Shown here: one piece after another, positions 1-64,000 of the stretch
Layout of the letters: every line of letters starts with the position of its first letter
Numbering within the stretch: the first letter of the stretch is position 1
Origin: Promethearchaeota archaeon
GTDB lineage: Archaea > Asgardarchaeota > Lokiarchaeia > Sigyniarchaeales > SOKP01
NCBI GenBank assembly: GCA_048940445.1
Contig: JBHLON010000006.1
Span: forward strand, 31,634 to 95,633
Direction of reading: 5' to 3'
DNA length: 64,000 nt
The notes under the pieces: model-generated
Seen by the model: the letters and a program-made list of their open reading frames with translations, nothing else
Told to the model about the DNA's origin: nothing
Databases searched by the model: none
Translations under genes and position numbers: made by a program

Positions 1-252
1 ACTAAAATTTTCAAATCAATTATAACTTTGCCCATGAGAAGAGTATTCAAGAAAGATTTGCCCCAAAATAGAAAAGAAATTCTATATATATTATCTTTTT
101 ATGGTTCACTAGTAATTTTTATTTCCTTTATTTTAAATCCTTTTTTAAAAATAAATTAAACATTCATTCTGTTTAAATAATCATAAGGTATTATTAGCTT
201 GAATTCTGACTTGTATATAGAATATCAATTTTTTTTTAAATATAATGGTGAT

Positions 253-1338
253 ATGAAAATTCCATCCATTCGTAGAAGAATTGCTCGTGTAAAGAAAAAA
301 GAAAAAGTAGGACATCCTCCTGGTACACTCGTATATACTGGAGAGAAAAAAAAAGTAGATACCAAAATTGAGCTTATTGATTATACTGAAAAAACTTATA
401 CTATTAAAGAATTCAATCATGTGGAAGGAACCTTTAACTTATTAGACAAAAATAAAATCAGATGGATTAAAATTACAGGATTAGCTCAAGTAGATATCAT
501 AGAAGAAATAGGAAAACAATTTAATTTACATCCACTTGTTTTAGAAGATATATTAAGCACAAATCAGAGACCAAAATTTGAAGTATATGGAGATTATATT
601 TTCATTATTCTTGAAAGAATCTTTTGGAATGATCAAACAGAAGTATTTGAACGTGAACAAGTAAGTTTAGTATTAGGACAAAATTATGTCATTTCGCTCG
701 AAGAACAAAAAACTGATATTTTTAATCCTATCTTTGAACGAATCCGAGTTCCAAGAGGAAAAGTTCGTTATATGGGGGCAGATTATTTATTATATACATT
801 AATTGATATCGTAGTAGACAATTATTTTATAACTTTAGAAATAACTAGTGAAAAAATAGAAAATATAGAAAATGAATTAATTTCTGATCCTTCACCTGAG
901 ACCTTACAATCAATTTATAGACTTAAAAGATCTATAATAGATTTGAGGAAAACTATATGGCCTCTACGAGAGTTAGTAAATATGTTACAGAGGGAGACAA
1001 GTGAACTAATTCGAGATAATCTGCAGATATATCTAAGAGATCTTTATGATCATGTTTACAAGATTAATGATCTTTTAGAGAGTTATCGTGATATAATATT
1101 TGGAATGTTAGATATGTATCTTTCAAGTGTTAGTAACAGAATGAATGAAATAATGAAAGTTTTAACTATAATTGCAACAATTTTTATTCCGTTGTCATTT
1201 CTAACAGGGATTTATGGCATGAATTTTCAATTTATGCCAGAATTATCTAATCCTTTCGCTTATCCACTATTGTTAGTTGGAATGCTATTTATCGCTGTTT
1301 TAATGCTTTCTTTTTTCAGAAGAAAAAAGTGGTTATAG
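253..1338 (+). CDS. corA: Magnesium/cobalt transporter CorA
   Basis: GIYGMNF signature, MPEL loop, two C-terminal TM helices; ATG at 253 after GGTGA chosen over the TTG at 199. Confidence 0.95.
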   Translation: MKIPSIRRRIARVKKKEKVGHPPGTLVYTGEKKKVDTKIELIDYTEKTYTIKEFNHVEGTFNLLDKNKIRWIKITGLAQVDIIEEIGKQFNLHPLVLEDILSTNQRPKFEVYGDYIFIILERIFWNDQTEVFEREQVSLVLGQNYVISLEEQKTDIFNPIFERIRVPRGKVRYMGADYLLYTLIDIVVDNYFITLEITSEKIENIENELISDPSPETLQSIYRLKRSIIDLRKTIWPLRELVNMLQRETSELIRDNLQIYLRDLYDHVYKINDLLESYRDIIFGMLDMYLSSVSNRMNEIMKVLTIIATIFIPLSFLTGIYGMNFQFMPELSNPFAYPLLLVGMLFIAVLMLSFFRRKKWL

Positions 1339-1343
1339 ATTTA

Positions 1344-1904
1344 TTATTTGCGTTGGATACCAGAAATTAAATGAATAATTCCATAAAGCATTAAAGAGAT
1401 TGATATAAGTACCACTAAAGTAATAAATCCAAGGGCAGGTAATGCTATCACCAAGATCCCAAATATAAAAATCAACAATCCGATTATGAGTAAAAAAATC
1501 CAATATTTTGTTTTTTCACTCCTTACTTTAATTCCAAGATAAATTATTATAAATCCAATTATTGTTATAACAATCCCAAAAAGAGTAGTAGCAATTATTA
1601 CAGAACCAGCAGGATTTATAATTACGCTAATAAGTATTATCAATGAAATGAGAATTGTTCCAATCCCTGTAATATATTTGAAAATCACTTTTTGCCTATC
1701 AAGCTCCTTGGAGAAAATAACATTTAAAATTTGAGCCAAACCTAAGGCTAACAATGTCAATGAGAGAATAATTAACAGAATTACAACTGAAGCTACAGAA
1801 AAAATTAGTACTAGTATAGATAAAATACAAATAATTAATCCAAATGTAATATCAATAAATTTTAAATTTCGTGCTATTAATTTTTCACTACTCATTTTTA
1901 ACAA
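1344..1904 (-). CDS. HdeD/DUF308-like membrane protein
   Basis: About six hydrophobic helices in repeated pairs; ATG at 1895 may be the true start. Confidence 0.65.
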   Translation of the reverse strand: MLKMSSEKLIARNLKFIDITFGLIICILSILVLIFSVASVVILLIILSLTLLALGLAQILNVIFSKELDRQKVIFKYITGIGTILISLIILISVIINPAGSVIIATTLFGIVITIIGFIIIYLGIKVRSEKTKYWIFLLIIGLLIFIFGILVIALPALGFITLVVLISISLMLYGIIHLISGIQRK

Positions 1905-1994
1905 GCTAGATAATATTATAATACTTTTGAAGGTTTTCTCCTTAATTAATTTTGAATACAGAAAAGTCTCTTCTAAAAATATCGAAAAAATAAA

Positions 1995-2636
1995 TTAAGG
2001 TCTTATTTTTTCACGTTCTGATAATTTCAAGGTGAGTTTCTTTTTCAAATCAGATAAAGTATTCTGTTTTTTTCTTACGATTTCCATTTTCTCATTGATT
2101 CTGTTTTCGGATTTTTTTAAGTCATTTTGTTGAGAGCCGAATTTTTCTTTTGCTCGAGCTTTTTTCTCTTCGGATGCGGCTGCTTTAACAAGTTTAACAT
2201 ATGCTAATTGAAGCTTTCCTAACTTTTCTCTTTCTTTCGCAACATGAATCTTCTCATCCATTAAACTTTTATTGGCTTCTGAAATATCAGTTTCAACTTT
2301 AGCTATTTTTCTATGATTCTCTGCTATTTCTATTTGAATATGTGCTAAATTTTCATTAAAAAGTGCATACTTCTTTTCAATATTTAATCCTAAATCCGAG
2401 TATTCAAAAAGATCCTTAGATGCTATTTTGCTTTTTATTAGATTAGTAGTTTGTTCAGCTAGTTCTTTCCTTATTTTTGCTAATTCAAGTCCTTTTTTAG
2501 AAAGTTGTTCCCTTGCTTTCGCTTTTTTTAATTCTGCTTTTGCCATATTCTTGGATTCTATTGCAATTTTCTTTTCATCCAGAGCTATTTTTAGGTTCTT
2601 AATGGCACTTTTTTCAAGTAATTCTAAATTCTCCAT
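1995..2636 (-). CDS. Coiled-coil hypothetical protein
   Basis: K/E/A/L-rich heptad pattern throughout. Confidence 0.7.
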   Translation of the reverse strand: MENLELLEKSAIKNLKIALDEKKIAIESKNMAKAELKKAKAREQLSKKGLELAKIRKELAEQTTNLIKSKIASKDLFEYSDLGLNIEKKYALFNENLAHIQIEIAENHRKIAKVETDISEANKSLMDEKIHVAKEREKLGKLQLAYVKLVKAAASEEKKARAKEKFGSQQNDLKKSENRINEKMEIVRKKQNTLSDLKKKLTLKLSEREKIRP

Positions 2637-2775
2637 TCACGCTCAGTCTCTTTTTATCTAATATATGATTTATACATGCATATACATTAATAATATTATT
2701 GATTAAGCTATTTCAAAATCATTAAAAATTTAATAAACCAAAATAAAACTTAGCTAGAAAAAGAAGATTCATCTT

Positions 2776-3240
2776 TTAAAAATATTTAATCCAAATTACA
2801 GCATCATCATTTGGATAAAAAGCAGGAATAACTGAAACTTCACGAAACCCCATACTTTCATAGAATTTTCTAGCTATGCTATTTGATCGCTCCATGAAAA
2901 AATATATAACTCTTAATTTATAGCCCTTGAGCTTAAAAAACTTTTTTGTTTCACTTATTAAAGTTAATACTAATTCCTTGGCTATTCCTTGCCTCCTATA
3001 ACCTTGGGTTACACCAAGCCCAATTAGCTCTATAACTCCATCATTTAATCCGCCTCGAGTATCCCATGATACAGTTCCAACTATTTTAAGATCAGTTGCA
3101 CAAATGATTGTCTTTAATCTAAATATTAAATCACTTGCAAATTCTATTGCCCTCTGTTCATGATTTTCAACATCATTTAGATACATTTTTTTTAAAAACT
3201 CAATATCATTTTCTTCAGCAAATCTTATAATTTTCTCTAT
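2776..3240 (-). CDS. GNAT family N-acetyltransferase (probable ATA start)
   Basis: Motif A V..GYRRQGIA and N..ARKFYESMGF; frame extends 18 codons upstream of ATG 3186 (IEKIIRFAEENDIEFL) to an ATA directly after an in-frame TAA. Confidence 0.85.
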   Translation of the reverse strand: MEKIIRFAEENDIEFLKKMYLNDVENHEQRAIEFASDLIFRLKTIICATDLKIVGTVSWDTRGGLNDGVIELIGLGVTQGYRRQGIAKELVLTLISETKKFFKLKGYKLRVIYFFMERSNSIARKFYESMGFREVSVIPAFYPNDDAVIWIKYF

Positions 3241-3258
3241 TTAAATCACTTCTCAAAA

Positions 3259-4215
3259 TTAATTCTGCGATAATAATTCAATTAATGCTCTTGGAATTTC
3301 TTTATAATCATTTACAGCATAAAATTTTCCCCTTCCCTTAATAGCAATTTCTTTACAAGCATCAATTCCTCTATCAGCATCGTTTTCAGCAGGCATCCCT
3401 ATTACGTGTAATTTAGGATACTCTTTCGCTAGATTAAAAGGATTTTCTCCTCTGTTATAATTTCCATCTGTTATTAGAATACCAAATTGATTTCTCGGTT
3501 CCTTTTTTAATTTATTTAATTCTTTTAATCCTTTTTCTAAACCAATATAGATGTTTGTAAAACCACTTGCTTCAGAGTCAAGGATATCATCTATAATTGT
3601 CGTAATTGGTTTTTTTTCATCAATTCTTTTTAATGTCAGTGCAGTTGAGTTGAATAAGATAATAGCATAGTCTTCTTTCTCCATATTATAGGCAAGCACA
3701 GAAGCAGTTAAAGCAGCATTTAGGAGTAGCTTTCCATACATACTTCCACTTGTATCTAAAATCAATACAATCTTGCGCTTCTGTTGCATTCTTTTAATAC
3801 CATAGATGTCATCATATGTGATGATTTTTTGATGAATCTTTAAAGGATTATGCTGAATTGTTTCATCCAAATCAAATTCAGGTGAACCAATTTCGTAATG
3901 AGGGATAACTTTTCGATAATTCCCTCTTATGCCTTTACTTGTAATTTTAAGAGCTGTTTTCAATATACTTTGGCGAGCTAAACGCCTAAATATTTTTTTA
4001 TATTTCTCAGAGATTGGACGTCTTATAAAGAAGTAAACTTCTGCCATAGAAGTTGCTGAATCCTTTGCTTTTTCAGAGAAAAATTTAATTCCTTCATCAC
4101 AGTCTAAAGCATCAGTCGCAGCATAAACATTTGATTTAAGCATGCCTATTATAGCCTCTAAATTTTTATATTCTATCGCTAAGTAAGTTAATTCCTTAAT
4201 TTGCTTATAATCCAA
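3259..4215 (-). CDS. VWA domain protein (CoxE/ChlD-like partner of MoxR); frame open upstream to 4386
   Basis: MIDAS DTSGSM, T in GFTNI, ITDG; 57 further sense codons upstream lacking ATG/GTG/TTG. Confidence 0.9.
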   Translation of the reverse strand: MDYKQIKELTYLAIEYKNLEAIIGMLKSNVYAATDALDCDEGIKFFSEKAKDSATSMAEVYFFIRRPISEKYKKIFRRLARQSILKTALKITSKGIRGNYRKVIPHYEIGSPEFDLDETIQHNPLKIHQKIITYDDIYGIKRMQQKRKIVLILDTSGSMYGKLLLNAALTASVLAYNMEKEDYAIILFNSTALTLKRIDEKKPITTIIDDILDSEASGFTNIYIGLEKGLKELNKLKKEPRNQFGILITDGNYNRGENPFNLAKEYPKLHVIGMPAENDADRGIDACKEIAIKGRGKFYAVNDYKEIPRALIELLSQN

Positions 4216-4370
4216 TGAATTAGCTAAATGTTGATAATAATTGGGCTTTTTTCTCTTCTTTCTAATAATTTCATATCTTAAGATCTCTTTGTCAGGAAGT
4301 TTTTCTGTTAATCTTACATGTAACCTTTTATTCTCAATCTCTTCAGAACTTTCTTTAGAGAAATCATCGA

Positions 4371-5243
4371 TTACTGAAAATCCAGCTTATTCAAAGTAGA
4401 AAGGACGATATCTGTAATCATTTCTGCTTTTGATTTAGTTACTCCATCTTCAATTTCAATCTTGTTGTATAAAGCCATAATACCTGCTTCTACCCAGTTT
4501 CTAGTACTTGTTTCATATCCTGAATTTGATACCAATCCTGCTAGATCGATTGCTCCTCTAATTGAACTACCTCTTCGAATGAAGGTACTTTGTCTTGTCA
4601 GTTGAATAATATTTTGACAAATTCTGGCGATTTTATGTCCATTAGAGTCATTTAAGTTTGCTTCTTTTTCTATTATCAAAATTTCTTCTTCTGGATTTTG
4701 GTAATCTAATTTGATCCATATGAATCTATCTTTTAAAGCTTCACCTAAAACAGTTACTCCTACGTGAGCCCTGGGATTTTGCGTGGCAATTACAAAGAAG
4801 CTGTTGTCTGATTTAATTGTTCGTAATTTCGGAATTTCAAGTATTCCTTCATCTAAAGCCGTTAATAATGAATTTTGAGTACTTTCTGGCATTCTATTAA
4901 TTTCATTAACAAATAAACATCCACCTTTAAGCATGGCTGAAGCAAGTGGGCCATAGACATAGGATTCTTCTAGATAACCCTTCGCTATAACTAAAGGAGG
5001 ATCCCAAAATCCAACTAAATTATGAGATAAAGTCTCCTCATTACAATCAATTCTATAAAAGTCTGAATCAAAATATGATGCAACAGCACGAGCTATTGTT
5101 GTTTTTCCGACTCCAACCTCACCCTCAATCAAAATGTGCTTTCCAACAGATCTAGCAAGTATAATCTTATTTAGTTCAAAATCTCTTCCAATAATTTTGT
5201 ATTTTTGTTGTATATTTTTTACAGTCTCAAATGCGTGAACCAT
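4371..5243 (-). CDS. moxR: MoxR family AAA+ ATPase
   Basis: Walker A GEVGVGKT, Walker B variant LFVNEINR, ATQNP, ALKDRF. Confidence 0.9.
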   Translation of the reverse strand: MVHAFETVKNIQQKYKIIGRDFELNKIILARSVGKHILIEGEVGVGKTTIARAVASYFDSDFYRIDCNEETLSHNLVGFWDPPLVIAKGYLEESYVYGPLASAMLKGGCLFVNEINRMPESTQNSLLTALDEGILEIPKLRTIKSDNSFFVIATQNPRAHVGVTVLGEALKDRFIWIKLDYQNPEEEILIIEKEANLNDSNGHKIARICQNIIQLTRQSTFIRRGSSIRGAIDLAGLVSNSGYETSTRNWVEAGIMALYNKIEIEDGVTKSKAEMITDIVLSTLNKLDFQ

Positions 5244-5363
5244 AATATTAATAATATTTTATTTCTAAAAAATTAAACTAAGATAAGAACTTTCAAAATA
5301 AATATGAAGACTTTTATTATAATAAACGAAAAGGAAGAATTAGAAGAATCCGTTTAAGCGGTT

Positions 5364-6620
5364 CTATTTAGGAAAAAGTTTTACAATAACTTTTTCTCCC
5401 TTCTTTAATCCTTCTTGATTTGGAGGGATTTCAACAATTCCATCTGAATATATCAATGAAGTAATAATAGCAGAACCTTTCAATTTAATTGGATAAGCTA
5501 TATAATTATGATTTTTTTTTTCTACTCTTACCCTTAAATAATGTAAAATTCCTAAACTTGAAACAGGAATATCTTTATCGATAATTGCAAGAAGTTCATT
5601 TCTAGGATCTAAGACAGAACACCCTAACATTTTCCTAATGGCAAGTCCTGCAATTTTTAAAAAGGAAACATATGCTGCTACAGGTGTTCCGGGAAGACAG
5701 AAAATTAGAGTATTATTAAAAAGACCCAATAATATAGGTGAACCAGGTCTCATTGCAATACCGTGTGTTATAATAGTACCTAATTCATTAATAATTTCAG
5801 GTAAATAATCTTTTGTCCCAACTGATGTGCCTCCAGTGAAAATTAAAACTTGAGAATCTTTTGTTGCTTCAATCAGCTTCTGTTTTATGATAAACTTATC
5901 ATCTTTAAATGTTTCAGCTCTAATGACAAACCCTCCATATAAATTCACTAAAGATGATATCATTAAATTATTTGAGTTGTAAATCTTACCAGGTTTCAAG
6001 GTATCACCAGGTTCTACTAACTCGTCTCCTGAAGAAAAAATACTTACTCTTGGTTTAATTTTTACTTCTATATGGTTTAATCCTAAAGAGGATAAAAGAG
6101 CTAAATGTTCAGCTTTTAAGTCTGTGCCCTTTCTTAGTATTTGGGTCCTCTTTTTAATATCTTCTCCTTTCTTTGAAACATTTTTTCCTGGAACTAAAGA
6201 TACATAAAGCCTTATTAAATCATTTTCTATTTCTGTATCTTCTATCTTTATAACAGCATCAGCACCTTCTGGTAACGGCGCACCTGTAGAAATTTTACAA
6301 CCTTCACTTTTTTCAATTTTAACTTCTGCAGATTCGCCAATTTCAACAGTTCCAACAAGTTTTATCATTTTAGGAGTTTTTAGAGAGGCCCCAAATGAAT
6401 CCTCTGCTTTAATCGCATAGCCATCCATAGCTGATCGATCAAAAGGGGGGATATCCAATTGACTGACGATATCTTTTGCTAAGATTCGATTTAAACTATC
6501 CTTAATGTCAATATCTTCAACTGAAGTTTCTTGGATCTTTAAAAATAATTTATCTAAAGCATCATCTATTGGTGTTAACTTAGAAAATCCTATTTTTCGA
6601 AGTTTTTCCACTTGTATCAC
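5364..6620 (-). CDS. moeA: Molybdopterin molybdo/tungstotransferase MoeA (copy 1)
   Basis: PPFDRSAMDGYA, TGAPLPEGADAV, SGDEL, GGTSVG, LPGTP. Confidence 0.95.
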   Translation of the reverse strand: MIQVEKLRKIGFSKLTPIDDALDKLFLKIQETSVEDIDIKDSLNRILAKDIVSQLDIPPFDRSAMDGYAIKAEDSFGASLKTPKMIKLVGTVEIGESAEVKIEKSEGCKISTGAPLPEGADAVIKIEDTEIENDLIRLYVSLVPGKNVSKKGEDIKKRTQILRKGTDLKAEHLALLSSLGLNHIEVKIKPRVSIFSSGDELVEPGDTLKPGKIYNSNNLMISSLVNLYGGFVIRAETFKDDKFIIKQKLIEATKDSQVLIFTGGTSVGTKDYLPEIINELGTIITHGIAMRPGSPILLGLFNNTLIFCLPGTPVAAYVSFLKIAGLAIRKMLGCSVLDPRNELLAIIDKDIPVSSLGILHYLRVRVEKKNHNYIAYPIKLKGSAIITSLIYSDGIVEIPPNQEGLKKGEKVIVKLFPK

Positions 6621-7186
6621 TCTTGTTTATTTATTATATATAAAACATGTCCTAATTCAGGTATAATAATATGCTGAAAAGCTAATTTTACCGCATTTGG
6701 AGAACCTGGTAATAAGAAAATGGCTTTATTCTTTTCTTCACTCCTTAAAATACCTGCTGTTGCTCTTGATAACATAGCAGAAGCACCAATTTCATTGTAA
6801 GAAAGTGATCTAAAAAGTTCTCCGAAGCCATCAAATTTCTTTTCTAATAATGGCTCCAATGTTTCATAGGTTATATCTTTGATTGATAATCCTGTACCGC
6901 CACTAAATATGATTGCATCAATGGCTGGATCCTTTAACACCTGGGAAAGCGCTATTTCTAATTGTATTTTTGAATCTGCTATAATAGTCGTGAATACTAA
7001 TGAAATTGAATCGATATTTTCTAATAGCTGTCTTACTGTCGAAATTGTTTTATCTGAACTCTTTTTTCCAGATTCAATCTCATGAAATCTACTAGTGCTT
7101 ACAATAATTAGAGCCATATTTATTTTTTTTGGAGCTTTCTTTTTGTGTTCTTCTGGAACTATGGTTTCTCTTACCATTTTTATCAT
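6617..7186 (-). CDS. moaB: Molybdopterin adenylyltransferase MoaB/MogA
   Basis: SGGTGLS..DIT, GFGELFR, LSRA, LPGSPNA. Confidence 0.92.
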   Translation of the reverse strand: MIKMVRETIVPEEHKKKAPKKINMALIIVSTSRFHEIESGKKSSDKTISTVRQLLENIDSISLVFTTIIADSKIQLEIALSQVLKDPAIDAIIFSGGTGLSIKDITYETLEPLLEKKFDGFGELFRSLSYNEIGASAMLSRATAGILRSEEKNKAIFLLPGSPNAVKLAFQHIIIPELGHVLYIINKQE

Positions 7187-7212
7187 TATTTTTTTATTTC
7201 AATATTTATAAT

Positions 7213-8439
7213 TTAGAAGAGATATACATTTCTTTTATCTCCCTTTTCTATTATTGATTCTAACTCATTAATCTCTATATATCCATCTGCATAGAATATA
7301 GTACTTATCGCTTCAGATCCAGTTTTTATAGGAAATACCTTCATCTTACCATCAACCTCTTTGATTTGTACAGCTTTAAACTCGTGTCGGCCTATGGTGC
7401 TGTAAATTCTCTCGCCAATTTCCAATTCTTTCGAAAATACTTCTCTTAAAGGATATCCAGACATCTTCCTAAGGAAATTATCTATAAAAACATAATAACA
7501 ACTTAATGCAGATGTGGGATATCCTGGTAATATAAAAATTATCTTTTTCTTTAATTTAGCAAATATGATTGGTTTTCCTGGTTTGATTTTAACCCCATGT
7601 ACTTGAATTTCAATATCATCATATTGTTCTAAGACTCTTGGTCCTAAATCCCCTTCTCCTTTTGATGTGCCACCTGATAATATTGTAATATCGCTTTTTT
7701 CTAAAGCTGTATCGACGGCTTTCTTTAAATCTTCAAACTTATCTCTTACTACACCTAAAAAATTCACATGAACACCTGTATTTTCAATAGCCTTTTTTAG
7801 AACTATAGAATTTACATCATAAATTTTACCAATCTCTAATTCTTTCGTATTTTGATTTACTAGTTCATTACCAGTACTTAAAAGGCAAACTATTGGCTTC
7901 TCATGAACGGGAACATCTTTAATGCCACATGAAGCTAAAATCCCTAAAGTAGATAAATCAATCAACTTATCTTTTTTAACAATAATCTCGTTTTTTCTTA
8001 TATCATGTCCTACTTCGATGATATGAGTTCCTGGAGTTATAGCTTTCGAAATTAAAACTTTATTATTTTTTTTTTCTGTGAACTCCACCATCACAACACC
8101 ATTAGAATTCTCTGGGATTGCAGCTCCTGTTGCTACATAGGAACATTGATCCGTTTTTAGTGACTTTTGAGGAATTTCTCCTGCCTGAATTGTTTCAATT
8201 AATTCAAGCGCGATTAAATTATCTTCTTCTGCTTCAAATGTATCCTTAGCAATTACAGCATATCCATCCATTCGTGACTTTTTAAAATGTGGGACATTTA
8301 TTTTACTAACTATATCTCTAGAAAGAGTTCTGTTAAAGCAATCATTTAAAGAGACTAATTCTTCAGTAGTTGTTATCTTTTCTATTGAATTAAGTATTAT
8401 TCTAAAATCTTCCACACTAATAGTTTTTAAAAATTTCAT
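7213..8439 (-). CDS. moeA: Molybdopterin molybdo/tungstotransferase MoeA (copy 2)
   Basis: SRMDGYAV, STGNEL, SGGTSKG, KPGKP, LPGYP. Confidence 0.95.
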   Translation of the reverse strand: MKFLKTISVEDFRIILNSIEKITTTEELVSLNDCFNRTLSRDIVSKINVPHFKKSRMDGYAVIAKDTFEAEEDNLIALELIETIQAGEIPQKSLKTDQCSYVATGAAIPENSNGVVMVEFTEKKNNKVLISKAITPGTHIIEVGHDIRKNEIIVKKDKLIDLSTLGILASCGIKDVPVHEKPIVCLLSTGNELVNQNTKELEIGKIYDVNSIVLKKAIENTGVHVNFLGVVRDKFEDLKKAVDTALEKSDITILSGGTSKGEGDLGPRVLEQYDDIEIQVHGVKIKPGKPIIFAKLKKKIIFILPGYPTSALSCYYVFIDNFLRKMSGYPLREVFSKELEIGERIYSTIGRHEFKAVQIKEVDGKMKVFPIKTGSEAISTIFYADGYIEINELESIIEKGDKRNVYLF

Positions 8440-8482
8440 TTTTATGTATAAAGCTCACTCTTTATTATTTTATAGATCATAA

Positions 8483-8926
8483 TTAATGTATCCATTTTGA
8501 TGTTCCATTAGCAAAATCTTCTCTCTTCCAAACTGCTACTTCCTTTTTATACATTTCAACTGCTTGTTTAATAACATCAAATCCTTCTTTTCTGTGTGCA
8601 GATGCTACAACAACGTAAACTAAATCATCAGAGAGATCAAATTCACCTTTTAAATGGATAATTTTAACATCTATGATTCCATTGACTCTTTTCAATTTTT
8701 CACAAATATCGTTAATACTTTTCCTTGCTAATTCATCATAAGCATCTACTTTCATACTAACTACTGGTTTACCTTCAAGCGAGCTATTTCTTACAATTCC
8801 TGTAAAAGTATGGATAGATCCAGCTTCTTTTATTTTATGATTTTTTTTAATGGAATTAATTATATTTTCTAATCCAATTTCTCCTTTATTATATATTCCA
8901 GATTGAACAGTCTCATCATTTTTCAT
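8483..8926 (-). CDS. moaE: Molybdopterin synthase catalytic subunit
   Basis: FTGIVR, VASAHRKEGF, WKRE...W. Confidence 0.93.
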   Translation of the reverse strand: MKNDETVQSGIYNKGEIGLENIINSIKKNHKIKEAGSIHTFTGIVRNSSLEGKPVVSMKVDAYDELARKSINDICEKLKRVNGIIDVKIIHLKGEFDLSDDLVYVVVASAHRKEGFDVIKQAVEMYKKEVAVWKREDFANGTSKWIH

Positions 8927-8932
8927 CAGTTA

Positions 8933-9211
8933 TTAACCTCCAGATACTGGTAATAAAAAAGCCACTTTATCTCCATTCTTTAACCTAATTAATAAAGGAT
9001 TTTTTTCTTGAACGGTTTGATTATTGATTATTATTGAAATTAAATCATGTATCTTTTGAATTTTTTCATCCCAAATTAAATTTTCTAAGTTATATTTTTC
9101 AAACAATAGATTAAGTAAGCCTTGTAGATTATCACCGGAAACATCAAATTCTTCTTTCTCTTTTCCTGTTATATCTTTAAATTCCGCAAAATATAAAACT
9201 TGAATTATCAT
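8933..9211 (-). CDS. moaD: Molybdopterin synthase sulfur carrier (MoaD/ThiS, SAMP-like)
   Basis: Beta-grasp size, YFA N-terminus, C-terminal PVSGG. Confidence 0.93.
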   Translation of the reverse strand: MIIQVLYFAEFKDITGKEKEEFDVSGDNLQGLLNLLFEKYNLENLIWDEKIQKIHDLISIIINNQTVQEKNPLLIRLKNGDKVAFLLPVSGG

Positions 9212-9237
9212 AAATACAAAAAATCTTTAAATATTTG

Positions 9238-10158
9238 TTAATAGTAGGGCTCTCGTGAGTCTACAACTTGTTTTACTATTTGCTCATATTTGGATAATGA
9301 GGAATTATTCTGTAGAGCCTCTTTAATATTTTTTCCAAGTTCAGATCGATATAAACATCCAAAGAGATTTCCATCACATCCTACGCGTAATTTAGTACAA
9401 CCCATACAAGATTCGTGACTTGGTGTGATTGTCTCAACTGTAACTGAATTAGGTAATATGAATACTTTGCGATTTTGCATAGAACCTCTTATTATTGTTT
9501 CTACTGCTCTTGATTCAAGTTCGTCTATAATAGGCTTAATATCTATGTGATACTTCTTGTAAAATTCACCATTCTTAATTACTGAATTTGAAACTTCGTG
9601 TAATTCAATTAATTGAAGAATATATCCACTTTTTCCACAGAAATCAAGCATAGAGTCAAATTCATTATCATTAAGTCCTTTCATTAAAACAAAATTTAAT
9701 TTTATAGGATTTAATCCTACTTCCTTTGCTAGTTTTAAACCACTCAATACTTTATCTAAAGTATCTGAGCCATAAATCAGTTTATATACTTCTCGGTTGA
9801 GTGATGCTAATGACACATTTATCCGATTTAAACCCGCTTTGTATAACTCTTCTGCGTTTTCATATAAGAGCAATCCATTCGTGGTCATGGAAATATCTTT
9901 ATATAGGTGTAGATCAGACACGTTCTTTATTATTTGCACAATTTCTTCCCGACATAAAGGCTCTCCTCCAGTAAACTTAATTCTTGTTACATTAAGTATC
10001 TCAGCTAATATTTTACATAAATTAGTGATTTCTTCGACTGTTAAATCTGATGTTTTGGGTATAAAACCTTCTTGATCGCAATAAATGCAATTATAATTAC
10101 ATTTAGAAGTAATAGAAAATCTGATGTGCCTAATTTCTCTATTGCATTTATCTTTCAT
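9238..10158 (-). CDS. moaA: GTP 3',8-cyclase (radical SAM)
   Basis: CNYNCIYC, FTGGEP, TTNG, C-terminal CMGC.KLR...C cluster. Confidence 0.93.
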   Translation of the reverse strand: MKDKCNREIRHIRFSITSKCNYNCIYCDQEGFIPKTSDLTVEEITNLCKILAEILNVTRIKFTGGEPLCREEIVQIIKNVSDLHLYKDISMTTNGLLLYENAEELYKAGLNRINVSLASLNREVYKLIYGSDTLDKVLSGLKLAKEVGLNPIKLNFVLMKGLNDNEFDSMLDFCGKSGYILQLIELHEVSNSVIKNGEFYKKYHIDIKPIIDELESRAVETIIRGSMQNRKVFILPNSVTVETITPSHESCMGCTKLRVGCDGNLFGCLYRSELGKNIKEALQNNSSLSKYEQIVKQVVDSREPYY

Positions 10159-10594
10159 AATCTAAATCCTGTTTTTTGATTTTTTCTTCAACCTTAATGT
10201 CATAAATTTTTGTGGTAGGATATTGCCCATTAGCATCTTTTTCATACTTTTTAACGACATCCCATATATTTAAAAGTGCAATACTAACACCAGTTAAGGC
10301 TTCTATCTCTACTCCCGTTTTGGCAATACTCTTAACTTTACATATTACATTAATATTCTCATCTTCGATTTGAAAATCTAAGTCAACATTAGTTATAGAA
10401 ATAGGATGGCAAAAAGGAATTAGTTCAGGAACTTTTTTTGCTGCACTAATAGCAGTAATTTTAGCTACAGTTAATACATCTCCTTTTTCAACTTGCTTAT
10501 TTTTAATCTTTTCAATTGTTTCTTTTTTTAATTTAATCTTGCCAGAAGCTGTGGCAATCCTTAGAATTATGTCTTTCTTAGAGATATCAATCAT
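10148..10594 (-). CDS. moaC: Cyclic pyranopterin monophosphate synthase
   Basis: KGDVL, LIPFCHPI, KTGVEIEAL, WDVVK. Confidence 0.95.
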   Translation of the reverse strand: MIDISKKDIILRIATASGKIKLKKETIEKIKNKQVEKGDVLTVAKITAISAAKKVPELIPFCHPISITNVDLDFQIEDENINVICKVKSIAKTGVEIEALTGVSIALLNIWDVVKKYEKDANGQYPTTKIYDIKVEEKIKKQDLDYER

Positions 10595-10660
10595 TTTACC
10601 GATATAACTTGGGATACATAACGATTAAATAATTTAAATTGATATTTCTTAAAAATTTAT

Positions 10661-11752
10661 TTATAATATTTTAACGTCGGTTGCTTTAAAATTAATAAAT
10701 ACAACAGAATTAATTTCTAACTCTAAATTTCTTCTCGATAAATCTGTAACTGTAATCAAGAATTTTTCAGATTTGCATTTAACAATTAAATGACAAATGT
10801 TACCAAGTTCACGGATATTTTCAATAATACCTTTGAATGTATTTCTATAACTTGTATTTTCTGTAGGTTGTTTAACAATACCTATACTTTCTGGTCGAAT
10901 GCATACCTTTACTTCACCTTCCTGTTGACTAGATGCTGCTATAATTAATTCATTGACTTTAACGAGTAATAATCCCGAAGACTCATCAAATTTTGCAATC
11001 CCATAAAAAATATTTTCATAACCCATAAAAAGAGCTGTAAATTCGTCTTTTGGTGAGGTGAATATCTCGTTTGGAGTTCCAATTTGAGTTACCTTTCCAT
11101 TATTTAAGACTGCAATACGGTCTGCATACTTTATGGCTTCAAGTGGATCATGAGTGCTCATTATGGTAGTTTTTTCCTTATCCTGCTTTATTTTCATTAT
11201 AAAATTTTCTAATAATTTAAGATTCATGGAATCTAGATTTGCCGAGACTTCATCTAATAAGTAGATTTCTGGATTAATAATAAAGTTCATCGCAATCGCT
11301 ACTCGCTGCATTTCTCCACCAGATAAAGATCTTGCATTTTTTTTTTCCATACCTTTCAATCCTATAAATTCAATAATTTCATCTACAGATTTTTTATACT
11401 CATTAGATTTAATCCCACGTATCTTAAGACCATAAGCAATATTATTAAAAACGGTTGTATTCCGTACGACAGGCTTTTGTCTAACAAATGAGAATTTTCT
11501 TCGTATTCTGATTTTCTCCTTACGTGAAATATTTGTTAAATCTTTATTATTATAATAGATTTGTCCATTTGTCGGTGATTCAAGTAAACCTATTAATCTT
11601 AATAAAGTTGTTTTACCACTTCCATTTGGGCCAATAATGACAAAAAATTCTGATTTATTAACTGAGAAGTTGATATTAGAAAGAACTTTAATTGAAGATT
11701 CTTCTTTCTTATGAAACTCTTTACTAAGATTACTAATTTCAAGTAATTTCAT
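10661..11752 (-). CDS. tupC: Tungstate ABC transporter ATPase with TOBE domain
   Basis: GPNGSGKT, LSGGE, LLDE, C-terminal TOBE; ATG 11752 preferred over 11776. Confidence 0.85.
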   Translation of the reverse strand: MKLLEISNLSKEFHKKEESSIKVLSNINFSVNKSEFFVIIGPNGSGKTTLLRLIGLLESPTNGQIYYNNKDLTNISRKEKIRIRRKFSFVRQKPVVRNTTVFNNIAYGLKIRGIKSNEYKKSVDEIIEFIGLKGMEKKNARSLSGGEMQRVAIAMNFIINPEIYLLDEVSANLDSMNLKLLENFIMKIKQDKEKTTIMSTHDPLEAIKYADRIAVLNNGKVTQIGTPNEIFTSPKDEFTALFMGYENIFYGIAKFDESSGLLLVKVNELIIAASSQQEGEVKVCIRPESIGIVKQPTENTSYRNTFKGIIENIRELGNICHLIVKCKSEKFLITVTDLSRRNLELEINSVVFINFKATDVKIL

Positions 11753-11753
11753 G

Positions 11754-12449
11754 TTAATCAGCCTTGGATTGTACACGAGTCATTCCATAATTTACAATAA
11801 AAGCTATTAAAATAAGGATAATACCCAAAGCAATTGCCATTCCAAATTCACCCATACGAGTTTGAAGTACAATGGCAGTTGTAAATGTTCTTGTTTCCCA
11901 CCGAATATTCCCTCCTACTATTATAACTGCACCTACTTCTGAGATATTTTGACCAAAAGCAACAAGAATTCCTGCAATTATGGATCTCTTTGAATGTTTT
12001 ATCAATTCCCACCATAATTGGCGTTCATTTGCCCCAAGAGAGATTACTGTTTCCTTTAAAGCTGGATCGACGGTTTCAATCGCAGCTTTTGTTGTACCCA
12101 TAACTATTGGAAGTGCTAAAAGAAATTGAACTAAAATCATAGCGGTTGTAGAATATAATAATCCTAAGGCACCAAAGGGTCCCGTTCGAGAAAGTAGTAA
12201 ATAAACTACTAGTCCCATGACTACAGGAGGGAATCCCATAAATGTATTAATCAGATTGGCTAAAGTCTTTTTTCCCTTAAATCTTCTTAAGCCAATAAAT
12301 GAACCAATTGGTAAGGCAACTAAAGTAGCAAGAAAAGTTGATGTTAAAGATACTCGAAAAGATACACCAATAATACCCCAAACTTCGGGATCAAATGTAA
12401 ATATTAAACGTAACGCATCTAATATTCCCTCAATAATTTCATTTGCCAT
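11754..12449 (-). CDS. tupB: Tungstate ABC transporter permease
   Basis: PPVVMGLVVYLLLSR.GP.G, EVGAVIIVGGNI...TR. Confidence 0.9.
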   Translation of the reverse strand: MANEIIEGILDALRLIFTFDPEVWGIIGVSFRVSLTSTFLATLVALPIGSFIGLRRFKGKKTLANLINTFMGFPPVVMGLVVYLLLSRTGPFGALGLLYSTTAMILVQFLLALPIVMGTTKAAIETVDPALKETVISLGANERQLWWELIKHSKRSIIAGILVAFGQNISEVGAVIIVGGNIRWETRTFTTAIVLQTRMGEFGMAIALGIILILIAFIVNYGMTRVQSKAD

Positions 12450-12508
12450 GATCTAGTTTAAGATTTGTATTTTTATATTTTTTAAAAAAAAATTTTAAAA
12501 ATAAAATT

Positions 12509-13546
12509 CTATACTGTTAATCCAGAGAATTCAGCTTGAAAAGGAGTCCAAATAGCTACTTCATCTTCAGTTGTAAAACAGTTTGTATAATAATCACATG
12601 ATCCAAAATCAGCATGAAATAAAATAGCGTTATTTTTTTTATATGAATTTATCAGTGCTTGTCCGTAATTTGATGTTAAGAACCCTGCAAATCTGCATGC
12701 AGATATATATTTTGTATGTGGATGCAATATTGGATTAATAGGAATAACTCCATAAGGGTTAAGTAATAAATTCTCACCAGGAACTGATTCTGCTAAAATC
12801 TTTAAAGAAGTATATGTATCGTTGAAAGAAAGCCACGTACCTCTATCAACTAAAGTATAGCCTTCATGAGCAGGATTATCATCCTCGTAAGTCATTAACA
12901 GCGTTTCTGCCATACCTTGTCCTGTTTCTGTATATTTATCAGGTTGTAAAGCCCATCTTGTCGCAGCAACAACACCAATTAATCCCCATAATTCTTTCTC
13001 TTTTGAATGTGTTCCAGAATTATCCCCTCTTGAATAAAAGGTCATATTTCCAGTGTCAATTGCATCTCTTAATTTTGTCATAACTGTTGTTATGTTATCA
13101 CCAGGTTGTAAATTGGCAGGATTAGATTCATGTCCAACAATAATAAAGTCGTTAAACATGACACATGCACGATGAATTCCATATGGAATTCCATCAACAC
13201 CAAGGCTTGCATTAACAAAATCGTCTTCTCTTGGTCTCGAATGAACGAGAATTACATCAGCGTTCCCATCTTTTCCATACTGAATAGCAGTTCCTGTACC
13301 AACTGATAACACACTAATCTGAATACCAGTTAGTTCAGTGAACTTTGGAAGTAAATAATCTAATAAACCTGAATCATAGGTTGAAGTGGTCGTTGCTAAT
13401 ACTATTTTTTCTGGATTTTGAGCATTTAGGTAGTCTATTGTGAAATAGACTCCTATTGTACCACCCACAATGATTAATACTGCTATCAACAAAGCAGTTT
13501 TATGCTCACTTAATAATTCTTTGAACGATCTTTTTGGTGATCTCAT
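12509..13546 (-). CDS. tupA: Tungstate-binding protein with N-terminal membrane anchor
   Basis: ATTTSTYDSGLL (TupA TTTS motif), GTG.A, SRGDNSGTH. Confidence 0.92.
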   Translation of the reverse strand: MRSPKRSFKELLSEHKTALLIAVLIIVGGTIGVYFTIDYLNAQNPEKIVLATTTSTYDSGLLDYLLPKFTELTGIQISVLSVGTGTAIQYGKDGNADVILVHSRPREDDFVNASLGVDGIPYGIHRACVMFNDFIIVGHESNPANLQPGDNITTVMTKLRDAIDTGNMTFYSRGDNSGTHSKEKELWGLIGVVAATRWALQPDKYTETGQGMAETLLMTYEDDNPAHEGYTLVDRGTWLSFNDTYTSLKILAESVPGENLLLNPYGVIPINPILHPHTKYISACRFAGFLTSNYGQALINSYKKNNAILFHADFGSCDYYTNCFTTEDEVAIWTPFQAEFSGLTV

Positions 13547-13603
13547 TTTTTATTTAAAATTTTTTGATTAGTTTATTAGTTCTAAATATGCTTAAAATTT
13601 AAA

Positions 13604-13627
13604 CGTTATTACCGATGGAACATAACG
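13604..13627. promoter_or_regulatory. ModE-like operator upstream of the tup/moa operon
   Basis: Perfect inverted repeat CGTTAT-N12-ATAACG, 58 bp upstream of tupA and abutting an AT-rich TATA-like box. Confidence 0.6.
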
Positions 13628-13716
13628 CTATTTCTTATCTTTTTAAATGAAATTTAATAAAAGAGAGTAAGTCTTAATATAATAATTATAAAAATGAATA
13701 TATTGAAAACCACTAG

Positions 13717-14454
13717 TTATGGCATGGTAATAATATTAGAATTTTCATCTAAATTAATGATACCTGCAACTGCAAGTTGCTTTATAGTCCTTACTGCCAT
13801 AATTGGAGGTACATCAAGCAATTTTTTTAGTTCATCAAGACTCACACTACCTTGCGTCATTATGGTTGCAAGGATATCTACTTCTGGAATTTCCTCCTCT
13901 GAATTCTCTATTAAAAACGATGTAAAGAAGTTGTTTCTTCTCAACTGAGACAATTTCTTATTCAAATCAGCCATTTTTTCTTGAGTAAAAGTTGTTTGAA
14001 GATAATTCTCTTTATTTTGATAATCTATTTTTTCTTGATCTAAAGCAGATTTTTCACCTTCCTTAGAAGTAATCTTTTGATTTAATGAATCTAATTTTAC
14101 GTTAAGTTTCTGCAGTTCTAGCTTTGGTACTTTTAGATCATAATCTAGCTTTTCTAAGGAACTATTTAATTCAGAAATTTTTAGTGTTAATTCCTCTTTT
14201 ATACTAATTAATTCATTGATCTTTTCACTTAATGATGTGCTTTTAAGATTTAATTCTGTAAGCTCAGAATTCTGTGAACGAATTACAGTCTCTAAATCTT
14301 CAATTTCTTTTTGTTCGACCTTAATTTTATTCCATGTATTACCTAGATCCTGGGTTAAGGCCTCATAGGTTTTTTGAAAAAACTGTTGATACCCCTCCAA
14401 TGAGCTCTCAAGCGATTCGATAAATCCAAATATGCTTTTTATATAGGAACTCAT
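13717..14454 (-). CDS. Coiled-coil protein with C-terminal winged helix
   Basis: About 170 aa of heptads followed by ILATIMTQGSVSLDELKKLL...IKQLAVAGII (wHTH pattern). Confidence 0.75.
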   Translation of the reverse strand: MSSYIKSIFGFIESLESSLEGYQQFFQKTYEALTQDLGNTWNKIKVEQKEIEDLETVIRSQNSELTELNLKSTSLSEKINELISIKEELTLKISELNSSLEKLDYDLKVPKLELQKLNVKLDSLNQKITSKEGEKSALDQEKIDYQNKENYLQTTFTQEKMADLNKKLSQLRRNNFFTSFLIENSEEEIPEVDILATIMTQGSVSLDELKKLLDVPPIMAVRTIKQLAVAGIINLDENSNIITMP

Positions 14455-15206
14455 TAGAAGTCAACCTCCTGTTTTAATTTTACAGTTCCAGCAACCGAAT
14501 CATATTCGATTGGACCATTTTCGCTAACCATTTTATTGAGGATCTTAATGGCTTGATCTTCTCGCATATCAATAGCAAGCAAAATGTTTTTTAATTCTAA
14601 TGCACTTCCAACTTGTAATGCTCTTAAAAATTGGTATAAGGAAGAATTAATATATTTTTTATTAATTAAAATCTTCATTGCTTGAACACGATATCCAAAA
14701 TTTTGAACCTGTCTTTCTTTCTTTAGAAATGTATCCTCTAGATTTTTCTCAATCTGTTTTAATTTACGTACAAATTGTTCCAATTCTCTTGATAAGTCAA
14801 TAATAGTATTCTCCAACTCATTCAATCGTTTTGTGCGACTATTAACTTCCTCATTTTTTATTTTGATGGCATCTTGAGTTTCTTTCAATTCCTTTTGTTT
14901 AAGCTGGATTTTATCCATTATGTCTTGACGATTTTTAGTTAATGAATTATTTGATTCCTCTAATTTAGAAAATTCTTTTTGATCTTCAGTTAATTTATTC
15001 TTATATGAATTAATTTCATCTGTATTATTATTTATTGATTTTAATATTATAGATTTCTCGCTTTCAAGTTTTTGAATTTCTTCTAATATATTTTTCGGTA
15101 AATCTTTTATTTTAGAGATATAATCTTTATTTAGGCTCTCTAAATAATCGATATTTGATAACATATTTTTTAAAGAAGTTTTAGTATCTAATAGATGGCT
15201 ACTCAT
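14454..15206 (-). CDS. Coiled-coil protein with C-terminal winged-helix-like domain
   Basis: Same architecture as its neighbour; TAATG stop/start overlap. Confidence 0.7.
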   Translation of the reverse strand: MSSHLLDTKTSLKNMLSNIDYLESLNKDYISKIKDLPKNILEEIQKLESEKSIILKSINNNTDEINSYKNKLTEDQKEFSKLEESNNSLTKNRQDIMDKIQLKQKELKETQDAIKIKNEEVNSRTKRLNELENTIIDLSRELEQFVRKLKQIEKNLEDTFLKKERQVQNFGYRVQAMKILINKKYINSSLYQFLRALQVGSALELKNILLAIDMREDQAIKILNKMVSENGPIEYDSVAGTVKLKQEVDF

Positions 15207-15312
15207 TACTTAAATCTCCATAAAGATAATAGACTTTATAATTACTTTATAGGGTACGTATTATTAAATGTGTTTTTTTGGGAGAAGTAGTTTATAAATT
15301 TATAAAAATATC

Positions 15313-16149
15313 TTAAAATTCTTTGGGAATTTCTTGGACAAAATAGCTTTTATCTAAAATCAAATTAATATTTCTTCTCTTCATAACAAGATTAAGATTT
15401 TCAATCAATTTTCCAGCAAAATAAGTATAATCAAATTGAAAATTTGTATTTATTTCATAGTAACTTTTTAAAAAGAAATTTAATAAATCAATTTTTAATT
15501 TAGGATCATCTAATTCAAAGATTCCAGGATTTGTATCAAGTAATGCACAACAAATCCATGCAATGTCATCTAAATGATCACCTCGATGTGAATCTTCAAA
15601 ATCTAATCCATATAAATTGTCTTCTTCATAATCATAAATGAAATCTCGTAATCGAGTGTCTCCTTTATTTAAAACGATAATTCCCGAATGATTAGTTTTA
15701 TCATAAATATTCCCTTTATGTAGTTGGGCTAACCAAAAAGCTAATTTATTCAAACCCTTAAAAATTTTTTCTTTAGATTCATTATCTAAATCATTTAAAC
15801 TTACAACGTGTCGTAGCTTATCGTTAATGAAATCACATAAATTTATACCGGGAACTTTTTCAAGGAACAAGTAAGGTTCTTTATGAAAAATAATTTTAGG
15901 GATCAATAAGTCTTGTTGTGCTAAAGTAATTAGAGTAGTATATTCATTTTTGAAATTATCAGTTTTAAACAATTTGATAATAAATTCTTTAGGAAAACGT
16001 TCAGTTCTGCGGTTAAAAACGATATTTAAAACAGAATTTCTTTTACTGGGTAATTTTTTTAATATAAAATGATTAAATTTGTCGACTAATTCCGGAACAT
16101 CTTCTCTTAAATCAATAATGATTCTCTTCCTTAATTCTAAAATTTCCAT
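15313..16149 (-). CDS. Protein-kinase-like fold enzyme (Bud32/RIO/APH-like)
   Basis: IIK, NEY, LEKVPG, KGDTRLRDF catalytic loop, GLDFED. Confidence 0.75.
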   Translation of the reverse strand: MEILELRKRIIIDLREDVPELVDKFNHFILKKLPSKRNSVLNIVFNRRTERFPKEFIIKLFKTDNFKNEYTTLITLAQQDLLIPKIIFHKEPYLFLEKVPGINLCDFINDKLRHVVSLNDLDNESKEKIFKGLNKLAFWLAQLHKGNIYDKTNHSGIIVLNKGDTRLRDFIYDYEEDNLYGLDFEDSHRGDHLDDIAWICCALLDTNPGIFELDDPKLKIDLLNFFLKSYYEINTNFQFDYTYFAGKLIENLNLVMKRRNINLILDKSYFVQEIPKEF

Positions 16150-16367
16150 TTCTTTTTATCTTTAACTAATTGCTTATTAAATTCTTTCTGCATAAGTGAA
16201 GCATTATGAATATGAAATTTAAATTATATTCTTAAATGAATTTCTAATACTTCTTATTTTTTACTATAATTATTGCCTAAGATTTTAAATGAAGATGTTC
16301 GGGCTAAAAATTAAAAGAGTTTTAGATTATTAGAATCATAGATAAAAACTAAGGATTAATATATTTC

Positions 16368-17261
16368 ATGATGATCGATAAACATTATTCTCTTGGAATA
16401 TTCTTTGGGACTGATCCAGATACAGAAATGCTTACTCAAAAGTTTGTTGGTAATCTTATCAATCATGAGGATTTTTGTAAAGCCTGTGAAGTCCTGGAAC
16501 AAAATGTAAAATGTGATAAATGCCGAGAATATGTAAAGAGTTATGCTAGCTCGATCTATTTCTATGAAAAAATTGGTGAAAATGTTCCTGAACTCATTGA
16601 AGAACCAGAGGATTACCTTCCAAAAAGTTTACCTCCTGTTGATTTTTTAATGGTTGTGGGAATACATCAAGATCTACTCTCTGGTCTTCCTTCTTATTTG
16701 AAAAACTCAGGAATAAAAGCAGTAATTATTCCGATAGAAGATCCAAAATGGGTACCACCTGGATTACAAGTTCAAGTGTTAGAAGAGTTTGAGAAATATG
16801 GAATCCAGGCAGCCTTTCCTAAACCATTTTGCTCCCTAAATAAAGAGCCAAATGAATATAATAAAGTTGGCTTTCATTTAACCAAAAATCATAATTTTAT
16901 TAATGAATTCATAGATTATTTTAAAATTGGTAAACCGGTCGTCTCACTTCTATTAAGTAGGGATGGAAATTCGATCGAGGATACATGTGTTATTCAGAGC
17001 GCTCCCTGTGGCAGTACTTATTATATATGTCAACAATTAAAGTCAAAATATTTTAAAGATGGAGAAAGTGGAGAAATTTCTTTGAACGAACGAATAAGTA
17101 AAGCTCACCATGCCTATCCATGTAATGCCTCAATGGATCAAGATTCTATACTTAAAGATTCTATTTTACATGTAGCGGGATATTTAGTGAGAAATGCAAT
17201 CAGGTGTGAGTTAAATCTTGAAGAACAAGAAGGTCAAAAACTTGTATATGTAATAAAGTAA
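16368..17261 (+). CDS. DUF166 family protein
   Basis: PKPFCSL, SAPCGST and HHAYPC motifs. Confidence 0.75.
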   Translation: MMIDKHYSLGIFFGTDPDTEMLTQKFVGNLINHEDFCKACEVLEQNVKCDKCREYVKSYASSIYFYEKIGENVPELIEEPEDYLPKSLPPVDFLMVVGIHQDLLSGLPSYLKNSGIKAVIIPIEDPKWVPPGLQVQVLEEFEKYGIQAAFPKPFCSLNKEPNEYNKVGFHLTKNHNFINEFIDYFKIGKPVVSLLLSRDGNSIEDTCVIQSAPCGSTYYICQQLKSKYFKDGESGEISLNERISKAHHAYPCNASMDQDSILKDSILHVAGYLVRNAIRCELNLEEQEGQKLVYVIK

Positions 17262-17315
17262 TATGTGAAATTTTTTCATGATTTTGAGTAAATTATAAAA
17301 AGGAAAAAAAAGATT

Positions 17316-17395
17316 ATATAGAATGGAGGAATATTAGTTTAGGTGTGGTTTATCGAGAAGCCAATTATCTAGACGATATCCTCCTTATTCTATAT
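17316..17395 (+). other. 80-nt extended RNA hairpin in intergenic region
   Basis: ATATAGAAT/ATTCTATAT, GGAGGA.TAT/ATATCCTCC, GTTTAGGT/ATCTAGAC, TGGTTT/AAGCCA; G-U pairs favour the + strand. Confidence 0.6.
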
Positions 17396-17509
17396 TTTTA
17401 TTTAGAGATTTCAACCTTCAACTAATAATATTCTCCATAACTATTACATTCAACCAATTTCAAAAATTTCTATTGTCTCAACAGGCCACAGATCACCGAA
17501 ATCTGGTAG

Positions 17510-17943
17510 CGCACTCATACATTTATCTGACACATATTTAATACTATTCGGTGAAACAGATGATTTAAAAAATATTAGATGAAATTAACCCTTACATTAC
17601 TCAATTAAAATGTATTGCAAAAACTCAAAAATCATTCTGGTTACTCGTTGAAACATCCATCTTGCAAGCTAAATTGAATCTAATAACTTTTGAGTTCCGA
17701 AATACTCAAAAGTTGCTTTATAAAGCTTTAGATGTTGCCAAAAGATTCAGTCTGGATCGATTAGCAAATCGGATATTATATGAACAAAATGAACTATCTA
17801 AAAATTTTATTAAATGGGAAAAACTAAAAGCTTCTGGAACAAATATGTCAGAATGTATGGATTTAGCTCTTATAGAAGAACAAATTGAAATTTTGCTCCA
17901 AAAACGTAAATATTTAAGAAGTTTAATCAGTCAATCAAAATGA
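17510..17943 (+). pseudogene. C-terminal fragment of a Lokiarchaeal TPR-type helical protein, frameshifted
   Basis: ALIHLSD...ETDDLK / LDEINPYITQL...SFWLLVET..LQAKL helical-repeat pattern; 1-nt shift in the A-run near 17567-17572; no N-terminus. Confidence 0.6.
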
Positions 17944-18142
17944 CAAGAGTATTTTAGAATGTTCGAAATATTTGGATTTTTTTAGAAAAGATACGTTTTT
18001 ACTAATAATGTTTATTAAAAATAATAGGATTTCTATAAAATTTTTAAGAAACTACATTTAGCAGTTTTTTCTTTTATAGTCCATAAATGTTAAGTTCTAA
18101 TTAAACTACTTACATACATTATATAGGTGAGAAATTATATCT

Positions 18143-20284
18143 GTGGTAGAATGCTCATCACCAGTTTGTGAAATAGAGGAAGTAGAGAAGGAATCCTTTT
18201 TTGAAAAAAATTTTTGGTATTTTATTATCCCTTCAGCAATTTTACTTGGAATTTCTATTTTCTTAGATTTTGTATTCATAAATGTAGTTATCGCCCAAAT
18301 TCTCGCTATTTCTTCAGTTTTACTCTCTAGTTTTGGAATTGTGAAGGATGCAGTCAAAGACATAAGAAAGAAGAAAATTACTGCTAATCTTTTAATGTTA
18401 ATAGCGGGAGTTGCTTCATTCTTTATTTTTCACGGTCAAGAAGGAGCTACAGCATTAATATTATATGCTATTGCAGAAAGATTAGAATTAATAACTACTG
18501 AGAAATCTAGGAATGCAATTAAGGAATTACTTGAGCTTGCTCCCGATGAAGCTCTGCTGAAAAATGATAACGATTATATAAGTGTTCCTTCAAGAGAAGT
18601 GAAAATAGGAAATATTATTGGCATAAAACCTGGAATGAAAATTCCCTTAGATGGTGTTATTACGAAAGGAGGTTCTTATTTTGATGAAAGTGCAATTACT
18701 GGTGAATCAATTCCAGTTTTTAAAAAAGAAGGAGATGAAGTATTCGCTGCTAGTTTAAATTCAGACAGTTTTATCGATATCGAGGTAACAAGGGAAAGTT
18801 CTAATACAATAGTTGCACAAATTGCCGAGAGTGTTAAAATTGCTCAACAAAATAAGAGTGACCATGAAAAATTTATTGAAAAATTTGCAAAGTATTATAC
18901 CCCTGTTATTCTTTTTTCATCCATTTTGGTTATGATCATTCCTTCTTTATTAGGATTAAATTTTTATGATTGGTTTTATCGTGGATTAGTTTTACTTGTA
19001 GTTTCATGTCCATGTGCTTTAACCTTATCAACACCATTAGCAAATATCGCCTCATTAACAAAACAAGCTCGAGAAGGCATATTAGTCAAAGGAAATAAAT
19101 TTATTGAAAAGATAGAGAATATTGAAGTATTTGCATTTGATAAAACGGGTACTCTCACTGAGGGAAAATTAAAGATTTTTGACGTTCTTTCTTATAATAG
19201 TGCTAATAAACAAGTTATTCTCACTATAGCAGCTAGTTTAGAGACTCTTTCAGAACATCCAATTGGTAAAGCAATAGTGAATCAAGCAAAAGAAATGAAT
19301 TTAGAGTTTCAGTCCGTAGATGATTTTGAAGTAATAAAAGGAAAAGGGATAAAGGGTAAAATAAATGGAGAAATCTTCTATGTAGGAAGTCAAGCGTTTA
19401 TGGAGGAATTAAAGTTTGAAATTCCCCATGATGATTTAAAAGATATTGAAACTAAAGGAACAATACCTATTCTTTTAGGAAATGAACAACATTTAATGGG
19501 GATTATTACCATTAGAGACGTGTTAAGAGTATCTGCTCCAATCCTAATTAATGGATTGAAAAAGAGAGGGTATGAAACTGTATTAATTTCGGGTGATAAT
19601 CAAAGAGTTTGCAATTCTATTGGAGCTTGTTTAAATATTGATAAAATGTATGGTGAGCATTTACCGGATCAAAAGTTAGAAGAAATTAAAAGTTTAAAAA
19701 AACAGTATAAAGGAGTAGCTATGGTTGGAGACGGAATAAATGATGCTCCAGCTTTAGCTTTAGCGGATTTAGGAATTGCAGTGGGAGGCTCAGCCACAGA
19801 TATTACTCTAGAGACTGCAGATATTATTGCTCTTGGTGATGATTTGAAAAAAATACTTACATATATAGATATAGCTAAAAAAACAAATAAAAAAATAAAA
19901 CAAAATATTTGGACCTCAATTATTGTAAAGGTTGTATTTGCAATTTTAACTGTTTTTGGCTTTATGACACTCTGGCTCGCGGTCGGAGCAGGCGACATGG
20001 GGGTGTCACTCCTAGTTTTACTTAACAGCCTGACTATTTTCAGGTATAAATTCCTTTACAAGGATGTCTCTATAAATGAGATAGAAACTGAAGCGAAGTT
20101 GATAATATGCGATAATTGCCAAACAAAGGATATAATTCCCCAACATCACGGTCGGGATATGGTGAAAAAAGGAGACAAATTAGTTTGTTGGAAAAATATA
20201 TTAAGTAGTGACGAATTAGAAACTTGTAATGAAGAACTACCCCTTCATTGTCCATATTGTAATCACAAATTAGAATTGAAATAA
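18143..20284 (+). CDS. zntA: Heavy-metal P1B-type ATPase (Zn/Cd/Pb) with C-terminal Cys/His-rich domain
   Basis: TGES, SCPCAL, DKTGT, SEHP, GDGINDAP; tail CDNC..QHHG..C..C..HCPYC. Confidence 0.92.
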   Translation: MVECSSPVCEIEEVEKESFFEKNFWYFIIPSAILLGISIFLDFVFINVVIAQILAISSVLLSSFGIVKDAVKDIRKKKITANLLMLIAGVASFFIFHGQEGATALILYAIAERLELITTEKSRNAIKELLELAPDEALLKNDNDYISVPSREVKIGNIIGIKPGMKIPLDGVITKGGSYFDESAITGESIPVFKKEGDEVFAASLNSDSFIDIEVTRESSNTIVAQIAESVKIAQQNKSDHEKFIEKFAKYYTPVILFSSILVMIIPSLLGLNFYDWFYRGLVLLVVSCPCALTLSTPLANIASLTKQAREGILVKGNKFIEKIENIEVFAFDKTGTLTEGKLKIFDVLSYNSANKQVILTIAASLETLSEHPIGKAIVNQAKEMNLEFQSVDDFEVIKGKGIKGKINGEIFYVGSQAFMEELKFEIPHDDLKDIETKGTIPILLGNEQHLMGIITIRDVLRVSAPILINGLKKRGYETVLISGDNQRVCNSIGACLNIDKMYGEHLPDQKLEEIKSLKKQYKGVAMVGDGINDAPALALADLGIAVGGSATDITLETADIIALGDDLKKILTYIDIAKKTNKKIKQNIWTSIIVKVVFAILTVFGFMTLWLAVGAGDMGVSLLVLLNSLTIFRYKFLYKDVSINEIETEAKLIICDNCQTKDIIPQHHGRDMVKKGDKLVCWKNILSSDELETCNEELPLHCPYCNHKLELK
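20159..20263 (+). repeat. Direct repeat copy 1 (3' end of the ATPase gene)
   Basis: Aligns to 21349-21452, 83/105 nt identical by manual count. Confidence 0.85.
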
Positions 20285-20378
20285 CTCCATTGTACTATAG
20301 ACTTGAAGTTTTTATCCCAAATCGTTTGAATTTGAAAATCCTAAATTTTAGATCAATTATAGAAATAAAAAAAAAGAC

Positions 20379-21263
20379 TTAAATAATTGATTTAATTCGT
20401 TTTTTAAGATAGATAGCTGAAATTACACTCACTATACCTATCAATATATATAAGTTATATCCAGGAATCCCTGGTTCCGCGGTTGGCGTTTCTGGAACGT
20501 AGAGAAGTACATTTTCTAAGAATTTAGAATATCCATGATAATAACCCCATTCAAGTGGTTGCATACTAATTAAAATGGTTCCTTTTCCAAAAACAGATTC
20601 AATGAATACAGGTTCGGTTGTTATTCCGTCTATTAATATTTTTTTACTGTTTATTGGGTATGTATTAAAATAACCATGAGCTGATTGCGACCAATAATCT
20701 AGTTCATCATCAGTAATAATATTCGGATGAGACAAAATTGAATGTGTAGGTAAATTTATCGTTATATTGTCCGAAGATATATGTGTTTGATTTATCCCAC
20801 CTGGCATTAAAAATAATCCGTTCCAGATTCCACCATTCCACCCGTCATCAGCAGCATGGATTTCAAGGATACCCCCTCTTAATACATAATAATCAAACCA
20901 TGCAATTTTTGATCCAAGAGCATCATAAAAGTTCTGATCCTGATCTGAGACAATAATCACTTTTTCAAATGGAGTGAGATCCACAACACCCATATCTGTA
21001 TGGTCATAAATTGTATAGCTTATACTATGATTGACTAGTATTTTTTCAGTTATATTAATAGCCCATGGAAAATCATTTCGAAAAATAGCCACATGACCAT
21101 CTATTGTTGCACTACTTTTTAATTTACCTTCATCAGAAACAATGATTTTATCAGTTTTAGTTCTGTTCTCAAAATTCATAAACACTACGCAACTGATTAC
21201 GACGAGAAAAGCAATCACTACTGCAATTTTTCCTTTTTCAAAATTTATGTTTAATTTTAACAT
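20379..21263 (-). CDS. Secreted/surface protein with Loki-CTERM-like anchor
   Basis: N-terminal hydrophobic signal; C-terminal PGIPGY + TM helix + KKR; core resembles a class I amidotransferase-like fold. Confidence 0.8.
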   Translation of the reverse strand: MLKLNINFEKGKIAVVIAFLVVISCVVFMNFENRTKTDKIIVSDEGKLKSSATIDGHVAIFRNDFPWAINITEKILVNHSISYTIYDHTDMGVVDLTPFEKVIIVSDQDQNFYDALGSKIAWFDYYVLRGGILEIHAADDGWNGGIWNGLFLMPGGINQTHISSDNITINLPTHSILSHPNIITDDELDYWSQSAHGYFNTYPINSKKILIDGITTEPVFIESVFGKGTILISMQPLEWGYYHGYSKFLENVLLYVPETPTAEPGIPGYNLYILIGIVSVISAIYLKKRIKSII

Positions 21264-21348
21264 TCTCTTTTACCCTCATAAATCATAGAATTGTTAAAAT
21301 AAATGATGATCTAACTATTATTTATTTTTTTTGTTTTACCCTTAATAA

Positions 21349-21452
21349 ATGATTAATGAGGGGATAAATTGGAATGCTGGAAGAATATATTAAGAAGTAA
21401 AGAATTAGAATCTTGCAAGGAGGAATTACCCCTTCATTGTCTGTATTGTAAT
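21349..21452 (+). pseudogene. Relic second copy of the ATPase Cys-rich tail (direct repeat copy 2)
   Basis: Translates GDKLECWKNILRSKELESCKEELPLHCLYCN versus GDKLVCWKNILSSDELETCNEELPLHCPYCN; 1-nt deletion after the ATG. Confidence 0.8.
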
Positions 21453-21537
21453 AAGTTGTTTCTATATTTATGTTGCTACACATAAATGCAAAGAAAAAGT
21501 ATAATAATGTATAAGAAAATGATATCTACTCTTTTTA

Positions 21538-21622
21538 TGCGGGAAGGGAGATTCGAACTCCCGAACCCCTACGGGACTGGATTCTGAGTCCAGCGCCTTT
21601 GACCAAGCTTGGCAATTCCCGC
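21538..21622 (-). tRNA. tRNA-Leu (CAG), intronless, CCA not encoded
   Basis: GCGGGAA/TTCCCGC acceptor stem, CTGGA-CT-CAG-AA-TCCAG anticodon arm, long variable arm, GTTCGAATC. Confidence 0.97.
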
Positions 21623-21814
21623 AATCTTTTAATTACTAAAATTATAGACGTTCCTATAATTAATTCATTATAACATAAGCTATAAAATTGATTAGAAACT
21701 TCAGTAATCATTTTTAAGATTTTAAACAAATCAACAAATCTATTTTAATACAGAAAATAATAATATATTATTAGAATTTATAAGTATTATATTCAAACAC
21801 TTTCTTAGTTTAAC

Positions 21815-22546
21815 ATGTCTCACAAGCAATCACCTCCTACGAATAGTAAAGGAAAAGAAGAACTGACAAAAGTAGGAAGACAAGACCAACCTATAGTTGT
21901 GTATCAATTTAATGATACAATTGGAGACTTTGAGGAATTGATTATTGATGCAGATATTGAATTAAAGGACCTATTAGATGATGACTTTATTCTCCTTTTT
22001 GTAGATCCTCAACATTATCGGGTTTGGTTATGGCATGGTTTCAATACAACGACTAGGATGAAATTCTTAGCAGCAAAAATGGCAGCCCCGATAAGAGACA
22101 AACATGGGATTGCTTTTAAAATAACTGCTGTAGATCAAGATAACGAAACTCTTGCTTTTAAAGTAATGATTGGAATAGAAGATGAAATAGATTATGAGGT
22201 GGCCCAAACCGGTCCAAGATATGAAGGTACTAAAGAGGATCTTGAATTATTAGAATCTTTAACTAGAGAAAAAATCTTATTATTACTTGAAAAGGCTGGT
22301 CTTCCGGAAGGATATGAACGAAAAATGGTTATTGTAAAAAATAAACTATTTGGATATAGAGAATATGACCGAAATTATTTAGGTTCTGTGATCAAGGAAA
22401 AAGAGCTATTTCCTTTAAAAGAAGAAGTTGAAGATGGGGCATATTTGGCTGAAAATTATGTGCCTAGAATGCTATTATCCTATAACAATGTAATTCTGAC
22501 TGAACTTCTTCAGAAAGTTGAAATTGATGATACTGTCAAAAAGTGA
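21815..22546 (+). CDS. Gelsolin-domain protein with C-terminal extra domain (Asgard 1DGelX-like)
   Basis: L.DDFILLFVD...RVWLWHG...KF.AAKMA..IRD....ITAVDQDNE..AF matches the gelsolin repeat consensus. Confidence 0.8.
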   Translation: MSHKQSPPTNSKGKEELTKVGRQDQPIVVYQFNDTIGDFEELIIDADIELKDLLDDDFILLFVDPQHYRVWLWHGFNTTTRMKFLAAKMAAPIRDKHGIAFKITAVDQDNETLAFKVMIGIEDEIDYEVAQTGPRYEGTKEDLELLESLTREKILLLLEKAGLPEGYERKMVIVKNKLFGYREYDRNYLGSVIKEKELFPLKEEVEDGAYLAENYVPRMLLSYNNVILTELLQKVEIDDTVKK

Positions 22547-22579
22547 TTCTTGAAGTTAATTAATCATTAAAAATCAATA

Positions 22580-22792
22580 TTATTCTCGTGAATATTTTTC
22601 AATGATGTAATTCTGAAGAGTCCATGCATATTTTTCAAGATTTAGAATTAGAACCTTTTGTTGTATCTCTCGCAAATAAGGGACATCTAATTTCGAAAAT
22701 AAAGATTTTAAGTGATCAATAGTATCATAAATACTCACTATAACCTTCCAATCATGAGCCCATTCTTTATCTTGGATCTCTATTTGTTCCAT
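22580..22792 (-). CDS. Small helical hypothetical protein (70 aa)
   Basis: ATG start, plausible composition, fills the gap between genes. Confidence 0.7.
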   Translation of the reverse strand: MEQIEIQDKEWAHDWKVIVSIYDTIDHLKSLFSKLDVPYLREIQQKVLILNLEKYAWTLQNYIIEKYSRE

Positions 22793-22884
22793 TTGCCTAT
22801 AACCATAAATAATTGGTTTTATGGATTTTATAGAAATCTACATTAAAAAATGTTTAGATATTTATGAATTAGTGATTTCCAAAT

Positions 22885-24033
22885 TTAGAGATATATTTGA
22901 AAATTTTTTTCAATAATTTGTTTTGTATCTTTGAATTCTGAGACATTAATTAACCGATTTAAATCTTGGATTTCATTCAATTCATTTTTATAAAAAGATT
23001 TGAATTCTTGTGAAAACTGTTGAATGAGTTTCTCAATGATCGCATTTTTTTTCGATGTCATTGCTATGACTGCGAAACCATATTCATTATCATAATTGAC
23101 GACTATGTCAGCTTCTTTGGTTTGAATAACATCAATTTTATCTGTTTTATCAACGAATTCATATAAGACATGATTTAATCCAATTATAATATTTCCCCAA
23201 ATCTTTGAGTTATTTATATATGGCATGTCTTTTTTAAGATTATACGAATAAAGTAAAATACCAGACTTATGATAAATATTAATTGAATATAGCTTATTAG
23301 GTAATATCAAAAATGTGTCTGGTTTAAATATTAGCAAAATATCAATTCCAAAATTTGTAATCCATATTAATATAAGAAAGAGATCTCTAAGAAATGAGTG
23401 TTTGAGAATTATATAGAGAGTAAAAAATAAGAGAGGAATTGTGAGGAGAATTGTACTCAAAAATACTGTTATACTTTCTACAGATTTTTCTGAATTCAAG
23501 TAGACTGAAATAGAGATATATAAAAAATAAATAATAAAAGAAATTTGCATGATAATAATAACAGTTGCAGTAAAAAAATTAAAATAGTAATCAATAGTAG
23601 ATAGATCTATTATTGAAAATGGAGAAGAAGGCGGAGAATAAACAGCAATGATTATAGATTCAGGTGATAACAATGCCCCCAATTGAAGCCCAAATAGAAC
23701 TATGATCATTAAAGCGGGGATTATTTGTATTTTTCTGTATTCCTTAAAAAATGAATAAATAACTGATGTGAGGATTAAGGAGACTGATCCTGAAATCAAT
23801 GTGAGTTTCCATAATACTAAATTGATGGCATTTGAAGTGTATATAACTACAGAGAACAAGAAACAGCTAGAAAAGATAAAACCTATATTAAAAACTGTCG
23901 TGAGGCTTAGAATAACAATAATCTTTGTACCAAATTGCTTATGCTTTTTTATAATTTTGAGCACTGTCATAATTGTTAAACCTAACATTAGAAAGTATCC
24001 GATGATAATCGAAATGCTTGGAAAGTAATCCAT
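22885..24033 (-). CDS. Multi-pass (about 7 TM) membrane protein with C-terminal longin-like domain
   Basis: About 7 hydrophobic helices, then LYSINIYHKSGILLYSY...F...F....ID/NVSEF longin-like pattern. Confidence 0.75.
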   Translation of the reverse strand: MDYFPSISIIIGYFLMLGLTIMTVLKIIKKHKQFGTKIIVILSLTTVFNIGFIFSSCFLFSVVIYTSNAINLVLWKLTLISGSVSLILTSVIYSFFKEYRKIQIIPALMIIVLFGLQLGALLSPESIIIAVYSPPSSPFSIIDLSTIDYYFNFFTATVIIIMQISFIIYFLYISISVYLNSEKSVESITVFLSTILLTIPLLFFTLYIILKHSFLRDLFLILIWITNFGIDILLIFKPDTFLILPNKLYSINIYHKSGILLYSYNLKKDMPYINNSKIWGNIIIGLNHVLYEFVDKTDKIDVIQTKEADIVVNYDNEYGFAVIAMTSKKNAIIEKLIQQFSQEFKSFYKNELNEIQDLNRLINVSEFKDTKQIIEKNFQIYL

Positions 24034-24085
24034 GATTATCCTATGTTCATCTGATCTATTTCAAAATATAATTTTTAATAAAAAT

Positions 24086-25180
24086 CTAAAGGTTATATTT
24101 ACCAAAACATTCTATAATTAAATTTTTTGTATCCTTAAAAATTGAAACATCAATTAACCCATTCAAATTTAATAGGTTTTCTCTATAATAAGCAGAAAAT
24201 TTCTTTATAAAATTTTGTAAAGCATTTTCAAGAGGTTTATTTTTATGTCGTGCAATTAATAAAACAGCATAACCCAAATCATTTTGAAAATTAAATAAAA
24301 TTCCTTTATCACTCATTTTTATTTGACTTAATTGATTTTCAATCCCTGAAAAATTAGCTAAAATATGATTTATCCCTATTAAAATACTACCTTTTAAGAG
24401 TGAATCATCAATAGCTCTACTTGTTTGAAAATTATAGGCATAAAGTAAAATTCCTGATTTATGAAAAATTATAAAATCATAAATTTTATTTGTGAATACT
24501 AAAAATAAAGCTGGTTTTCGTATAATCACATATAGCATATAAGCGCTATTTAATATATATAAAATTATATGAATGTTCTTAAGTATTATATTTTGAGTCG
24601 TAAGAAAGATTGAATATATAACTATGTTTAATGACATTAGAAATATATAAATAGTGAAGAAATTTGCTAAATCTCTATCATTAAAGTTTTTAAAACCCAA
24701 TACTTGAGAGATTACAGAAAAAATAATTACTAAGGAGTTAAATATTAAAATAAATATTAATAAAGAGAAATCTTGAAAAATATAGAAGTAATTATTATTA
24801 TCTAAAATTACATAAAAAGAACCAGGGAAAAAAAGGAGACTGATAATGATTCCTTCCAATAAAAAGTAGACTATAATTGCTAAAAATCTTACTGCACTAT
24901 GCTTATGTAACTCCTCAGTATGAAGAGAAGACCATAACCCAATGGTAAAGATTCCAATAAAGATTGATAATTTCCATAAAATTTTAGAAATCTCAAAATT
25001 GAAGTAGTTCTGTGTTGCTAGATTAAATATTATAAAATAAATTGTTTGGTTTATAAAAAAAATTATAAAGATGATGCTAAATCCAGTTTCAATTTCAAAT
25101 TTTTCTCTATAATGGATTCTATAGAAAAGACCGATTAGTAATAAGCCTATAAAAATAGAAATATAAACAATTCCGATCAT
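24086..25180 (-). CDS. Multi-pass (about 7 TM) membrane protein with C-terminal longin-like domain (paralog)
   Basis: IYDFIIFHKSGILLYAY...IGINHIL...LIDVSIFKDTK, clearly paralogous to 22885-24033. Confidence 0.75.
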   Translation of the reverse strand: MIGIVYISIFIGLLLIGLFYRIHYREKFEIETGFSIIFIIFFINQTIYFIIFNLATQNYFNFEISKILWKLSIFIGIFTIGLWSSLHTEELHKHSAVRFLAIIVYFLLEGIIISLLFFPGSFYVILDNNNYFYIFQDFSLLIFILIFNSLVIIFSVISQVLGFKNFNDRDLANFFTIYIFLMSLNIVIYSIFLTTQNIILKNIHIILYILNSAYMLYVIIRKPALFLVFTNKIYDFIIFHKSGILLYAYNFQTSRAIDDSLLKGSILIGINHILANFSGIENQLSQIKMSDKGILFNFQNDLGYAVLLIARHKNKPLENALQNFIKKFSAYYRENLLNLNGLIDVSIFKDTKNLIIECFGKYNL

Positions 25181-25363
25181 TTAGAAACTTGGATCCGTAA
25201 AAGCAATAATTGATTATTGATCAACAAATTATATAAATCAAACTCATATAATTATTGATTAAATGTAAAATAAACTTTAATCAATATTTCATATGACTTA
25301 TATCGAAACTATTTTAATATAGTATATTCTATCTTTCAATCTTTATAATTCAAACGTAAGATT

Positions 25364-27256
25364 ATGAGAGACTTTACAAATTTTCTTTTGGAAAAAAATA
25401 TTATTCAACAGCTAAGAAAGACATATAATTTAAGAGAACAGAGTCCAAAGGATAAGGATTTATTAAACATGATAATTGATGACTTAAAACGCTTAAAAAA
25501 GCAAGAAGGTAGTTATCTCTTAGAAAGTAATATAATTGGCAAATTACATGAAAAAAGAATTTCTAATAGCCAGAAAAAAAAATTTGGCCAATTCTATACA
25601 CCACTTGATATAGTGAAATACATCTTAGACGCTATTGGCTATACTTGCAAGAATGAACTAAATGATAAGAAAATAGTTGATTTGAGTTGCGGATGTGGAA
25701 GTTTTCTCATAATAGTTTCAAAAAGAATAGTTAAATTCAATCTTAAAAAGTTTCGATTAGGAAGCTCATCTAATTTATCTTATGACCAAGTTAGAATGAT
25801 TCTGGAAATTATTCAAATGAATTTGTATGGTTTAGACACAAATCCTTTAGCTTGCATCTTATGCTGCATAAATATTTATCTTTCTCTGTATGATTTAATC
25901 AAAATTGCTATTCAAAATAATCCGAACTATGAAATTCCTAGATTTAAAATCTATAATATAAATGCTTTGGAATTTACTAGTTTTAGTAAGTTTGATTTTG
26001 TTGTTGGAAACCCCCCTTATATATTTTTACGAGACATAAATCCAACAAATAGGCAATTAATTGAAAAAGGAAATTTTGAAACAATAAAAGGTCAATATGA
26101 TTATTACCAAATTTTTATTGAGTTAGGAATTAGAGTTTTAAAAAATTCTGGTTATTTAGGGTATATTATACCAGATTCTCTTTTGGTGCTTTCTAACCGA
26201 AAGGAAATAAGGAAATTTATGTATTTGAAAACTAAAATTAGAGAATTATATTACGTAGGTCGCAGTTTTAATGATCTAGTTGTTTCAAATGTTATAATAA
26301 TCTTAGAAAAAGAAAGTAATGAGAAAAAAAGATTAGAGAACTTTATCATACTTAAAAATGAGTTAGAACGCAATCCATTGAAAAAGACTATTAAACAAAT
26401 GGTTCTTAAAAAATGGGATTATAACTTTTTACTTAATCTAAATGAAACTGATATTAACATCCTTGATTATCTCAATTCTAATTTTTTGAATCTTAAGGAA
26501 ATAAATAAAAATCCTAACTTTAAGATAAAGATTTCTAGAGGTGTAGAATTAGGGAAACAAGGAAAAATCCTCTATTGCAAAAATTGTGAAAAATATATCC
26601 CTTTACCAACAAGAACTAATAAATGCAAATATTGTAATTCACCCTTAGACTTTTCCAGCTTAGAAAAAATTATTGTTGATAAAATCCCCCACGGATATAA
26701 GAACGAATATGAACCTTATTTATTTTCAATGAGTAGGTATCAAACTAAAGAATATAAACATATTAACATAAAAAAGAAGGGAATAAATTATAAAGACTTA
26801 GAAATATATAAAGATCGGATTGTTATACGGCAATTAAGCCAAAAAAATTTGATCTGTGCTACATATGATAAATATTCTCTAACATCCCAATCTTTTTATA
26901 ATTTAAAAATTATTAAATCTTCTATAACTGAATTTAATCATTATTATCTACTTGCTTTAATTAATTCTCAGTTATTATCGTATTATTTTTTTAAAATGTT
27001 TGGTTCTTACAAAGCTTTATTTCCAAGAATACTTATTGAAAAAATTAAAAAATTACCAATTTTAATACCAAAAACTCCAAAAGAACGCCTAATAGCCAAA
27101 ACTCTTCAAGAAGCTGTAAAAAAAATCTTATGTTTTGAGAATAAAGCATGGAAAGAAATAAATAATTTACAAGCTAAAATTAATTCTTTAGTGTTTAAGA
27201 TTTATCAAATATCCGCTCCAAATGAACTATATATTTCAGAAATCTTAGAACCATAA
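25364..27256 (+). CDS. N6-adenine DNA methyltransferase (Eco57I/TaqI-like) with TaqI_C-like domain and zinc ribbon
   Basis: GQFYTP, DLSCGCGSF, VGNPPY, CKNC..CKYC, YLLALINS. Confidence 0.9.
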   Translation: MRDFTNFLLEKNIIQQLRKTYNLREQSPKDKDLLNMIIDDLKRLKKQEGSYLLESNIIGKLHEKRISNSQKKKFGQFYTPLDIVKYILDAIGYTCKNELNDKKIVDLSCGCGSFLIIVSKRIVKFNLKKFRLGSSSNLSYDQVRMILEIIQMNLYGLDTNPLACILCCINIYLSLYDLIKIAIQNNPNYEIPRFKIYNINALEFTSFSKFDFVVGNPPYIFLRDINPTNRQLIEKGNFETIKGQYDYYQIFIELGIRVLKNSGYLGYIIPDSLLVLSNRKEIRKFMYLKTKIRELYYVGRSFNDLVVSNVIIILEKESNEKKRLENFIILKNELERNPLKKTIKQMVLKKWDYNFLLNLNETDINILDYLNSNFLNLKEINKNPNFKIKISRGVELGKQGKILYCKNCEKYIPLPTRTNKCKYCNSPLDFSSLEKIIVDKIPHGYKNEYEPYLFSMSRYQTKEYKHINIKKKGINYKDLEIYKDRIVIRQLSQKNLICATYDKYSLTSQSFYNLKIIKSSITEFNHYYLLALINSQLLSYYFFKMFGSYKALFPRILIEKIKKLPILIPKTPKERLIAKTLQEAVKKILCFENKAWKEINNLQAKINSLVFKIYQISAPNELYISEILEP

Positions 27257-27296
27257 TTGGAAATTATTATTTTAATTGAAAAAAAATATTGTTATA

Positions 27297-27470
27297 TTAC
27301 ATTAAATCACTCAATTGTTCTCGGCGCATACAATTTTTCAATATTCTATTCCATTTTTCTGCTAAATCGTTTAACCCTGTTTTTTCAAACAATTTCACAG
27401 CACGATCAAGAATTTGGATCATCTTTGTCTGATTTGACAACTCTCTATTTAACTCGAGATTTTCCGTCAT
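27297..27470 (-). CDS. 57-aa helical microprotein (not in ORF track)
   Basis: MTENLELNRELSNQTKMIQILDRAVKLFEKTGLNDLAEKWNRILKNCMRREQLSDLM; paralogous to the adjacent microprotein. Confidence 0.7.
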   Translation of the reverse strand: MTENLELNRELSNQTKMIQILDRAVKLFEKTGLNDLAEKWNRILKNCMRREQLSDLM

Positions 27471-27557
27471 AAATTAAGAGAACTGCAATTTGAATAAAAA
27501 AGCTTATAATACGGTGATGTAACTATTAGAATATACAATATTGGCTGCTATAGGATG

Positions 27558-27710
27558 CTACCTTAGTCTTTTCGATTTGTAATATTTCCGTAAGGCATGT
27601 TCTCCTTTCTTTGCTAAATCTATTAATCCCGATTGCTTAGATAATGTAACAACACGATTGAGTATTTTAGCTATGTTTTCTTCATATTCTTGTGTTTCAT
27701 CCTTGACCAT
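27558..27710 (-). CDS. 50-aa helical microprotein (not in ORF track)
   Basis: MVKDETQEYEENIAKILNRVVTLSKQSGLIDLAKKGEHALRKYYKSKRLR. Confidence 0.7.
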   Translation of the reverse strand: MVKDETQEYEENIAKILNRVVTLSKQSGLIDLAKKGEHALRKYYKSKRLR

Positions 27711-27862
27711 AAAATTATAAACCATAATCAAAAGATAAAAGAGAACATATTATGGTGATATTTGGACTGCTATAGATATTGAATTTAATATTTTTCAATA
27801 CCTATATTTATATTAATTAAAAATATATTATTTGTAAATAATATTTAAAGAATGAAGCCTCA

Positions 27863-28837
27863 ATGGAACATCTCCCTAATATTAATCTTATTTCTTCATT
27901 ATTGAAAAATTATATGTATGAGGTTGATGGTGCAGCAGCTGTTGCGTTATGTGACAGAGACGGTTTCATAATAGCCTCCGAAAGCAAGGAAAAGGAAAAT
28001 CAGGATTCAGATTCTATCATTGGGGCAATTTCAGCATTTTTAGATGTTTATATTGATCGTATTAAAAGTGAATATAAAACTCAAAGTAATTTTTTCAATA
28101 TTACCTCACTACAAAATAGAAAATTTGCATATTGTTCAATGGGACATCATTCAATCTTAACCACTATTGCTGATCCATCAACTTCTGATGTTGAATTAAA
28201 AGTTTACTCTGAGCACATCGCAAGCAAAATCGAAATGTTATTAGAAGGAAATGAAACTGTTTCAATTGAAATCCCTGAAATAATTCGTGTTTTATCCAAA
28301 AGACGAGAAGGTAGATTACCGAAGGGCCAATTTACAGCTAAACTTATACTAACTGGAGACTTTAAAGTTGGTAAAACTTCTCTGATTAAAAGATTTGTTG
28401 AAAATAGCTTTAAGGAGAGTTATATAAGCACCATTGGAGTTGAAATCTCTAAAAAGTCAATATTTCTGGATGAAGAAGCTAAATTGAACTTTGTGATTTG
28501 GGATATAGGTGGTCAAAGCAATCAGAATAGACCTTACCGCCATAGATTTTATGAGGGTGCTAATGCAGCATTTATCGTAGTTGACAGAACGCGAAGCCAT
28601 TTAGAAAGCATTAAGGTCTGGCATAAAGATATAAAAGAGTCAGTTTCAAATCATATTCCAATCGTGCTAATAGGTAATAAGTCTGATTTGCAAGATCAGA
28701 TTGTTATTACAGAAGAACAACTAAAGGTTATATCAAAAGAATTAGACCTTCATTATATTCTCACTTCTGCTAAAACTGGTGAAAATGTGAATGAGGCTTT
28801 TTTATATATCGCTTATAGATTTATAGAAAAAGTATAA
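27863..28837 (+). CDS. Roadblock/LC7 domain fused to a Rab-like small GTPase
   Basis: N-terminal AVALCDRDGFIIAS; G1 GDFKVGKTS, G2 YISTIG, G3 WDIGGQ, G4 NKSD, G5 TSAK; no CAAX. Confidence 0.9.
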   Translation: MEHLPNINLISSLLKNYMYEVDGAAAVALCDRDGFIIASESKEKENQDSDSIIGAISAFLDVYIDRIKSEYKTQSNFFNITSLQNRKFAYCSMGHHSILTTIADPSTSDVELKVYSEHIASKIEMLLEGNETVSIEIPEIIRVLSKRREGRLPKGQFTAKLILTGDFKVGKTSLIKRFVENSFKESYISTIGVEISKKSIFLDEEAKLNFVIWDIGGQSNQNRPYRHRFYEGANAAFIVVDRTRSHLESIKVWHKDIKESVSNHIPIVLIGNKSDLQDQIVITEEQLKVISKELDLHYILTSAKTGENVNEAFLYIAYRFIEKV

Positions 28838-28998
28838 ATAGATTTAAAATAGCTTTTTTAATTTGATGAATTATTCTAATTTAATCAAGTGAATAGTTTA
28901 TAAAAAAATAAATAAAATTACAAGGAGGTTATAAAAAAATAGTACTAAAAGTAGCCTTCAATGAGATTTTTGCTACTTGAAATACAGCCGGATATCTT

Positions 28999-29868
28999 AT
29001 GGGATTTTCGATCAAAGAACTGACATTTAAGGGAAAATATCTACTATATTTGACACAAAAGGAGATGGCGGGTCCATGGTTTAGCTTTAAACTGACAGGT
29101 AAAAATGTGGGTATTATTCCAGTAATTTTAAAAAATATTGAACCTGCGCCAATCTATAAAATGGTTAACACTCGAACTGGTACTCTAATTGATAGAATCA
29201 CACTCGATTTTGATATCAAGGAATATTTGATGAAGTTAATAAGGGAAGAAAAAATAAAGCCATTAAAATTAACGAAACAGCATTCTCTCATCCGTTTATA
29301 CATTGATGTATTTAATCGCCCAAAAGTTCCTTACATTAACACATTTTTTACGTTGAAGAATATCTCAGATTATGATTTAATTGATTTTTCGATGTATTTT
29401 GTTTTTGATTTTGATATCAATGGTCTCGAGGGTTTTGATAACGATTTTTCGGGATATGATGATGATAATGATATTATATACCAATATGACAACACGGGAT
29501 TATACGCGGGTTTCTCACCAATTTCTCGTTCAACTAACTATGAAACCTGTTTGACTAAAGATTTTAAGATTGATCATACAAAACTGAATTTATCAAACAA
29601 GACTCATGATGGAGCAGGAGAAATCTTATCCGCACTACAAATTAAATTTCAAACCTTAACTCCTGATCATTCATTTCAAACAGCATTGACCATCTCAGGA
29701 GGATTAAGTAAAGAAGAGTTAGTCCAAAACATTAAGGAAGGAAAAATTAATGCAATAAAGTATCTCTCCCAAGTTAACAGATCAATTAAATCAGAGCAAA
29801 GAAATTTGCAGGAAGAAGCATTTTTGAAAATAAATCTTCAAGAAGGAGTCGATTGTAATCAAAAATAA
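28999..29868 (+). CDS. Hypothetical beta-rich protein; possible N-terminal extension from 28939 through an in-frame TGA
   Basis: 289-aa ORF; the strong SD (AGGAGGT) lies about 70 nt upstream of this ATG. Confidence 0.75.
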   Translation: MGFSIKELTFKGKYLLYLTQKEMAGPWFSFKLTGKNVGIIPVILKNIEPAPIYKMVNTRTGTLIDRITLDFDIKEYLMKLIREEKIKPLKLTKQHSLIRLYIDVFNRPKVPYINTFFTLKNISDYDLIDFSMYFVFDFDINGLEGFDNDFSGYDDDNDIIYQYDNTGLYAGFSPISRSTNYETCLTKDFKIDHTKLNLSNKTHDGAGEILSALQIKFQTLTPDHSFQTALTISGGLSKEELVQNIKEGKINAIKYLSQVNRSIKSEQRNLQEEAFLKINLQEGVDCNQK

Positions 29869-29954
29869 ATCCGAAATAATGATTCAAATAAAAAAATCAG
29901 TTAAGAAAGTTATTTGATGAATACTCTGCGCGAGTGAGGATTTTAACATATTTA

Positions 29955-30437
29955 CTAAGCTCTAAGAGTAGCAATCATGATTTTCTCATCTAAGAGGAAA
30001 TCAATTGCATCAATAATCTTTGTAAAAATTATGTCACTATTTAGTAGAGTTTGCTGTGTAGAGCCTTCTTCACCTATTATTGCAATTCCAATAATTGCAT
30101 TTTTTAGCATTAGATTATCATTAATCCCATTTCCAATGGTTACAGTTTCACCTTTACCTAATTTCAATAATTCATTATTCTTGGCTTCTGCTTCTGATGT
30201 AGTGGGTGATGAGATTCTAATATAATTTACCTGTAGAATTTTAGCAAGTTCATTAAGATTTCCCCGAGTATCTGCAGAGATCAAATAAATGTTATAAAAT
30301 TTTTTTAATTTTTTAATGCGCTTAATGATTTTTCTAGATACACGCCCTTTAAATTGAATTGTGCCATTTACATCAAAAATGACATTTGAAATTGTAATTT
30401 TACCATAATTAGGAATATCTATGATTCTCATAAGCAT
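29955..30437 (-). CDS. HAD-family soluble P-type ATPase-like phosphatase
   Basis: FDVNGT, ISADTRG, IGNGIND; start adjusted to ATG 30437 (or 30431). Confidence 0.85.
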   Translation of the reverse strand: MLMRIIDIPNYGKITISNVIFDVNGTIQFKGRVSRKIIKRIKKLKKFYNIYLISADTRGNLNELAKILQVNYIRISSPTTSEAEAKNNELLKLGKGETVTIGNGINDNLMLKNAIIGIAIIGEEGSTQQTLLNSDIIFTKIIDAIDFLLDEKIMIATLRA

Positions 30438-30450
30438 ATAAACCTTTATC

Positions 30451-31656
30451 CTAAATAAAAAGATTTGTAAAGTCAAATTTTTCAGATATCATTTCTAGAA
30501 ATTGTATTATTTGTACAGACTTGTTAGAATTAATCTCATTAATATAATCTTTTACTTTATGGAAAACTGCTTGAGTCGATTTAATAACAATTATATATTC
30601 AGAGAATTTATCCCAATTAGGTTTTTTCCTCAAAAAATTTTGTACAGTATTCTCCCTTAGCTTAGTATCAATTTCTTTTTTGATCTCTTCTTTTGTTAGA
30701 TTGGAACCTTCGATGAATAAATAATCTAAAATTATTCTTTTATTATTTTCATGTTGGAGAGCGATAATTCCCTTCTGTTTTTGTTCTTCCCAGAGGATTT
30801 TGAAATCCTTCATTTGAGATTTTTTGAATAAAATGTATAATAAGTAATGAAAATCTTTAAAGTAACCAGTATATGCTTCCTTTACCTTATTCAAGATAAT
30901 AGAATGAAAATTCTTATTAACCTCATAGCCAATACTCTTTCGAGACAAAGATTTCGCCACTTTTAATGTAGTTCCTGAACCTACAAAGGGATCTAATACA
31001 GTATCTCCAATAAAGGAAAACATCCGTATCAATCTATAAGGCAATTCTTCTGGAAACATAGCGATATGTTCTTTTTGTATAACTCCCGGAAAGTTCCAAT
31101 GCCCGATAAACCATTTTTTCCATTCACTAAGAGATATTTTCGACATTTCTTTTATAATAATGTCAACTTTTCTTCCCTTTCCGTGAGCTTTTTTAAAAAT
31201 TAATATATGTTCATAGTCGTATGTTAACAACCCATTACGAGGATAATATATAGAACCCATTAGAGAACACCCACCCGTAGTATTAGTGGTACTAACTTTT
31301 TGCCAGATAATATCACCCAGATAATCAAACCCGACCTTCTGGCAATCCTCGATTATCTTGTTGGCAACGGATAAAATACGATATCTCCCATATTCTGTGG
31401 TTCTTAGATATTGATCCCCAACATTTATAGCCATTCGGCAATGAGGTTCAAGCACACGATAACATTCGTGCCATACTTGATTCAATCTCTCAAAATAGGT
31501 CTCAAATGAATCTGAAAAACCAATTTGAGTATCTATACCATAATCTTTTATTTTTCCATAGGGAGGTGAAGTAATTATAAACTGGATAGAGTTATCCTTC
31601 AACTCATGCATATGTTCAGAAGATTTAAAATAAACAATAGGTTCTTCAATCTTCAT
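30451..31656 (-). CDS. Site-specific DNA methyltransferase (N4C/N6A, beta class)
   Basis: TSPPY, H.AMFPEELP, VLDPFVGSGTT; ATG 31656 preferred. Confidence 0.9.
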   Translation of the reverse strand: MKIEEPIVYFKSSEHMHELKDNSIQFIITSPPYGKIKDYGIDTQIGFSDSFETYFERLNQVWHECYRVLEPHCRMAINVGDQYLRTTEYGRYRILSVANKIIEDCQKVGFDYLGDIIWQKVSTTNTTGGCSLMGSIYYPRNGLLTYDYEHILIFKKAHGKGRKVDIIIKEMSKISLSEWKKWFIGHWNFPGVIQKEHIAMFPEELPYRLIRMFSFIGDTVLDPFVGSGTTLKVAKSLSRKSIGYEVNKNFHSIILNKVKEAYTGYFKDFHYLLYILFKKSQMKDFKILWEEQKQKGIIALQHENNKRIILDYLFIEGSNLTKEEIKKEIDTKLRENTVQNFLRKKPNWDKFSEYIIVIKSTQAVFHKVKDYINEINSNKSVQIIQFLEMISEKFDFTNLFI

Positions 31657-31696
31657 TCTATTGCTTATATTAAGCCTTAAAACCTTATTAAAATTT

Positions 31697-32797
31697 TTAA
31701 TTAGAAACTTGAGTAAAATAACCAACGATCCTTAATTTATTCTCAAATTTATTAAGATCTGAGATAATTCCTATTAATCCGTCACCATTATGATACAGGA
31801 GTTTATCAAACTTAAGAATCGCTTCTCCAGTTTCTCCAGGATATAATTCTGCACCAGATGTAAATTTAAAAGGAGAAAACTTAACATCGACCAAAGCATT
31901 AAATTGGACACCGTTCCCTGGTTTAATATATTTATCTTTAGGTTTGAAAAACTCATTGAGGTGTATATTCGCTTTTATTTCGGTTTCTGGTCGATATGTA
32001 CCATGAGTGACTAAAAAATTGTCTCTACTTATCTCATTTGGAGCTATATTTCCTTTAAGAGCTAATCCAACCCTATCTCCCGCATAAGCTACTTTAAAAT
32101 CACGATCGTGTTTTTGGATGTTACGGACTATTACTTTTTTGCTAGGTCCATCATAACCTGATAAATCCAACATCTGACCAACTGTAACCTCCCCTTCTTT
32201 AACAATACCTAAAATAACGGTTCCTATTCCTTTAACTGGAAAAGCATGATCGATAAGAATCTTCGTAACATTACTCCTTTGAGGCTTTTCTCCTAATATA
32301 TTTAACCCTAGTTTGATAATTTTTAATTTTAGTTTATGATAATCTTCTTTACTATTAATCTCAAATAATTCAACATGTTTTAGAGTTGTAGTTCCAATAA
32401 TTTGATTGAGTTTCCTTTTTATATCGGTTAGCTTCCATTCAGTTTTAGAACTAATGCCGTCAATTATAATTAAAACTTCAGTACAATGTATTTGGTGGAA
32501 TAAATCAATAGCTACAATTAATTCTCCTAAGGTTGCATTTAAACCTATATTTAAATCAACAATTAAAAGATGAATATTAGTCAACATAAGGGATTGTAAA
32601 AGCGGCTTAATTTTCTCAGGATAATCTAAGGGAGTCAAAGCACAGAATACCTGATTTAACTCAGAGTCTAACTTATCATAGAATTGAATATCAGATCTCG
32701 TACTGGGAGAACCTATCGTCTGTCCAATCTGGTTATTTAATTCTTGATTTTCCCCAAAAATTCCTACAATAAAGCTATGTTCTGAAGGCTCACTCAT
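31697..32797 (-). CDS. Archaeal SelB-like/EF-Tu-like protein (aSelBL) with degenerate G domain
   Basis: IDHAFPVKGIGTVILG, RNIQKHD...AGDRVGLALK domain II; canonical G1/G3/G4 motifs absent. Confidence 0.8.
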   Translation of the reverse strand: MSEPSEHSFIVGIFGENQELNNQIGQTIGSPSTRSDIQFYDKLDSELNQVFCALTPLDYPEKIKPLLQSLMLTNIHLLIVDLNIGLNATLGELIVAIDLFHQIHCTEVLIIIDGISSKTEWKLTDIKRKLNQIIGTTTLKHVELFEINSKEDYHKLKLKIIKLGLNILGEKPQRSNVTKILIDHAFPVKGIGTVILGIVKEGEVTVGQMLDLSGYDGPSKKVIVRNIQKHDRDFKVAYAGDRVGLALKGNIAPNEISRDNFLVTHGTYRPETEIKANIHLNEFFKPKDKYIKPGNGVQFNALVDVKFSPFKFTSGAELYPGETGEAILKFDKLLYHNGDGLIGIISDLNKFENKLRIVGYFTQVSN

Positions 32798-32937
32798 TTG
32801 ATACTTTAAATGCAGAACTGAACAAATAGTTTATGATAGATATCAAAAAGTTTATATATTCCTTTTAAACTCATAAGAGATTAATTTTTATATCAACCCT
32901 AAAAAAGTTAATATAAAAACAATTACAGTTTGAAGAT

Positions 32938-34446
32938 ATGGTTCATAATAGTAAAGTGAATCAAGTTATATTAATAATATTCGATGACATTCGGGCATCT
33001 CACCTTTTTAATTTAATGAATGAAGGAAAATTACCCAATATCGATGAAATTGCAAATAATGGTATTAAATGTTCTAATTGCATCACTTCTTATCCTTCTA
33101 TAACTTTTCCTTGTTATAGTAATATAATTACTGGCGCATATTCAGACTATTTTCCCAAAGAAGGTAGTGCTGTTCCACTTTATCATTGGTTAAATAGAAC
33201 TGATCCTCCCTCTAAAGATAAAAAATGGCCTTTTTTTCGCAATTATGGAAATGGAAGTGATTTATTAAGAATAAATAAAGACATTGGAAGGAATGTTAAA
33301 ACAATTTTTGAACAAGCTGGGGAAAGTAATTTTCTCAGTGCAACAAGTTATCTATACAGAGGATCTTATTTTGCTGTTTCCAAAGATTACCATAACGTGA
33401 AAGATATACTTCAAAATATAGAATTAGCATATAGAAATCCAACTTACTTTTTTCAAGAAAAAGAGGTGCCATTGATAAGCGTAGGATATATTCCTCACAC
33501 TGATACTCTTATGCATGAAAAGGGATTTAACCATCCAGACTATATCAAATTGATAATTGAATGTGATAAATGTATTGGTTCTCTAATCAAGACACTAAAA
33601 GAAATGGGTTACTATTATAGTACTGCAATTGGGATAATAACAGATCATGGTAATTTTAAAGCTGAAAAAGTTATAGATATTGAACCTTTTTTTAATCATA
33701 ATGGGCTAATCCCATATAACCCTCAAAAAGGTATAGGAGATTTTGATCTAAATTTTGGATCTATGGGTTTTTTCAATTTTCGAGGTGAAGATTGGTATCA
33801 TCATCCCAATACTAAACTGCTTGAAAACTATAAAATAAGTGGAAAAGGGAATAGGAATATAAATTTGTTTGAGACACTCTGGAAGATACCAGGAGTTAAG
33901 ATGATGTATTATAAAGACGATGATACTAAGCCAGATAAAGGAACAATTCATATACTCAAAAAGAATGAAAAAAGTAAGGTTATTTCTAGAGCAACCATAA
34001 AATATCAAGGTTTTGGAAAAAATCAAAAAACTATGTATAGTTATAACCGGGATGATATATTCAATTACGGAAATAAAGTAGATCAAAACAAATATTATGC
34101 AATTGATGAGTGGTTACTATTTACTAATCAGATAGATTTTCCACTAGTGGTTGATCAAATTCCTCGCTATTTTAAAAATCCAAGATCTTGTGATATAATT
34201 GTTTCTACCCTTGGTACTCATGGATTTAATTACGAACATGGTAAGACTAGAAGTAATTCTCCATTCTCACATGATATTGGGCTAAAAAGCTCTATGGTTG
34301 TGCCTTTTATAATAGGAGGAGCAGAGGATATACCTTCAATTAATTTACCGTATTGTAAAACAACAGATATGGTTCCCACATTGTTAGAATTATTGGGTTT
34401 AAATCCAGATAAATCTGTAATTGGAAAATCTGTATTAAAATACTAA
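32938..34446 (+). CDS. Alkaline phosphatase superfamily / nucleotide pyrophosphatase-phosphodiesterase
   Basis: IIFDD, PSITFPC...IITG, D.LMH..G, ITDHG, D.VPTLLELLG. Confidence 0.85.
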   Translation: MVHNSKVNQVILIIFDDIRASHLFNLMNEGKLPNIDEIANNGIKCSNCITSYPSITFPCYSNIITGAYSDYFPKEGSAVPLYHWLNRTDPPSKDKKWPFFRNYGNGSDLLRINKDIGRNVKTIFEQAGESNFLSATSYLYRGSYFAVSKDYHNVKDILQNIELAYRNPTYFFQEKEVPLISVGYIPHTDTLMHEKGFNHPDYIKLIIECDKCIGSLIKTLKEMGYYYSTAIGIITDHGNFKAEKVIDIEPFFNHNGLIPYNPQKGIGDFDLNFGSMGFFNFRGEDWYHHPNTKLLENYKISGKGNRNINLFETLWKIPGVKMMYYKDDDTKPDKGTIHILKKNEKSKVISRATIKYQGFGKNQKTMYSYNRDDIFNYGNKVDQNKYYAIDEWLLFTNQIDFPLVVDQIPRYFKNPRSCDIIVSTLGTHGFNYEHGKTRSNSPFSHDIGLKSSMVVPFIIGGAEDIPSINLPYCKTTDMVPTLLELLGLNPDKSVIGKSVLKY

Positions 34447-34464
34447 TATGATTTATTTATATTC

Positions 34465-35472
34465 TCAATTTCTTTCTTTAAAGAATTTCCGTTTTCTTGA
34501 TAAACTTTGCTTATAATTCTCCATCATTTGATTAAATAGTTTAGCTCCCAGAGTTAATCTCCAATGTGGTTTAGTAGCAATAATATCCCCAAATTTTGAT
34601 TTCTTTCCTTTTTCATATTGTTTTTTTATTTGAAACTTTATTTGAAAAATGTTCTTAAGTTCTTCTAAAAATCTTTTACTAGATGAGGTGATTCTTGTGC
34701 TCTTCGCATTACCATCACCATCATAATATCCTAATAAAAATGCAAGTAATAATTCTTTTTTTTTTTCAAGATTATTTGGAAGGGTTTTTCTTTCAGACTT
34801 TGAGCTTGAAAATCCAATAGACATTAAATCTTCTACCATAGGTTTACACCTAAATCTAACATAGACCATCTTATAATATTTTAATTGGTATCCATACTTT
34901 CTTATTCTAAAACGAGACTTAATCATATCTATGTGATTTAATCCTATTATATCACAAAACTTGACAAGTTGATTTTTATCTTTACTAGACAGTTCTAATG
35001 AAATTAAATACCAAGGTTTACCCTTATAACGGTATGTTACTGATCCATCAGCATAGAGAAACCCCAACCAATAAGCTTTATCAAGAGAATTTATCTTATT
35101 AAAAAAATTATATTTTAATCCAACTTCATACTGCTGATTTGGATATAATTTCATGTTAGTATTAAAGGATATATATTTTAAAATGAACCCTATACATATC
35201 AATGATTTATCAGGAACATTTTTAATGATATTTCTTGAAAAATTAAATAGATTTCTTTCAGAAAAAAGATAATTAGGATTATAACCTCTAATATTTGGAT
35301 TTCTTATCCGCACTTTTAAATCAGAGAAATAGGTTTTACCATATCCTAAAGAGCTACTAGCATTAGACAAAGAACCTAGTACTTTAGAAAGATCTCTTAT
35401 TAAATCTAGAGTTGAATATCCCTTTTTTTTATAGTAGAACCCATTTTCTGTTAAATTTTCTTTCGGTTCCAT
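34465..35472 (-). CDS. Free-standing double-motif LAGLIDADG endonuclease-like protein
   Basis: AYWLGFLYADGS and AFLLGYYDGDGN helices. Confidence 0.85.
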   Translation of the reverse strand: MEPKENLTENGFYYKKKGYSTLDLIRDLSKVLGSLSNASSSLGYGKTYFSDLKVRIRNPNIRGYNPNYLFSERNLFNFSRNIIKNVPDKSLICIGFILKYISFNTNMKLYPNQQYEVGLKYNFFNKINSLDKAYWLGFLYADGSVTYRYKGKPWYLISLELSSKDKNQLVKFCDIIGLNHIDMIKSRFRIRKYGYQLKYYKMVYVRFRCKPMVEDLMSIGFSSSKSERKTLPNNLEKKKELLLAFLLGYYDGDGNAKSTRITSSSKRFLEELKNIFQIKFQIKKQYEKGKKSKFGDIIATKPHWRLTLGAKLFNQMMENYKQSLSRKRKFFKERN

Positions 35473-35701
35473 TTCATATCTAAAATTAATTCAGGATTTA
35501 TAAATTCCATTCTTAATCTTTCTTAAAAAGTAAATCTTTTAGAAATTGAAGTGTAATTTCTAGTACTTAGTAAGAGGAATAATATTTATTTTTAATCTCT
35601 ACGAAGATTTTCTGAATTTAAATGATTTATTTTGTTAAGCGATTAAAATAAGAATTTTATATAATGATTCTTTTAAGTATTTCATATAGAATTTTTAATA
35701 T

Positions 35702-38533
35702 ATGGTGATTGAAATAGTTAAGGCAAATCATATCGTAATAGTACCGGAAACTCATTGGGACCGTGAAACCTTATGAAATTTATACATTAGGCACGATTGG
35801 TATCTCCCATTCCAAGAATATAGAGCTCGGTTAGTTCTTATGATGGATAAGCTCTTAGAAATTTTGAAACAAGATCCAAAATATACTAATTTTACTCTTG
35901 ACGGACAAGTCATTCCCATTGAAGATTATCTTGAGGTATCCCCAGAAAAAAAAGAAGAAATAATGAAATTTGTGAAAGAAAAGAGACTTTCAATTGGCCC
36001 CAGTTATGTTTTACCAGATGAATTTTTAATCAGCGGAGAATCTTTGATAAGAAATTTGATGATAGGCCATCAAATCTCAAGAAACTATGGGAGAGTTATG
36101 AAAGCAGGTTATATTCCTGATCCTTTTGGTCACATTGCTCAATTACCCCAAATTTTGAAAGGATTTGAACTTCCTTCAGTTTTTTTCTACCGTGGTTTTG
36201 GTGATGAATTTGAAACTCAAGAACTAAATATGGAATTTATTTGGAAATCGCCAGGGAATGCTGCTTCTATCTTAGCCATTCACTTAATTTTAGGTTATTT
36301 TTCAGTAGCAGATTTAAATTATTCAGATAAAGGTGGAGATTATACGAGGGTATTAGACAAACTAAAAGAAGTAGTCTTTAAATTAGAAGAATATACTGCT
36401 ACTCCCATAATTCTATTAAACAGTGGTTCGGACCATCATGAAGCACATCCAGAACTTCCAGAAATTATAAAGCAATGGAATAAAAGTTACCCAGATAAAA
36501 AAATGGAACAAAATGACTTTGAATATTATATCAGCAAAGTTTTGGAATGTCGACCTCAATTAAAGTCATATCAAGGAGAATTAAGAGGAAGTAAATATGC
36601 AAACATTATTGCTAGCGTTCTGTCCACAAGGATGTGGATTAAACAGAGAAATACAAAAATAGAATACTTATTCGAGAAGTACACGGAACCATTTTCAACA
36701 CTTATATGGGTTCTTGATAAATATCATGAGTTCCTTTATCCTGCATCTTATATTCAAGTTGGTTTAAAATGGTTAATTAAAAATCATCCTCATGATAGTA
36801 TCTGTGGTTGTTCTATTGATCAAGTTCACAATGAGATGAGAACTCGTTTTGATTGGGCAGAACAAATAGGAAATGAAATCATTAAAAATTCTTTTCTATA
36901 CTTAATAAGATTGATAGGATATGAGAAAAGCTGGACAAAAATACCTCTTTTTGTCTTTAATCCTTTACCTTGGGAAAGAAAAGATGTAATTGAATTCAAC
37001 TTTATAACTGAATTTTTTGGGTATAAAACCTCCACAAATTTTAAAATAGTTGATATTAATGGAAATGAAATAGAATATCAATATATTAGAGTAGAAGAGG
37101 AACCAAGATTTAAGAGTGTGTTAAGTAATAGCTATTTATGTAGTTTTTTAGCTGAGACACCAGCATTAGGATATAAAATTTATTATTTAATTCCCAGAAA
37201 GAAAGCTAAAACCTATCTAAAAGAAGAGAAAGAATTTAGAATAACACAAAACACCTTAGAGAATCAATTTTTCCTTGTGAAAGTAAGCTTAAATGGAATG
37301 ATAGATGTTTATGATAAGAAAGCTAATAAATGGTACGAAAAACTGTGCTTTATTGAGGATGTTGGTGATTGGGGTGATGAATATGACTTTTCAGGTCCAA
37401 ATGAAAATCAAACTGATTTCTTATACACATCTGAGGATTTGAACTTTTTGGGAATTAAACCATATGTTGATGGACCTACCCAAAAAACCATAAAACTGGA
37501 TCTCAATTTAAACTTACCAGAGGCCCTCTCTGAAGATAGATTTAATAGAGAGCCTAATTTGGTTTTAAATCTAATAACTATTTATATTACATTATATAAA
37601 GATATTAAACGTATTGACTTTAAACTAGATTTGGAAAATAATAGCAAAGATCATAGAATTAGAGTCTTATTTCCTACAGGAATCGAATCTGAGAAAGTAG
37701 ACTGTGATGGACATTTCTATGTTATACCAAGAGCCGTGGACTTACCGAAAGTTGACAATTGGTATCAAAATCCTCGCCCTACAAATCATCAAAAAGATTT
37801 TGTGTCAATAAGTAATAAATCACGAACTTTCGCTATATTGAATAAAGGATTACCTGAATATGAAGCAATTAGAAATCAGGATGGGACTATAACGTTAGCG
37901 ATAACTCTATTGCGTTGTATTGAGTGGCTTTCTAGAGATGATTTCATTACTCGAAAGGATATGGCTGGTCCTGCTTTCAATACTCCTGAAGCGCAATGTC
38001 TTGGAAAACATTCATTTGATTTTTCATTAATTATCGAAGAGAATAAGAGTGGTTGGCTAGAATCAGAAATTCATGTTAAAGGAAAGGAGTTCAATAATCC
38101 CTTTAAAGTATTATTTCTAAATGCGCTTAAAATTCCTTTTAGAATGTCTAATAAAACTATACTATTTCCTACTCATCGAATTGTTAGTTTTGGTATGACA
38201 GAAGATGAGCCTTTAGAACCAGTTTTACCTCTTGAACTAAGTTTTTTAGAAATTGATAATAAGAACATATTACTAAGTGCTTTAAAAAAGTCTGAAGAAG
38301 ATGACAATCTAATAGTTAGAATTTATAATGTTTCTCCAATCCCACAGAAAAGTACTTTAAAATTTTGTAACCAAGTGAAAATTGAAAAAGCTGCAATAGT
38401 GAACTTATTAGAGGAAGCTCCTATTAATGATATAAAAGCCACTGTTAAAGTTCTAGATAGAAACACTCTATTAGCAGAATTGCAAGCTCATGTTATTGCG
38501 ACAATTAGAATATTGAACTCAAAAAGTGAATAA
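35702..38533 (+). CDS. GH38 alpha-mannosidase, split: exon 1 35702-35767, exon 2 35798-38533
   Basis: Joined exons give HIVIVPETHWDREWYLPFQEYR; LDGQ, PDPFGH, HPHDSICGCS downstream. Confidence 0.92.
35768..35797 (+). other. Candidate 30-nt BHB-type mRNA intron in the GH38 gene
   Basis: CGTG-AA^A-CCT.ATG...CAT.AGG-CACG-AT^T; contains in-frame TGA; removal restores DRE|WY. Confidence 0.85.
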
Positions 38534-38655
38534 CAAATAAACTAATTATTCATATTCTTGAAAGTTTGAAATGAATAAGAATATTGTAAATTTGGCGAAG
38601 CTTAAATTCTGTTCTTAGTTATCCATATTAAATTAGAATTTATATCAAGGAAATT

Positions 38656-39726
38656 TTGATGAAATTCCCAGAATACCTAAAAAGTTATAAACAAAATATC
38701 AATGAAGCAATAAAGCAAATCTTTAAGAAAAAAATTAAGCAATTAAATAATTCATTTCTGAAGGATTATTATACTGAATTAAAGGATTATTTTTTAGTTG
38801 GGGGCAAAAGGATTCGTCCATTACTATGTATCGCATCATATAATGCCTTTAGGAAACAACACGATGATAAAGTAATACCGATAAGTGTTGGTATTGAATT
38901 TCTTCACAATGCATCTTTAATACATGATGACATTATTGATAAGGACGATTATCGGAGAGGAAATCCCTCCTTTCATTTTCGATTTAAAAATTATCATAAA
39001 AGCTATAATTTTAAAAAAACAAATGATGTAGATTTTGGTAATTCTATTGGAATTATTGGTGGAGATACAGCATTCTTTTTAGGATTAGAAGCTTATCTAT
39101 TCAATGATTTCGAAAAAGAGATTAACAACAAAGCTATTAGCCTTTATGAACAAGCGTTTATTGATATAGCTAATGGAGTCTTAATCGAGATGGATATGGT
39201 AAATAAAGAAAAAATTGAAATGGCGGAGTACATAGAAATGATTTCTTTAAAAACCAGTGCCTTAATTGAAAAGTCATTATTAATTGGAGCAAATTATTCC
39301 CAGATGGATAAAGCTCTTGAAAAAAGTTTATCAACTTATGGAATTAACCTGGGTATAGTATTTCAAATAATTGATGATATTTTAGGGACTTTTGGAGATG
39401 AAAAAGTTACCGGAAAACCTACTGATGGAGATATAAGAGAAGGGAAAAAAACGTGTCTATTGATTGAAGCCTTAAATAAATTAGACTCAAATAAAAAGAG
39501 TCAGCTTGAGAACATTGTAAATAAAAGCGATATCAGTAATGAGGATGTAGAAATTGTAAAAAATTTATTCATTGATGCTGATGTAATTAACTCTAGCAAA
39601 AAATTAGCTGAAACATATTATCAAAAAGCTAAATTAGCCCTAGATAGTTTATCAGATTACATAAATCCTCAAGAATTCGAATTTTTTGATGATCTCCTAA
39701 ATTTTGTTATGAATAGAACGTATTAA
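38656..39726 (+). CDS. idsA: Geranylgeranyl diphosphate synthase
   Basis: GGKRIRP, HDDIID.DDYRRG, KT, FQIIDDIL, GDIREGK. Confidence 0.93.
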   Translation: MMKFPEYLKSYKQNINEAIKQIFKKKIKQLNNSFLKDYYTELKDYFLVGGKRIRPLLCIASYNAFRKQHDDKVIPISVGIEFLHNASLIHDDIIDKDDYRRGNPSFHFRFKNYHKSYNFKKTNDVDFGNSIGIIGGDTAFFLGLEAYLFNDFEKEINNKAISLYEQAFIDIANGVLIEMDMVNKEKIEMAEYIEMISLKTSALIEKSLLIGANYSQMDKALEKSLSTYGINLGIVFQIIDDILGTFGDEKVTGKPTDGDIREGKKTCLLIEALNKLDSNKKSQLENIVNKSDISNEDVEIVKNLFIDADVINSSKKLAETYYQKAKLALDSLSDYINPQEFEFFDDLLNFVMNRTY

Positions 39727-39803
39727 CCATTATAAAGATCTATATTCAAGCTTCAATTAGTAAATATATATTAGTAACATAAAAAGGAAAATTGAATGTT
39801 AAA

Positions 39804-41699
39804 TCATAACTTTTGATTAACCCATTGATATAATTCTCCCAATAGAACCATCTTATCTTTACTTTTTTTGAGATTGTCTATATTGTTCACATTTAATAGC
39901 CACATTGCAGATTTTAATTCATGTTTTAATGTTTTTATCTCTTTAATTGTATTGATTGTAGTATTGTTATTATAATCATTCCACGCGGAGACAAGGAATT
40001 TATAGGCAAAACCACCAATATCAGCTCCTAATATGATACTTTTTGCGATATCCAAACCTGTTTTTAAGCCCCCTGTAGCAATCAATAACTTATTTGAAGC
40101 TTCTCTGACTTTTAAAATACTTATTGGTGTGGGAATTCCCCATTCCCTAAAAGTATCCGCTATTTTTCGAGAAAATACTTCATAATCTGAGTTATCACGA
40201 AAAGCCTCAATCGCTGCAAAACTGGTACCTCCTGTTCCTCCTACATCAAATCCATTAAATCCCAAAAGATCAAGTTTTATGGCTAAATCCTTATTAAAAC
40301 CAGTTCCAACCTCCTTTGCTATCAAAGGAATTTTTGCAGCTTTTTTTACTTTTACAAAATTCTCTTGAAAATTACGATATGAGAGATCTCCATTACGCTG
40401 CACTAATTCATGTAAAGCATTAAAATGAATAGCCATCGCATCAGCGTTTACTATTTTGACGCATTCCTCAAACTGATTTTGTCCAAAATCAGGATGACTT
40501 ATTTGCCCTATACCAATATTCCCTATTATTGGTATATTAGGAGCAACTTCACGAACAACTTTAAATGAATCTATAGTAGATAGATCTTCTACAGCTATTC
40601 TTTGACTTCCCACACTCATTATAATATTTTCCGATTCAGCAGCTAAGGCTAGAATTTTATTAATTGCCTTGGAAATGGGATGTCCTCCTGTTATTGCTGC
40701 TATACAAATAGGAGCAGATATATATTTGCTAAAGAATCGAGTAGAAAGATCTACATCATTAAAATCTATTTCAGGAAGAGCATGATGTATAAGTTTTATA
40801 TCTTCAAAATAATTTTTTGAATGTTGGACATTAAATTTTAAAGGTATTTCTAAATGATCTAATTTTCTAGAATATATTTCATTTTTGAGTGGAATCTTTG
40901 ATTCTGGTTTAATATATGTACATGTTAATTTCTGATCCCGTAATGCCTTAAAAACATAATTTTCCTTCAATCCATTAATAACTTGAATGGGGATATCTAA
41001 TTCACTAATCTTTTTCATCATTGCTAGTTTTCCTTTAATTCCTCCGGTAACATCTATTTTTTCATCAAGTTTAGCTAATTGGATTTCATCTATTTCGCTT
41101 GAAGCTATTTCTAAGGCTAGTTTTGAATGATCTTTATCTTGAATATATAAGCCATCTTTTTCTATTGCAAAAATAACTTTAATAATTCTTTTTCGGTATT
41201 TTTTACATAATTCAAAAATAATTCGATCGCCTGAAAGTATTGAAAAAGATCCTCCCTTAGTGAATAGAATGTCACCATATAGTATAGGAAGAATGCCAAG
41301 ATTTAATATAGCGTCAATAGAATCCATTGATTCAAATGAGACTGTATTTGCATCTTGAATAAATATAGTCGACGGTTGAACTGAAATTGCTGGAGAATTT
41401 TTTTCAATAAACTGACGAACAATAAGAGAATTGAGTTCATTCATGGCTTTATGAGTTTTAGAAAGTCCTACTAATTGATCCTTAACTAAAGGGTTTAAAC
41501 CTTTAGAGATTTGATATTCTTTTGCTAACGGATGCCCAAATGATCCTCCTCCGTGAACGAGAATTAATTTTTGATTACTTTTAATGATTTGTTCGATTGT
41601 ATCATTAATTATATCTTTTCTTAGAGAAAAAGGATCATTTTTCTCTGTTAACAGACTACCTCCCAATTTTAATAGATAAATTCTATTAGATTCCATCAA
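39804..41699 (-). CDS. fni: Fusion of isopentenyl phosphate kinase and type 2 IPP isomerase
   Basis: N-half KLGGS, HGGGSFGH, SGD, DVTGG; C-half RKLDH, AITGG, VGSQR, KEVGTG, GGTSF, WGIPT. Confidence 0.9.
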   Translation of the reverse strand: MMESNRIYLLKLGGSLLTEKNDPFSLRKDIINDTIEQIIKSNQKLILVHGGGSFGHPLAKEYQISKGLNPLVKDQLVGLSKTHKAMNELNSLIVRQFIEKNSPAISVQPSTIFIQDANTVSFESMDSIDAILNLGILPILYGDILFTKGGSFSILSGDRIIFELCKKYRKRIIKVIFAIEKDGLYIQDKDHSKLALEIASSEIDEIQLAKLDEKIDVTGGIKGKLAMMKKISELDIPIQVINGLKENYVFKALRDQKLTCTYIKPESKIPLKNEIYSRKLDHLEIPLKFNVQHSKNYFEDIKLIHHALPEIDFNDVDLSTRFFSKYISAPICIAAITGGHPISKAINKILALAAESENIIMSVGSQRIAVEDLSTIDSFKVVREVAPNIPIIGNIGIGQISHPDFGQNQFEECVKIVNADAMAIHFNALHELVQRNGDLSYRNFQENFVKVKKAAKIPLIAKEVGTGFNKDLAIKLDLLGFNGFDVGGTGGTSFAAIEAFRDNSDYEVFSRKIADTFREWGIPTPISILKVREASNKLLIATGGLKTGLDIAKSIILGADIGGFAYKFLVSAWNDYNNNTTINTIKEIKTLKHELKSAMWLLNVNNIDNLKKSKDKMVLLGELYQWVNQKL

Positions 41700-41736
41700 A
41701 CTTAATTACCATTTAAATTTTCTTTCTAAATTGGTT

Positions 41737-42703
41737 TTAACCAATCATTGTTTTCCAAATTGAAAATCCTTCGTTTTTAATTGCGTTAAAGACTTGTTCT
41801 TGGGAAATTTCGTCGGAATTTAATGCTATCACCAATCCTCCTCGTCCTGTTCCAGTCATTTTCGCTCCTATGGCGCCATTGTTTAGAGCTATTTCCACAA
41901 TTTTATCATTTATTTCTCCTGAAACCGTCATCACTCGTAGTAATTTATGATTTTGATTCATTAATGCTCCAACAATGTCCTTTTTACCTTTAATTAACGC
42001 TTTTTTAGCGTGTTTAGCGATTTCCTTATATTCACTAAATATTGATTTAAATTTGTCTGAGTTTTCTTCTTTCAATTTACGAACATCCTCGACGACCTCT
42101 GCAGTAGAAGCCGTTATTCCAGTATCAGCAATCACTAAATGCATTTTACTTTTTGATTTTAAACGATCAATAGTGTTTTTCCCACCTTTTAAGTTCTTTA
42201 TAAACCAGATCAACCCTCCATAGGTAGATGCTGTATTATCAATACCAGAAGGCGTTCCATGGTATGCCATTTCCCCAGCATAAGCAGCAGCGTTAATTTT
42301 TTCATCATCTAAATTAAGTTTAAATTCTTCATTAAGTGCCCGTGCAAGAGATGTACATTGAGCGGCTGAAGCACCTACTCCACTTGTAGCAACCAAATCG
42401 CCACTAAATTTAATCTCTAGTCTATTATTAACTACATCAATCTTTAAAAATTCTAAAACATTTTTTATAGCTTCATTAGCTTCATTCTGCTTTTTTTCTT
42501 TATAACCAGATGTTGCCATTCGTTGGTCATCAACATACCATCCTTGACCATCTACAACTTTAACGGTAGTGATTGTCATTGACCCTAAAGCAGATGCAAT
42601 AGCGGGAAGACCATAAACCACGAAATGTTAGTGTTTACTCCCTAATTGGGAAATAAAACTCACCAAAAAGGATGATCTTTCCATAACCTTTTCCAGTACC
42701 CAT
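41737..42703 (-). CDS. mvk: Mevalonate kinase, split: exon 1 42703-42659, exon 2 42627-41737
   Basis: Joined exons give MGTGKGYGKIILFGEHFVVYG; GVGASAA, HGTPSGIDN, GAKMTGTGRGG; SD GAGGTGA before ATG 42703. Confidence 0.92.
42628..42658 (-). other. Candidate 31-nt BHB-type mRNA intron in mvk
   Basis: GGTG-AG^T-TTTATTTCC..GGGAGTAAA-CACT-AA^C; frameshifting, with in-frame TAA; removal restores FGE|HF. Confidence 0.88.
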
Positions 42704-42767
42704 AAATTTCACCTCTTTTTTTAACCTAGATAATTTATTTTAATTTTAATAAAAAGTTTTATGAAAA

Positions 42768-43160
42768 TCATTCAAGAATCTCAACTGTTCCTTCAGTACC
42801 ATTTACCATTATTTGGTCATCATTTTTAATTTTATCAATTTCGATCAGATCTACGCAAGGAATTTCACTTATGATGCACCCTACTGCAATAATAGTGTCA
42901 ATATTCTTGTTAATTATCGCTAAAGGAGCAGTCTTGTTTTTTTTCATTCGATACATGGTATAAGATCCTACCGTAGATCCTTTTCCAGTAGGAAATACTA
43001 AAATCTTCCCAGTAATTGTTTGTCCTTCTAATTCATGACCCACTTCAACCACGTTTCCAGAATCAGGATCAACTCCTCCATAAAATGAAATTCCTTCTTT
43101 GGTTACCATAGCTTTTCCTGAGACGATCCCTTGATATATTTTCCTCCCTTTTAATTTCAT
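42768..43160 (-). CDS. Phosphomevalonate dehydratase small subunit (AcnX swivel domain, DUF126)
   Basis: ISFYGGVDP..G, GKGSTVGSY; pathway context. Confidence 0.88.
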   Translation of the reverse strand: MKLKGRKIYQGIVSGKAMVTKEGISFYGGVDPDSGNVVEVGHELEGQTITGKILVFPTGKGSTVGSYTMYRMKKNKTAPLAIINKNIDTIIAVGCIISEIPCVDLIEIDKIKNDDQIMVNGTEGTVEILE

Positions 43161-44350
43161 TTTATGGCCTCCTCAACACATTGTTCAATTGTCCCAATCT
43201 TTACTTTAAATTTATTTTTTGCCCTTCCATAATAACAAGCTTTAGCTGAATCAACCATGATTCCTTTGAAACGGCCCTTAATCGGTGCAACAACGCAACA
43301 AGTATCTGCTGCAAACTTGGCACCTGCTTGTTCAATTATATTAGTATACCCGGCCTTATCAGCAACATTTTTGGTTGGTCGGGCAGTGGTTATCCAAAAT
43401 TCCTTCTTTACTTTCTTTCCTTCAAGTAATTTTGCTATTAATGCTAGTTCATGAATAGAGGCATGAGGACATCCTACACTTACGAAATCTACTTTAAGAT
43501 CTTTGTCAGTAAGATCCTGACGAGCTTTTTTTATATCCTCCTGATTTATCTGAAAAGAAATATCATTCGGTTTAGGATATTTGTTAAATTCTGGAGTAAT
43601 ATTTTCCATATGAAACAAGGCTGTCCCTCCATAAGTAGCAATTGAAGCACAAAATGACTTGAGTTCTTCAACAGTAGCAACCGGAATTCCCGTAATATAA
43701 GGGATTTTACATCCTGTTTCTACTAATTTATCCCCAATTATTTTTCCTAACAAACCAAATTCATCGCTATCTTTAACGTGCACATTAATGTTAAATAATA
43801 CTTGTCCATGACGATTTTTATCTAAATGATAACCATAATTAGGAGTTTTTCCAGTTAAAGCAGCTGCTAAAGCACTCGGTCCACCTTCGCGATTAGTTTT
43901 AGCTCCAATAACTGAGTTAGAGTAACATACAGCACTACTTTCAGCCCAAGCAATATGTTCTCCATAGTGAGGAGTATTTCCAATTAGATATGGAGTACAT
44001 GAACAAGTCGTAATAATTCCCATTTTAGCAAAAGCATCTATAGCACGATTTTGATTTTGTGCAAATTCCTCACTTATTCCCAATACTTCCCAATTTTCAC
44101 GATCCATACCAGCTGGATTCAAAGTGGTTAAAACTCTAACTTGCCCATCTTCGGCCATTTCATTGAGAAATTCTAAGCCTGCTTCACCTAAATTATCATA
44201 AGAAACTCCAGCTATCTGAACACTAGATACATCGATCATGTTTTCTGCATTAAAAATTTCTCCTAATGTTGTTAGGATCTCCATTGATTTTTGAGTAGCT
44301 TTACCGTATTTTCCATATAGCATATCTTTCTCTTCGGGTTTTAATTGCAT
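43157..44350 (-). CDS. Phosphomevalonate dehydratase large subunit (AcnX catalytic domain, DUF521)
   Basis: TTLNP, CSCTPY, WAESSA, GCPHAS, DTCCVV; ATG 44350 preferred. Confidence 0.88.
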   Translation of the reverse strand: MQLKPEEKDMLYGKYGKATQKSMEILTTLGEIFNAENMIDVSSVQIAGVSYDNLGEAGLEFLNEMAEDGQVRVLTTLNPAGMDRENWEVLGISEEFAQNQNRAIDAFAKMGIITTCSCTPYLIGNTPHYGEHIAWAESSAVCYSNSVIGAKTNREGGPSALAAALTGKTPNYGYHLDKNRHGQVLFNINVHVKDSDEFGLLGKIIGDKLVETGCKIPYITGIPVATVEELKSFCASIATYGGTALFHMENITPEFNKYPKPNDISFQINQEDIKKARQDLTDKDLKVDFVSVGCPHASIHELALIAKLLEGKKVKKEFWITTARPTKNVADKAGYTNIIEQAGAKFAADTCCVVAPIKGRFKGIMVDSAKACYYGRAKNKFKVKIGTIEQCVEEAIK

Positions 44351-44360
44351 ATTTATCACT

Positions 44361-45674
44361 TTAAACAAAATATTTTTCTAAATCTACATTCGGGAATTTT
44401 GCTTTATTGAAATCTTTTCCTTTTGTTTGCATAGGTTTAGTAAAATCAAATCCTATCTTTGTCGTTAATTTTGTTCCAAGTTCAGCACTTGGATCTAAAC
44501 TACTTCCTGGTTCTTTATCTTTTATTATCATTCTTTTATCTCCTTGAAACCTAGTTGCCATAGCCCATTCTATAGATAATGGGTCATAGATATCAATATC
44601 TTTATCAACTATAAAAACATGCTTACAGCTACTATGCCCTGTAAATGCACCTTGAATTGCTTTTTTGCCATCATCTTCAGAATTTTTATCAATTTTAACA
44701 ATGGCATGCAACCATGAACATCCTCCTGGATTAATATTTACATCCAAACATTTTACACCCATTTCATTTACTTTATTAAAGATGGTGGGCTCACGAGGCA
44801 TACCCATTAAAATCTTATGTTCTAGGGCACCAGGTAGTAAAGCTTGCCAAATTGCATTTTTTCTATGAGTAATTTTCTTAACTTCAAATACAGGTTCTTC
44901 TCTGATAATATCATAAGTTTCCGTTAAATCAACAAATGGCCCTTCAGCGTGTTTCTCCTCTAAATAAACTCTTCCTTCTAAAACAAATTCAGTTTCTGCT
45001 GGAATAAGCAAATCAACAGACTTCGCTTTAACGACTTTAATTGATTCCAATGCATTTGCGATAGTTAATTCATCAATTCCCATATCAACCGAAGTAGCTC
45101 CAGCAATAAGGATATTTGGAGTATTTCCTATACAATACGCAACATCCAACTCTCCATTCTTTATTAAAAATTTATCAAAATGACGCCCTTTTACTACTCT
45201 TGTAGAAAATTTATCTTTAGAAAATTGCATAGCTCTATGAAAGTCTAGGTTTTGACCATATTCAGGGTCTCTAGTTACCACTACGGCAGAACTTATATAA
45301 TTTCCTCCATCTTTTTCACAATGAAATAAAATTGGGATTTGATCTAAATCTACATTCGGTTCTACCACTTCTTGGCAACGAGCTGTTGAAACTAATTGGG
45401 GTTCTGAGCGATTTAATATAGCTTTTGAAAGTTTTGGTATAAGATCAACTGGAGTAATTCCGAAGTAAGAAGCAACTGCACTTTTAGTACAAAACATATT
45501 ACCAACTACACGAAAATCAGATTCTTTAACATTATTAAAAAGTACAGGAGTGGGTTCCAATTCTTTTAGGATACCAGAAATTTCCAATTTCCGTGAAACT
45601 TCACCTTCTACCTTTTTAAGTACACCGTTATCATCAATCTTGTTTAAATATTCTCTAAATCCCACATTTACCAC
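44361..45674 (-). CDS. ubiD: UbiD-family decarboxylase (anhydromevalonate phosphate decarboxylase by context)
   Basis: DGGNY, FHR, EGPFVD, VD.DID, EWAMATR, SSLDPS. Confidence 0.88.
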   Translation of the reverse strand: MVNVGFREYLNKIDDNGVLKKVEGEVSRKLEISGILKELEPTPVLFNNVKESDFRVVGNMFCTKSAVASYFGITPVDLIPKLSKAILNRSEPQLVSTARCQEVVEPNVDLDQIPILFHCEKDGGNYISSAVVVTRDPEYGQNLDFHRAMQFSKDKFSTRVVKGRHFDKFLIKNGELDVAYCIGNTPNILIAGATSVDMGIDELTIANALESIKVVKAKSVDLLIPAETEFVLEGRVYLEEKHAEGPFVDLTETYDIIREEPVFEVKKITHRKNAIWQALLPGALEHKILMGMPREPTIFNKVNEMGVKCLDVNINPGGCSWLHAIVKIDKNSEDDGKKAIQGAFTGHSSCKHVFIVDKDIDIYDPLSIEWAMATRFQGDKRMIIKDKEPGSSLDPSAELGTKLTTKIGFDFTKPMQTKGKDFNKAKFPNVDLEKYFV

Positions 45675-45751
45675 TTTTAATTCTTCATGACAAAATTACT
45701 ATTATTAAAAATAAGGTTATAATTAAAGGAGTTTATGAATCACTTAAAAAG

Positions 45752-47032
45752 CTAAAGGTTTTTTTTGTTAATTATTTCATTTAATAACTTTTTAGCATAA
45801 TCGACTCGTATTTTATTATCTTCAACTAATTTATCTGCAACCTTTTCAATAAGATGATCTGGTACTCCTGCTAATTTAGCAATATTACGAGAGTGAAGCG
45901 TCATGTGACCTTTTTGAATACCTTCTGCTGCTAGAGCTCGTAAAGCCGCAACATTTTGGGCTAATCCTACTGCGGCAGCTACTTGACATAACTCCTGAGA
46001 GGTTTTTACTCCTAACATTTTTAGGTTTAATCGTGCCATAGGATGAATCTTTGTCATTCCACCAATAATCCCTAAAGCCAAGGGAATTTCAATCTCTCCG
46101 ATTAGATGTCCATCTTTGTCTATTGTAAAACTAGTCAAAGGAGTATATTTCCCATTTAATGAAGCATAAGCATGAGCTCCAGATTCAATAGCTCTTGTAT
46201 CATTTCCAGTTGCTAAAGTGAGAGCAACTATTCCATTCATAATTCCTTTATTATGAGTTGTAGCACGATAAGGATCAGCAACCGCAAATTCGTATGCGTT
46301 TAATATCCCCTCAACAACCTTCTCTCCTCCTAGTAATTCTCTATCGAACTTAGCTTTACATTTTGCAATTCGATGAATTGCTAAATTTGAAACAATTCGT
46401 AAATAAATCAATCCTCCCGTTAATTCCTCGATATAAGGTGTAAGGGCTTCAGCCATAGTATTAACCACATTTGCACCCATTGCATCCAAGACATTAACTA
46501 GTAAATGTAAAATTAACATCTTTCCCTTCCTTGTACTAAGCTCTCTGAGTTCAAAATCATAGGCTCCTCCTCCAAGTTTATGTAAAAGAGGATCTTGATC
46601 ATTAGCAATCTTCAGTAAATCTTGTTTATGCTCTAATAGCAAGTTTTTAGCTAACTTGATATCTTTTAGATTAGTAATTTGGATCTGAGAGATCATTATT
46701 GAATTTACTTTTTCGGCGAAAAAACCTCCATGTTTTCTAGCAATTTTAGCAGCGTTTGAAGCAGCTGCCACTACTGATGGTTCTTCTATTACCATAGGGA
46801 TGAGGTAATCTTTATTATTTATTTTGAAGTTACATGCTATACCAATTGGTAATTGATAAGATCCAACCACATTTTCAATCAAAGTATCTATCTGAGTATC
46901 TGTGAAATATCCTAAATTTTTAAGTAATCTTAAATCTTCATCATCTAAATCAATAAGTTCAGTAAGTATTTTCTGACGCTCCTTTAATGATAATTTATAA
47001 AATCCCGAAAGATCAGAATGGAATGTACTCAT
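45752..47032 (-). CDS. mvaA: HMG-CoA reductase, class II
   Basis: IENVVG, EEPSVVAAAS, DAMGAN, THNKGIMNG, GIQKGHM. Confidence 0.95.
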   Translation of the reverse strand: MSTFHSDLSGFYKLSLKERQKILTELIDLDDEDLRLLKNLGYFTDTQIDTLIENVVGSYQLPIGIACNFKINNKDYLIPMVIEEPSVVAAASNAAKIARKHGGFFAEKVNSIMISQIQITNLKDIKLAKNLLLEHKQDLLKIANDQDPLLHKLGGGAYDFELRELSTRKGKMLILHLLVNVLDAMGANVVNTMAEALTPYIEELTGGLIYLRIVSNLAIHRIAKCKAKFDRELLGGEKVVEGILNAYEFAVADPYRATTHNKGIMNGIVALTLATGNDTRAIESGAHAYASLNGKYTPLTSFTIDKDGHLIGEIEIPLALGIIGGMTKIHPMARLNLKMLGVKTSQELCQVAAAVGLAQNVAALRALAAEGIQKGHMTLHSRNIAKLAGVPDHLIEKVADKLVEDNKIRVDYAKKLLNEIINKKNL

Positions 47033-47219
47033 TTAATTATAACCAACTTTTTTTTAAATAATATTTAGATTCATATTTTTGATTAATTTTACCATAAGAA
47101 ATTAAACTAGAATTAAATTATCGGAAATAATTACAAAAAATAATACATTTAATTATTAAATGCTTATCATTATTAATTGAAATATTTCTTAACATAAAAT
47201 CTAAATTTTGTGGTAAAAA

Positions 47220-47783
47220 GTGATCCTTATAGCAATTACGGGTGCCACAGGAATCTCATTAGCTATTGAATTATTGAAGATCTTGAAAGAAAAGAACGTT
47301 TCTACTGAATTAATTATTTCAAAGGCTGCAAAAGTAGTATTAAATAGCGAAACTGAACTTAAGCTTTCATACTTCAATAACTTGGCTACTTATATATATG
47401 ATGTTGATGATCTTGGATCACCTCCCGCAAGTGGGTCTCATAAATTAGATGCTATGATTATTGTGCCTTGTACAATGAAAACATTAGCATCTATTGCTCA
47501 TGGATATGCGGATAATTTAATTACAAGAGCTGCTGATGTAACGATAAAAGAAAAACGAAAACTTGTTTTAGTAGTAAGGGAAAGCCCACTAAGTGCAATA
47601 CATCTTGAAAATATGCTTAAACTTGCGAAATTGGGAGTAATAATAGCACCCCCCGTTCCTTCCTATTATATCAAACCTAAAAGTGTTTCTGAATTGATTA
47701 ACCATAGTGTAGGAAGAATTCTTGATCAAATAGAAATTGATAGTGGAATAAAAAGGTGGAAGGATGAACAATTGGAGAGTTAA
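47220..47783 (+). CDS. ubiX: Flavin prenyltransferase
   Basis: ITGATG, PASGS, PCTMKTL, RAADV..KE.R, RESPL. Confidence 0.95.
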   Translation: MILIAITGATGISLAIELLKILKEKNVSTELIISKAAKVVLNSETELKLSYFNNLATYIYDVDDLGSPPASGSHKLDAMIIVPCTMKTLASIAHGYADNLITRAADVTIKEKRKLVLVVRESPLSAIHLENMLKLAKLGVIIAPPVPSYYIKPKSVSELINHSVGRILDQIEIDSGIKRWKDEQLES

Positions 47784-48090
47784 TTTGGATTCATTTGAAA
47801 TAGGAGATGATTTACTCCTTACATTAACTGGTGGAAATAAGCCCCACATTGGTGCTATTGCTTTAGCAATTCCTTATAAACAAACTTCAAGCGCAAGTCT
47901 ACTTAGTGTATATGGCCATAAAGATGGAGAAATTGCGAAACCAATCGCAGAAAAAGTCTCTAAAAAATTACACAAAAATGTTGTAGTCATTGTAGGAATT
48001 CACCTTGATAACGCTACCGAAAACGATATAAAAAACTTAATAGATAACTCATACTCCGAAGTAGATAAATTCTTAGATGAATGTAGATAA
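47764..48090 (+). CDS. lpdD: LpdD-like prenylated-FMN chaperone
   Basis: GG..PHIGA, GHKD, GIHLDNAT; overlaps the end of ubiX. Confidence 0.75.
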   Translation: MNNWRVNLDSFEIGDDLLLTLTGGNKPHIGAIALAIPYKQTSSASLLSVYGHKDGEIAKPIAEKVSKKLHKNVVVIVGIHLDNATENDIKNLIDNSYSEVDKFLDECR

Positions 48091-48113
48091 TTTATAGATT
48101 TTTTGATTTGTAA

Positions 48114-49742
48114 TCAATAAATCTTCTCTATAGGAACATAAGTAGGTGTCCAATTCAATAGTCCTAGCGCTTCCGCGTTTTTATCTACATGATTAACTCT
48201 TCTTATTTCATATTCTAAGGTATTTCCTTCCATAACAGATCCATCAATTCTTACTAATCCTTGGCTTAAATAGCTTAAATCGTTATCTTTATCAAATGTT
48301 ACAGGTTGCGAATCTAAGATTGCGAATAATGGAAAAAATCTCTCATGAAACCCAGAATGACCCTTCGGGCAATGATTTAATCCTTCAATATTTGGAATAA
48401 TACATCCATCATCGCAAAAATGAAGTTTAAAGCCTCGATGATTATTTTTTTCATGCTCAATGATTTTTCCAAGGGAAATCTTTTCTTTGAATTTTCCTTC
48501 CTTTATCAATTCATATTCCTGAACACTTCTTTTTTCCTTGATCGTAATAAAATCACTGATTTTAGGTGGTTTCCCTACAATCTCCTTGAATCTTGGCTGT
48601 ATCTTTAATAAACCTGAAATACAGGTTGCTCCTGAGCCATAGGAGCCAAAATAAAGAGTATCATTAGCATGAGCATACTCTTCAACTATATAGAGAAGTT
48701 GACTCCAAACTGCAGCATTGTACATATTCCCAAAATGAGACGGAACTCTTAATTGTGGAAGTACTTTATATTTTACGTTTTCTAATATTTGATGTGAAAC
48801 TTTTTCTAAAGTTTGTGAAGAATATCCACGTTCTCGTAATTTTAAATAAATATATTCTGGAAGAACGGTAATATCGTGCAAGAAGGAATTTAATTTCGTT
48901 TTAATTGATTTTTTTATTGTTAAATTAGGTCTTATTTTTGGTAAAGCATTGATATGATTTACCCAACGTTTTTGAATGATTTGTTGCATAATTTTAATTG
49001 GTAATTTAGCAAAAGGTGCATGAAAGGTGTAATAATCTGCATGAAAATCACCTAAATTTTTAATTAGATCATCATACGCACTTAACTGAAAGTTCAAATA
49101 GGTATCGACAGAGTATTGCCCAAATGCATTAGCGTTTATTTCGTTTGCTGATCTCCAAAAATCGTTTACATTTCCCGAAATCTTTCCGAACTTTTTACTG
49201 AAAGTAGCAATTCTAGGATTTTTAGATATAATAAGAGCCACCGCACCAGATCCTTGAGTAGGCTCACTAGGTGAATTCATCTCATAAGAAGAGATATCAG
49301 CTGAGATCACCAGAGCTCTTTCAATCACTTCTTTTTCAACCAAAGCAATAGCATTCAATAAAGCCAAAGTCCCACCAGCGCAAGCATTGTAACAATCTTG
49401 CGTCAGAACGTTCCTTGGAATACCAAGTAACTCTGCATAGATATTTGAAACAGATTTTACGGCATATGTTATAGTCTCGGTACCACAAAATACCGCATCT
49501 ATAGATTTGGGAGAGATATTACCTTTAACGAGAGCATTATATCCTGCTTTTAACCCTATTGAAATAATGTCTTCATCTACGGCAGGTAATCGCATTTCAA
49601 TCGTCATTAACCCCTTTTTATATTTATTGGGATCAACTTTTCTCTCGAATGCTAAATCTTTTAATTTTAAATAATACTTTGGGGCGTAAAAGCCAGCACT
49701 ATCAATTCCAATATCAGAAAACAAGAGTTCATTATTAATCAT
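48114..49742 (-). CDS. HMG-CoA synthase with C-terminal DUF35-like (Zn ribbon/OB) extension
   Basis: GTET, NACAGG, EPTQGSGA, FHAPF, GNMY, GSYGSG; tail FCDDGC...CPKGH. Confidence 0.88.
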   Translation of the reverse strand: MINNELLFSDIGIDSAGFYAPKYYLKLKDLAFERKVDPNKYKKGLMTIEMRLPAVDEDIISIGLKAGYNALVKGNISPKSIDAVFCGTETITYAVKSVSNIYAELLGIPRNVLTQDCYNACAGGTLALLNAIALVEKEVIERALVISADISSYEMNSPSEPTQGSGAVALIISKNPRIATFSKKFGKISGNVNDFWRSANEINANAFGQYSVDTYLNFQLSAYDDLIKNLGDFHADYYTFHAPFAKLPIKIMQQIIQKRWVNHINALPKIRPNLTIKKSIKTKLNSFLHDITVLPEYIYLKLRERGYSSQTLEKVSHQILENVKYKVLPQLRVPSHFGNMYNAAVWSQLLYIVEEYAHANDTLYFGSYGSGATCISGLLKIQPRFKEIVGKPPKISDFITIKEKRSVQEYELIKEGKFKEKISLGKIIEHEKNNHRGFKLHFCDDGCIIPNIEGLNHCPKGHSGFHERFFPLFAILDSQPVTFDKDNDLSYLSQGLVRIDGSVMEGNTLEYEIRRVNHVDKNAEALGLLNWTPTYVPIEKIY

Positions 49743-50051
49743 TAAAAATTCCTCGTAACTCTATGGTATAATTCACTAATACATTCATTTAATAGAATAA
49801 TGATTTATTCAAATGTTTATTTTATTAATGAATATACATGCAAGATTTAAAACTTTATGGCTTATTGGGATTGTTTATACTAATATCTTTAAAATTATTA
49901 ATGATTCATAATCTTAGAAGTATTAAATTCAATTTTTTTTAAAATTTTTTGACAAAGATTTCATTTCCAATAAGTTCATTTTTATAATTAGAAATATTAA
50001 CATTGGTAACTATTGAAAGAATCTTTAATCAAATTACAAAGAAGAAGTAAA

Positions 50052-51170
50052 ATGAGTTCAAAATCCAGTTTTGATATAATAGTTGTAGGTGCTGGTCCAG
50101 GTGGTTCAGTTGCCGCCAAAGAAGCCAGTGAGAATGGATATTCAACATGTATTATAGAGAAAGAGCATCTTGGCGAAGAAGGTCGATATAAAGCATGTGG
50201 AGGTGCCATGGGATGGGAGCTTATAGAAGAGATCGATTACCCTGAGGAAAAAATAGAACGTGTTTTCGAATCTTTGGAACTTCATCATGTAGATGGTGAG
50301 AATTTTTCAAAAAAAGGTAAAGGTGCAATTGTGTGGAGAAGTACTTTTGATAAGTTTCTAACAGATATGGCAATTAATAGTGGAGCGCTTCTGAAGGAAA
50401 AAGAGGCCATGATTAAATTGGAAAAGAAAAATGGAATATACGAAGTATCTACTAATAAAGATAAATATAAAACAAAATATGTAATTGCTGCTGATGGTGT
50501 TTCTTCTCCAACTCTGAAACTTTTAAAATGGCCTTTTTTCAAGAGTCAAGATGTGGTTCTAACAATTACTAAAGAAATGAAAACAACAAAATCTTACATT
50601 AATAATATTCTTGGAAGTGATTCTCTTCACTTTTTTTTTGGGATTAAAGACTTAATACCTGCGGGTTATGCTTGGTTAATTCCAAAAATTGACATAATCA
50701 CCGTTGGATGGGGTAAGCAAATTGATTTAATCAAAAATTCAAGAATAGAATTTGAAAAATTTTGGACTCTTCCTTATGTAAAGGAAGCTTTAAAAAATTC
50801 TACTATGGAAAACTCCATAAGGGCTCATCTAATCCCCGTAGGACTTAGACCAAAGCTTTATGAGGAGAATGTGTTTGCTATTGGAGACGCTGGAGGGATT
50901 GTAGATCCAATTACTGGAAAAGGAATTCCATATGCAATGATGTCTGGACAAATCGCCATCCAAACAATTAAATCGTGTGAAAGCAGAGGTAAATTAGAAA
51001 AGCTTGGTGATCAATATAAAAGAGGTTTGGATAAGAAATTTCTTAAAGTTTTAAAAGCTAAACGTATTGTAAGGGATAAAATTTTTCAAAATGATAAAAA
51101 CTTAAAAAAGTTTCTTTCTTTATGGGAAAACCATCGTAGTTCTGAAATCATTATGAAAAAGTTATTTTAG
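50052..51170 (+). CDS. Geranylgeranyl reductase family FAD oxidoreductase
   Basis: VVGAGPGG, KACGG, R..FD, AADG, GYAWLIP, GDAGG.VDPITGKGI; ATG 50052. Confidence 0.88.
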   Translation: MSSKSSFDIIVVGAGPGGSVAAKEASENGYSTCIIEKEHLGEEGRYKACGGAMGWELIEEIDYPEEKIERVFESLELHHVDGENFSKKGKGAIVWRSTFDKFLTDMAINSGALLKEKEAMIKLEKKNGIYEVSTNKDKYKTKYVIAADGVSSPTLKLLKWPFFKSQDVVLTITKEMKTTKSYINNILGSDSLHFFFGIKDLIPAGYAWLIPKIDIITVGWGKQIDLIKNSRIEFEKFWTLPYVKEALKNSTMENSIRAHLIPVGLRPKLYEENVFAIGDAGGIVDPITGKGIPYAMMSGQIAIQTIKSCESRGKLEKLGDQYKRGLDKKFLKVLKAKRIVRDKIFQNDKNLKKFLSLWENHRSSEIIMKKLF

Positions 51171-51300
51171 AAATTCTATTTTTATTGAAAATCTATTTTC
51201 TTCGATTATTTTTAAATTCATAAAATCTTATTATTATTCATATATCTTATATTACATTTAATATTATTATTAGTAGTACACTCTAAATTAGGTAAAAAAT

Positions 51301-52026
51301 TTGGAAGACTTTAGAGAAATCCCAAAGGAAATTTTGCCTAAGCATATCGGATTGATCTTGGATGGAAATAGGCGTTGGGCTAGAAAAAATAAATTAGATC
51401 CTAATTTAGGTCATTTAGAAGGATATAGAAATCTGAGAGATCGGTTGTTTGATTTCTATGACGCTGGTATCAGATATGTAACAGTCTATGCTCTTTCCCT
51501 TGAAAATGCTAAAAGAAGAAGCCCAGAAGAATTGAAAAATATTTATAAAATAATTGTAGCAGCAGTGGATTCTGTGAAAAACGAGGCAATCGTTAGAGAT
51601 GAAAAAATTAAAATTAATATCATTGGACGATTACACTTACTTCCTAAAGATGTTAAACAAAAATTGAAGGAATTAACTGAATTTACTCAAGATTTTGATA
51701 AAGCCTTCTTAAATGTTTGTATTATGTATGATGGTCAAGAAGAGATTGTAGACGCTATTAGAAAAATAGTAAAAAATGGTGTTGAACCGGAGAAAATTGA
51801 CCTCAAATTAGTAAAGGATTATTTATACACTAAAGGATTTCCAGAGTTAGATTATATAATAAGAACTGGGATGGAAGATGGTGCAAGATTATCAGGATTT
51901 CTTCTATGGGATGCATCGTATGCGGAATTTAAATTTAGAGACGATTATTGGCCTGATTATACAAAACAAATGGTAATTGAAGATTTAAAGGAATTTGTTG
52001 ATAGACATAGAAGAAAAGGAGCTTAG
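51301..52026 (+). CDS. uppS: cis-Prenyltransferase
   Basis: PKHIGLILDGNRRWA, SLEN..R, IRTG...RLSGF, RRKG. Confidence 0.93.
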   Translation: MEDFREIPKEILPKHIGLILDGNRRWARKNKLDPNLGHLEGYRNLRDRLFDFYDAGIRYVTVYALSLENAKRRSPEELKNIYKIIVAAVDSVKNEAIVRDEKIKINIIGRLHLLPKDVKQKLKELTEFTQDFDKAFLNVCIMYDGQEEIVDAIRKIVKNGVEPEKIDLKLVKDYLYTKGFPELDYIIRTGMEDGARLSGFLLWDASYAEFKFRDDYWPDYTKQMVIEDLKEFVDRHRRKGA

Positions 52027-52270
52027 ATTCTTTTACTATAAGGTTTTAAATCTAATTCTGAGCATTTATAGTTTTTCGAATATCGAATAAAATTAAATTT
52101 TTTAATGGGTACTCTATGTTTTTTTTATAAAGATTTAAAATAGATTTTACAAAAGTTAATTGAACTGTACAAAAAGATCATATCATATTTGACAGAGAAA
52201 TTTAACCAAAATAAATATCTAATATGCTTAATTTAAAAAATATAATAAGTTAAACGTCAAAGGCTATACT

Positions 52271-54163
52271 ATGTCCACCTCAGACCAGAATCAAGCAATT
52301 AATCTTACTATTACTAAGTTTCCTCAAAACCTCATAGTTCCTAATGCTGATAGTATCGTTTCAATTCAAGTATCGAGCCAATCTAAGAAGGATGAAAAAT
52401 TTAAATTTAGTTTTGAAGGAGAAAATTTAGATGTAAAGTGTGAACCAGAGGAATTCTATAAAGAATTAGAATTTAGACCAGGAGAATCCAAAACAATTGA
52501 TCTAAAGCTAAGATCAACGGGTGATGGGCACGGTAAGCTTATTATTAATGCCTATTGGATGAAACTTGTTCAGTATACGATAAAAGTCCAAAAATTAAGA
52601 GACAAAGTTCCTTCAAGCAATATTAAAAAAATCTTAGGGGGAGTACAAGCTTTAACACCTGATTCAAATGATAAGTTTAAAGCAAAAAATTTCTTTGTGA
52701 ATTCCCAAAAAAAGAATAATATAAAAAATCTTGAAAATGAAATTCATTCTATGAGAGCGGAGTATGAAGCATTTAAGCAAAGTCAATCAGAACTGGCTGT
52801 ATCTAATTTAGTATCACCTAAACCAGGAGTTTCTCCTGAAAATATTGATTCTCAACTCAAAACATTAGCTAAGCAATATCTAAGTGTAAAAAATTTTTAT
52901 AAAGCTTTAGAAACAGCATTAAAATTATACAATGAAGCAGAACGAATTCAATTTTATTATGATTTAATTAGAGCTTATGCGACAGTTGATTTAAATGCCT
53001 GCTTAGAAGTAATCAAAAGTATTGATGACCAATTCAATAATTATGAAATTATTAATAAATTAATTTTAGATTTTGTAGATATTAACCATGAGGAAATAAT
53101 AAAAATATTAAGTCTAGTTGAAGACCCTTCAAAGAAGGAAGAAATAATTGCTAAAGTATTAGGAAATGTGATTAAAAAAGATTACAGACTGGCACTCAAA
53201 CTTACTTATTCAATTCAGGATGAACTATTAAAGGTTAAAGCGTTGTTTGATGTAATTAAAGAGCTTAATAGAAACAAAAACTATGAGGAGATTTTAACAG
53301 TTATAAATCAGATCAATCAAATCATAATTAATTCATCTAAGATAAATTTAGCTAACCAAAATTATCAAAATCCAGCATATGAATATTTAAAAAAGGCTAT
53401 TTATATTATAGCAGAATTAGATTCTCCAAAAGCTGCTGAAGAGGTTATTTCTACAATAAAATCTGAGAGTGTTAGAGAGAGAATGTTGAAAGATACTTTT
53501 GATATTATATATATCCTTGTTGATGAATTTAGAGAAAGAGTTGAACCAGTACCACTCTTTTCTCAACTCTATTTGTTAAATGTATTTTCGTCTAAAATTA
53601 GCAGTGAAGTTAAAGATTTTTCTCTAATGGGAGGAAACATAAGTAGTAATCTTTTATCAAATGATTATAATTGTAAGCTGGCTATTTTATCTCTATTTAG
53701 TTATGATTTTAGTATCTTCCCTATTATTGATAGAATTTATACTGATTTGAAATTTAATGGAAATAAATCATTTGCATATTATATCTTTCCATCAACTAAA
53801 AACCATAATGAAGAGGAGTTATCTATTATGCAAAGTACACTTCGCTTATTTTTACCGCCGAATAAAATTTCTAATCAAATGATTTTGTTTAATTTAGACT
53901 TTATCCCTTACTTAGGACAGCCTACAGTTATTCTTGCGTCAGAATCAGAAGATTTAGCAAACTTAAATGCTAAAATCCAAAAAACTTTTGGAAACAATGT
54001 ACAAACATTAATTGATAATTCATTCTTTGAGGGTGGTCAGACCGTCACCAATTTAAACAATATTTTTATGTCAAATAATTTCAAAATTATTAATCTAATC
54101 TTATCTTATGAATTTTTGAATGATTATAATTTATTTAAAAGTTTTATTGAAACATTTTCTTGA
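52271..54163 (+). CDS. Hypothetical protein: Ig-like N-terminus, helical solenoid, alpha/beta C-terminus
   Basis: 630-aa ORF; domain pattern inferred from residue periodicity. Confidence 0.7.
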   Translation: MSTSDQNQAINLTITKFPQNLIVPNADSIVSIQVSSQSKKDEKFKFSFEGENLDVKCEPEEFYKELEFRPGESKTIDLKLRSTGDGHGKLIINAYWMKLVQYTIKVQKLRDKVPSSNIKKILGGVQALTPDSNDKFKAKNFFVNSQKKNNIKNLENEIHSMRAEYEAFKQSQSELAVSNLVSPKPGVSPENIDSQLKTLAKQYLSVKNFYKALETALKLYNEAERIQFYYDLIRAYATVDLNACLEVIKSIDDQFNNYEIINKLILDFVDINHEEIIKILSLVEDPSKKEEIIAKVLGNVIKKDYRLALKLTYSIQDELLKVKALFDVIKELNRNKNYEEILTVINQINQIIINSSKINLANQNYQNPAYEYLKKAIYIIAELDSPKAAEEVISTIKSESVRERMLKDTFDIIYILVDEFRERVEPVPLFSQLYLLNVFSSKISSEVKDFSLMGGNISSNLLSNDYNCKLAILSLFSYDFSIFPIIDRIYTDLKFNGNKSFAYYIFPSTKNHNEEELSIMQSTLRLFLPPNKISNQMILFNLDFIPYLGQPTVILASESEDLANLNAKIQKTFGNNVQTLIDNSFFEGGQTVTNLNNIFMSNNFKIINLILSYEFLNDYNLFKSFIETFS

Positions 54164-54196
54164 AGTAAAATTTTAATATAATACGTGAAAAAATGC

Positions 54197-55873
54197 ATGG
54201 CTAAGGACAAGAAAAAGAAGAAAAAGAAAGGAAGGAGTAAAGGAGAAACAGATACTTTTAGTGTTTTTATGGGTTCTGGAAAAGGAAAAAGTAAAAAAGG
54301 TGAAGCAAAAGCAACTGTTGCGTCTATTGGAAAGCCTATAGATCGATCTGGTGATCAATTATTTCTGGGCACAGACTATCGTGAGGTATTTATTCCAGAA
54401 CGATCCTGGGGAGAAATTCTTTGGGATATAGAGCATTGGACACCATTGCCATTCACTCATGGAATTGAAATGGAACTAATTATCGCGGACGATCAAGGCA
54501 ATTATCCACCCGGTGATGAAATGGTTTTTCGTATGAGAGAAATCGTAAAAGATGCAATAAAAATAATGGATCAAATTCTTTATGAAGGTAGAGATGATTT
54601 CTATCCAGTTCCTGATTATATTCGTTCTAAGGTCACTGCTCGTCCATATGGTCGGGAAGATTTGGAAAAAGGTTATGCAATGGACATTCGCTATCGTTTA
54701 CCTGACGGTAATGAAGTAGATATTGATACATTTGCGAGAGACGGTAATGTTACTGCAGTTACTTATATTTTAGAGCTCGTAACACCTCCCTGTGAATTTG
54801 TAGAAGAATTGGCATATTGGGCAAGTACGTTGTTCCTGTTAGCTAAAAGTACTCTACCAAGCGACTTACATATTATAGCTTCAGCTATAAATCCCGCTGC
54901 GCAAGAGTACATGCGGGGATTAAGTCAAGCAGATCATAGCCATATAGGATCCTTCCAGTCAGATTTGGAGAAAATACAATCGTATTGTATGATAAGGAAT
55001 TTCATTCCTCACATCATTGCGCTCACTTGCAACTCTCCCATTATTAATAATAAACCTACTGATGTGGTAAAGATTGTAAATAATAGGATTACTGCACCTA
55101 ATTGTGTACGCTCATTGAGATTAAAAAATAATACAACAATGCTTAGTAATAATGATCCTAAGCACTTCATTCCATATATTACCTCATCCGATCAAGACAC
55201 TATTAACTATTTTCTTGGCGTAATCCAGAAAGCAAGTTTAGAAGATGGTCGATTTCAGGATGTGTTTCCATTTACTGATTGGGGAACAATTGAAGTAAGA
55301 ATTAGTGATGCACAGATATCAATATGTCGAAGGATAGGGATGGTAATGCTTTTTCAAGCTTTTTGTTATAAAGCGCGTAAATTACTTCAAAAAGGTGTAT
55401 GGGTCCCTGATGCTGGTTCAGAAACAATAGCTTTAAACCGTAAGGGTGCAATTGAACGAGGTTTGATATCACTTTTTCGTCCTGCGCCAAACTTAACAAG
55501 AGAAGCTCTTGCGAAGTATGATCCCGAATTTGCAGAGCAATATCTAGGACCAGAAAATCAACCAGTAAGGTATATGATGCAAGCAGTTCAACGTATGTTT
55601 TTCTACTTAAGAGATGAATTAAAAGAGTTGGGATTTCTTTATAGTCCATTCCTCAAGCCAATTCTTCAATCAGTATTCGGAAGTATAAGCTATGCTGAAC
55701 CTCCAATTACAGAAGCGGAGTATCAATTATCATTATATGATTACAAGTTAAAAAATGGAGAAAATCCAAGTATTTTATACGATCTGATTTATTTCACTAT
55801 TCAATATTGCCAAGATCCTTTAAATAATCCATTAACAGGAGTATTGACACTTCCTAAAGAAATGAGGGTGTAA
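54197..55873 (+). CDS. Glutamate-cysteine ligase-like (GCS2) carboxylate-amine ligase
   Basis: GIEMEL, LELVTPP, HSHIG, ALTCNSP, GTIEVRISD; polybasic N-terminus; ATG 54197. Confidence 0.82.
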   Translation: MAKDKKKKKKKGRSKGETDTFSVFMGSGKGKSKKGEAKATVASIGKPIDRSGDQLFLGTDYREVFIPERSWGEILWDIEHWTPLPFTHGIEMELIIADDQGNYPPGDEMVFRMREIVKDAIKIMDQILYEGRDDFYPVPDYIRSKVTARPYGREDLEKGYAMDIRYRLPDGNEVDIDTFARDGNVTAVTYILELVTPPCEFVEELAYWASTLFLLAKSTLPSDLHIIASAINPAAQEYMRGLSQADHSHIGSFQSDLEKIQSYCMIRNFIPHIIALTCNSPIINNKPTDVVKIVNNRITAPNCVRSLRLKNNTTMLSNNDPKHFIPYITSSDQDTINYFLGVIQKASLEDGRFQDVFPFTDWGTIEVRISDAQISICRRIGMVMLFQAFCYKARKLLQKGVWVPDAGSETIALNRKGAIERGLISLFRPAPNLTREALAKYDPEFAEQYLGPENQPVRYMMQAVQRMFFYLRDELKELGFLYSPFLKPILQSVFGSISYAEPPITEAEYQLSLYDYKLKNGENPSILYDLIYFTIQYCQDPLNNPLTGVLTLPKEMRV

Positions 55874-55875
55874 AA

Positions 55876-57411
55876 ATGTTAACAGCAACATTTGAACAAG
55901 CTGGGATGAAACGAGTAGAACAGATTTTCGTAATTGATGCTCATTCTCATTTAGGGGAAGATGTTGATGGAGCAACAATGATGAATCCATTAGCGCCAGG
56001 TACAGGTACTTTTGATTTTTGGGGTAATGTACAAGGTCGTATTACAACAGATTGGGAAAAAACAGGGGAACAATCATTTATAACTACAATGGAGGGAAAG
56101 TCAACCCGAATTTCTTGGTCATTTACGCCGTATCCATTTACTGAAAAGTTATATACTGTTCTAGAAAGCCTAGGGAAAAGATATTCAGATTTAAAAGAGA
56201 AATCCAAATTTTATTCTTTTATTGATCAAGGAGTGGTATTTCCTTTCCAAGATGTATTCCGTGACAAACATCCAGAAGCCTTGTATCGAGCAAGTAATAT
56301 TAATGTTTCTCGATTTACAACGCGATTTCCGTTTTCAATGAAACTAATCGGTTATGGTCGAGTAGATCCAATGGAAGGAAATAAAGCTGTAAAAGAAGTG
56401 AGCTATGCGCGAGAAACATTAGGTTTAAGAGGGTTAAAACTCCATCCTCGCTCAGAAAGATGGATTGACAATATAAAATCGAATAAAGCAGTTAATGTTC
56501 TTATCGAAGCAGCTAGTCATTCAATGCCCGTGATTTTTGATACTAGAGGCAGAGGCTCAATTTTAGATATCGCTGAATTAGTAAAATCGACGAGGGGTGT
56601 TATAGTGCAACAGTATCCTGAGCTATTACCTCATTTTAAGGTAATTATAGCTCATTTTGCTCAGGGGAACATTGGAGATCATGAAGTTTATAACGCTATT
56701 GTTCAACCCAATACATATGGAGATTTGTCAATGCTCCATGGAGAAGGTGCTGGCAATTTCTTCGAGGATTTTCGACGTTGGTTCAAATCTAATAATAAAT
56801 ATAATGTTGATAATAGAGATTGGTCAGAATATCTCCTATACGCATCAGATTACCCTTATTTTGGTGATGTCCATGCCCAGAAACTGATAAAATACATCAT
56901 TAATAAACAATTTTTTGATAGCGGTGGAACTATCAGAGATGTGAAGAATATACTTGGATTAAACCAATTAAAGATACTTCCTGAGTATAACATTCCTCTA
57001 GTTAAAAAAGATGGAAAACCATTATACAGTACGATCATTTCTTGTGCTTCAGATCATAATGCATATGAAATGACATTGAGAGCACTAGCAAAATTGATAC
57101 TAAACAACAAAATTGACATTAAATCTTTTTGTATCCAATTCAAGGAATCATGGGACAAGTTTAATGATGATATATTATTGAATGTTACTAATCTTGGTAA
57201 AAAGGAAGATTTTCCTATAATAGTAACAAATTTAGTAAAGAACAAATTATCACTTGTTGCACCTCTAAATAAAGGGATGGAGTGGAATAAATTTGGATAT
57301 AAATTTTTTAATCCAAAAGATCGTTTATTTTTTGCTACAGCATTTAAACATAATTTTTTAGCAACTGATGAAACTCAAGTATTAAATTGCATAACTCAAA
57401 TTTTTAATTAA
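55876..57411 (+). CDS. Amidohydrolase family protein
   Basis: IDAHSH, GLKLHP, IIAH, YASDYP. Confidence 0.85.
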   Translation: MLTATFEQAGMKRVEQIFVIDAHSHLGEDVDGATMMNPLAPGTGTFDFWGNVQGRITTDWEKTGEQSFITTMEGKSTRISWSFTPYPFTEKLYTVLESLGKRYSDLKEKSKFYSFIDQGVVFPFQDVFRDKHPEALYRASNINVSRFTTRFPFSMKLIGYGRVDPMEGNKAVKEVSYARETLGLRGLKLHPRSERWIDNIKSNKAVNVLIEAASHSMPVIFDTRGRGSILDIAELVKSTRGVIVQQYPELLPHFKVIIAHFAQGNIGDHEVYNAIVQPNTYGDLSMLHGEGAGNFFEDFRRWFKSNNKYNVDNRDWSEYLLYASDYPYFGDVHAQKLIKYIINKQFFDSGGTIRDVKNILGLNQLKILPEYNIPLVKKDGKPLYSTIISCASDHNAYEMTLRALAKLILNNKIDIKSFCIQFKESWDKFNDDILLNVTNLGKKEDFPIIVTNLVKNKLSLVAPLNKGMEWNKFGYKFFNPKDRLFFATAFKHNFLATDETQVLNCITQIFN

Positions 57412-57649
57412 TCTCCATTTTCTATATTTCTTTCATGATATTTGCACCCTATGGCAAAAGTTGATTCTTTGGTTGCCATTTTGGCTTAAATAATTAAATT
57501 TTTTTAAAAAGTATGTAAAAGTTTAATTCATAAAGTTAGATTTAAAAATATCTAAAGATAAAATAAATAGAATATAATTAATATGTAGATGTAATAGATA
57601 ATGTTAAAAATTTATTTTATATCATTAAAACTTTCTTAGAGGCTTTAAA

Positions 57650-58861
57650 TTGAAAGGAATAATGATTCTTGGATTTGATGAGCATGATAAAGTATTTATT
57701 GACACTCAATTTCCTTCAAACTTGGATGAATTTTTAAAGATCTCAGCAGATACTCTTACCTATTTAGAAAAACAACATATGCAAGAGAAAATGGAGCCAA
57801 ACTATTACGAATTAATCCTTGAAAATGAGCTGAATGTAGCAAGTTTTTACACAGGATTTTCATTTCGCCATTATGTTGGAAAACCTAATTATGCAATTAC
57901 TATTTTCTTATCAGAAGATGATAATATATCTGAGGGGTTTGAAGGTATGATAAGAAGAATAGCCTATGAGCTATTACCAAAAAGAGAAGCGCTAAATTTT
58001 GACGATATTTTTGGAAAATACTATGAAATGTTAAAAGATGATGAGTTAAGCCCATATTGGGAGGAAACCATCGAAGGTGAAACAAGCAAAGTAGATGTAA
58101 AGGAGAAAGAAAAAAGGAAAGGAGAAAAGGAAATATCTAGTGATAAATCAATGGATGTATCAGAAACTTCTGCTGATGATGTAGAATTACTCAATCAATT
58201 CGAGGAAATGAAAGAAAAAAATCAAGAATTAGAGAATCTACTAGAAGAAAAAAAAAAGAAAATAAGGGATCTAACTAATAAATATACAGAGTTAATGGAA
58301 GAAAAAAATTCTATTAATGGGGAAGTTGAATCTTTAAAATCAGAAATTAGTGAACAATATATTAAGTTAGAGAAGTGGAGTCAGCAGATGGCTGAATTAA
58401 ATGAAAACAATGCAAAATTATTAAAAGAAATCAAGGAACTTAATGAAAAAAATGAGGCAAAAGATAATGAAATTGAGGGTAAAGATAAAAAAATTCAGGA
58501 GTTGAGCCAACAATTAGATTCTGCAAAAAAAGAGGAGAATAAAACCGATAATTTAAAACAAGAAAAAGAAAATTTGAAGAAAATTAATTTAAATCTAAAC
58601 ACCGAAATTGAAAAATTCACGAATGAAATAAAGAAGTTAAAAGAAGAAAATGAAAAAGTAAGAGATGAAAATGCTATACATATTGATTCTATTACAAATT
58701 TAAAGTATGAAATAAAAAATTTGAAAGATAACTTAACCTTTGAGGTAAAAGAAAAAGAGAAAAATAAAAGTGAAACATTCGATCTCAAAAAAGAGATTAA
58801 AGTTTTAAGAAGAGAACGAGATCATTATCAGAAAATCGTAAAAGATAATGACTTACTCTGA
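57650..58861 (+). CDS. Longin/uDENN-like domain plus long coiled coil
   Basis: GIMILGFDE......QFP N-terminus, followed by about 220 aa of heptads. Confidence 0.6.
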   Translation: MKGIMILGFDEHDKVFIDTQFPSNLDEFLKISADTLTYLEKQHMQEKMEPNYYELILENELNVASFYTGFSFRHYVGKPNYAITIFLSEDDNISEGFEGMIRRIAYELLPKREALNFDDIFGKYYEMLKDDELSPYWEETIEGETSKVDVKEKEKRKGEKEISSDKSMDVSETSADDVELLNQFEEMKEKNQELENLLEEKKKKIRDLTNKYTELMEEKNSINGEVESLKSEISEQYIKLEKWSQQMAELNENNAKLLKEIKELNEKNEAKDNEIEGKDKKIQELSQQLDSAKKEENKTDNLKQEKENLKKINLNLNTEIEKFTNEIKKLKEENEKVRDENAIHIDSITNLKYEIKNLKDNLTFEVKEKEKNKSETFDLKKEIKVLRRERDHYQKIVKDNDLL

Positions 58862-58863
58862 GT

Positions 58864-60642
58864 TTATCTCTTTTGTCTTCGAGTCTTACTCACTATTCTG
58901 CTTTGGAAATGAATTGCACTAATTAATCCAATTAAAATTGCAAGAATATACGTTCCTGAAGAGATTGTACCATTTTGTGTTTTGTGATAAATAAATTTGA
59001 GAACCAAAGTAGATTGAGAGCATATAATTTCTTGTTTGAAATTTTGATATATGGCTGCATTATCGATTCCACGATTATTAAGGGCAAAAGATATGCGTAG
59101 ATTCTCATCTAATAACCACATTTGTAAGTCATCGTTTCTCCCTATGAAAATACCATTTTCAATCGTACTATAACCTAATGGTGGTTCTATTATCGCATGT
59201 TCTCCATAAATGTCAGAGAAATCAGCAAAGTCTGTTGTAATTTTTTCTATATCCATTGATCCATCTGGTATTTTAAAAAGTGTGTTGTTATATGCTTCAT
59301 ATATATAAATGTTTCCATATACATCTGTTACTCCAACGATTCGAGTTGAATTTTTAAAAGTAGCTACTTTATAGTAATCCATTGGATTTTTTATTGGGAT
59401 TCGGTAAACATTAGTTTCATTTTTAAGCAAGTCTTCTGTTAAGAGGATAATTTCATAGTTTTTAACGTCAAAATAAATTGATTTAGCCCACTCATGAATA
59501 TTTTTATTAAACCAATCTTCGAAAGAGCCATCATGATTAACTTTTTCAATCGTTACAGAGTCATTTACTAGCAAAGCAAAAATATTATTGTCGGTATCCA
59601 CTATTAGTTTCGAAATGCTCATATTATATGGACTTTTGCCAAAGTAAATTGGTCCGAATACATTTAATTTGTAGATTGTATCTCCTATAACATAGAGGAT
59701 TTTTTCATCGTATGTTTCTATTATTGTGTGAGAGTTTACAACCGGGGTAAGTATTTGAGCTTCTGAATCGTTGGGATTATACCCAATTAAGCACCCTCCA
59801 AAACTCCCTGCCGCAATGAACATTTGTAATTTCTTTGACCAAGTTAAGGTACTCATTCCTAATTTCGAAGCCATTAGAAACATAAAAACATTATTTTCAT
59901 ATTTATAAAATCCTCTATTATTACCATCAGCAGTCATGTAATATAATTCATCGTTATCATCAACACCAATTCCAATCACTTCTTCTGTTCCAGGAAGTCC
60001 AATTTCAGTTTTTAAAACTGTTGTAACTAACGAAGTTAAATTCATCATTGAAAATGATCCAAGATACGTCTCAGTATAATAAAGAATGCTATGATTATTG
60101 TTTAAAACAATCTGGCTACAACCCTGGACATTTGAAAGGATCGTGGTGAGGTAATTACCCTCGGCATCAAACCTTAGAATATCAGTTCCATTCTTTATTG
60201 AACCACAATAGAATGAATCATCTAAAGGATCAACCGTCATTGTCGTCAAGGGAAAAGCATAGGAATAATTATTCAAAAATGTAATTCCGCTAGAAGTCAT
60301 AGTGTAAAATCCGAATTCATTCATTCCTAGAAGTCGATTATGATTAGGTTGGTAAATAAGATCACTTAACGACATTGAAATATTGAGATATTCACTTTGA
60401 ACCATTGATTCATCCACTTTCATAATCATATGATTAAGATTATCAACATAGTAAAGGTCATTGTTTTCACCTATGCATTTTGGTCCAGGGGGATGGGGAA
60501 TCTCATATATTGTTAATACATCCCAACCTGATCGAACATCTCTCATGCTTTCAGAAGAATTTCCGTTTATGCTTAGATATAAAAAATTAGCAGTAAACAT
60601 CACTAGTATTATTATACAATAAAATTTAAGCTGTTTAACCAC
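58864..60642 (-). CDS. Secreted beta-propeller protein with C-terminal TM anchor
   Basis: Signal peptide, repeated (I/V).VD..(G/N).LY NHL/SMP-30-like blades, TM plus basic tail. Confidence 0.75.
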   Translation of the reverse strand: MVKQLKFYCIIILVMFTANFLYLSINGNSSESMRDVRSGWDVLTIYEIPHPPGPKCIGENNDLYYVDNLNHMIMKVDESMVQSEYLNISMSLSDLIYQPNHNRLLGMNEFGFYTMTSSGITFLNNYSYAFPLTTMTVDPLDDSFYCGSIKNGTDILRFDAEGNYLTTILSNVQGCSQIVLNNNHSILYYTETYLGSFSMMNLTSLVTTVLKTEIGLPGTEEVIGIGVDDNDELYYMTADGNNRGFYKYENNVFMFLMASKLGMSTLTWSKKLQMFIAAGSFGGCLIGYNPNDSEAQILTPVVNSHTIIETYDEKILYVIGDTIYKLNVFGPIYFGKSPYNMSISKLIVDTDNNIFALLVNDSVTIEKVNHDGSFEDWFNKNIHEWAKSIYFDVKNYEIILLTEDLLKNETNVYRIPIKNPMDYYKVATFKNSTRIVGVTDVYGNIYIYEAYNNTLFKIPDGSMDIEKITTDFADFSDIYGEHAIIEPPLGYSTIENGIFIGRNDDLQMWLLDENLRISFALNNRGIDNAAIYQNFKQEIICSQSTLVLKFIYHKTQNGTISSGTYILAILIGLISAIHFQSRIVSKTRRQKR

Positions 60643-60807
60643 TAGAATTACCCAATATTGATCATTCTTTAGTTAATGAAGGTGACTGTTTTAAAAAAAT
60701 TATTCAATCTTAAAATCATTTTAAACATACAAAATTTCGAAAACAAATAGAGTAAAAACAAAGATTTTTCACATTTTAATAACTTCTTAAGTTATTTTTC
60801 GTTAGGT

Positions 60808-61263
60808 TTAATCTGGAGTTAGTTCATCTAAATCGCTTAGATCTAAACCTGAATCAAGCGTATCTGGTATATCTGATAAGAATTCATCAAGAATCTCTTT
60901 CAATTCGTCTCCAGATCTCTTTAAAATTAATCTAATTAACCCAATATTGATGTCTGGATCAGAGATGAGAGTTAAGACCCCCTTAGGACCACAACTTGAT
61001 GCAAATATCTTTCCCCCTGAAAACTCGCTTGTAACTATCTCTAGGTCTCCTAGTTCAAGATTTTTTCCTTGTTCTTCACTGGCACAAAAAACCGCACTAG
61101 CAATTGCGCCAATACCGTCAACATCGGCAGGAAAATAGGAAAATTTAGATACACTTGCGATAGTTAACCCTGTTCTATCGACCAAAATGACTTTTTTTAT
61201 TCCGCTTTCTGATTTAATAATCTTACTTAAGATGTTATCAAAACTTTTAGTGTCTAAGCTTAT
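60808..61263 (-). CDS. Roadblock/LC7 (MglB-like) protein with acidic tail, probable ATA start
   Basis: VILVDRTGLTIAS, GAIASA, NIGLIR; N-terminal helix is encoded upstream of TTG 61185, up to ATA 61263. Confidence 0.88.
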   Translation of the reverse strand: MSLDTKSFDNILSKIIKSESGIKKVILVDRTGLTIASVSKFSYFPADVDGIGAIASAVFCASEEQGKNLELGDLEIVTSEFSGGKIFASSCGPKGVLTLISDPDINIGLIRLILKRSGDELKEILDEFLSDIPDTLDSGLDLSDLDELTPD

Positions 61264-61470
61264 AGTTCACACCTTTAGGTATTTTGATAATTTATATAAT
61301 AATATTAAATTTTATTTTAATAAATATTTTCATACAGTTTATTGATTTAAAAATATTATGAAAAGAGTGGTATAAAAAATTATCTATTTACTTTTTTTTA
61401 TCATCCTTTTTGTCGTTGGAAAATTGTGAAAAAATATAATCATACTATATGATAGAAGGATCTGATTACG

Positions 61471-62274
61471 ATGGATTTAGGCTTAAAGAATAAGGTTGCA
61501 CTAGTTTTGGCAGCAAGTAAAGGTTTAGGTTTTGCTTGTGCGGAAGGTTTATATCAAGAAGGAGCAGATATTATGATCTGTAGCCGTTCAGAGGAAAATT
61601 TAAGGAAGGCACAAGAGAGCCTTTTAAGAAATAAAAAACATAATTTTGAAAATGACGTTTATTATTGTATAGCTGATTTAAAATATGAAAATCAAATCGA
61701 ACATTTGGTATCGGAAACTCTAAATAAGTTTGGAAGAATTGATATCCTAATTCATAATGCAGGTGGACCTCCTTCTGGACCTATAAGCAAAATAACAAAA
61801 GAGGATTGGAAGAACTCTATTGACTTAAATCTGTTATCTTTTGTAAGAATTACTAAATTAATCTTACCGATTATGCATGAACAGAAAGGAGGAAAAATCA
61901 TTGCAATTACTTCGGTATCTGTAAAGCAGCCATTGGATAACCTAGTATTATCAAATACTACTCGGCTTGGAATTGTAGGTTATGCTAAAACACTTGCTAA
62001 TGAATATGCAAAAGATAATGTTCTTGTAAATGTTGTGTGTCCAGGACCAACATTAACAGATAGAATGAAAGAATTGATTAATAGAACAATTAAAGTGACC
62101 AATAAATCAGAAAAAGAAGTTTTAAAAACATGGATAGATCAAATTCCTTTAGGTCGATTAGGAAACCCTGAGGAATTAGCGAATTTAGTGATTTTTCTTG
62201 CTTCTGAAAGAGCTAGTTATATAACTGGAACGGTTATCCAAATTGATGGAGGATTTATAAAAAGTGCTCTTTAA
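61471..62274 (+). CDS. SDR family oxidoreductase
   Basis: AASKGLG, NAGGPP, LSN..R, VCPG...TDR, IDGG. Confidence 0.92.
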   Translation: MDLGLKNKVALVLAASKGLGFACAEGLYQEGADIMICSRSEENLRKAQESLLRNKKHNFENDVYYCIADLKYENQIEHLVSETLNKFGRIDILIHNAGGPPSGPISKITKEDWKNSIDLNLLSFVRITKLILPIMHEQKGGKIIAITSVSVKQPLDNLVLSNTTRLGIVGYAKTLANEYAKDNVLVNVVCPGPTLTDRMKELINRTIKVTNKSEKEVLKTWIDQIPLGRLGNPEELANLVIFLASERASYITGTVIQIDGGFIKSAL

Positions 62275-62442
62275 ATTAATGTAACTTAGATATTACTTTA
62301 ATTTTAGACTTTTTTATATATACTTTATAATTAGACGATATAATTATGTATAAAAAAGATTTTTAAAGTGGTACTTTTATTATGTTTTTAAAATTAAGTT
62401 TAGATGAATTAAGAATATAATAACTTTATAAAGTGAGTGATA

Positions 62443-64000
62443 TTGCCTATAAAAAAGAAAACATATTTTAAGTTAAAAAGAATTCATGCAAAAGCAGTTT
62501 TAGTTTTATCTATTTTGCTTTTAAATTTCTTCGTAATTAATTTTTCAAATAATCTCATTACAAATCAGAATATAAATAACATTGAAAGTAAAAACAATAA
62601 AAGTGAAGATTTAAGAACTGAAAATTTGAAAACTGAAGATATTGCTATTGATAATACTTTCACGGGTACAGGATCTCCTTGGGATGTGACTCATTATGCA
62701 AATTACACAAAATCAAATTTAGAAGTTAGTTTTAATAATAATTCTTACGATGATACTCACGCAAAGGTTGAATTATATGGATGGAATGGACATCAATTAA
62801 ATTCTACGATAAAGAATTTATATGATACACGAAATTGGATTAATGGAACATTTCATTGCGGTCCTGATGATAATGATGATTCCCGAAATGATAATGATAG
62901 TAGTTTAGTTGCTGATTGGACATTTAAGACGAGAGATACAGGAGATCAAAATTACATGAGTGGTAATTATTTTGATAGTGGTTATGTTGCATCTGATGGT
63001 GCCGATTGTTTAGAATTATTGATTGGAGATTATAATAATTATTATTATGACGTTGGTGATAAGTGTTGGTGGGAAACTACTTTTGCGATTGATAGAGATA
63101 ATATCGATAGTGCATGGTTAAGTTTTGCAGTACGTCCCAAAGATAGTGACCAATATAATAATCATTTCGTTTTGCAAGTTATAGTTAATAATAAAATTCT
63201 ATGGGGTAATGGCCTTCAATCAATGATAGATGCATCTGGGTCTGTTGAATACGTTAATGGTGAATATTGGGGACAATGGTATAGTCCACCATCTATTTAC
63301 TTAGATGTTAATGATAATCAATTATTTCCTAATGGCGTCAAAAATATGAATGTCACTTTAGAATTCAAAAGAGTTAGTGGTAATACAGGATCAGGTTATG
63401 CAGAAGATTATTCTGTTCTTATTGATAATGTATCGTTAATAGTTAAAGGTGAAGCAAAACCAAGCCAACTGCAATTACAATTAAATAGTGAAGATGTAAA
63501 TGATAAGGTCAATTATGGTGAAGGTAAGCTTGGTATAATTAGTAATTGGGATGGAAGTCTCCAATCTTCCGTTATTGCTAATTTTAGTAGTGATTTGAAT
63601 TGGCCTTTCACTTATCAAGACGATGGAAATTGGATTAGCTATAAAGTTGAATTTAGTACTAATTTGAATTTATATACAAGTAAATCTACCCCCGAAAGCT
63701 ATTATAAAGCGGATCCTGATTTAAGTTATCAAGGTTCATCTTTTGTTGTATCTAATAATAGTAATGTGAATTGGACAACATATGCACATATGGAAGTTCC
63801 AACAGGATATGAAGAAACAAATATGACTGTTGAATATCCTTCGGATTTTGATTTGACAGGAGTATTTTTCTCACTAAATCCTAATTCACTTTCTGAAACC
63901 TTTATAAAAAAAATTGGTAATAAAAAAGTAGTAAATGTACCAGTAAGTTCTATAACAAGCAATACAAATGGATTTTGGAGGTTTGAGGCAGTGTCTCCTA
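62443..64000 (+). CDS. Large secreted surface glycoprotein, truncated by the window end
   Basis: Frame-1 reading frame from TTG 62443: basic plus hydrophobic signal, N/D/S/T-rich, many N-x-S/T sequons; no stop seen before the window end. Confidence 0.8.
   Translation, partial: MPIKKKTYFKLKRIHAKAVLVLSILLLNFFVINFSNNLITNQNINNIESKNNKSEDLRTENLKTEDIAIDNTFTGTGSPWDVTHYANYTKSNLEVSFNNNSYDDTHAKVELYGWNGHQLNSTIKNLYDTRNWINGTFHCGPDDNDDSRNDNDSSLVADWTFKTRDTGDQNYMSGNYFDSGYVASDGADCLELLIGDYNNYYYDVGDKCWWETTFAIDRDNIDSAWLSFAVRPKDSDQYNNHFVLQVIVNNKILWGNGLQSMIDASGSVEYVNGEYWGQWYSPPSIYLDVNDNQLFPNGVKNMNVTLEFKRVSGNTGSGYAEDYSVLIDNVSLIVKGEAKPSQLQLQLNSEDVNDKVNYGEGKLGIISNWDGSLQSSVIANFSSDLNWPFTYQDDGNWISYKVEFSTNLNLYTSKSTPESYYKADPDLSYQGSSFVVSNNSNVNWTTYAHMEVPTGYEETNMTVEYPSDFDLTGVFFSLNPNSLSETFIKKIGNKKVVNVPVSSITSNTNGFWRFEAVSP

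Follow-up and report, generated by a model that had tools for sequence, protein, structure and literature searches.

In the window (the whole stretch of 64,000 nucleotides of Promethearchaeota archaeon DNA that was analysed), a GH38 gene is interrupted by a 30-nt insert with an in-frame TGA (35768–35797, plus strand), which is very probably an intron of a protein-coding gene that is spliced by EndA and RtcB. A sequence-only reading had proposed the intron, and this part of it stood; the mobility of the intron and its link to a LAGLIDADG endonuclease gene about 300 nt upstream were absent from that reading. What is new here is the proposal that this endonuclease gene (34465–35472) belongs to the intron element, and from the sequence comparisons a homing cassette appears to be the best and a likely reading of the two together.

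The GH38 intron and its predicted splicing

The GH38 gene consists of exon 1 (35702–35767, plus strand), whose 22 codons end in PETHWDRE and include the HxD Zn ligands, and exon 2 (35798–38533, plus strand), which is uninterrupted. The spliced frame reads PETHWDRE|WYLPFQEY, is open from ATG 35702 to 38533 (933 aa) as had been claimed for the rest of the gene, and encodes a product with four GH38 Pfam domains. The N, middle and C domains of GH38 were all found, the N-terminal HxD only upon joining exon 1; the downstream ORF has four GH38 domains but begins only at profile position 30. It was also correctly observed that the ORF track, which runs from ATG 35840, misses the Zn-ligand HxD; both His and Asp sit in exon 1. 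In SpGH38 the Zn ligands are His13 and Asp15 of the HxD (PMC2815779). An intron-less orthologue of the window gene aligns with bacterial GH38 structures from its first residues, HWDREWY included.

The insert splits H-W-D-R-E|W-Y and carries its TGA at 35774–35776, both as first described. When 30-nt deletions were slid along the gene (n = 25), DREWY, the motif of the intron-less orthologues and of a solved bacterial GH38 structure, was restored by 35768–35797 alone. This single motif-restoring boundary fits the BHB rule, bearing out the exact removal by canonical cuts that had been predicted. The 4-bp central helix pairs CGUG of the exon strand (35762–35765, plus strand) with CACG (35792–35795), and is flanked by bulges at 35766–35768 (AA^A) and 35796–35798 (AU^U) and by an inner stem, CCU.AUG/CAU.AGG; each of these elements had been correctly proposed. 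The outer exon-exon helix that a strict hBHBh' would have is weak (one invariant C-G pair, an internal loop, then GGGA/UCCC), giving a relaxed form. When the window allele is folded alone, the BHB and an alternative fold come out equal at -10.3 kcal/mol, and pair probabilities in the central helix are 0.51–0.65. With the boundary pair fixed by protein homology, the probability of passing the BHB filter by chance was about 8e-5. [quoted passage not shown]

The window genome is a 3.64-Mb draft in 139 contigs, which would leave room for an assembly artefact, but this explanation is refuted. Whether DNA data carry the insert had been raised together with the intron, and contigs from three DNA runs of two studies, one of which may be this assembly's own source, match the stretch without difference. 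The runs found to contain the stretch were all of DNA, which speaks neither for nor against splicing. Homologous inserts are moreover present in 15 other genomes and in 8 metagenome clusters.

An insert at the HWDRE|WY site was found in 16 of the 135 genomes of the family, spread over four genera, while 84 alleles were without it. All 16 inserts are 30 nt long, although 20–45 nt was permitted, and all contain an in-frame stop, the type and position of which vary. A looser pattern, applied to 161 genomes of the class, recovered these 16 with one chance match in addition; G048/L308 (27 nt) was rejected as such, and is not GH38. Over the 16 aligned introns 94.7% of cells were paired (central helix 100%, intron-side stem 91%), compared with 21–51% in controls with slid boundaries. 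Compensatory changes were seen in five stem pairs, and none of 500 shuffles reached the observed pairing, a type of count that is inflated by relatedness. L321 is the only intron with a central-helix mismatch (CUCG vs CGUG), and this allele, which has a split endonuclease, may be decaying.

On the exon side the helix is built from the codons GAC CGT GAA, which were present in 16 of 16 intron alleles but in only 4 of the 84 intron-less ones. Comparison of GH38 with its sister alleles gave a dN/dS of about 0.1. For exon 1, where a selection test had been suggested by the sequence-only reading, pN was 0.06 against a pS of 0.56, indicating purifying selection, and the ortholog alignment suggested alongside it showed the restored motif uninterrupted in intron-less orthologues. 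An unspliced gene would be a pseudogene, or would start translation at ATG 35840 and lack the Zn ligands, or would depend on readthrough of the stop, and the in-frame stop followed by an in-frame ATG would suit such an arrangement. Purifying selection on both exons, the variation in stop type and position over 16 alleles while the pairing persists, and the damage to the active site expected from ten inserted residues or from an absent HxD (PMC2815779) make it very improbable.

The window genome encodes two EndA paralogues (catalytic and structural) as well as RtcB. The catalytic paralogue has the Tyr/His/Lys triad, and is closest to the Aeropyrum-type catalytic subunit. Splicing is thus very probable, given the conservation of the site in 16 genomes, the covariation, the constraint on the helix codons, the purifying selection and the two enzymes, EndA and RtcB, encoded in the genome, and the same evidence supports the mRNA intron first read from the letters. 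In the proposed pathway the pre-mRNA would adopt the relaxed BHB, the two-subunit EndA would cleave each bulge behind its second base, and ligation of the exons by RtcB would give a 933-aa GH38 protein with its Zn-binding HxD.

The endonuclease gene and the mobility of the intron

The free-standing LAGLIDADG endonuclease (34465–35472, minus strand, 335 aa) has two motifs, LGFLYADG and LGYYDGDG, both of them acidic and intact, and is transcribed divergently from GH38. The AT-rich spacer between the two genes (35473–35701) presumably carries both promoters. The stop codon of the endonuclease lies 18 nt from the end of a phosphodiesterase/sulfatase-like gene (32938–34446, plus strand), which is the usual upstream neighbour of GH38 and forms the left host flank of the putative cassette. 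In a predicted model (pLDDT 88.7) the top folds were I-AniI, I-SceI and I-DmoI; a sequence-level search of the PDB gave no match for the endonuclease. Its closest homologue is a Lokiarchaeota record, and identity within the subfamily is 53–58%, with the next matches at 44% or below.

Members of the subfamily were found in 6 of the 135 genomes, each adjoining an intron-bearing GH38 gene; the 84 intron-less alleles had none next to them. In all eight further protein clusters from public assemblies that had readable DNA, the endonuclease adjoins a GH38 gene with a 30-nt intron, although some of these clusters may be the same species as the listed genomes. Because the genomes are related and the clusters possibly duplicate species, the Fisher p of 7e-6 for the association of endonuclease and intron is overstated. 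Among the six genomes, endonuclease distance followed intron distance (r 0.90, 2 of 720 permutations) but not GH38 distance (r 0.06). A free-standing endonuclease next to a gene with an ORF-less intron, and inheritance of the two together but apart from the host gene, are both as collaborative homing would have it. A metagenome scan with the single protein found no match; an alignment-based scan found two close but short contigs.

On a GH38 tree made by a quick method, which has many open forks, intron-bearing alleles are dispersed: 15 changes are needed, compared with 14.5 for shuffled labels, and many sister pairs consist of one allele with and one without the intron. Identical introns occur in G005, G106 and G133, which represent two genera and have a pS of 0.61–0.73, while the introns of G005 and G016 are six bases apart at a synonymous distance of only 0.26. 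In six close sister pairs, synonymous differences were 0.37–0.67 up to about 12 codons from the site and 0.10–0.16 farther out; such raised synonymous divergence around the site is, on this comparison, the mark of an imported tract. A donor copy of the intron was searched for elsewhere in the window genome, and none was found.

Beyond the endonuclease, 11 endonuclease loci carry a dead second 5' end of GH38, here called the orphan. In 10 of 10 tested cases the nearest intron-less allele resembles the orphan more closely than it does the working exon 1; in G016, for example, the orphan matches this allele at 50 of 51 bases and the working exon 1 at 38 of 51. The orphan ends exactly at the intron site in 8 of 10 tested cases, and the inserted stretch in these relatives measures 1.4–1.6 kb. 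Compared with the exon 1 of the host, the working copy shows synonymous recoding. This evidence demonstrates the polarity of the gain, i.e. that the intron-less allele is the recipient, and that the imported unit comprises endonuclease, promoter, replacement exon 1 and intron.

The orphans also largely refute the explanation of an ancient, vertically inherited intron with many losses (e.g. by cDNA recombination) and an incidental endonuclease. In its favour, the intron-less alleles of G015 and G035, which are near intron-bearing alleles, carry GAC CGT GAA like a scar of loss, and the cbf5 intron is known to have been lost (PMC2738675). It is nevertheless contradicted by identical introns at saturated synonymous distance, by intron relationships that track the endonuclease and not GH38, and by the match of the orphans to the intron-less sister allele, i.e. 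the recipient. It is therefore regarded as having very little probability, although some losses of the intron may have occurred.

An orphan exon 1 was also looked for in the window genome and was not found, so the history of the cassette rests on the relatives. The window genome, G001, G004 and L322 share the lack of an orphan and a shorter enzyme that ends no more than 30 nt from the upstream gene; in the window genome a later deletion appears to have taken away the orphan together with about 55 residues at the C terminus of the endonuclease, a full-length relative of which has 390 aa. Exon 1 of the window (35702–35767) resembles cassette exons more than it does exon 1 of the intron-less sister G017, and is probably the replacement exon of the cassette. 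Cassette exons mostly begin ATG GTT AAG; within 35702–35716 the window has ATA in place of that ATG (35714), preceded by GGTGA, and an in-frame ATG lies 12 nt before this ATA; the true start codon of GH38 is uncertain.

Homing of the cassette, comprising cleavage of empty alleles, repair and immunity conferred by the intron jointly, is the probable route of spread as judged from these comparisons. The ends of the orphans suggest the HWDRE|WY codons, or a position close to them, as the place where the LAGLIDADG enzyme would cut alleles that lack the intron. Repair from the donor would copy in about 1.4–1.6 kb that hold the endonuclease gene, a new promoter, a replacement exon 1 and the intron, using the orphan or the upstream gene as the left arm and exon 2 as the right arm. 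The old exon 1 of the host would stay behind as the orphan that is seen in relatives, and the intron would divide the rebuilt target and so prevent re-cutting. The endonuclease would later decay or be deleted, leaving intron-only alleles. No endonuclease lies beside 10 of the 16 intron alleles, and these ten mostly have host-type 5' ends; broken endonucleases were found in G141, P0015 and P0016. Both groups fit decay and loss.

The main rival to this pathway is that the endonuclease homes alone, by intronless homing that supplies a replacement 5' end, cutting elsewhere or being kept from its own allele by the recoded codons, and that the intron is merely co-converted. The synonymously recoded working exon 1 could itself give immunity, and the ten intron alleles without endonuclease would also be expected from a passenger. 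On the other hand, no intron-free endonuclease locus was found among the 14 with readable DNA, the orphans stop at the intron site, and the recoded GAC CGT GAA is also required by the central helix and occurs in four intron-less alleles, which leaves a passenger intron unlikely. The co-occurrence of endonuclease and intron at 14 of 14 loci is consistent, indirectly, with an intron that blocks self-cleavage.

In G035 L020, G005 L040, G003 L017 and G036 L005 other insertions occupy the interval that separates the phosphodiesterase gene from GH38, and this interval may be an insertion hotspot. Two remoter genes with a GH38N domain (G000 C68:8176-9111 and C73:1335-2135) have open frames without HWDREW, and are unlikely targets.

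Comparison with known systems

In the literature searched, cbf5 was the only archaeal coding sequence found to be spliced by EndA, next to an intron in a Haloferax 5' UTR (PMC2738675, PMC7714728). The splicing of cbf5 was demonstrated by cDNA, and its intron is read as one gain followed by losses (PMC2738675; Watanabe 2002 and Yoshinari 2006 cited there). Like the cbf5 intron of Crenarchaeota, the GH38 intron is a short BHB of relaxed fold in coding sequence at a catalytic motif, is patchily present, and is accompanied by a hetero-oligomeric EndA (PMC2738675). It differs from the cDNA-proven case in lying in an Asgard metabolic gene, in its repeated lateral gain and linked endonuclease, and in that its splicing is predicted.

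Collaborative homing is known from phages. In cyanophage S-PM2 the free-standing endonuclease F-CphI likewise adjoins psbA, whose intron has no ORF and interrupts a conserved coding site; here cleavage by the enzyme was demonstrated and the intron was proposed to block self-cleavage (PMC6083498). [quoted passage not shown] The 16S pair of Pyrobaculum oguniense, Pog.S1213 and Pog.S1205, as described in PMC4496867, is similar in that an archaeal homing endonuclease spreads a neighbouring short hairpin BHB intron: Pog.S1213 cuts the empty site of Pog.S1205 and thereby co-converts it. The pair differs in residing in an rRNA gene, in having the enzyme inside another intron 8 nt away, and in replacing no gene end (PMC4496867).

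In the fungal mitochondrial insertions of Allomyces atp6, Ophiostoma rps3 and Phlebia atp6/cox2 an endonuclease likewise displaces the end of a gene and supplies a second copy; these, as described in PMC4019555, concern 3' ends in organelles, and no protective BHB mini-intron is described for them. In the GH38 case the 5' end and the promoter are replaced. The tRNA introns of Asgard archaea share with it the phylum, the BHB sites, the repeated recent gains and the two-paralogue EndA; the preprint that describes them (October 2026) treats tRNA only, without mRNA, homing or LAGLIDADG, and states that how Asgard introns arrive "remains open" (10.64898/2026.10.13.758758). A literature search that covered few subscription papers returned no report of the combination seen here or of Asgard mRNA introns.

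The cassette offers a testable route of arrival: the enzyme is named, a target (about 20 bp) and an immunity element are predicted, and among relatives each state is represented, namely the empty site, the complete cassette together with its orphan, the decayed endonuclease and the intron by itself. Such a route would explain why introns of this kind are located in conserved catalytic motifs. Gene callers shorten the affected genes: metagenome GH38 calls begin past the intron (894–899 aa) and lose the Zn ligands. The findings bear on intron gain before eukaryotes, with no link to spliceosomal introns implied.

Other inserts and endonuclease loci

The GH38 insert had been described as the second BHB intron of the window. 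This count agrees with the present data, the first being a 31-nt insert in the mevalonate kinase gene (42628–42658, minus strand), which has the helix GGUG/CACU and splits GE|HF, and after which the ORF track begins.

BHB inserts of 30–31 nt were also recognised in three further genes of the window genome (G000), those reported being the ones whose removal restores a recognised motif. These are purA (G000 C134:73775-73804, minus strand; WGDEGKGK), fwdA (G000 C47:64002-64031, plus strand; GDGPWE) and a UvrA-like gene (G000 C63:31206-31236, minus strand; FSFNEPSGMC), of which fwdA abuts another LAGLIDADG gene. A pattern scan of the genome contigs was too loose, its matches being mostly due to chance, and a de novo genome-wide BHB census with codon scoring gave 7–8 matches vs 2–7 in shifted and mirror controls, which is too weak for counting.

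Other LAGLIDADG subfamilies lie upstream of EF-1alpha (L086-L088) and eIF2gamma (L089, L090). BHB-like inserts occur in EF-1alpha at GHIDHG|KST (L086:2810-2842; L088:2865-2896) and in the same motif of eIF2gamma, i.e. in the P-loop GH(I/V)DHG|K(S/T)T. Most of the other endonuclease-group loci scanned had no such insert within 1.5 kb, and an orphan exon was found neither at the fwdA locus nor in the 1.5-kb flanks of the EF-1alpha and eIF2gamma loci. On balance these sequences tip slightly towards a general rule, in which the tRNA-type mini-introns of Asgard mRNAs would be the immunity parts of free-standing LAGLIDADG cassettes aimed at conserved catalytic codons and supplying a replacement for the displaced gene end. 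If so, this would be a general and ongoing route by which protein-spliced introns enter the coding genes of the closest archaeal relatives of eukaryotes.

The mevalonate kinase gene is part of an isoprenoid cluster adjoining GH38 (38656–42660), together with a polyprenyl synthase and a 631-aa protein that, judged from its translation, is an apparent fusion of isopentenyl-phosphate kinase and type 2 IPP isomerase. The sole tRNA that ARAGORN called in the window is tRNA-Leu(CAG) (21537–21623, minus strand); intron-split tRNAs may escape this program.

What the first reader, a model, noticed from the sequence alone, without database searches (positions are those of the whole stretch)
35702..42703. 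Shared grammar of the two introns suggests a genome-wide mRNA-intron system
Seen: both introns are 30-31 nt, phase 0, follow a Glu codon, lie within the first 15-22 codons and interrupt a highly conserved motif. Both contain an in-frame stop and share the junction pattern NGTG-AR^...CACN-AW^, yet their interiors are unrelated. Two cases within 7 kb imply more elsewhere, hidden as N-terminally truncated genes. Inference: a recurring EndA/RtcB-dependent intron class with a GTGAR target preference, possibly acting as an on/off switch for translation. This would be relevant to intron origins in the lineage closest to eukaryotes.
Basis: partly seen in the sequence, partly recalled or inferred. Interest (0 to 1): 0.9.

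Follow-up and report, generated by a model that had tools for sequence, protein, structure and literature searches.

The report
tRNA-type mini-introns across Asgard protein genes
At least 16 short (mostly about 30-base) inserts shaped like tRNA introns break protein genes of this Lokiarchaeia (Asgard) archaeon, several of them single-copy housekeeping genes, so its tRNA-splicing enzymes very probably also splice many mRNAs; papers I could search report this inside a coding sequence for one archaeal gene only.

Summary
Both inserts are real and lie where described: 30 nt in a GH38 alpha-mannosidase, 31 nt in the only mevalonate kinase. Each forms a bulge-helix-bulge (BHB) whose standard cuts restore the motif. 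Within the genus they sit at the same site in 8 of 28 GH38 genes and 12 of 18 kinase genes read, with variable interiors, compensatory pairing (strong for GH38) and purifying selection on exon 1.

The genome-wide prediction holds. A motif-free homology census plus checked leads give 16 inserts in 14 genes of this genome (purA, metG, dnaG, uL11, fwdA, uvrA and others), 8 aligned to intronless homologues. The host has an A. pernix-like two-subunit EndA with the broad-specificity loop, and RtcB.

The proposed grammar fails. GTG-AR occurs in 2 of 16, Glu/phase 0 in 3 of 16, and all phases occur; what is shared is the BHB itself. An on/off switch is unsupported, because sister species gain or lose the inserts. 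They are confined to one family in the samples searched, so they are not spliceosomal ancestors. No spliced RNA was seen here. The scan found this class before on other DNA, including this kinase intron.

The parts
35702..35767 (+). GH38 alpha-mannosidase exon 1 (22 codons, ends in HWDRE; carries the His/Asp that bind the metal in GH38, from my knowledge of the family)
   Evidence: pN/pS 0.13 among intron bearers, 0 in the last 9 codons
35768..35797 (+). 30-nt BHB intron with in-frame TGA (35774-35776); central helix 35762-35765 with 35792-35795
35798..38533 (+). GH38 exon 2 (911 codons, intact)
   Evidence: Pfam PF01074 starts at model position 14; PDB GH38 match starts at its residue 21
42659..42703 (-). 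Mevalonate kinase exon 1 (15 codons, ends in GE)
   Evidence: pN/pS 0.11 among intron bearers
42628..42658 (-). 31-nt BHB intron, frameshifting, in-frame TAA (42637-42635); central helix 42664-42661 with 42633-42630; 9-bp inner stem
41737..42627 (-). Mevalonate kinase exon 2 (296 codons, intact); only copy over the TIGR00549 cut-off, match starts at model position 11
39804..45674 (-). Context: modified (Aeropyrum-type) mevalonate operon: probable UbiD-like gene (inferred, not scanned), AcnX large and small subunits, mevalonate kinase, AA-kinase/FMN-dependent fusion (IPK-IDI2, inferred)

Best explanation
These are true pre-mRNA introns of the archaeal BHB type, two of at least 16 in protein genes of this Lokiarchaeia genome. 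The last 4 paired exon bases anneal to the intron's 3' end, the intron folds back as a hairpin, the relaxed two-subunit EndA cuts after the second base of each 3-nt bulge and RtcB joins the exons; only then is the full protein made. SHOWN: inserts, geometry, exact borders from intronless homologues, structural constraint, purifying selection on exon 1, presence of the enzymes. INFERRED: cutting and joining of the mRNA in the cell. INFERRED, weaker: the introns are tolerated passengers that come and go rather than switches. They favour G/C-rich 4-mers (47 of 64 helix bases are G or C in a 30% GC genome), which would place them in Gly/Trp/Arg/Pro codons of conserved motifs.
For: (1) Borders set by intronless orthologues coincide with the BHB cuts for GH38, kinase, purA, Rab-like GTPase, uvrA, fwdA-1, rubredoxin and an RHH gene; chance is 2-3% per position. 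Four more motif-free finds in relatives (EF-1alpha, an acyl-CoA-dehydrogenase-like gene, LMW-PTP, uppS) all have the 4-bp helix and A-bulges. (2) GH38 intron: 92% of cells paired, 6 pairs with two-sided changes, 0/500 shuffles, slid controls 27-51%. Kinase: one two-sided change in the central helix linking a synonymous exon site to the intron; whole-structure signal weak, 21/500. (3) Junction codons are frozen in intron bearers (8/8 identical in GH38) and vary in intronless genes (13 variants in 17). (4) Exon 1 pN/pS 0.11-0.13. (5) Single-copy housekeeping genes are broken: kinase, purA, metG, uL11, fwdA. (6) EndA alpha subunit is closest to A. pernix alpha, with catalytic Tyr/His/Lys and the loop lysine aligned to K44 (PMC3241643); a second subunit lacks the His; RtcB is intact. 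(7) Host tRNAs carry both canonical and 32-33-nt non-canonical introns. (8) The purA insert recurs in an independent JGI assembly.
Against: Most mRNA cases have only 0-1 bp of exon-exon helix next to the bulge, two have a mismatch in the central helix (metG, RHH), and 5 of 12 kinase introns have a G-A at the outer helix pair, so they need a relaxed enzyme whose range is inferred from sequence only. A motif-only scan is not enriched over frame-shifted controls. Eight of the 16 rest on motif restoration only, and most came as leads from earlier notes. The genomes compared are related, so the counts are not independent.
Confidence: 0.9

Rival explanations
1. One reading: a targeted class with a GTGAR preference whose splicing is regulated and acts as an on/off switch for translation.
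For: Most inserts carry a stop or frameshift and lie early in the gene (KS p 2e-5, approximate positions); several genes are housekeeping; 8 of 16 exon ends finish in G-A-purine.
Against: GTG-AR in 2 of 16, and in only 1 of 12 kinase orthologues. The GH38 intron needs at least 5 changes on the tree and differs between sisters only 0.02-0.03 substitutions per site from their ancestor. fwdA carries 0, 1 or 2 inserts across the genus. One insert is in frame with no stop. The hit genes share no pathway.
Confidence: 0.1
2. The genes are pseudogenes or assembly errors, or the truncated product from an internal start is used.
For: Gene callers produce 294-aa kinase and 897-aa GH38 frames from internal starts.
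Against: Same site in 8-12 separately assembled genomes with diverged interiors; exon 1 under purifying selection; exon 2 intact; single copies; the cut-off part holds the conserved N-terminal motif.
Confidence: 0.02
3. Translational bypassing or stop read-through instead of splicing.
For: Short stop-containing gaps with a hairpin resemble a bypass gap (from my knowledge of T4 gene 60); six other inserts have 3-4 nt end repeats.
Against: The two focal inserts have no matched take-off and landing codons (ambiguity 0/0). Ten of 16 split a codon. Selection acts on exon-intron pairing at BHB spacing. Read-through would leave 10 residues in the active-site motif and cannot mend 31-nt inserts.
Confidence: 0.04
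4. The inserts are removed at the DNA level (small excisable or mobile elements).
For: Patchy, precise presence and absence; a LAGLIDADG gene lies next to GH38.
Against: No end repeats or target duplication in the focal two; interiors are mutually unrelated and the GH38 and kinase inserts have no full-length second copy in the genome; constraint is on RNA-type pairs including G-U.
Confidence: 0.03

Closest known systems
cbf5 pre-mRNA intron of Desulfurococcales and Sulfolobales (Yokobori et al. 2009, PMC2738675)
   Same: BHB or relaxed BHB in an mRNA, 16-44 nt, inside a catalytic motif, cut by a hetero-oligomeric EndA between bulge bases 2 and 3, gained and lost in evolution, missed by annotation.
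   Different: One gene there, with splicing shown; here at least 14 unrelated genes in one genome, some with two introns, a tight 30-31 nt mode and fast turnover between sister species. The host's own cbf5 motif is intact. Splicing not shown here.
BHB intron in the 5' UTR of Haloferax HVO_1309 (PMC7714728)
   Same: EndA substrate in an mRNA.
   Different: 46 nt, in a UTR, not frame-breaking. That 2020 paper names cbf5 as the only other reported mRNA case.
Non-canonical tRNA introns of Asgard archaea (bioRxiv 10.64898/2026.10.13.758758)
   Same: Repeated gains at BHB-compatible sites, missed by annotators, route of arrival unknown.
   Different: tRNA genes only; the word 'mRNA' does not occur in its text; its focal lineages are Jordiarchaeia and Atabeyarchaeia.
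Ire1/RtcB splicing of XBP1 and HAC1 mRNA (my knowledge)
   Same: Short, frame-shifting, non-spliceosomal mRNA intron joined by a tRNA ligase.
   Different: Different nuclease and motif; a proven regulatory switch in one gene, whereas no regulation is evident here.
Spliceosomal and group II introns (my knowledge)
   Same: Interrupt coding sequence; intron-poor eukaryotes also show a 5' bias.
   Different: Lariat transesterification with GT-AG ends versus protein endonuclease plus ligase; no homology. These inserts look lineage-restricted.

Membership tests
Archaeal BHB (EndA/RtcB) introns | 4-bp central helix between exon end and intron end, with two 3-nt bulges on opposite strands | tested here: met
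   Both focal inserts 4/4 pairs; 14 of 16 in the genome 4/4, two 3/4
Archaeal BHB (EndA/RtcB) introns | Borders fall after the second base of each bulge | tested here: met
   Intronless orthologues give exactly these borders, with zero ambiguity for the focal two
Archaeal BHB (EndA/RtcB) introns | Intron-side helix (h') kept by selection | tested here: met
   GH38 covariation 0/500 shuffles; kinase 83% paired, weak covariation
Archaeal BHB (EndA/RtcB) introns, strict hBHBh' form | Exon-exon helix (h) directly next to the bulge | tested here: not met
   1 bp in both focal cases; 0-1 bp in 11 of 16. They fit the relaxed form, as many cbf5 introns do.
Archaeal BHB (EndA/RtcB) introns | Host encodes a broad-specificity EndA and an RNA ligase | tested here: met
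   Two EndA genes, alpha with catalytic residues and loop lysine; RtcB intact. Substrate range inferred from sequence.
Archaeal BHB (EndA/RtcB) introns | Excision from the RNA in vivo or by EndA in vitro | not testable with these tools
   No RNA holder was listed for this stretch, so no reads could be laid
Spliceosomal introns | GT-AG ends and a branch point | tested here: not met
   Ends are A..AT and T..AA in the focal pair and vary across the 16
Translational bypass (T4 gene 60 type) | Matched take-off and landing codons | tested here: not met
   No end repeat in the focal two; most others split a codon
Proposed 'GTGAR / Glu / phase 0' class | Exon ends in GTG-AR after a Glu codon in phase 0 | tested here: not met
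   2 of 16 and 3 of 16; kinase orthologues end GGCG-AA in 11 of 12

The most novel reading that the evidence does not exclude
One Lokiarchaeia family runs an actively spreading population of about 30-nt BHB mRNA introns, inserted and precisely removed through an RNA route (reverse splicing guided by the intron's 4-nt 3' helix strand, loss by reverse transcription of spliced message, hence the 5' bias), and EndA/RtcB activity gates the output of essential genes in a regulated way, a prokaryotic counterpart of Ire1/XBP1 splicing.
Probability: 0.15. Interest if true: 0.93.

Novelty: new variant of a known kind. Interest (0 to 1): 0.8.

Why it matters
Papers I could search report splicing inside an archaeal coding sequence for cbf5 only. 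Here one Asgard genome has at least 16 such inserts, several in single-copy housekeeping genes, so mRNA splicing would be routine in a prokaryote. It gives a directly testable system for how short introns are gained and precisely lost between sister species, a question left open for Asgard tRNA introns. It also means that public Lokiarchaeia proteomes hold truncated or wrong-frame N-termini, including for a Rab-like GTPase and for lipid and translation genes. It shows that an archaeal cell can live with mRNA splicing, but it does not explain where spliceosomal introns came from.

Tried and rejected
No RNA holder was listed for window 35400-43200, so read laying could not be used; this is no evidence either way. 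A JGI scan for the joined kinase sequence of the intron-bearing clade found nothing, and a scan for purA with or without the insert found one insert-bearing contig; neither tests splicing.

Motif-only genome scans gave no enrichment over frame-shifted geometries (101 vs 112 and 101; 79 vs 82-129; bulge-length scan flat). A tighter scan ranked five true cases in its top seven but was tuned on them. A search for introns shared with relatives timed out after 19 contigs and was noise. Low-threshold tRNA calling was noise. The first census threshold was too loose; gene fusion and fission boundaries (HdrA/MvhD-like, IPK-IDI) were set aside by eye. The C65 candidate showed no BHB and was dropped. The second longin insert could not be placed unambiguously and is not counted.

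I took no more genome DNA by any tool and used table-only searches afterwards, so the purA matches starting at model position 10 in genus g12 remain unread. A PDB search with the 22-aa exon found nothing. Eight literature searches found no paper on multi-gene mRNA BHB introns; subscription papers are not covered.
Full report
1. Observation. The window is contig C78 of a 3.64-Mb, 30% GC genome whose mevalonate kinase relatives are mostly labelled Promethearchaeota/Lokiarchaeia. On the + strand a GH38 alpha-mannosidase starts at 35702 and is broken after codon 22 by 30 nt (35768-35797) holding a TGA. On the - strand mevalonate kinase starts at 42703 and is broken after codon 15 by 31 nt (42658-42628) holding a TAA and shifting the frame. 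Removing them gives open frames of 933 and 311 aa and restores HWDRE|WY and GE|HF. Pfam, TIGR and PDB matches to the second exons begin just after these motifs.

2. Relatives. The kinase insert is at the same site in 12 of 18 same-genus genes read (30-31 nt) and absent from 6, and from all other-family loci read. The GH38 insert is in 8 of 28. Interiors differ by about 28-32% between genomes, while exon 1 keeps pN/pS 0.11-0.13. In GH38 the three junction codons are identical in all 8 intron bearers and take 13 forms in 17 intronless genes. The GH38 structure is 92% paired with 6 two-sided changes (0/500 shuffles; slid controls 27-51%). For the kinase the overall covariation is weak (21/500), but this genome alone has swapped C-G for U-A in the central helix, with the exon change synonymous. 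That same fact shows the 'GTG' shared by the two focal introns is a coincidence: the other 11 kinase genes end in GGCG-AA.

3. Genome-wide. Motif-only scans do not beat frame-shifted controls, though one list exposed a purA insert, confirmed in 9 of 42 genus genomes as +30 bp with stops. A motif-free census against paralogues and sampled relatives (about 43% of residues covered by relatives) recovered GH38, kinase and purA and added a Rab-like GTPase, uvrA, an RHH gene and an in-frame fwdA insert. In the other direction it found EF-1alpha, an acyl-CoA-dehydrogenase-like gene (my reading of the sequence) and an LMW phosphatase in G017, and uppS in G008; all four have the 4-bp helix and A-bulges at the homology-defined border. 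Earlier notes on this genome pointed to further cases, which I relocated and re-derived: rubredoxin (aligned to an intronless orthologue), metG, uL11 (two), dnaG, LMW-PTP, a second fwdA insert, a Zn-ribbon gene and a longin-like gene. Family searches agree: MetRS matches from model position 10, uL11 comes in pieces, fwdA spans 1692 bp in most intronless genomes, 1722 in two and 1752 here. Total: 16 inserts in 14 genes, 21-38 nt, 10 of them 30-31 nt. The notes kept returning the same set and held the four further cases my census found, so the true number is probably of the order of 20 (inference); in-frame inserts are under-detected. Two within 7 kb is then unremarkable.

4. The real grammar. 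Phases 0/1/2 = 6/8/2. Glu before a phase-0 junction: 3 of 16. GTG-AR: 2 of 16. What recurs is the BHB: a 4-bp helix (73% G+C on the exon side), G at its last exon position in 12 of 16, A as first base of the 5' bulge in 13 and of the 3' bulge in 15, and an intron hairpin. An adjacent exon-exon helix is mostly missing (0-1 bp in 11 of 16). Positions lean to the 5' part of genes (KS p 2e-5 with approximate positions; 3e-4 for the seven census cases), but uvrA, the GTPase and fwdA inserts are internal. Interiors are mutually unrelated.

5. Machinery. Two EndA genes: a 208-codon frame closest to the A. pernix alpha subunit (E 3e-38), with Tyr, His, Lys, Arg and Trp at the catalytic and recognition positions and the crenarchaeal-type loop whose lysine aligns, by my count, to K44, the residue shown to matter for broad specificity (PMC3241643); and a 214-codon frame lacking the His, read as the structural subunit. 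RtcB is intact. Host tRNAs have canonical 18-20 nt introns with a full exon helix and non-canonical 32-33 nt introns without one, so the cell must already cut relaxed substrates of this size.

6. Mechanism. The best reading is EndA cleavage at both bulges and RtcB ligation of the pre-mRNA (0.9). The DNA anatomy, the selection signals and the enzymes are shown; the reaction is inferred, since no RNA run was listed. One earlier report on another genome says public RNA holds the spliced dnaG message; I did not check it and do not count it. On the GH38 protein tree the insert needs 7 changes (at least 5 forced by strong branches) and is no more clustered than shuffles; this genome has it and its sister G017 lacks it precisely. 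The kinase insert needs 2-3 changes and one origin is not excluded. Such turnover fits tolerated passengers better than switches. Whether it reflects repeated loss, repeated gain or exchange between species was not resolved.

7. Comparison and novelty. The closest known case is the cbf5 intron (16-44 nt, relaxed BHB, catalytic codon; PMC2738675), named in 2020 as the only coding case besides a Haloferax 5' UTR intron (PMC7714728); the 2009 paper mentions predictions for other genes without confirmation. A 2026 preprint on Asgard introns treats tRNAs only. These inserts meet the tested features of relaxed BHB introns and fail those of spliceosomal introns and bypass gaps. The new element is scale: many unrelated, partly essential genes in one genome. 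In a class-wide sample the stop-bearing purA insert occurred only in the host family and in none of the 17 other-family matches, so this is a lineage-level expansion and not a relic of eukaryotic intron origins; Lokiarchaeia are also not the Asgard group thought closest to eukaryotes (my knowledge). The scan has reported the class before on other DNA (75 notes in at least 38 genomes, including the same kinase intron).

8. Verdict. Observation confirmed; genome-wide class supported; GTGAR grammar and switch not supported; new variant of a known kind; interest 0.8.

Noticed in passing
L006, L007, L008, L009 (ACG), L004 (TTG), L010 (CTG): mevalonate kinase start: Six intron-bearing relatives have lost the ATG of mevalonate kinase (ACG in four, TTG, CTG), while the intronless ones start with ATG or GTG.
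   Followed up: no
window 34465-35472 (-): A free-standing LAGLIDADG gene sits between the phosphodiesterase gene and GH38; in L052, L053 and L060 those two genes appear adjacent, so it looks like an insertion.
   Followed up: partly
window 39804-41699 (-); L100 near 2387: The AA-kinase/FMN-dependent (IPK-IDI2) fusion of this genome is two separate genes in G008.
   Followed up: no
P0001, P0003, P0007: Public protein records of intron-bearing kinases are mis-called: 294 aa truncated, or 315 aa with a wrong-frame N-terminus that reads through the intron.
   Followed up: yes
L099 minus strand near 5880 (G008 uppS); orthologue at about window 51300: G008 lacks the GH38, kinase and purA inserts but has a 30-nt insert in uppS on the same contig as its GH38 and kinase genes; uppS is intact in this genome.
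   Followed up: partly
G017 C11 and C17 samples (L163, L174-L213): 33-nt BHB inserts in EF-1alpha (GTP-binding loop) and in an acyl-CoA-dehydrogenase-like gene, both absent from this genome, and a 21-nt insert in an LMW phosphatase gene.
   Followed up: partly
purA in genus g12 and G080: Eleven g12 genomes match the PurA model only from position 10, as a frameshifting insert at the same site would cause; G080 has +30 bp with a TGA. Not read.
   Followed up: no
G000 tRNA genes on C66, C67, C72, C101, C119: Several tRNAs carry non-canonical D-arm or variable-region inserts that ARAGORN misreads as other anticodons; only 21 tRNA genes are called by default.
   Followed up: partly
G000 C94 near 59800 (longin-like gene): A second insert is needed to open the frame, but two placements (24 or 30 nt) fit.
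   Followed up: partly

What the first reader, a model, noticed from the sequence alone, without database searches (positions are those of the whole stretch)
42628..42658. tRNA-type (bulge-helix-bulge) intron inside the mevalonate kinase mRNA
Seen: on the minus strand, SD+ATG (42703) reads MGTGKGYGKIILFGE, then a 31-nt insert TTTTATTTCCCAATTAGGGAGTAAACACTAA (in-frame TAA, shifts frame), then HFVVYG. The junctions fold as a 4-bp helix GGUG/CACU with 3-nt bulges AGU and AAC and a 9-bp intron stem. Established: the archaeal splicing endonuclease EndA cuts BHB motifs after the second nucleotide of each bulge and RtcB ligates; mRNA introns of this type are known mainly from crenarchaeal cbf5. Applying that rule (AG^U, AA^C) gives GGU GAG CAU UUC = GEHF, exactly restoring the conserved GKxxLFGEH motif. 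The exon-exon outer helix is weak, so this is a relaxed BHB. Inference: a core membrane-lipid enzyme in an Asgard archaeon needs mRNA splicing, loosely recalling RtcB-ligated XBP1 splicing.
Basis: partly seen in the sequence, partly recalled or inferred. Interest (0 to 1): 0.96.

Follow-up and report, generated by a model that had tools for sequence, protein, structure and literature searches.

The report
tRNA-type mini-intron in Asgard mevalonate kinase
The only mevalonate kinase gene found in this Loki-type (Asgard) archaeon is broken by a 31-base insert that dozens of related species keep in the shape cut by the tRNA-splicing enzyme, so the message very probably has to be cut and rejoined, which the papers I could search describe inside only one other archaeal protein-coding sequence.

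Summary
Confirmed. A 31-nt insert (42658-42628, minus strand) splits Glu15 from His16 of the only mvk found, with stops in both frames. Three independent assemblies carry it. The same site holds a 28-31-nt insert in 55 of 135 family genomes (5 genera, Promethearchaeota); 31 others are intronless, and none has both. The exon-intron helix covaries (C-G 50, U-A 4, U-G 1). Only the bulge-helix-bulge cut register gives GEHF in all 55. A distal exon-exon helix is under synonymous constraint in 53/55 intron-bearing against 2/30 intronless copies. The genome encodes an (αβ)2 EndA with the broad-specificity loop, and RtcB. Bypass and a single frameshift are excluded here. The motif is relaxed and lies 3 kcal/mol above the best fold. 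The intron also moves as DNA: near-identical genes differ only in a block around it, and an HNH-like gene lies upstream in 2 of 62 loci. Six more such inserts were checked in this genome. This scan noted the same intron before in other genomes. Verdict: EndA/RtcB-spliced mRNA intron, about 90%.

The parts
42709..42715 (-). Shine-Dalgarno-like site (GAGGTGA) of mvk
   Evidence: sequence; similar GGTGA sites precede exon 1 in most relatives
42659..42703 (-). mvk exon 1, 15 codons, containing Lys9 (42679-42677) and Glu15
   Evidence: aligns with Leishmania MK Lys18/Glu24, which are catalytic/structural residues (PMC1851959); second-position divergence as low as in intronless genes
42628..42658 (-). 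31-nt BHB-type intron; stops in both exon frames (42637-42635 and 42630-42628)
   Evidence: same site in 55 genomes
42661..42664 (-). central helix H, exon strand (Gly14 codon plus first base of Glu15)
   Evidence: Gly14 codon is GGC/GGT only in 55/55 intron-bearing genes; mostly GGA/GGT/GGG in intronless ones
42630..42633 (-). central helix H, intron strand
   Evidence: covaries with the Gly14 third base: C-G 50, U-A 4, U-G 1; pair counts
42658..42660 (-). 5' bulge (A-G^U), predicted cut between 42659 and 42658
   Evidence: BHB rule (PMC2738675); first base is A in all aligned copies
42627..42629 (-). 3' bulge (A-A^C), predicted cut between 42628 and 42627
   Evidence: first base is A in 55/55; only this register gives GEHF in all 55
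42634..42657 (-). intron hairpin (h'), 9 bp plus loop
   Evidence: 7 of 9 pairs show changes on both sides among 49 distinct sequences
42672..42682 (-). 5' arm of the distal exon-exon clamp helix (codons G8-I11)
   Evidence: pairing probability about 0.96 across copies; synonymous constraint only in intron-bearing genes
42605..42614 (-). 3' arm of the distal exon-exon clamp helix (codons Y20-P23)
41737..42627 (-). mvk exon 2 (296 codons plus stop); GHMP kinase, closest solved structure Leishmania major MK 2hfs
   Evidence: (E 2.5e-65); only ortholog found in the genome
42704..42767 (-). short AT-rich spacer between the AcnX small-subunit gene and mvk; intronless relatives have none; possibly the remnant of a lost inserted gene (inference)
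39804..47032 (-). surrounding mevalonate operon: HMG-CoA reductase, UbiD, AcnX large and small subunits, mvk, IPK-IDI2; all open
   Evidence: Pfam hits on orthologous loci

Best explanation
The insert is a relaxed bulge-helix-bulge (HBh') intron in the mvk pre-mRNA. SHOWN in sequence and comparison: the gene is otherwise intact and under selection, and the 31 nt must be removed exactly to give the active-site motif. The RNA elements (4-bp central helix, two A-led 3-nt bulges, intron hairpin, distal exon-exon helix) are conserved. The genome encodes an (αβ)2 tRNA-splicing endonuclease with the loop that allows relaxed motifs, and RtcB. INFERRED: after transcription the distal helix clamps the exons, EndA cuts after the second base of each bulge (42659|42658 and 42628|42627), and RtcB joins the exons into a 311-codon message; the intron may be circularised. 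Unspliced messages give a 22-residue peptide. The intron is probably a tolerated passenger in a conserved motif. It spreads between strains and genera by homologous recombination of a DNA block around it, plausibly driven at times by a neighbouring free-standing HNH-like nuclease (about 45% for that last step).
For: 55/135 family genomes carry the insert and 31 are intronless, with no overlap. Lengths 31 x50, 30 x4, 28 x1; all have a stop in the exon-1 frame. Pairing 86% against 38-45% for slid controls; 8 pairs change on both sides. Gly14 third base covaries with its intron partner; Phe13 is TTT in 55/55 against 10/30. The distal helix beats synonymous resampling in 53/55 against 2/30, and unpaired synonymous sites nearer the junction (V18, V19) stay variable. 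Register test: GEHF 55/55 only at the BHB cut. Exon 2 is 296 codons and open in all 52 complete copies. EndA α has the Tyr/His/Lys triad and the KPR loop aligned to Aeropyrum EndA; the second paralogue lacks the His; Asgard EndA is (αβ)2 with the L1 loop (PMC5829648). RtcB E 2.7e-168. Six further BHB-shaped inserts in other genes of this genome. Mobility: L214 (intronless) and L039 (intron) differ at 9/738 nt in distal exon 2 but 14/45 in exon 1 and 21/150 just downstream; L039 matches L038 at 0/45 and 3/150 there but 61/738 distally. L215 (intron plus upstream HNH-like gene) and L086 (neither) differ at 24/738.
Against: The motif is weak: the outer pair of H is G·A in 33/55, the immediate outer helix is 1 bp, and the BHB fold lies a median 1.9 kcal/mol (3.0 here) above the best fold. 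RNAalifold did not predict it. The structure was drawn from these sequences and kin are not independent; only 4 well-supported independent pairs exist (sign test p 0.125). Part of the flank conservation may reflect recent co-transfer rather than selection. The HNH-like gene is seen in only 2 of 62 intron-bearing loci, is absent here, and its family call is weak (Pfam E 0.065; atlas scores under 0.9).
Confidence: 0.9

Rival explanations
1. The insert is removed from the RNA, but by something other than EndA/RtcB (another endonuclease reading the hairpin, IRE1-like), or it is excised at DNA level in part of the population.
For: Activity of this EndA was not tested; the motif is relaxed and marginal in energy; sequence is conserved inside the intron as well.
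Against: The required cut sites coincide exactly with the second position of two 3-nt bulges around a covarying 4-bp helix, the EndA signature. No genome holds both forms, and three assemblies of the same organism all retain the insert. No Rfam family matches.
Confidence: 0.05
2. The ribosome recodes across the insert (programmed frameshift, or T4 gene-60-like hop), with no splicing.
For: A hairpin and a stop codon follow the take-off codon; a single frameshift is geometrically possible in 33 of 55 copies.
Against: No matched take-off/landing codon in any of 55 copies. A single frameshift is impossible in 22 of 55, including this genome, because both frames are stopped. Lengths of 28, 30 and 31 nt need different shifts. 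A frameshift product would carry about 10 extra residues inside the strained Glu-His motif (PMC1851959).
Confidence: 0.03
3. The insert inactivates the gene, or a truncated protein starts at GTG 42621 and the function is supplied elsewhere.
For: Public annotations- or 315-residue products without the true N-terminus; the genome is 93% complete, so a spare copy cannot be fully excluded.
Against: 52 complete exon-2 copies are open, with second-position divergence equal to intronless genes, and exon 1 is equally conserved. The downstream GTG is present in only 9/55. Loss of Lys9/Glu15/His16 removes catalytic and substrate-binding residues. None of the 55 genomes has an intronless copy by the same pattern.
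Confidence: 0.015
4. Assembly or sequencing artefact.
For: None found; raw reads could not be inspected.
Against: Identical in three independent assemblies and homologous in 55 genomes from many studies.
Confidence: 0.005

Closest known systems
cbf5 pre-mRNA BHB intron of Desulfurococcales and Sulfolobales (Watanabe 2002; Yokobori 2009, PMC2738675)
   Same: Short intron inside a coding sequence at a catalytic motif; unconventional BHB; cut between the second and third bulge bases by a hetero-oligomeric EndA; patchy presence among relatives.
   Different: Other phylum (Promethearchaeota) and a metabolic gene. It is one of several such inserts in one genome, not a lone case. It has a distal exon-exon clamp in place of an immediate outer helix, and shows DNA-level transfer between genera. 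cbf5 splicing is proven by cDNA; this is not.
Non-canonical (HBh') tRNA introns of Asgard and TACK archaea (PMC5829648; bioRxiv 10.64898/2026.10.13.758758)
   Same: Same motif class and same presumed enzymes; the preprint reports repeated gains at BHB-compatible sites in Asgard tRNA genes.
   Different: Host is an mRNA. The preprint does not mention mRNA (0 occurrences) and found no general route of arrival. A covariance model of this intron finds no second copy in the genome.
BHB intron in the 5' UTR of Haloferax HVO_1309 (PMC7714728)
   Same: EndA-processed mRNA.
   Different: Untranslated region, so removal is not needed to restore a reading frame.
Collaborative homing of phage introns with free-standing homing endonucleases (described in PMC10448857)
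   Same: Endonuclease-free intron, a nuclease-like gene next to the 5' exon, and co-conversion of flanks.
   Different: Known cases are self-splicing group I introns of phages. Here the intron is protein-spliced and chromosomal, the nuclease-like gene is present in only 2 of 62 loci, and its target is untested.
XBP1/HAC1 splicing by IRE1 and a tRNA ligase (PMC13149111)
   Same: Short, spliceosome-independent mRNA intron whose removal changes the reading frame; exon joining by a tRNA ligase (RtcB for XBP1, PMC8718801 abstract).
   Different: IRE1 cuts two hairpin loops under stress control (own knowledge); here both cuts fall in bulges across one helix, and no regulation is shown.

Membership tests
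Archaeal BHB (EndA/RtcB) intron | 4-bp central helix formed by exon and intron | tested here: met
   4 bp here (3 Watson-Crick plus G·U). The inner three pairs hold in all 49 distinct sequences, with C-G/U-A covariation; the outer pair is G·A in 33/55 relatives
Archaeal BHB (EndA/RtcB) intron | Two 3-nt bulges on opposite strands; cutting after the second base gives the mature sequence | tested here: met
   Only this register yields GEHF in 55/55, matching 30/30 intronless genes; -1/-2 give GDHF in 38, +1/+2 destroy the His
Archaeal BHB (EndA/RtcB) intron | Intron-side helix h' | tested here: met
   9 pairs, 85% of cells paired, 7 pairs with two-sided changes
Strict hBHBh' motif | Exon-exon helix h directly next to the 3' bulge | tested here: not met
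   Only one invariant U-A pair; a distal 8-10-bp helix exists instead. The element is the relaxed HBh' type, not the strict type
Archaeal BHB (EndA/RtcB) intron | Host has an EndA able to cut relaxed motifs ((αβ)2 with L1/CSL loop) and a ligase | tested here: met
   Two paralogues; α has the triad and loop lysine aligned with Aeropyrum 3p1z_B; RtcB present. By sequence only
Archaeal BHB (EndA/RtcB) intron | BHB is the favoured fold of the precursor | tested here: inconclusive
   +3.0 kcal/mol over the best fold here, median +1.9 in the family; RNAalifold misses it
Archaeal BHB (EndA/RtcB) intron | Spliced RNA, excised (circular) intron, cleavage by EndA | not testable with these tools
Group I / group II self-splicing intron | Ribozyme core of at least about 200 nt (own knowledge) | tested here: not met
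   28-31 nt; no Rfam match to E 1
Translational bypass (T4 gene 60 type) | Matched take-off and landing codons | tested here: not met
   0 of 55
Programmed single frameshift | Overlap of the two open frames | tested here: not met
   Absent in this genome and 21 others
Collaborative homing (free-standing nuclease plus intron) | Nuclease gene adjacent to the intron-bearing gene | tested here: inconclusive
   HNH-like gene 119-173 nt upstream in 2 of 62 intron-bearing loci (L036, L215), 0 of 31 intronless, absent here; some loci had little upstream DNA
Collaborative homing (free-standing nuclease plus intron) | Co-conversion of flanking DNA with the intron | tested here: met
   Mosaic pairs L214/L039/L038 and L215/L086; exon 1 plus intron nearly identical across distant gene bodies. 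Direction of transfer not fixed
Collaborative homing (free-standing nuclease plus intron) | Nuclease cuts the intronless allele and spares the intron-bearing one | not testable with these tools
   Needs a cleavage assay
Mevalonate kinase (GHMP) | GHMP N and C domains; motif 1 Lys and Glu-His | tested here: met
   PF00288 and PF08544; best structure 2hfs; motif complete only after removal of the insert

The most novel reading that the evidence does not exclude
This family of Lokiarchaeia runs routine EndA/RtcB splicing of many protein-coding mRNAs. Its micro-introns behave as selfish elements that sit in conserved catalytic motifs and spread between species by collaborative homing with free-standing HNH-like nucleases: a prokaryotic, protein-spliced, mobile mRNA-intron system in the lineage closest to eukaryotes.
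Probability: 0.4. Interest if true: 0.93.

Novelty: new variant of a known kind. Interest (0 to 1): 0.82.

Why it matters
Enzyme-spliced introns inside archaeal coding sequences are in print for one gene, cbf5 (PMC7714728, 2020). Five searches for Asgard mRNA introns found no paper describing one; subscription journals were not covered. A conserved intron in a core isoprenoid-pathway enzyme, with at least six more candidates in the same genome, would make mRNA splicing a routine step in an Asgard lineage. That bears on how intron-tolerant the ancestors of eukaryotes were and on the origin of tRNA-ligase-dependent mRNA splicing, though it says nothing direct about spliceosomal introns. The presence/absence pairs and transfer tracts make intron gain and loss testable, a question left open for Asgard tRNA introns. 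In practice, public annotations give these proteins false N-termini (315 or 294 residues), and such genes may be dismissed as pseudogenes.

Tried and rejected
Two metagenome scans for the spliced junction gave 0 hits and 1 hit; the hit is a 40%-divergent intronless gene of another organism. In the protein search, the one full-length protein 98% identical to an intron-bearing exon 2 (P0056) is a genomic intronless allele with a different exon 1, not a cDNA. RNAalifold gave no BHB consensus. The search for related loci in genome contigs found nothing. Non-Loki hits of the genome-wide pattern are chance or an intronless gene. The first de novo intron scan timed out, the second missed the positive control, and the third recovered it but with only modest excess over decoy bulge sizes (15 against 4-11 sites), so I give no genome-wide count. 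A covariance model found no second copy of this intron (next best E 0.8), which argues against copying from a tRNA intron of the same genome, although only about 20 tRNA genes were detected. My first guess, that the 1.1-kb upstream insert is a nuclease, was wrong for most loci: it is a mevalonate-diphosphate-decarboxylase-like gene. Most other members of the HNH-like family sit at unrelated sites where my screen found no convincing intron. The careful tree did not finish; the quick tree needs 16 state changes (at least 4 forced) and cannot tell gain from loss. I could not delineate a BHB for the metG lead.

Full report
OBSERVATION. On the minus strand an SD-like site (42715-42709) and ATG 42703 open 15 codons ending Gly14-Glu15. 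Then come 31 nt (42658-42628), and His16 at 42627 opens 296 uninterrupted codons. The exon-1 frame stops at 42637-42635 and the exon-2 frame has TAA at 42630-42628. The gene lies in an intact mevalonate operon (HMG-CoA reductase, UbiD, AcnX large and small, mvk, IPK-IDI2). It is the only ortholog found in a 93%-complete genome; the other hit is a 28%-identical GHMP kinase. The same 221-nt region occurs unchanged in three independent assemblies, so it is not an artefact. Record titles of relatives name Promethearchaeota (Lokiarchaeia).

THE PROTEIN NEEDS BOTH PARTS. Exon 2 matches GHMP kinase N and C domains, with Leishmania major mevalonate kinase as the closest structure (E 2.5e-65). An intronless ortholog aligns to it through the N-terminus, placing Lys9, Glu15 and His16 on Lys18, Glu24 and His25. 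That paper calls Lys18 catalytic, His25 key for substrate binding, and the Glu-His backbone strained (PMC1851959). A start at GTG 42621 would lose all three, and that codon is GTG in only 9 of 55 relatives.

CONSERVATION. A pattern search of 135 family genomes found the insert at the same site in 55, in five genera; the reversed control found none. A second search found 31 genomes with the intronless junction, none overlapping the first set. Lengths are 31 (50), 30 (4) and 28 (1), and every insert has a stop in the exon-1 frame. Exon 2 is open and 296 codons long in all 52 complete copies; the three shorter ones are due to Ns or a contig end. Second-position divergence equals that of intronless genes in both exons. 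Across 185,579 species genomes, real hits of the pattern were confined to this group.

RNA ANATOMY. On a gap-free alignment of 50 copies the proposed structure pairs 86% of cells, against 38-45% for slid controls, and 8 pairs change on both sides; the structure came from these sequences, so this leans in its favour. The telling pair joins exon and intron: the third base of Gly14 and its partner are C-G 50, U-A 4 (this genome among them) and U-G 1. Gly14 is only GGC/GGT with the intron but GGA 13, GGT 9, GGG 6, GGC 2 without it, and Phe13 is TTT in 55/55 against 10/30. Both bulges begin with an invariant A. Sliding both cuts by one or two bases gives GDHF in 38 copies or destroys the His; only the BHB register gives GEHF in all 55, as in 30/30 intronless genes. 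The motif is relaxed: the outer pair of the central helix is G·A in 33 of 55, and the immediate exon-exon helix is one pair. Instead an 8-10-bp helix between codons 8-11 and 20-23 is predicted at about 0.96 probability. It beats synonymous resampling in 53/55 intron-bearing and 2/30 intronless genes. Paired third positions have low entropy (0-0.75 bits), while unpaired V18 and V19, closer to the junction, stay at 1.65 and 1.28; this favours selection on pairing over pure hitch-hiking. Only four well-supported independent pairs exist; nearly all go the expected way but cannot reach significance. Against: the BHB fold lies 3.0 kcal/mol above the best fold here (median 1.9), and RNAalifold does not recover it. 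Protein binding would have to select it (inference).

MACHINERY. The genome has two tRNA-endonuclease paralogues and RtcB. One is closest to Aeropyrum EndA α (E 3e-38), with the Tyr, His and Lys of the triad and the loop lysine aligned; the other lacks the His, as expected of β. PMC5829648 reports that Asgard EndA is (αβ)2 with the L1 loop and that only such types cut non-canonical introns.

RECODING EXCLUDED. No copy has matched take-off and landing codons, and a single frameshift is impossible in 22 of 55 copies, this one included.

MOBILITY. On a quick exon-2 tree the intron state changes 16 times, at least 4 forced by strong branches. Intron distance tracks protein distance only loosely (Mantel rho 0.34). 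Exon 1 plus intron can be nearly identical between distant gene bodies, for example L011 and L077 (0.04 against 0.23). Intronless L214 and intron-bearing L039 differ at 9/738 nt in distal exon 2 but at 14/45 in exon 1, 21/150 just downstream and 82/450 upstream. Over those same stretches L039 matches intron-bearing L038 (0/45, 3/150, 16/450) while differing at 61/738 distally. A block of DNA around the junction was therefore exchanged; the direction is not fixed. In 29 of 30 intronless loci mvk abuts the upstream gene, whereas many intron-bearing loci have something inserted there: a decarboxylase-like gene, a 65-320-nt spacer (about 65 nt here), or an HNH-like gene. The HNH-like gene occurs in two loci, the two proteins 33% identical. 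One of them, L215, differs from intronless, nuclease-free L086 at only 24/738 nt. The family occupies many unrelated sites in 49 of 135 genomes. Its nuclease identity rests on paired His/Cys motifs, a weak Pfam hit and sub-threshold atlas neighbours. This fits collaborative homing as described for phage introns (PMC10448857) but does not prove it; the idea came from earlier scan notes.

NOT ALONE. Using leads from earlier notes and my own scan, I checked BHB-shaped inserts whose removal rejoins a reading frame in fwdA (30 nt, strict motif), uvrA (31), dnaG (37), a rubredoxin (31), rpl11 (38) and an unnamed gene on C134 (30) of this genome. These were checked in sequence only, not across relatives. 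The mvk intron has no sequence twin in the genome.

WHAT IS MISSING. Splicing is inferred, not seen.

COMPARISON WITH KNOWN SYSTEMS. It works like the cbf5 intron of Crenarchaeota (PMC2738675), stated in 2020 to be the only known BHB intron in an archaeal mRNA besides a Haloferax 5' UTR (PMC7714728). It meets every sequence-level feature of the relaxed BHB class and fails the strict one. A 2026 preprint on Asgard tRNA introns does not mention mRNA and leaves the route of intron arrival open. My searches found no paper on Asgard mRNA introns. This scan's own notes report the same mvk intron in other genomes; those are unchecked AI notes and are not counted as evidence.

VERDICT. EndA/RtcB-spliced mRNA intron, 0.90. 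New variant of a known kind: new phylum and gene class, several per genome, distal clamp, DNA-level mobility. Interest 0.82.

Noticed in passing
G000 C47:64002(+), C63:31236(-), C67:4642(+), C21:44709(-), C61:46028(+), C134:109550(+): BHB-shaped 30-38-nt inserts in fwdA, uvrA (zinc-finger motif), dnaG, a rubredoxin, rpl11 and an unnamed gene; removal by the BHB rule rejoins the frame. uvrA and the C134 gene came from my own scan.
   Followed up: partly
G000 C10 near 14354-14420(+): metG is split across frames at its HIGH-region motif by a short insert; my script did not delineate a BHB there.
   Followed up: partly
L007-L010, L032, L074 (ACG); L011 (CTG); L210 (ATA); 22 loci (TTG): Intron-bearing mvk genes often start at non-ATG codons (29/55 against 2/30 intronless, after correcting two N-terminal extensions). 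Weak initiation could keep ribosomes off the unspliced RNA; confounded by kinship.
   Followed up: partly
L042:303-1322, L054:293-1303 and about ten more loci: A mevalonate-diphosphate-decarboxylase-like gene is inserted between the AcnX small subunit and mvk only in intron-bearing loci, once in another genus (L011), as if it hitch-hikes with the intron block; fragments of it remain in L110, L152 and L181.
   Followed up: partly
L115-L144: A family of proteins with two HNH-like His/Cys motifs, stand-alone or fused to long N-termini, in 49/135 genomes at many sites, about nine times directly upstream of an Sm/Lsm-like gene.
   Followed up: partly
window 41737-42703 (-): This mevalonate kinase type is far closer to the Leishmania enzyme (E 2.5e-65) than to solved archaeal or bacterial ones (E about 1e-24 or weaker); other Lokiarchaeia carry a different, roughly 32%-identical type.
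   Followed up: partly
P0003, P0006, P0089 and about 30 others: Public databases annotate intron-bearing mvk with a false out-of-frame N-terminus (315 aa) or truncated (294 aa).
   Followed up: yes
window 39804-41699 (-): Isopentenyl phosphate kinase and type 2 IPP isomerase are fused here (631 aa) but separate in L218/L219.
   Followed up: no
window 42680-42695 with 42665-42670 (-): Third bases of Gly4 and Lys5 are also conserved in intron-bearing copies (A 54/55, 50/55); this may be a second helix with Leu12-Phe13 or a co-transfer trace.
   Followed up: no
G000 whole genome: ARAGORN finds only about 20 tRNA genes, several with introns at odd positions (e.g. C67:18063-18170), suggesting many multiply interrupted tRNAs are missed.
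   Followed up: no
L147, L166, L167, L171, L181, L201: Record titles name other phyla (Nanopelagicaceae, Hermod-, Hod-, Odinarchaeota) for contigs that carry this Lokiarchaeia locus; probably mislabelled or misbinned records.
   Followed up: no
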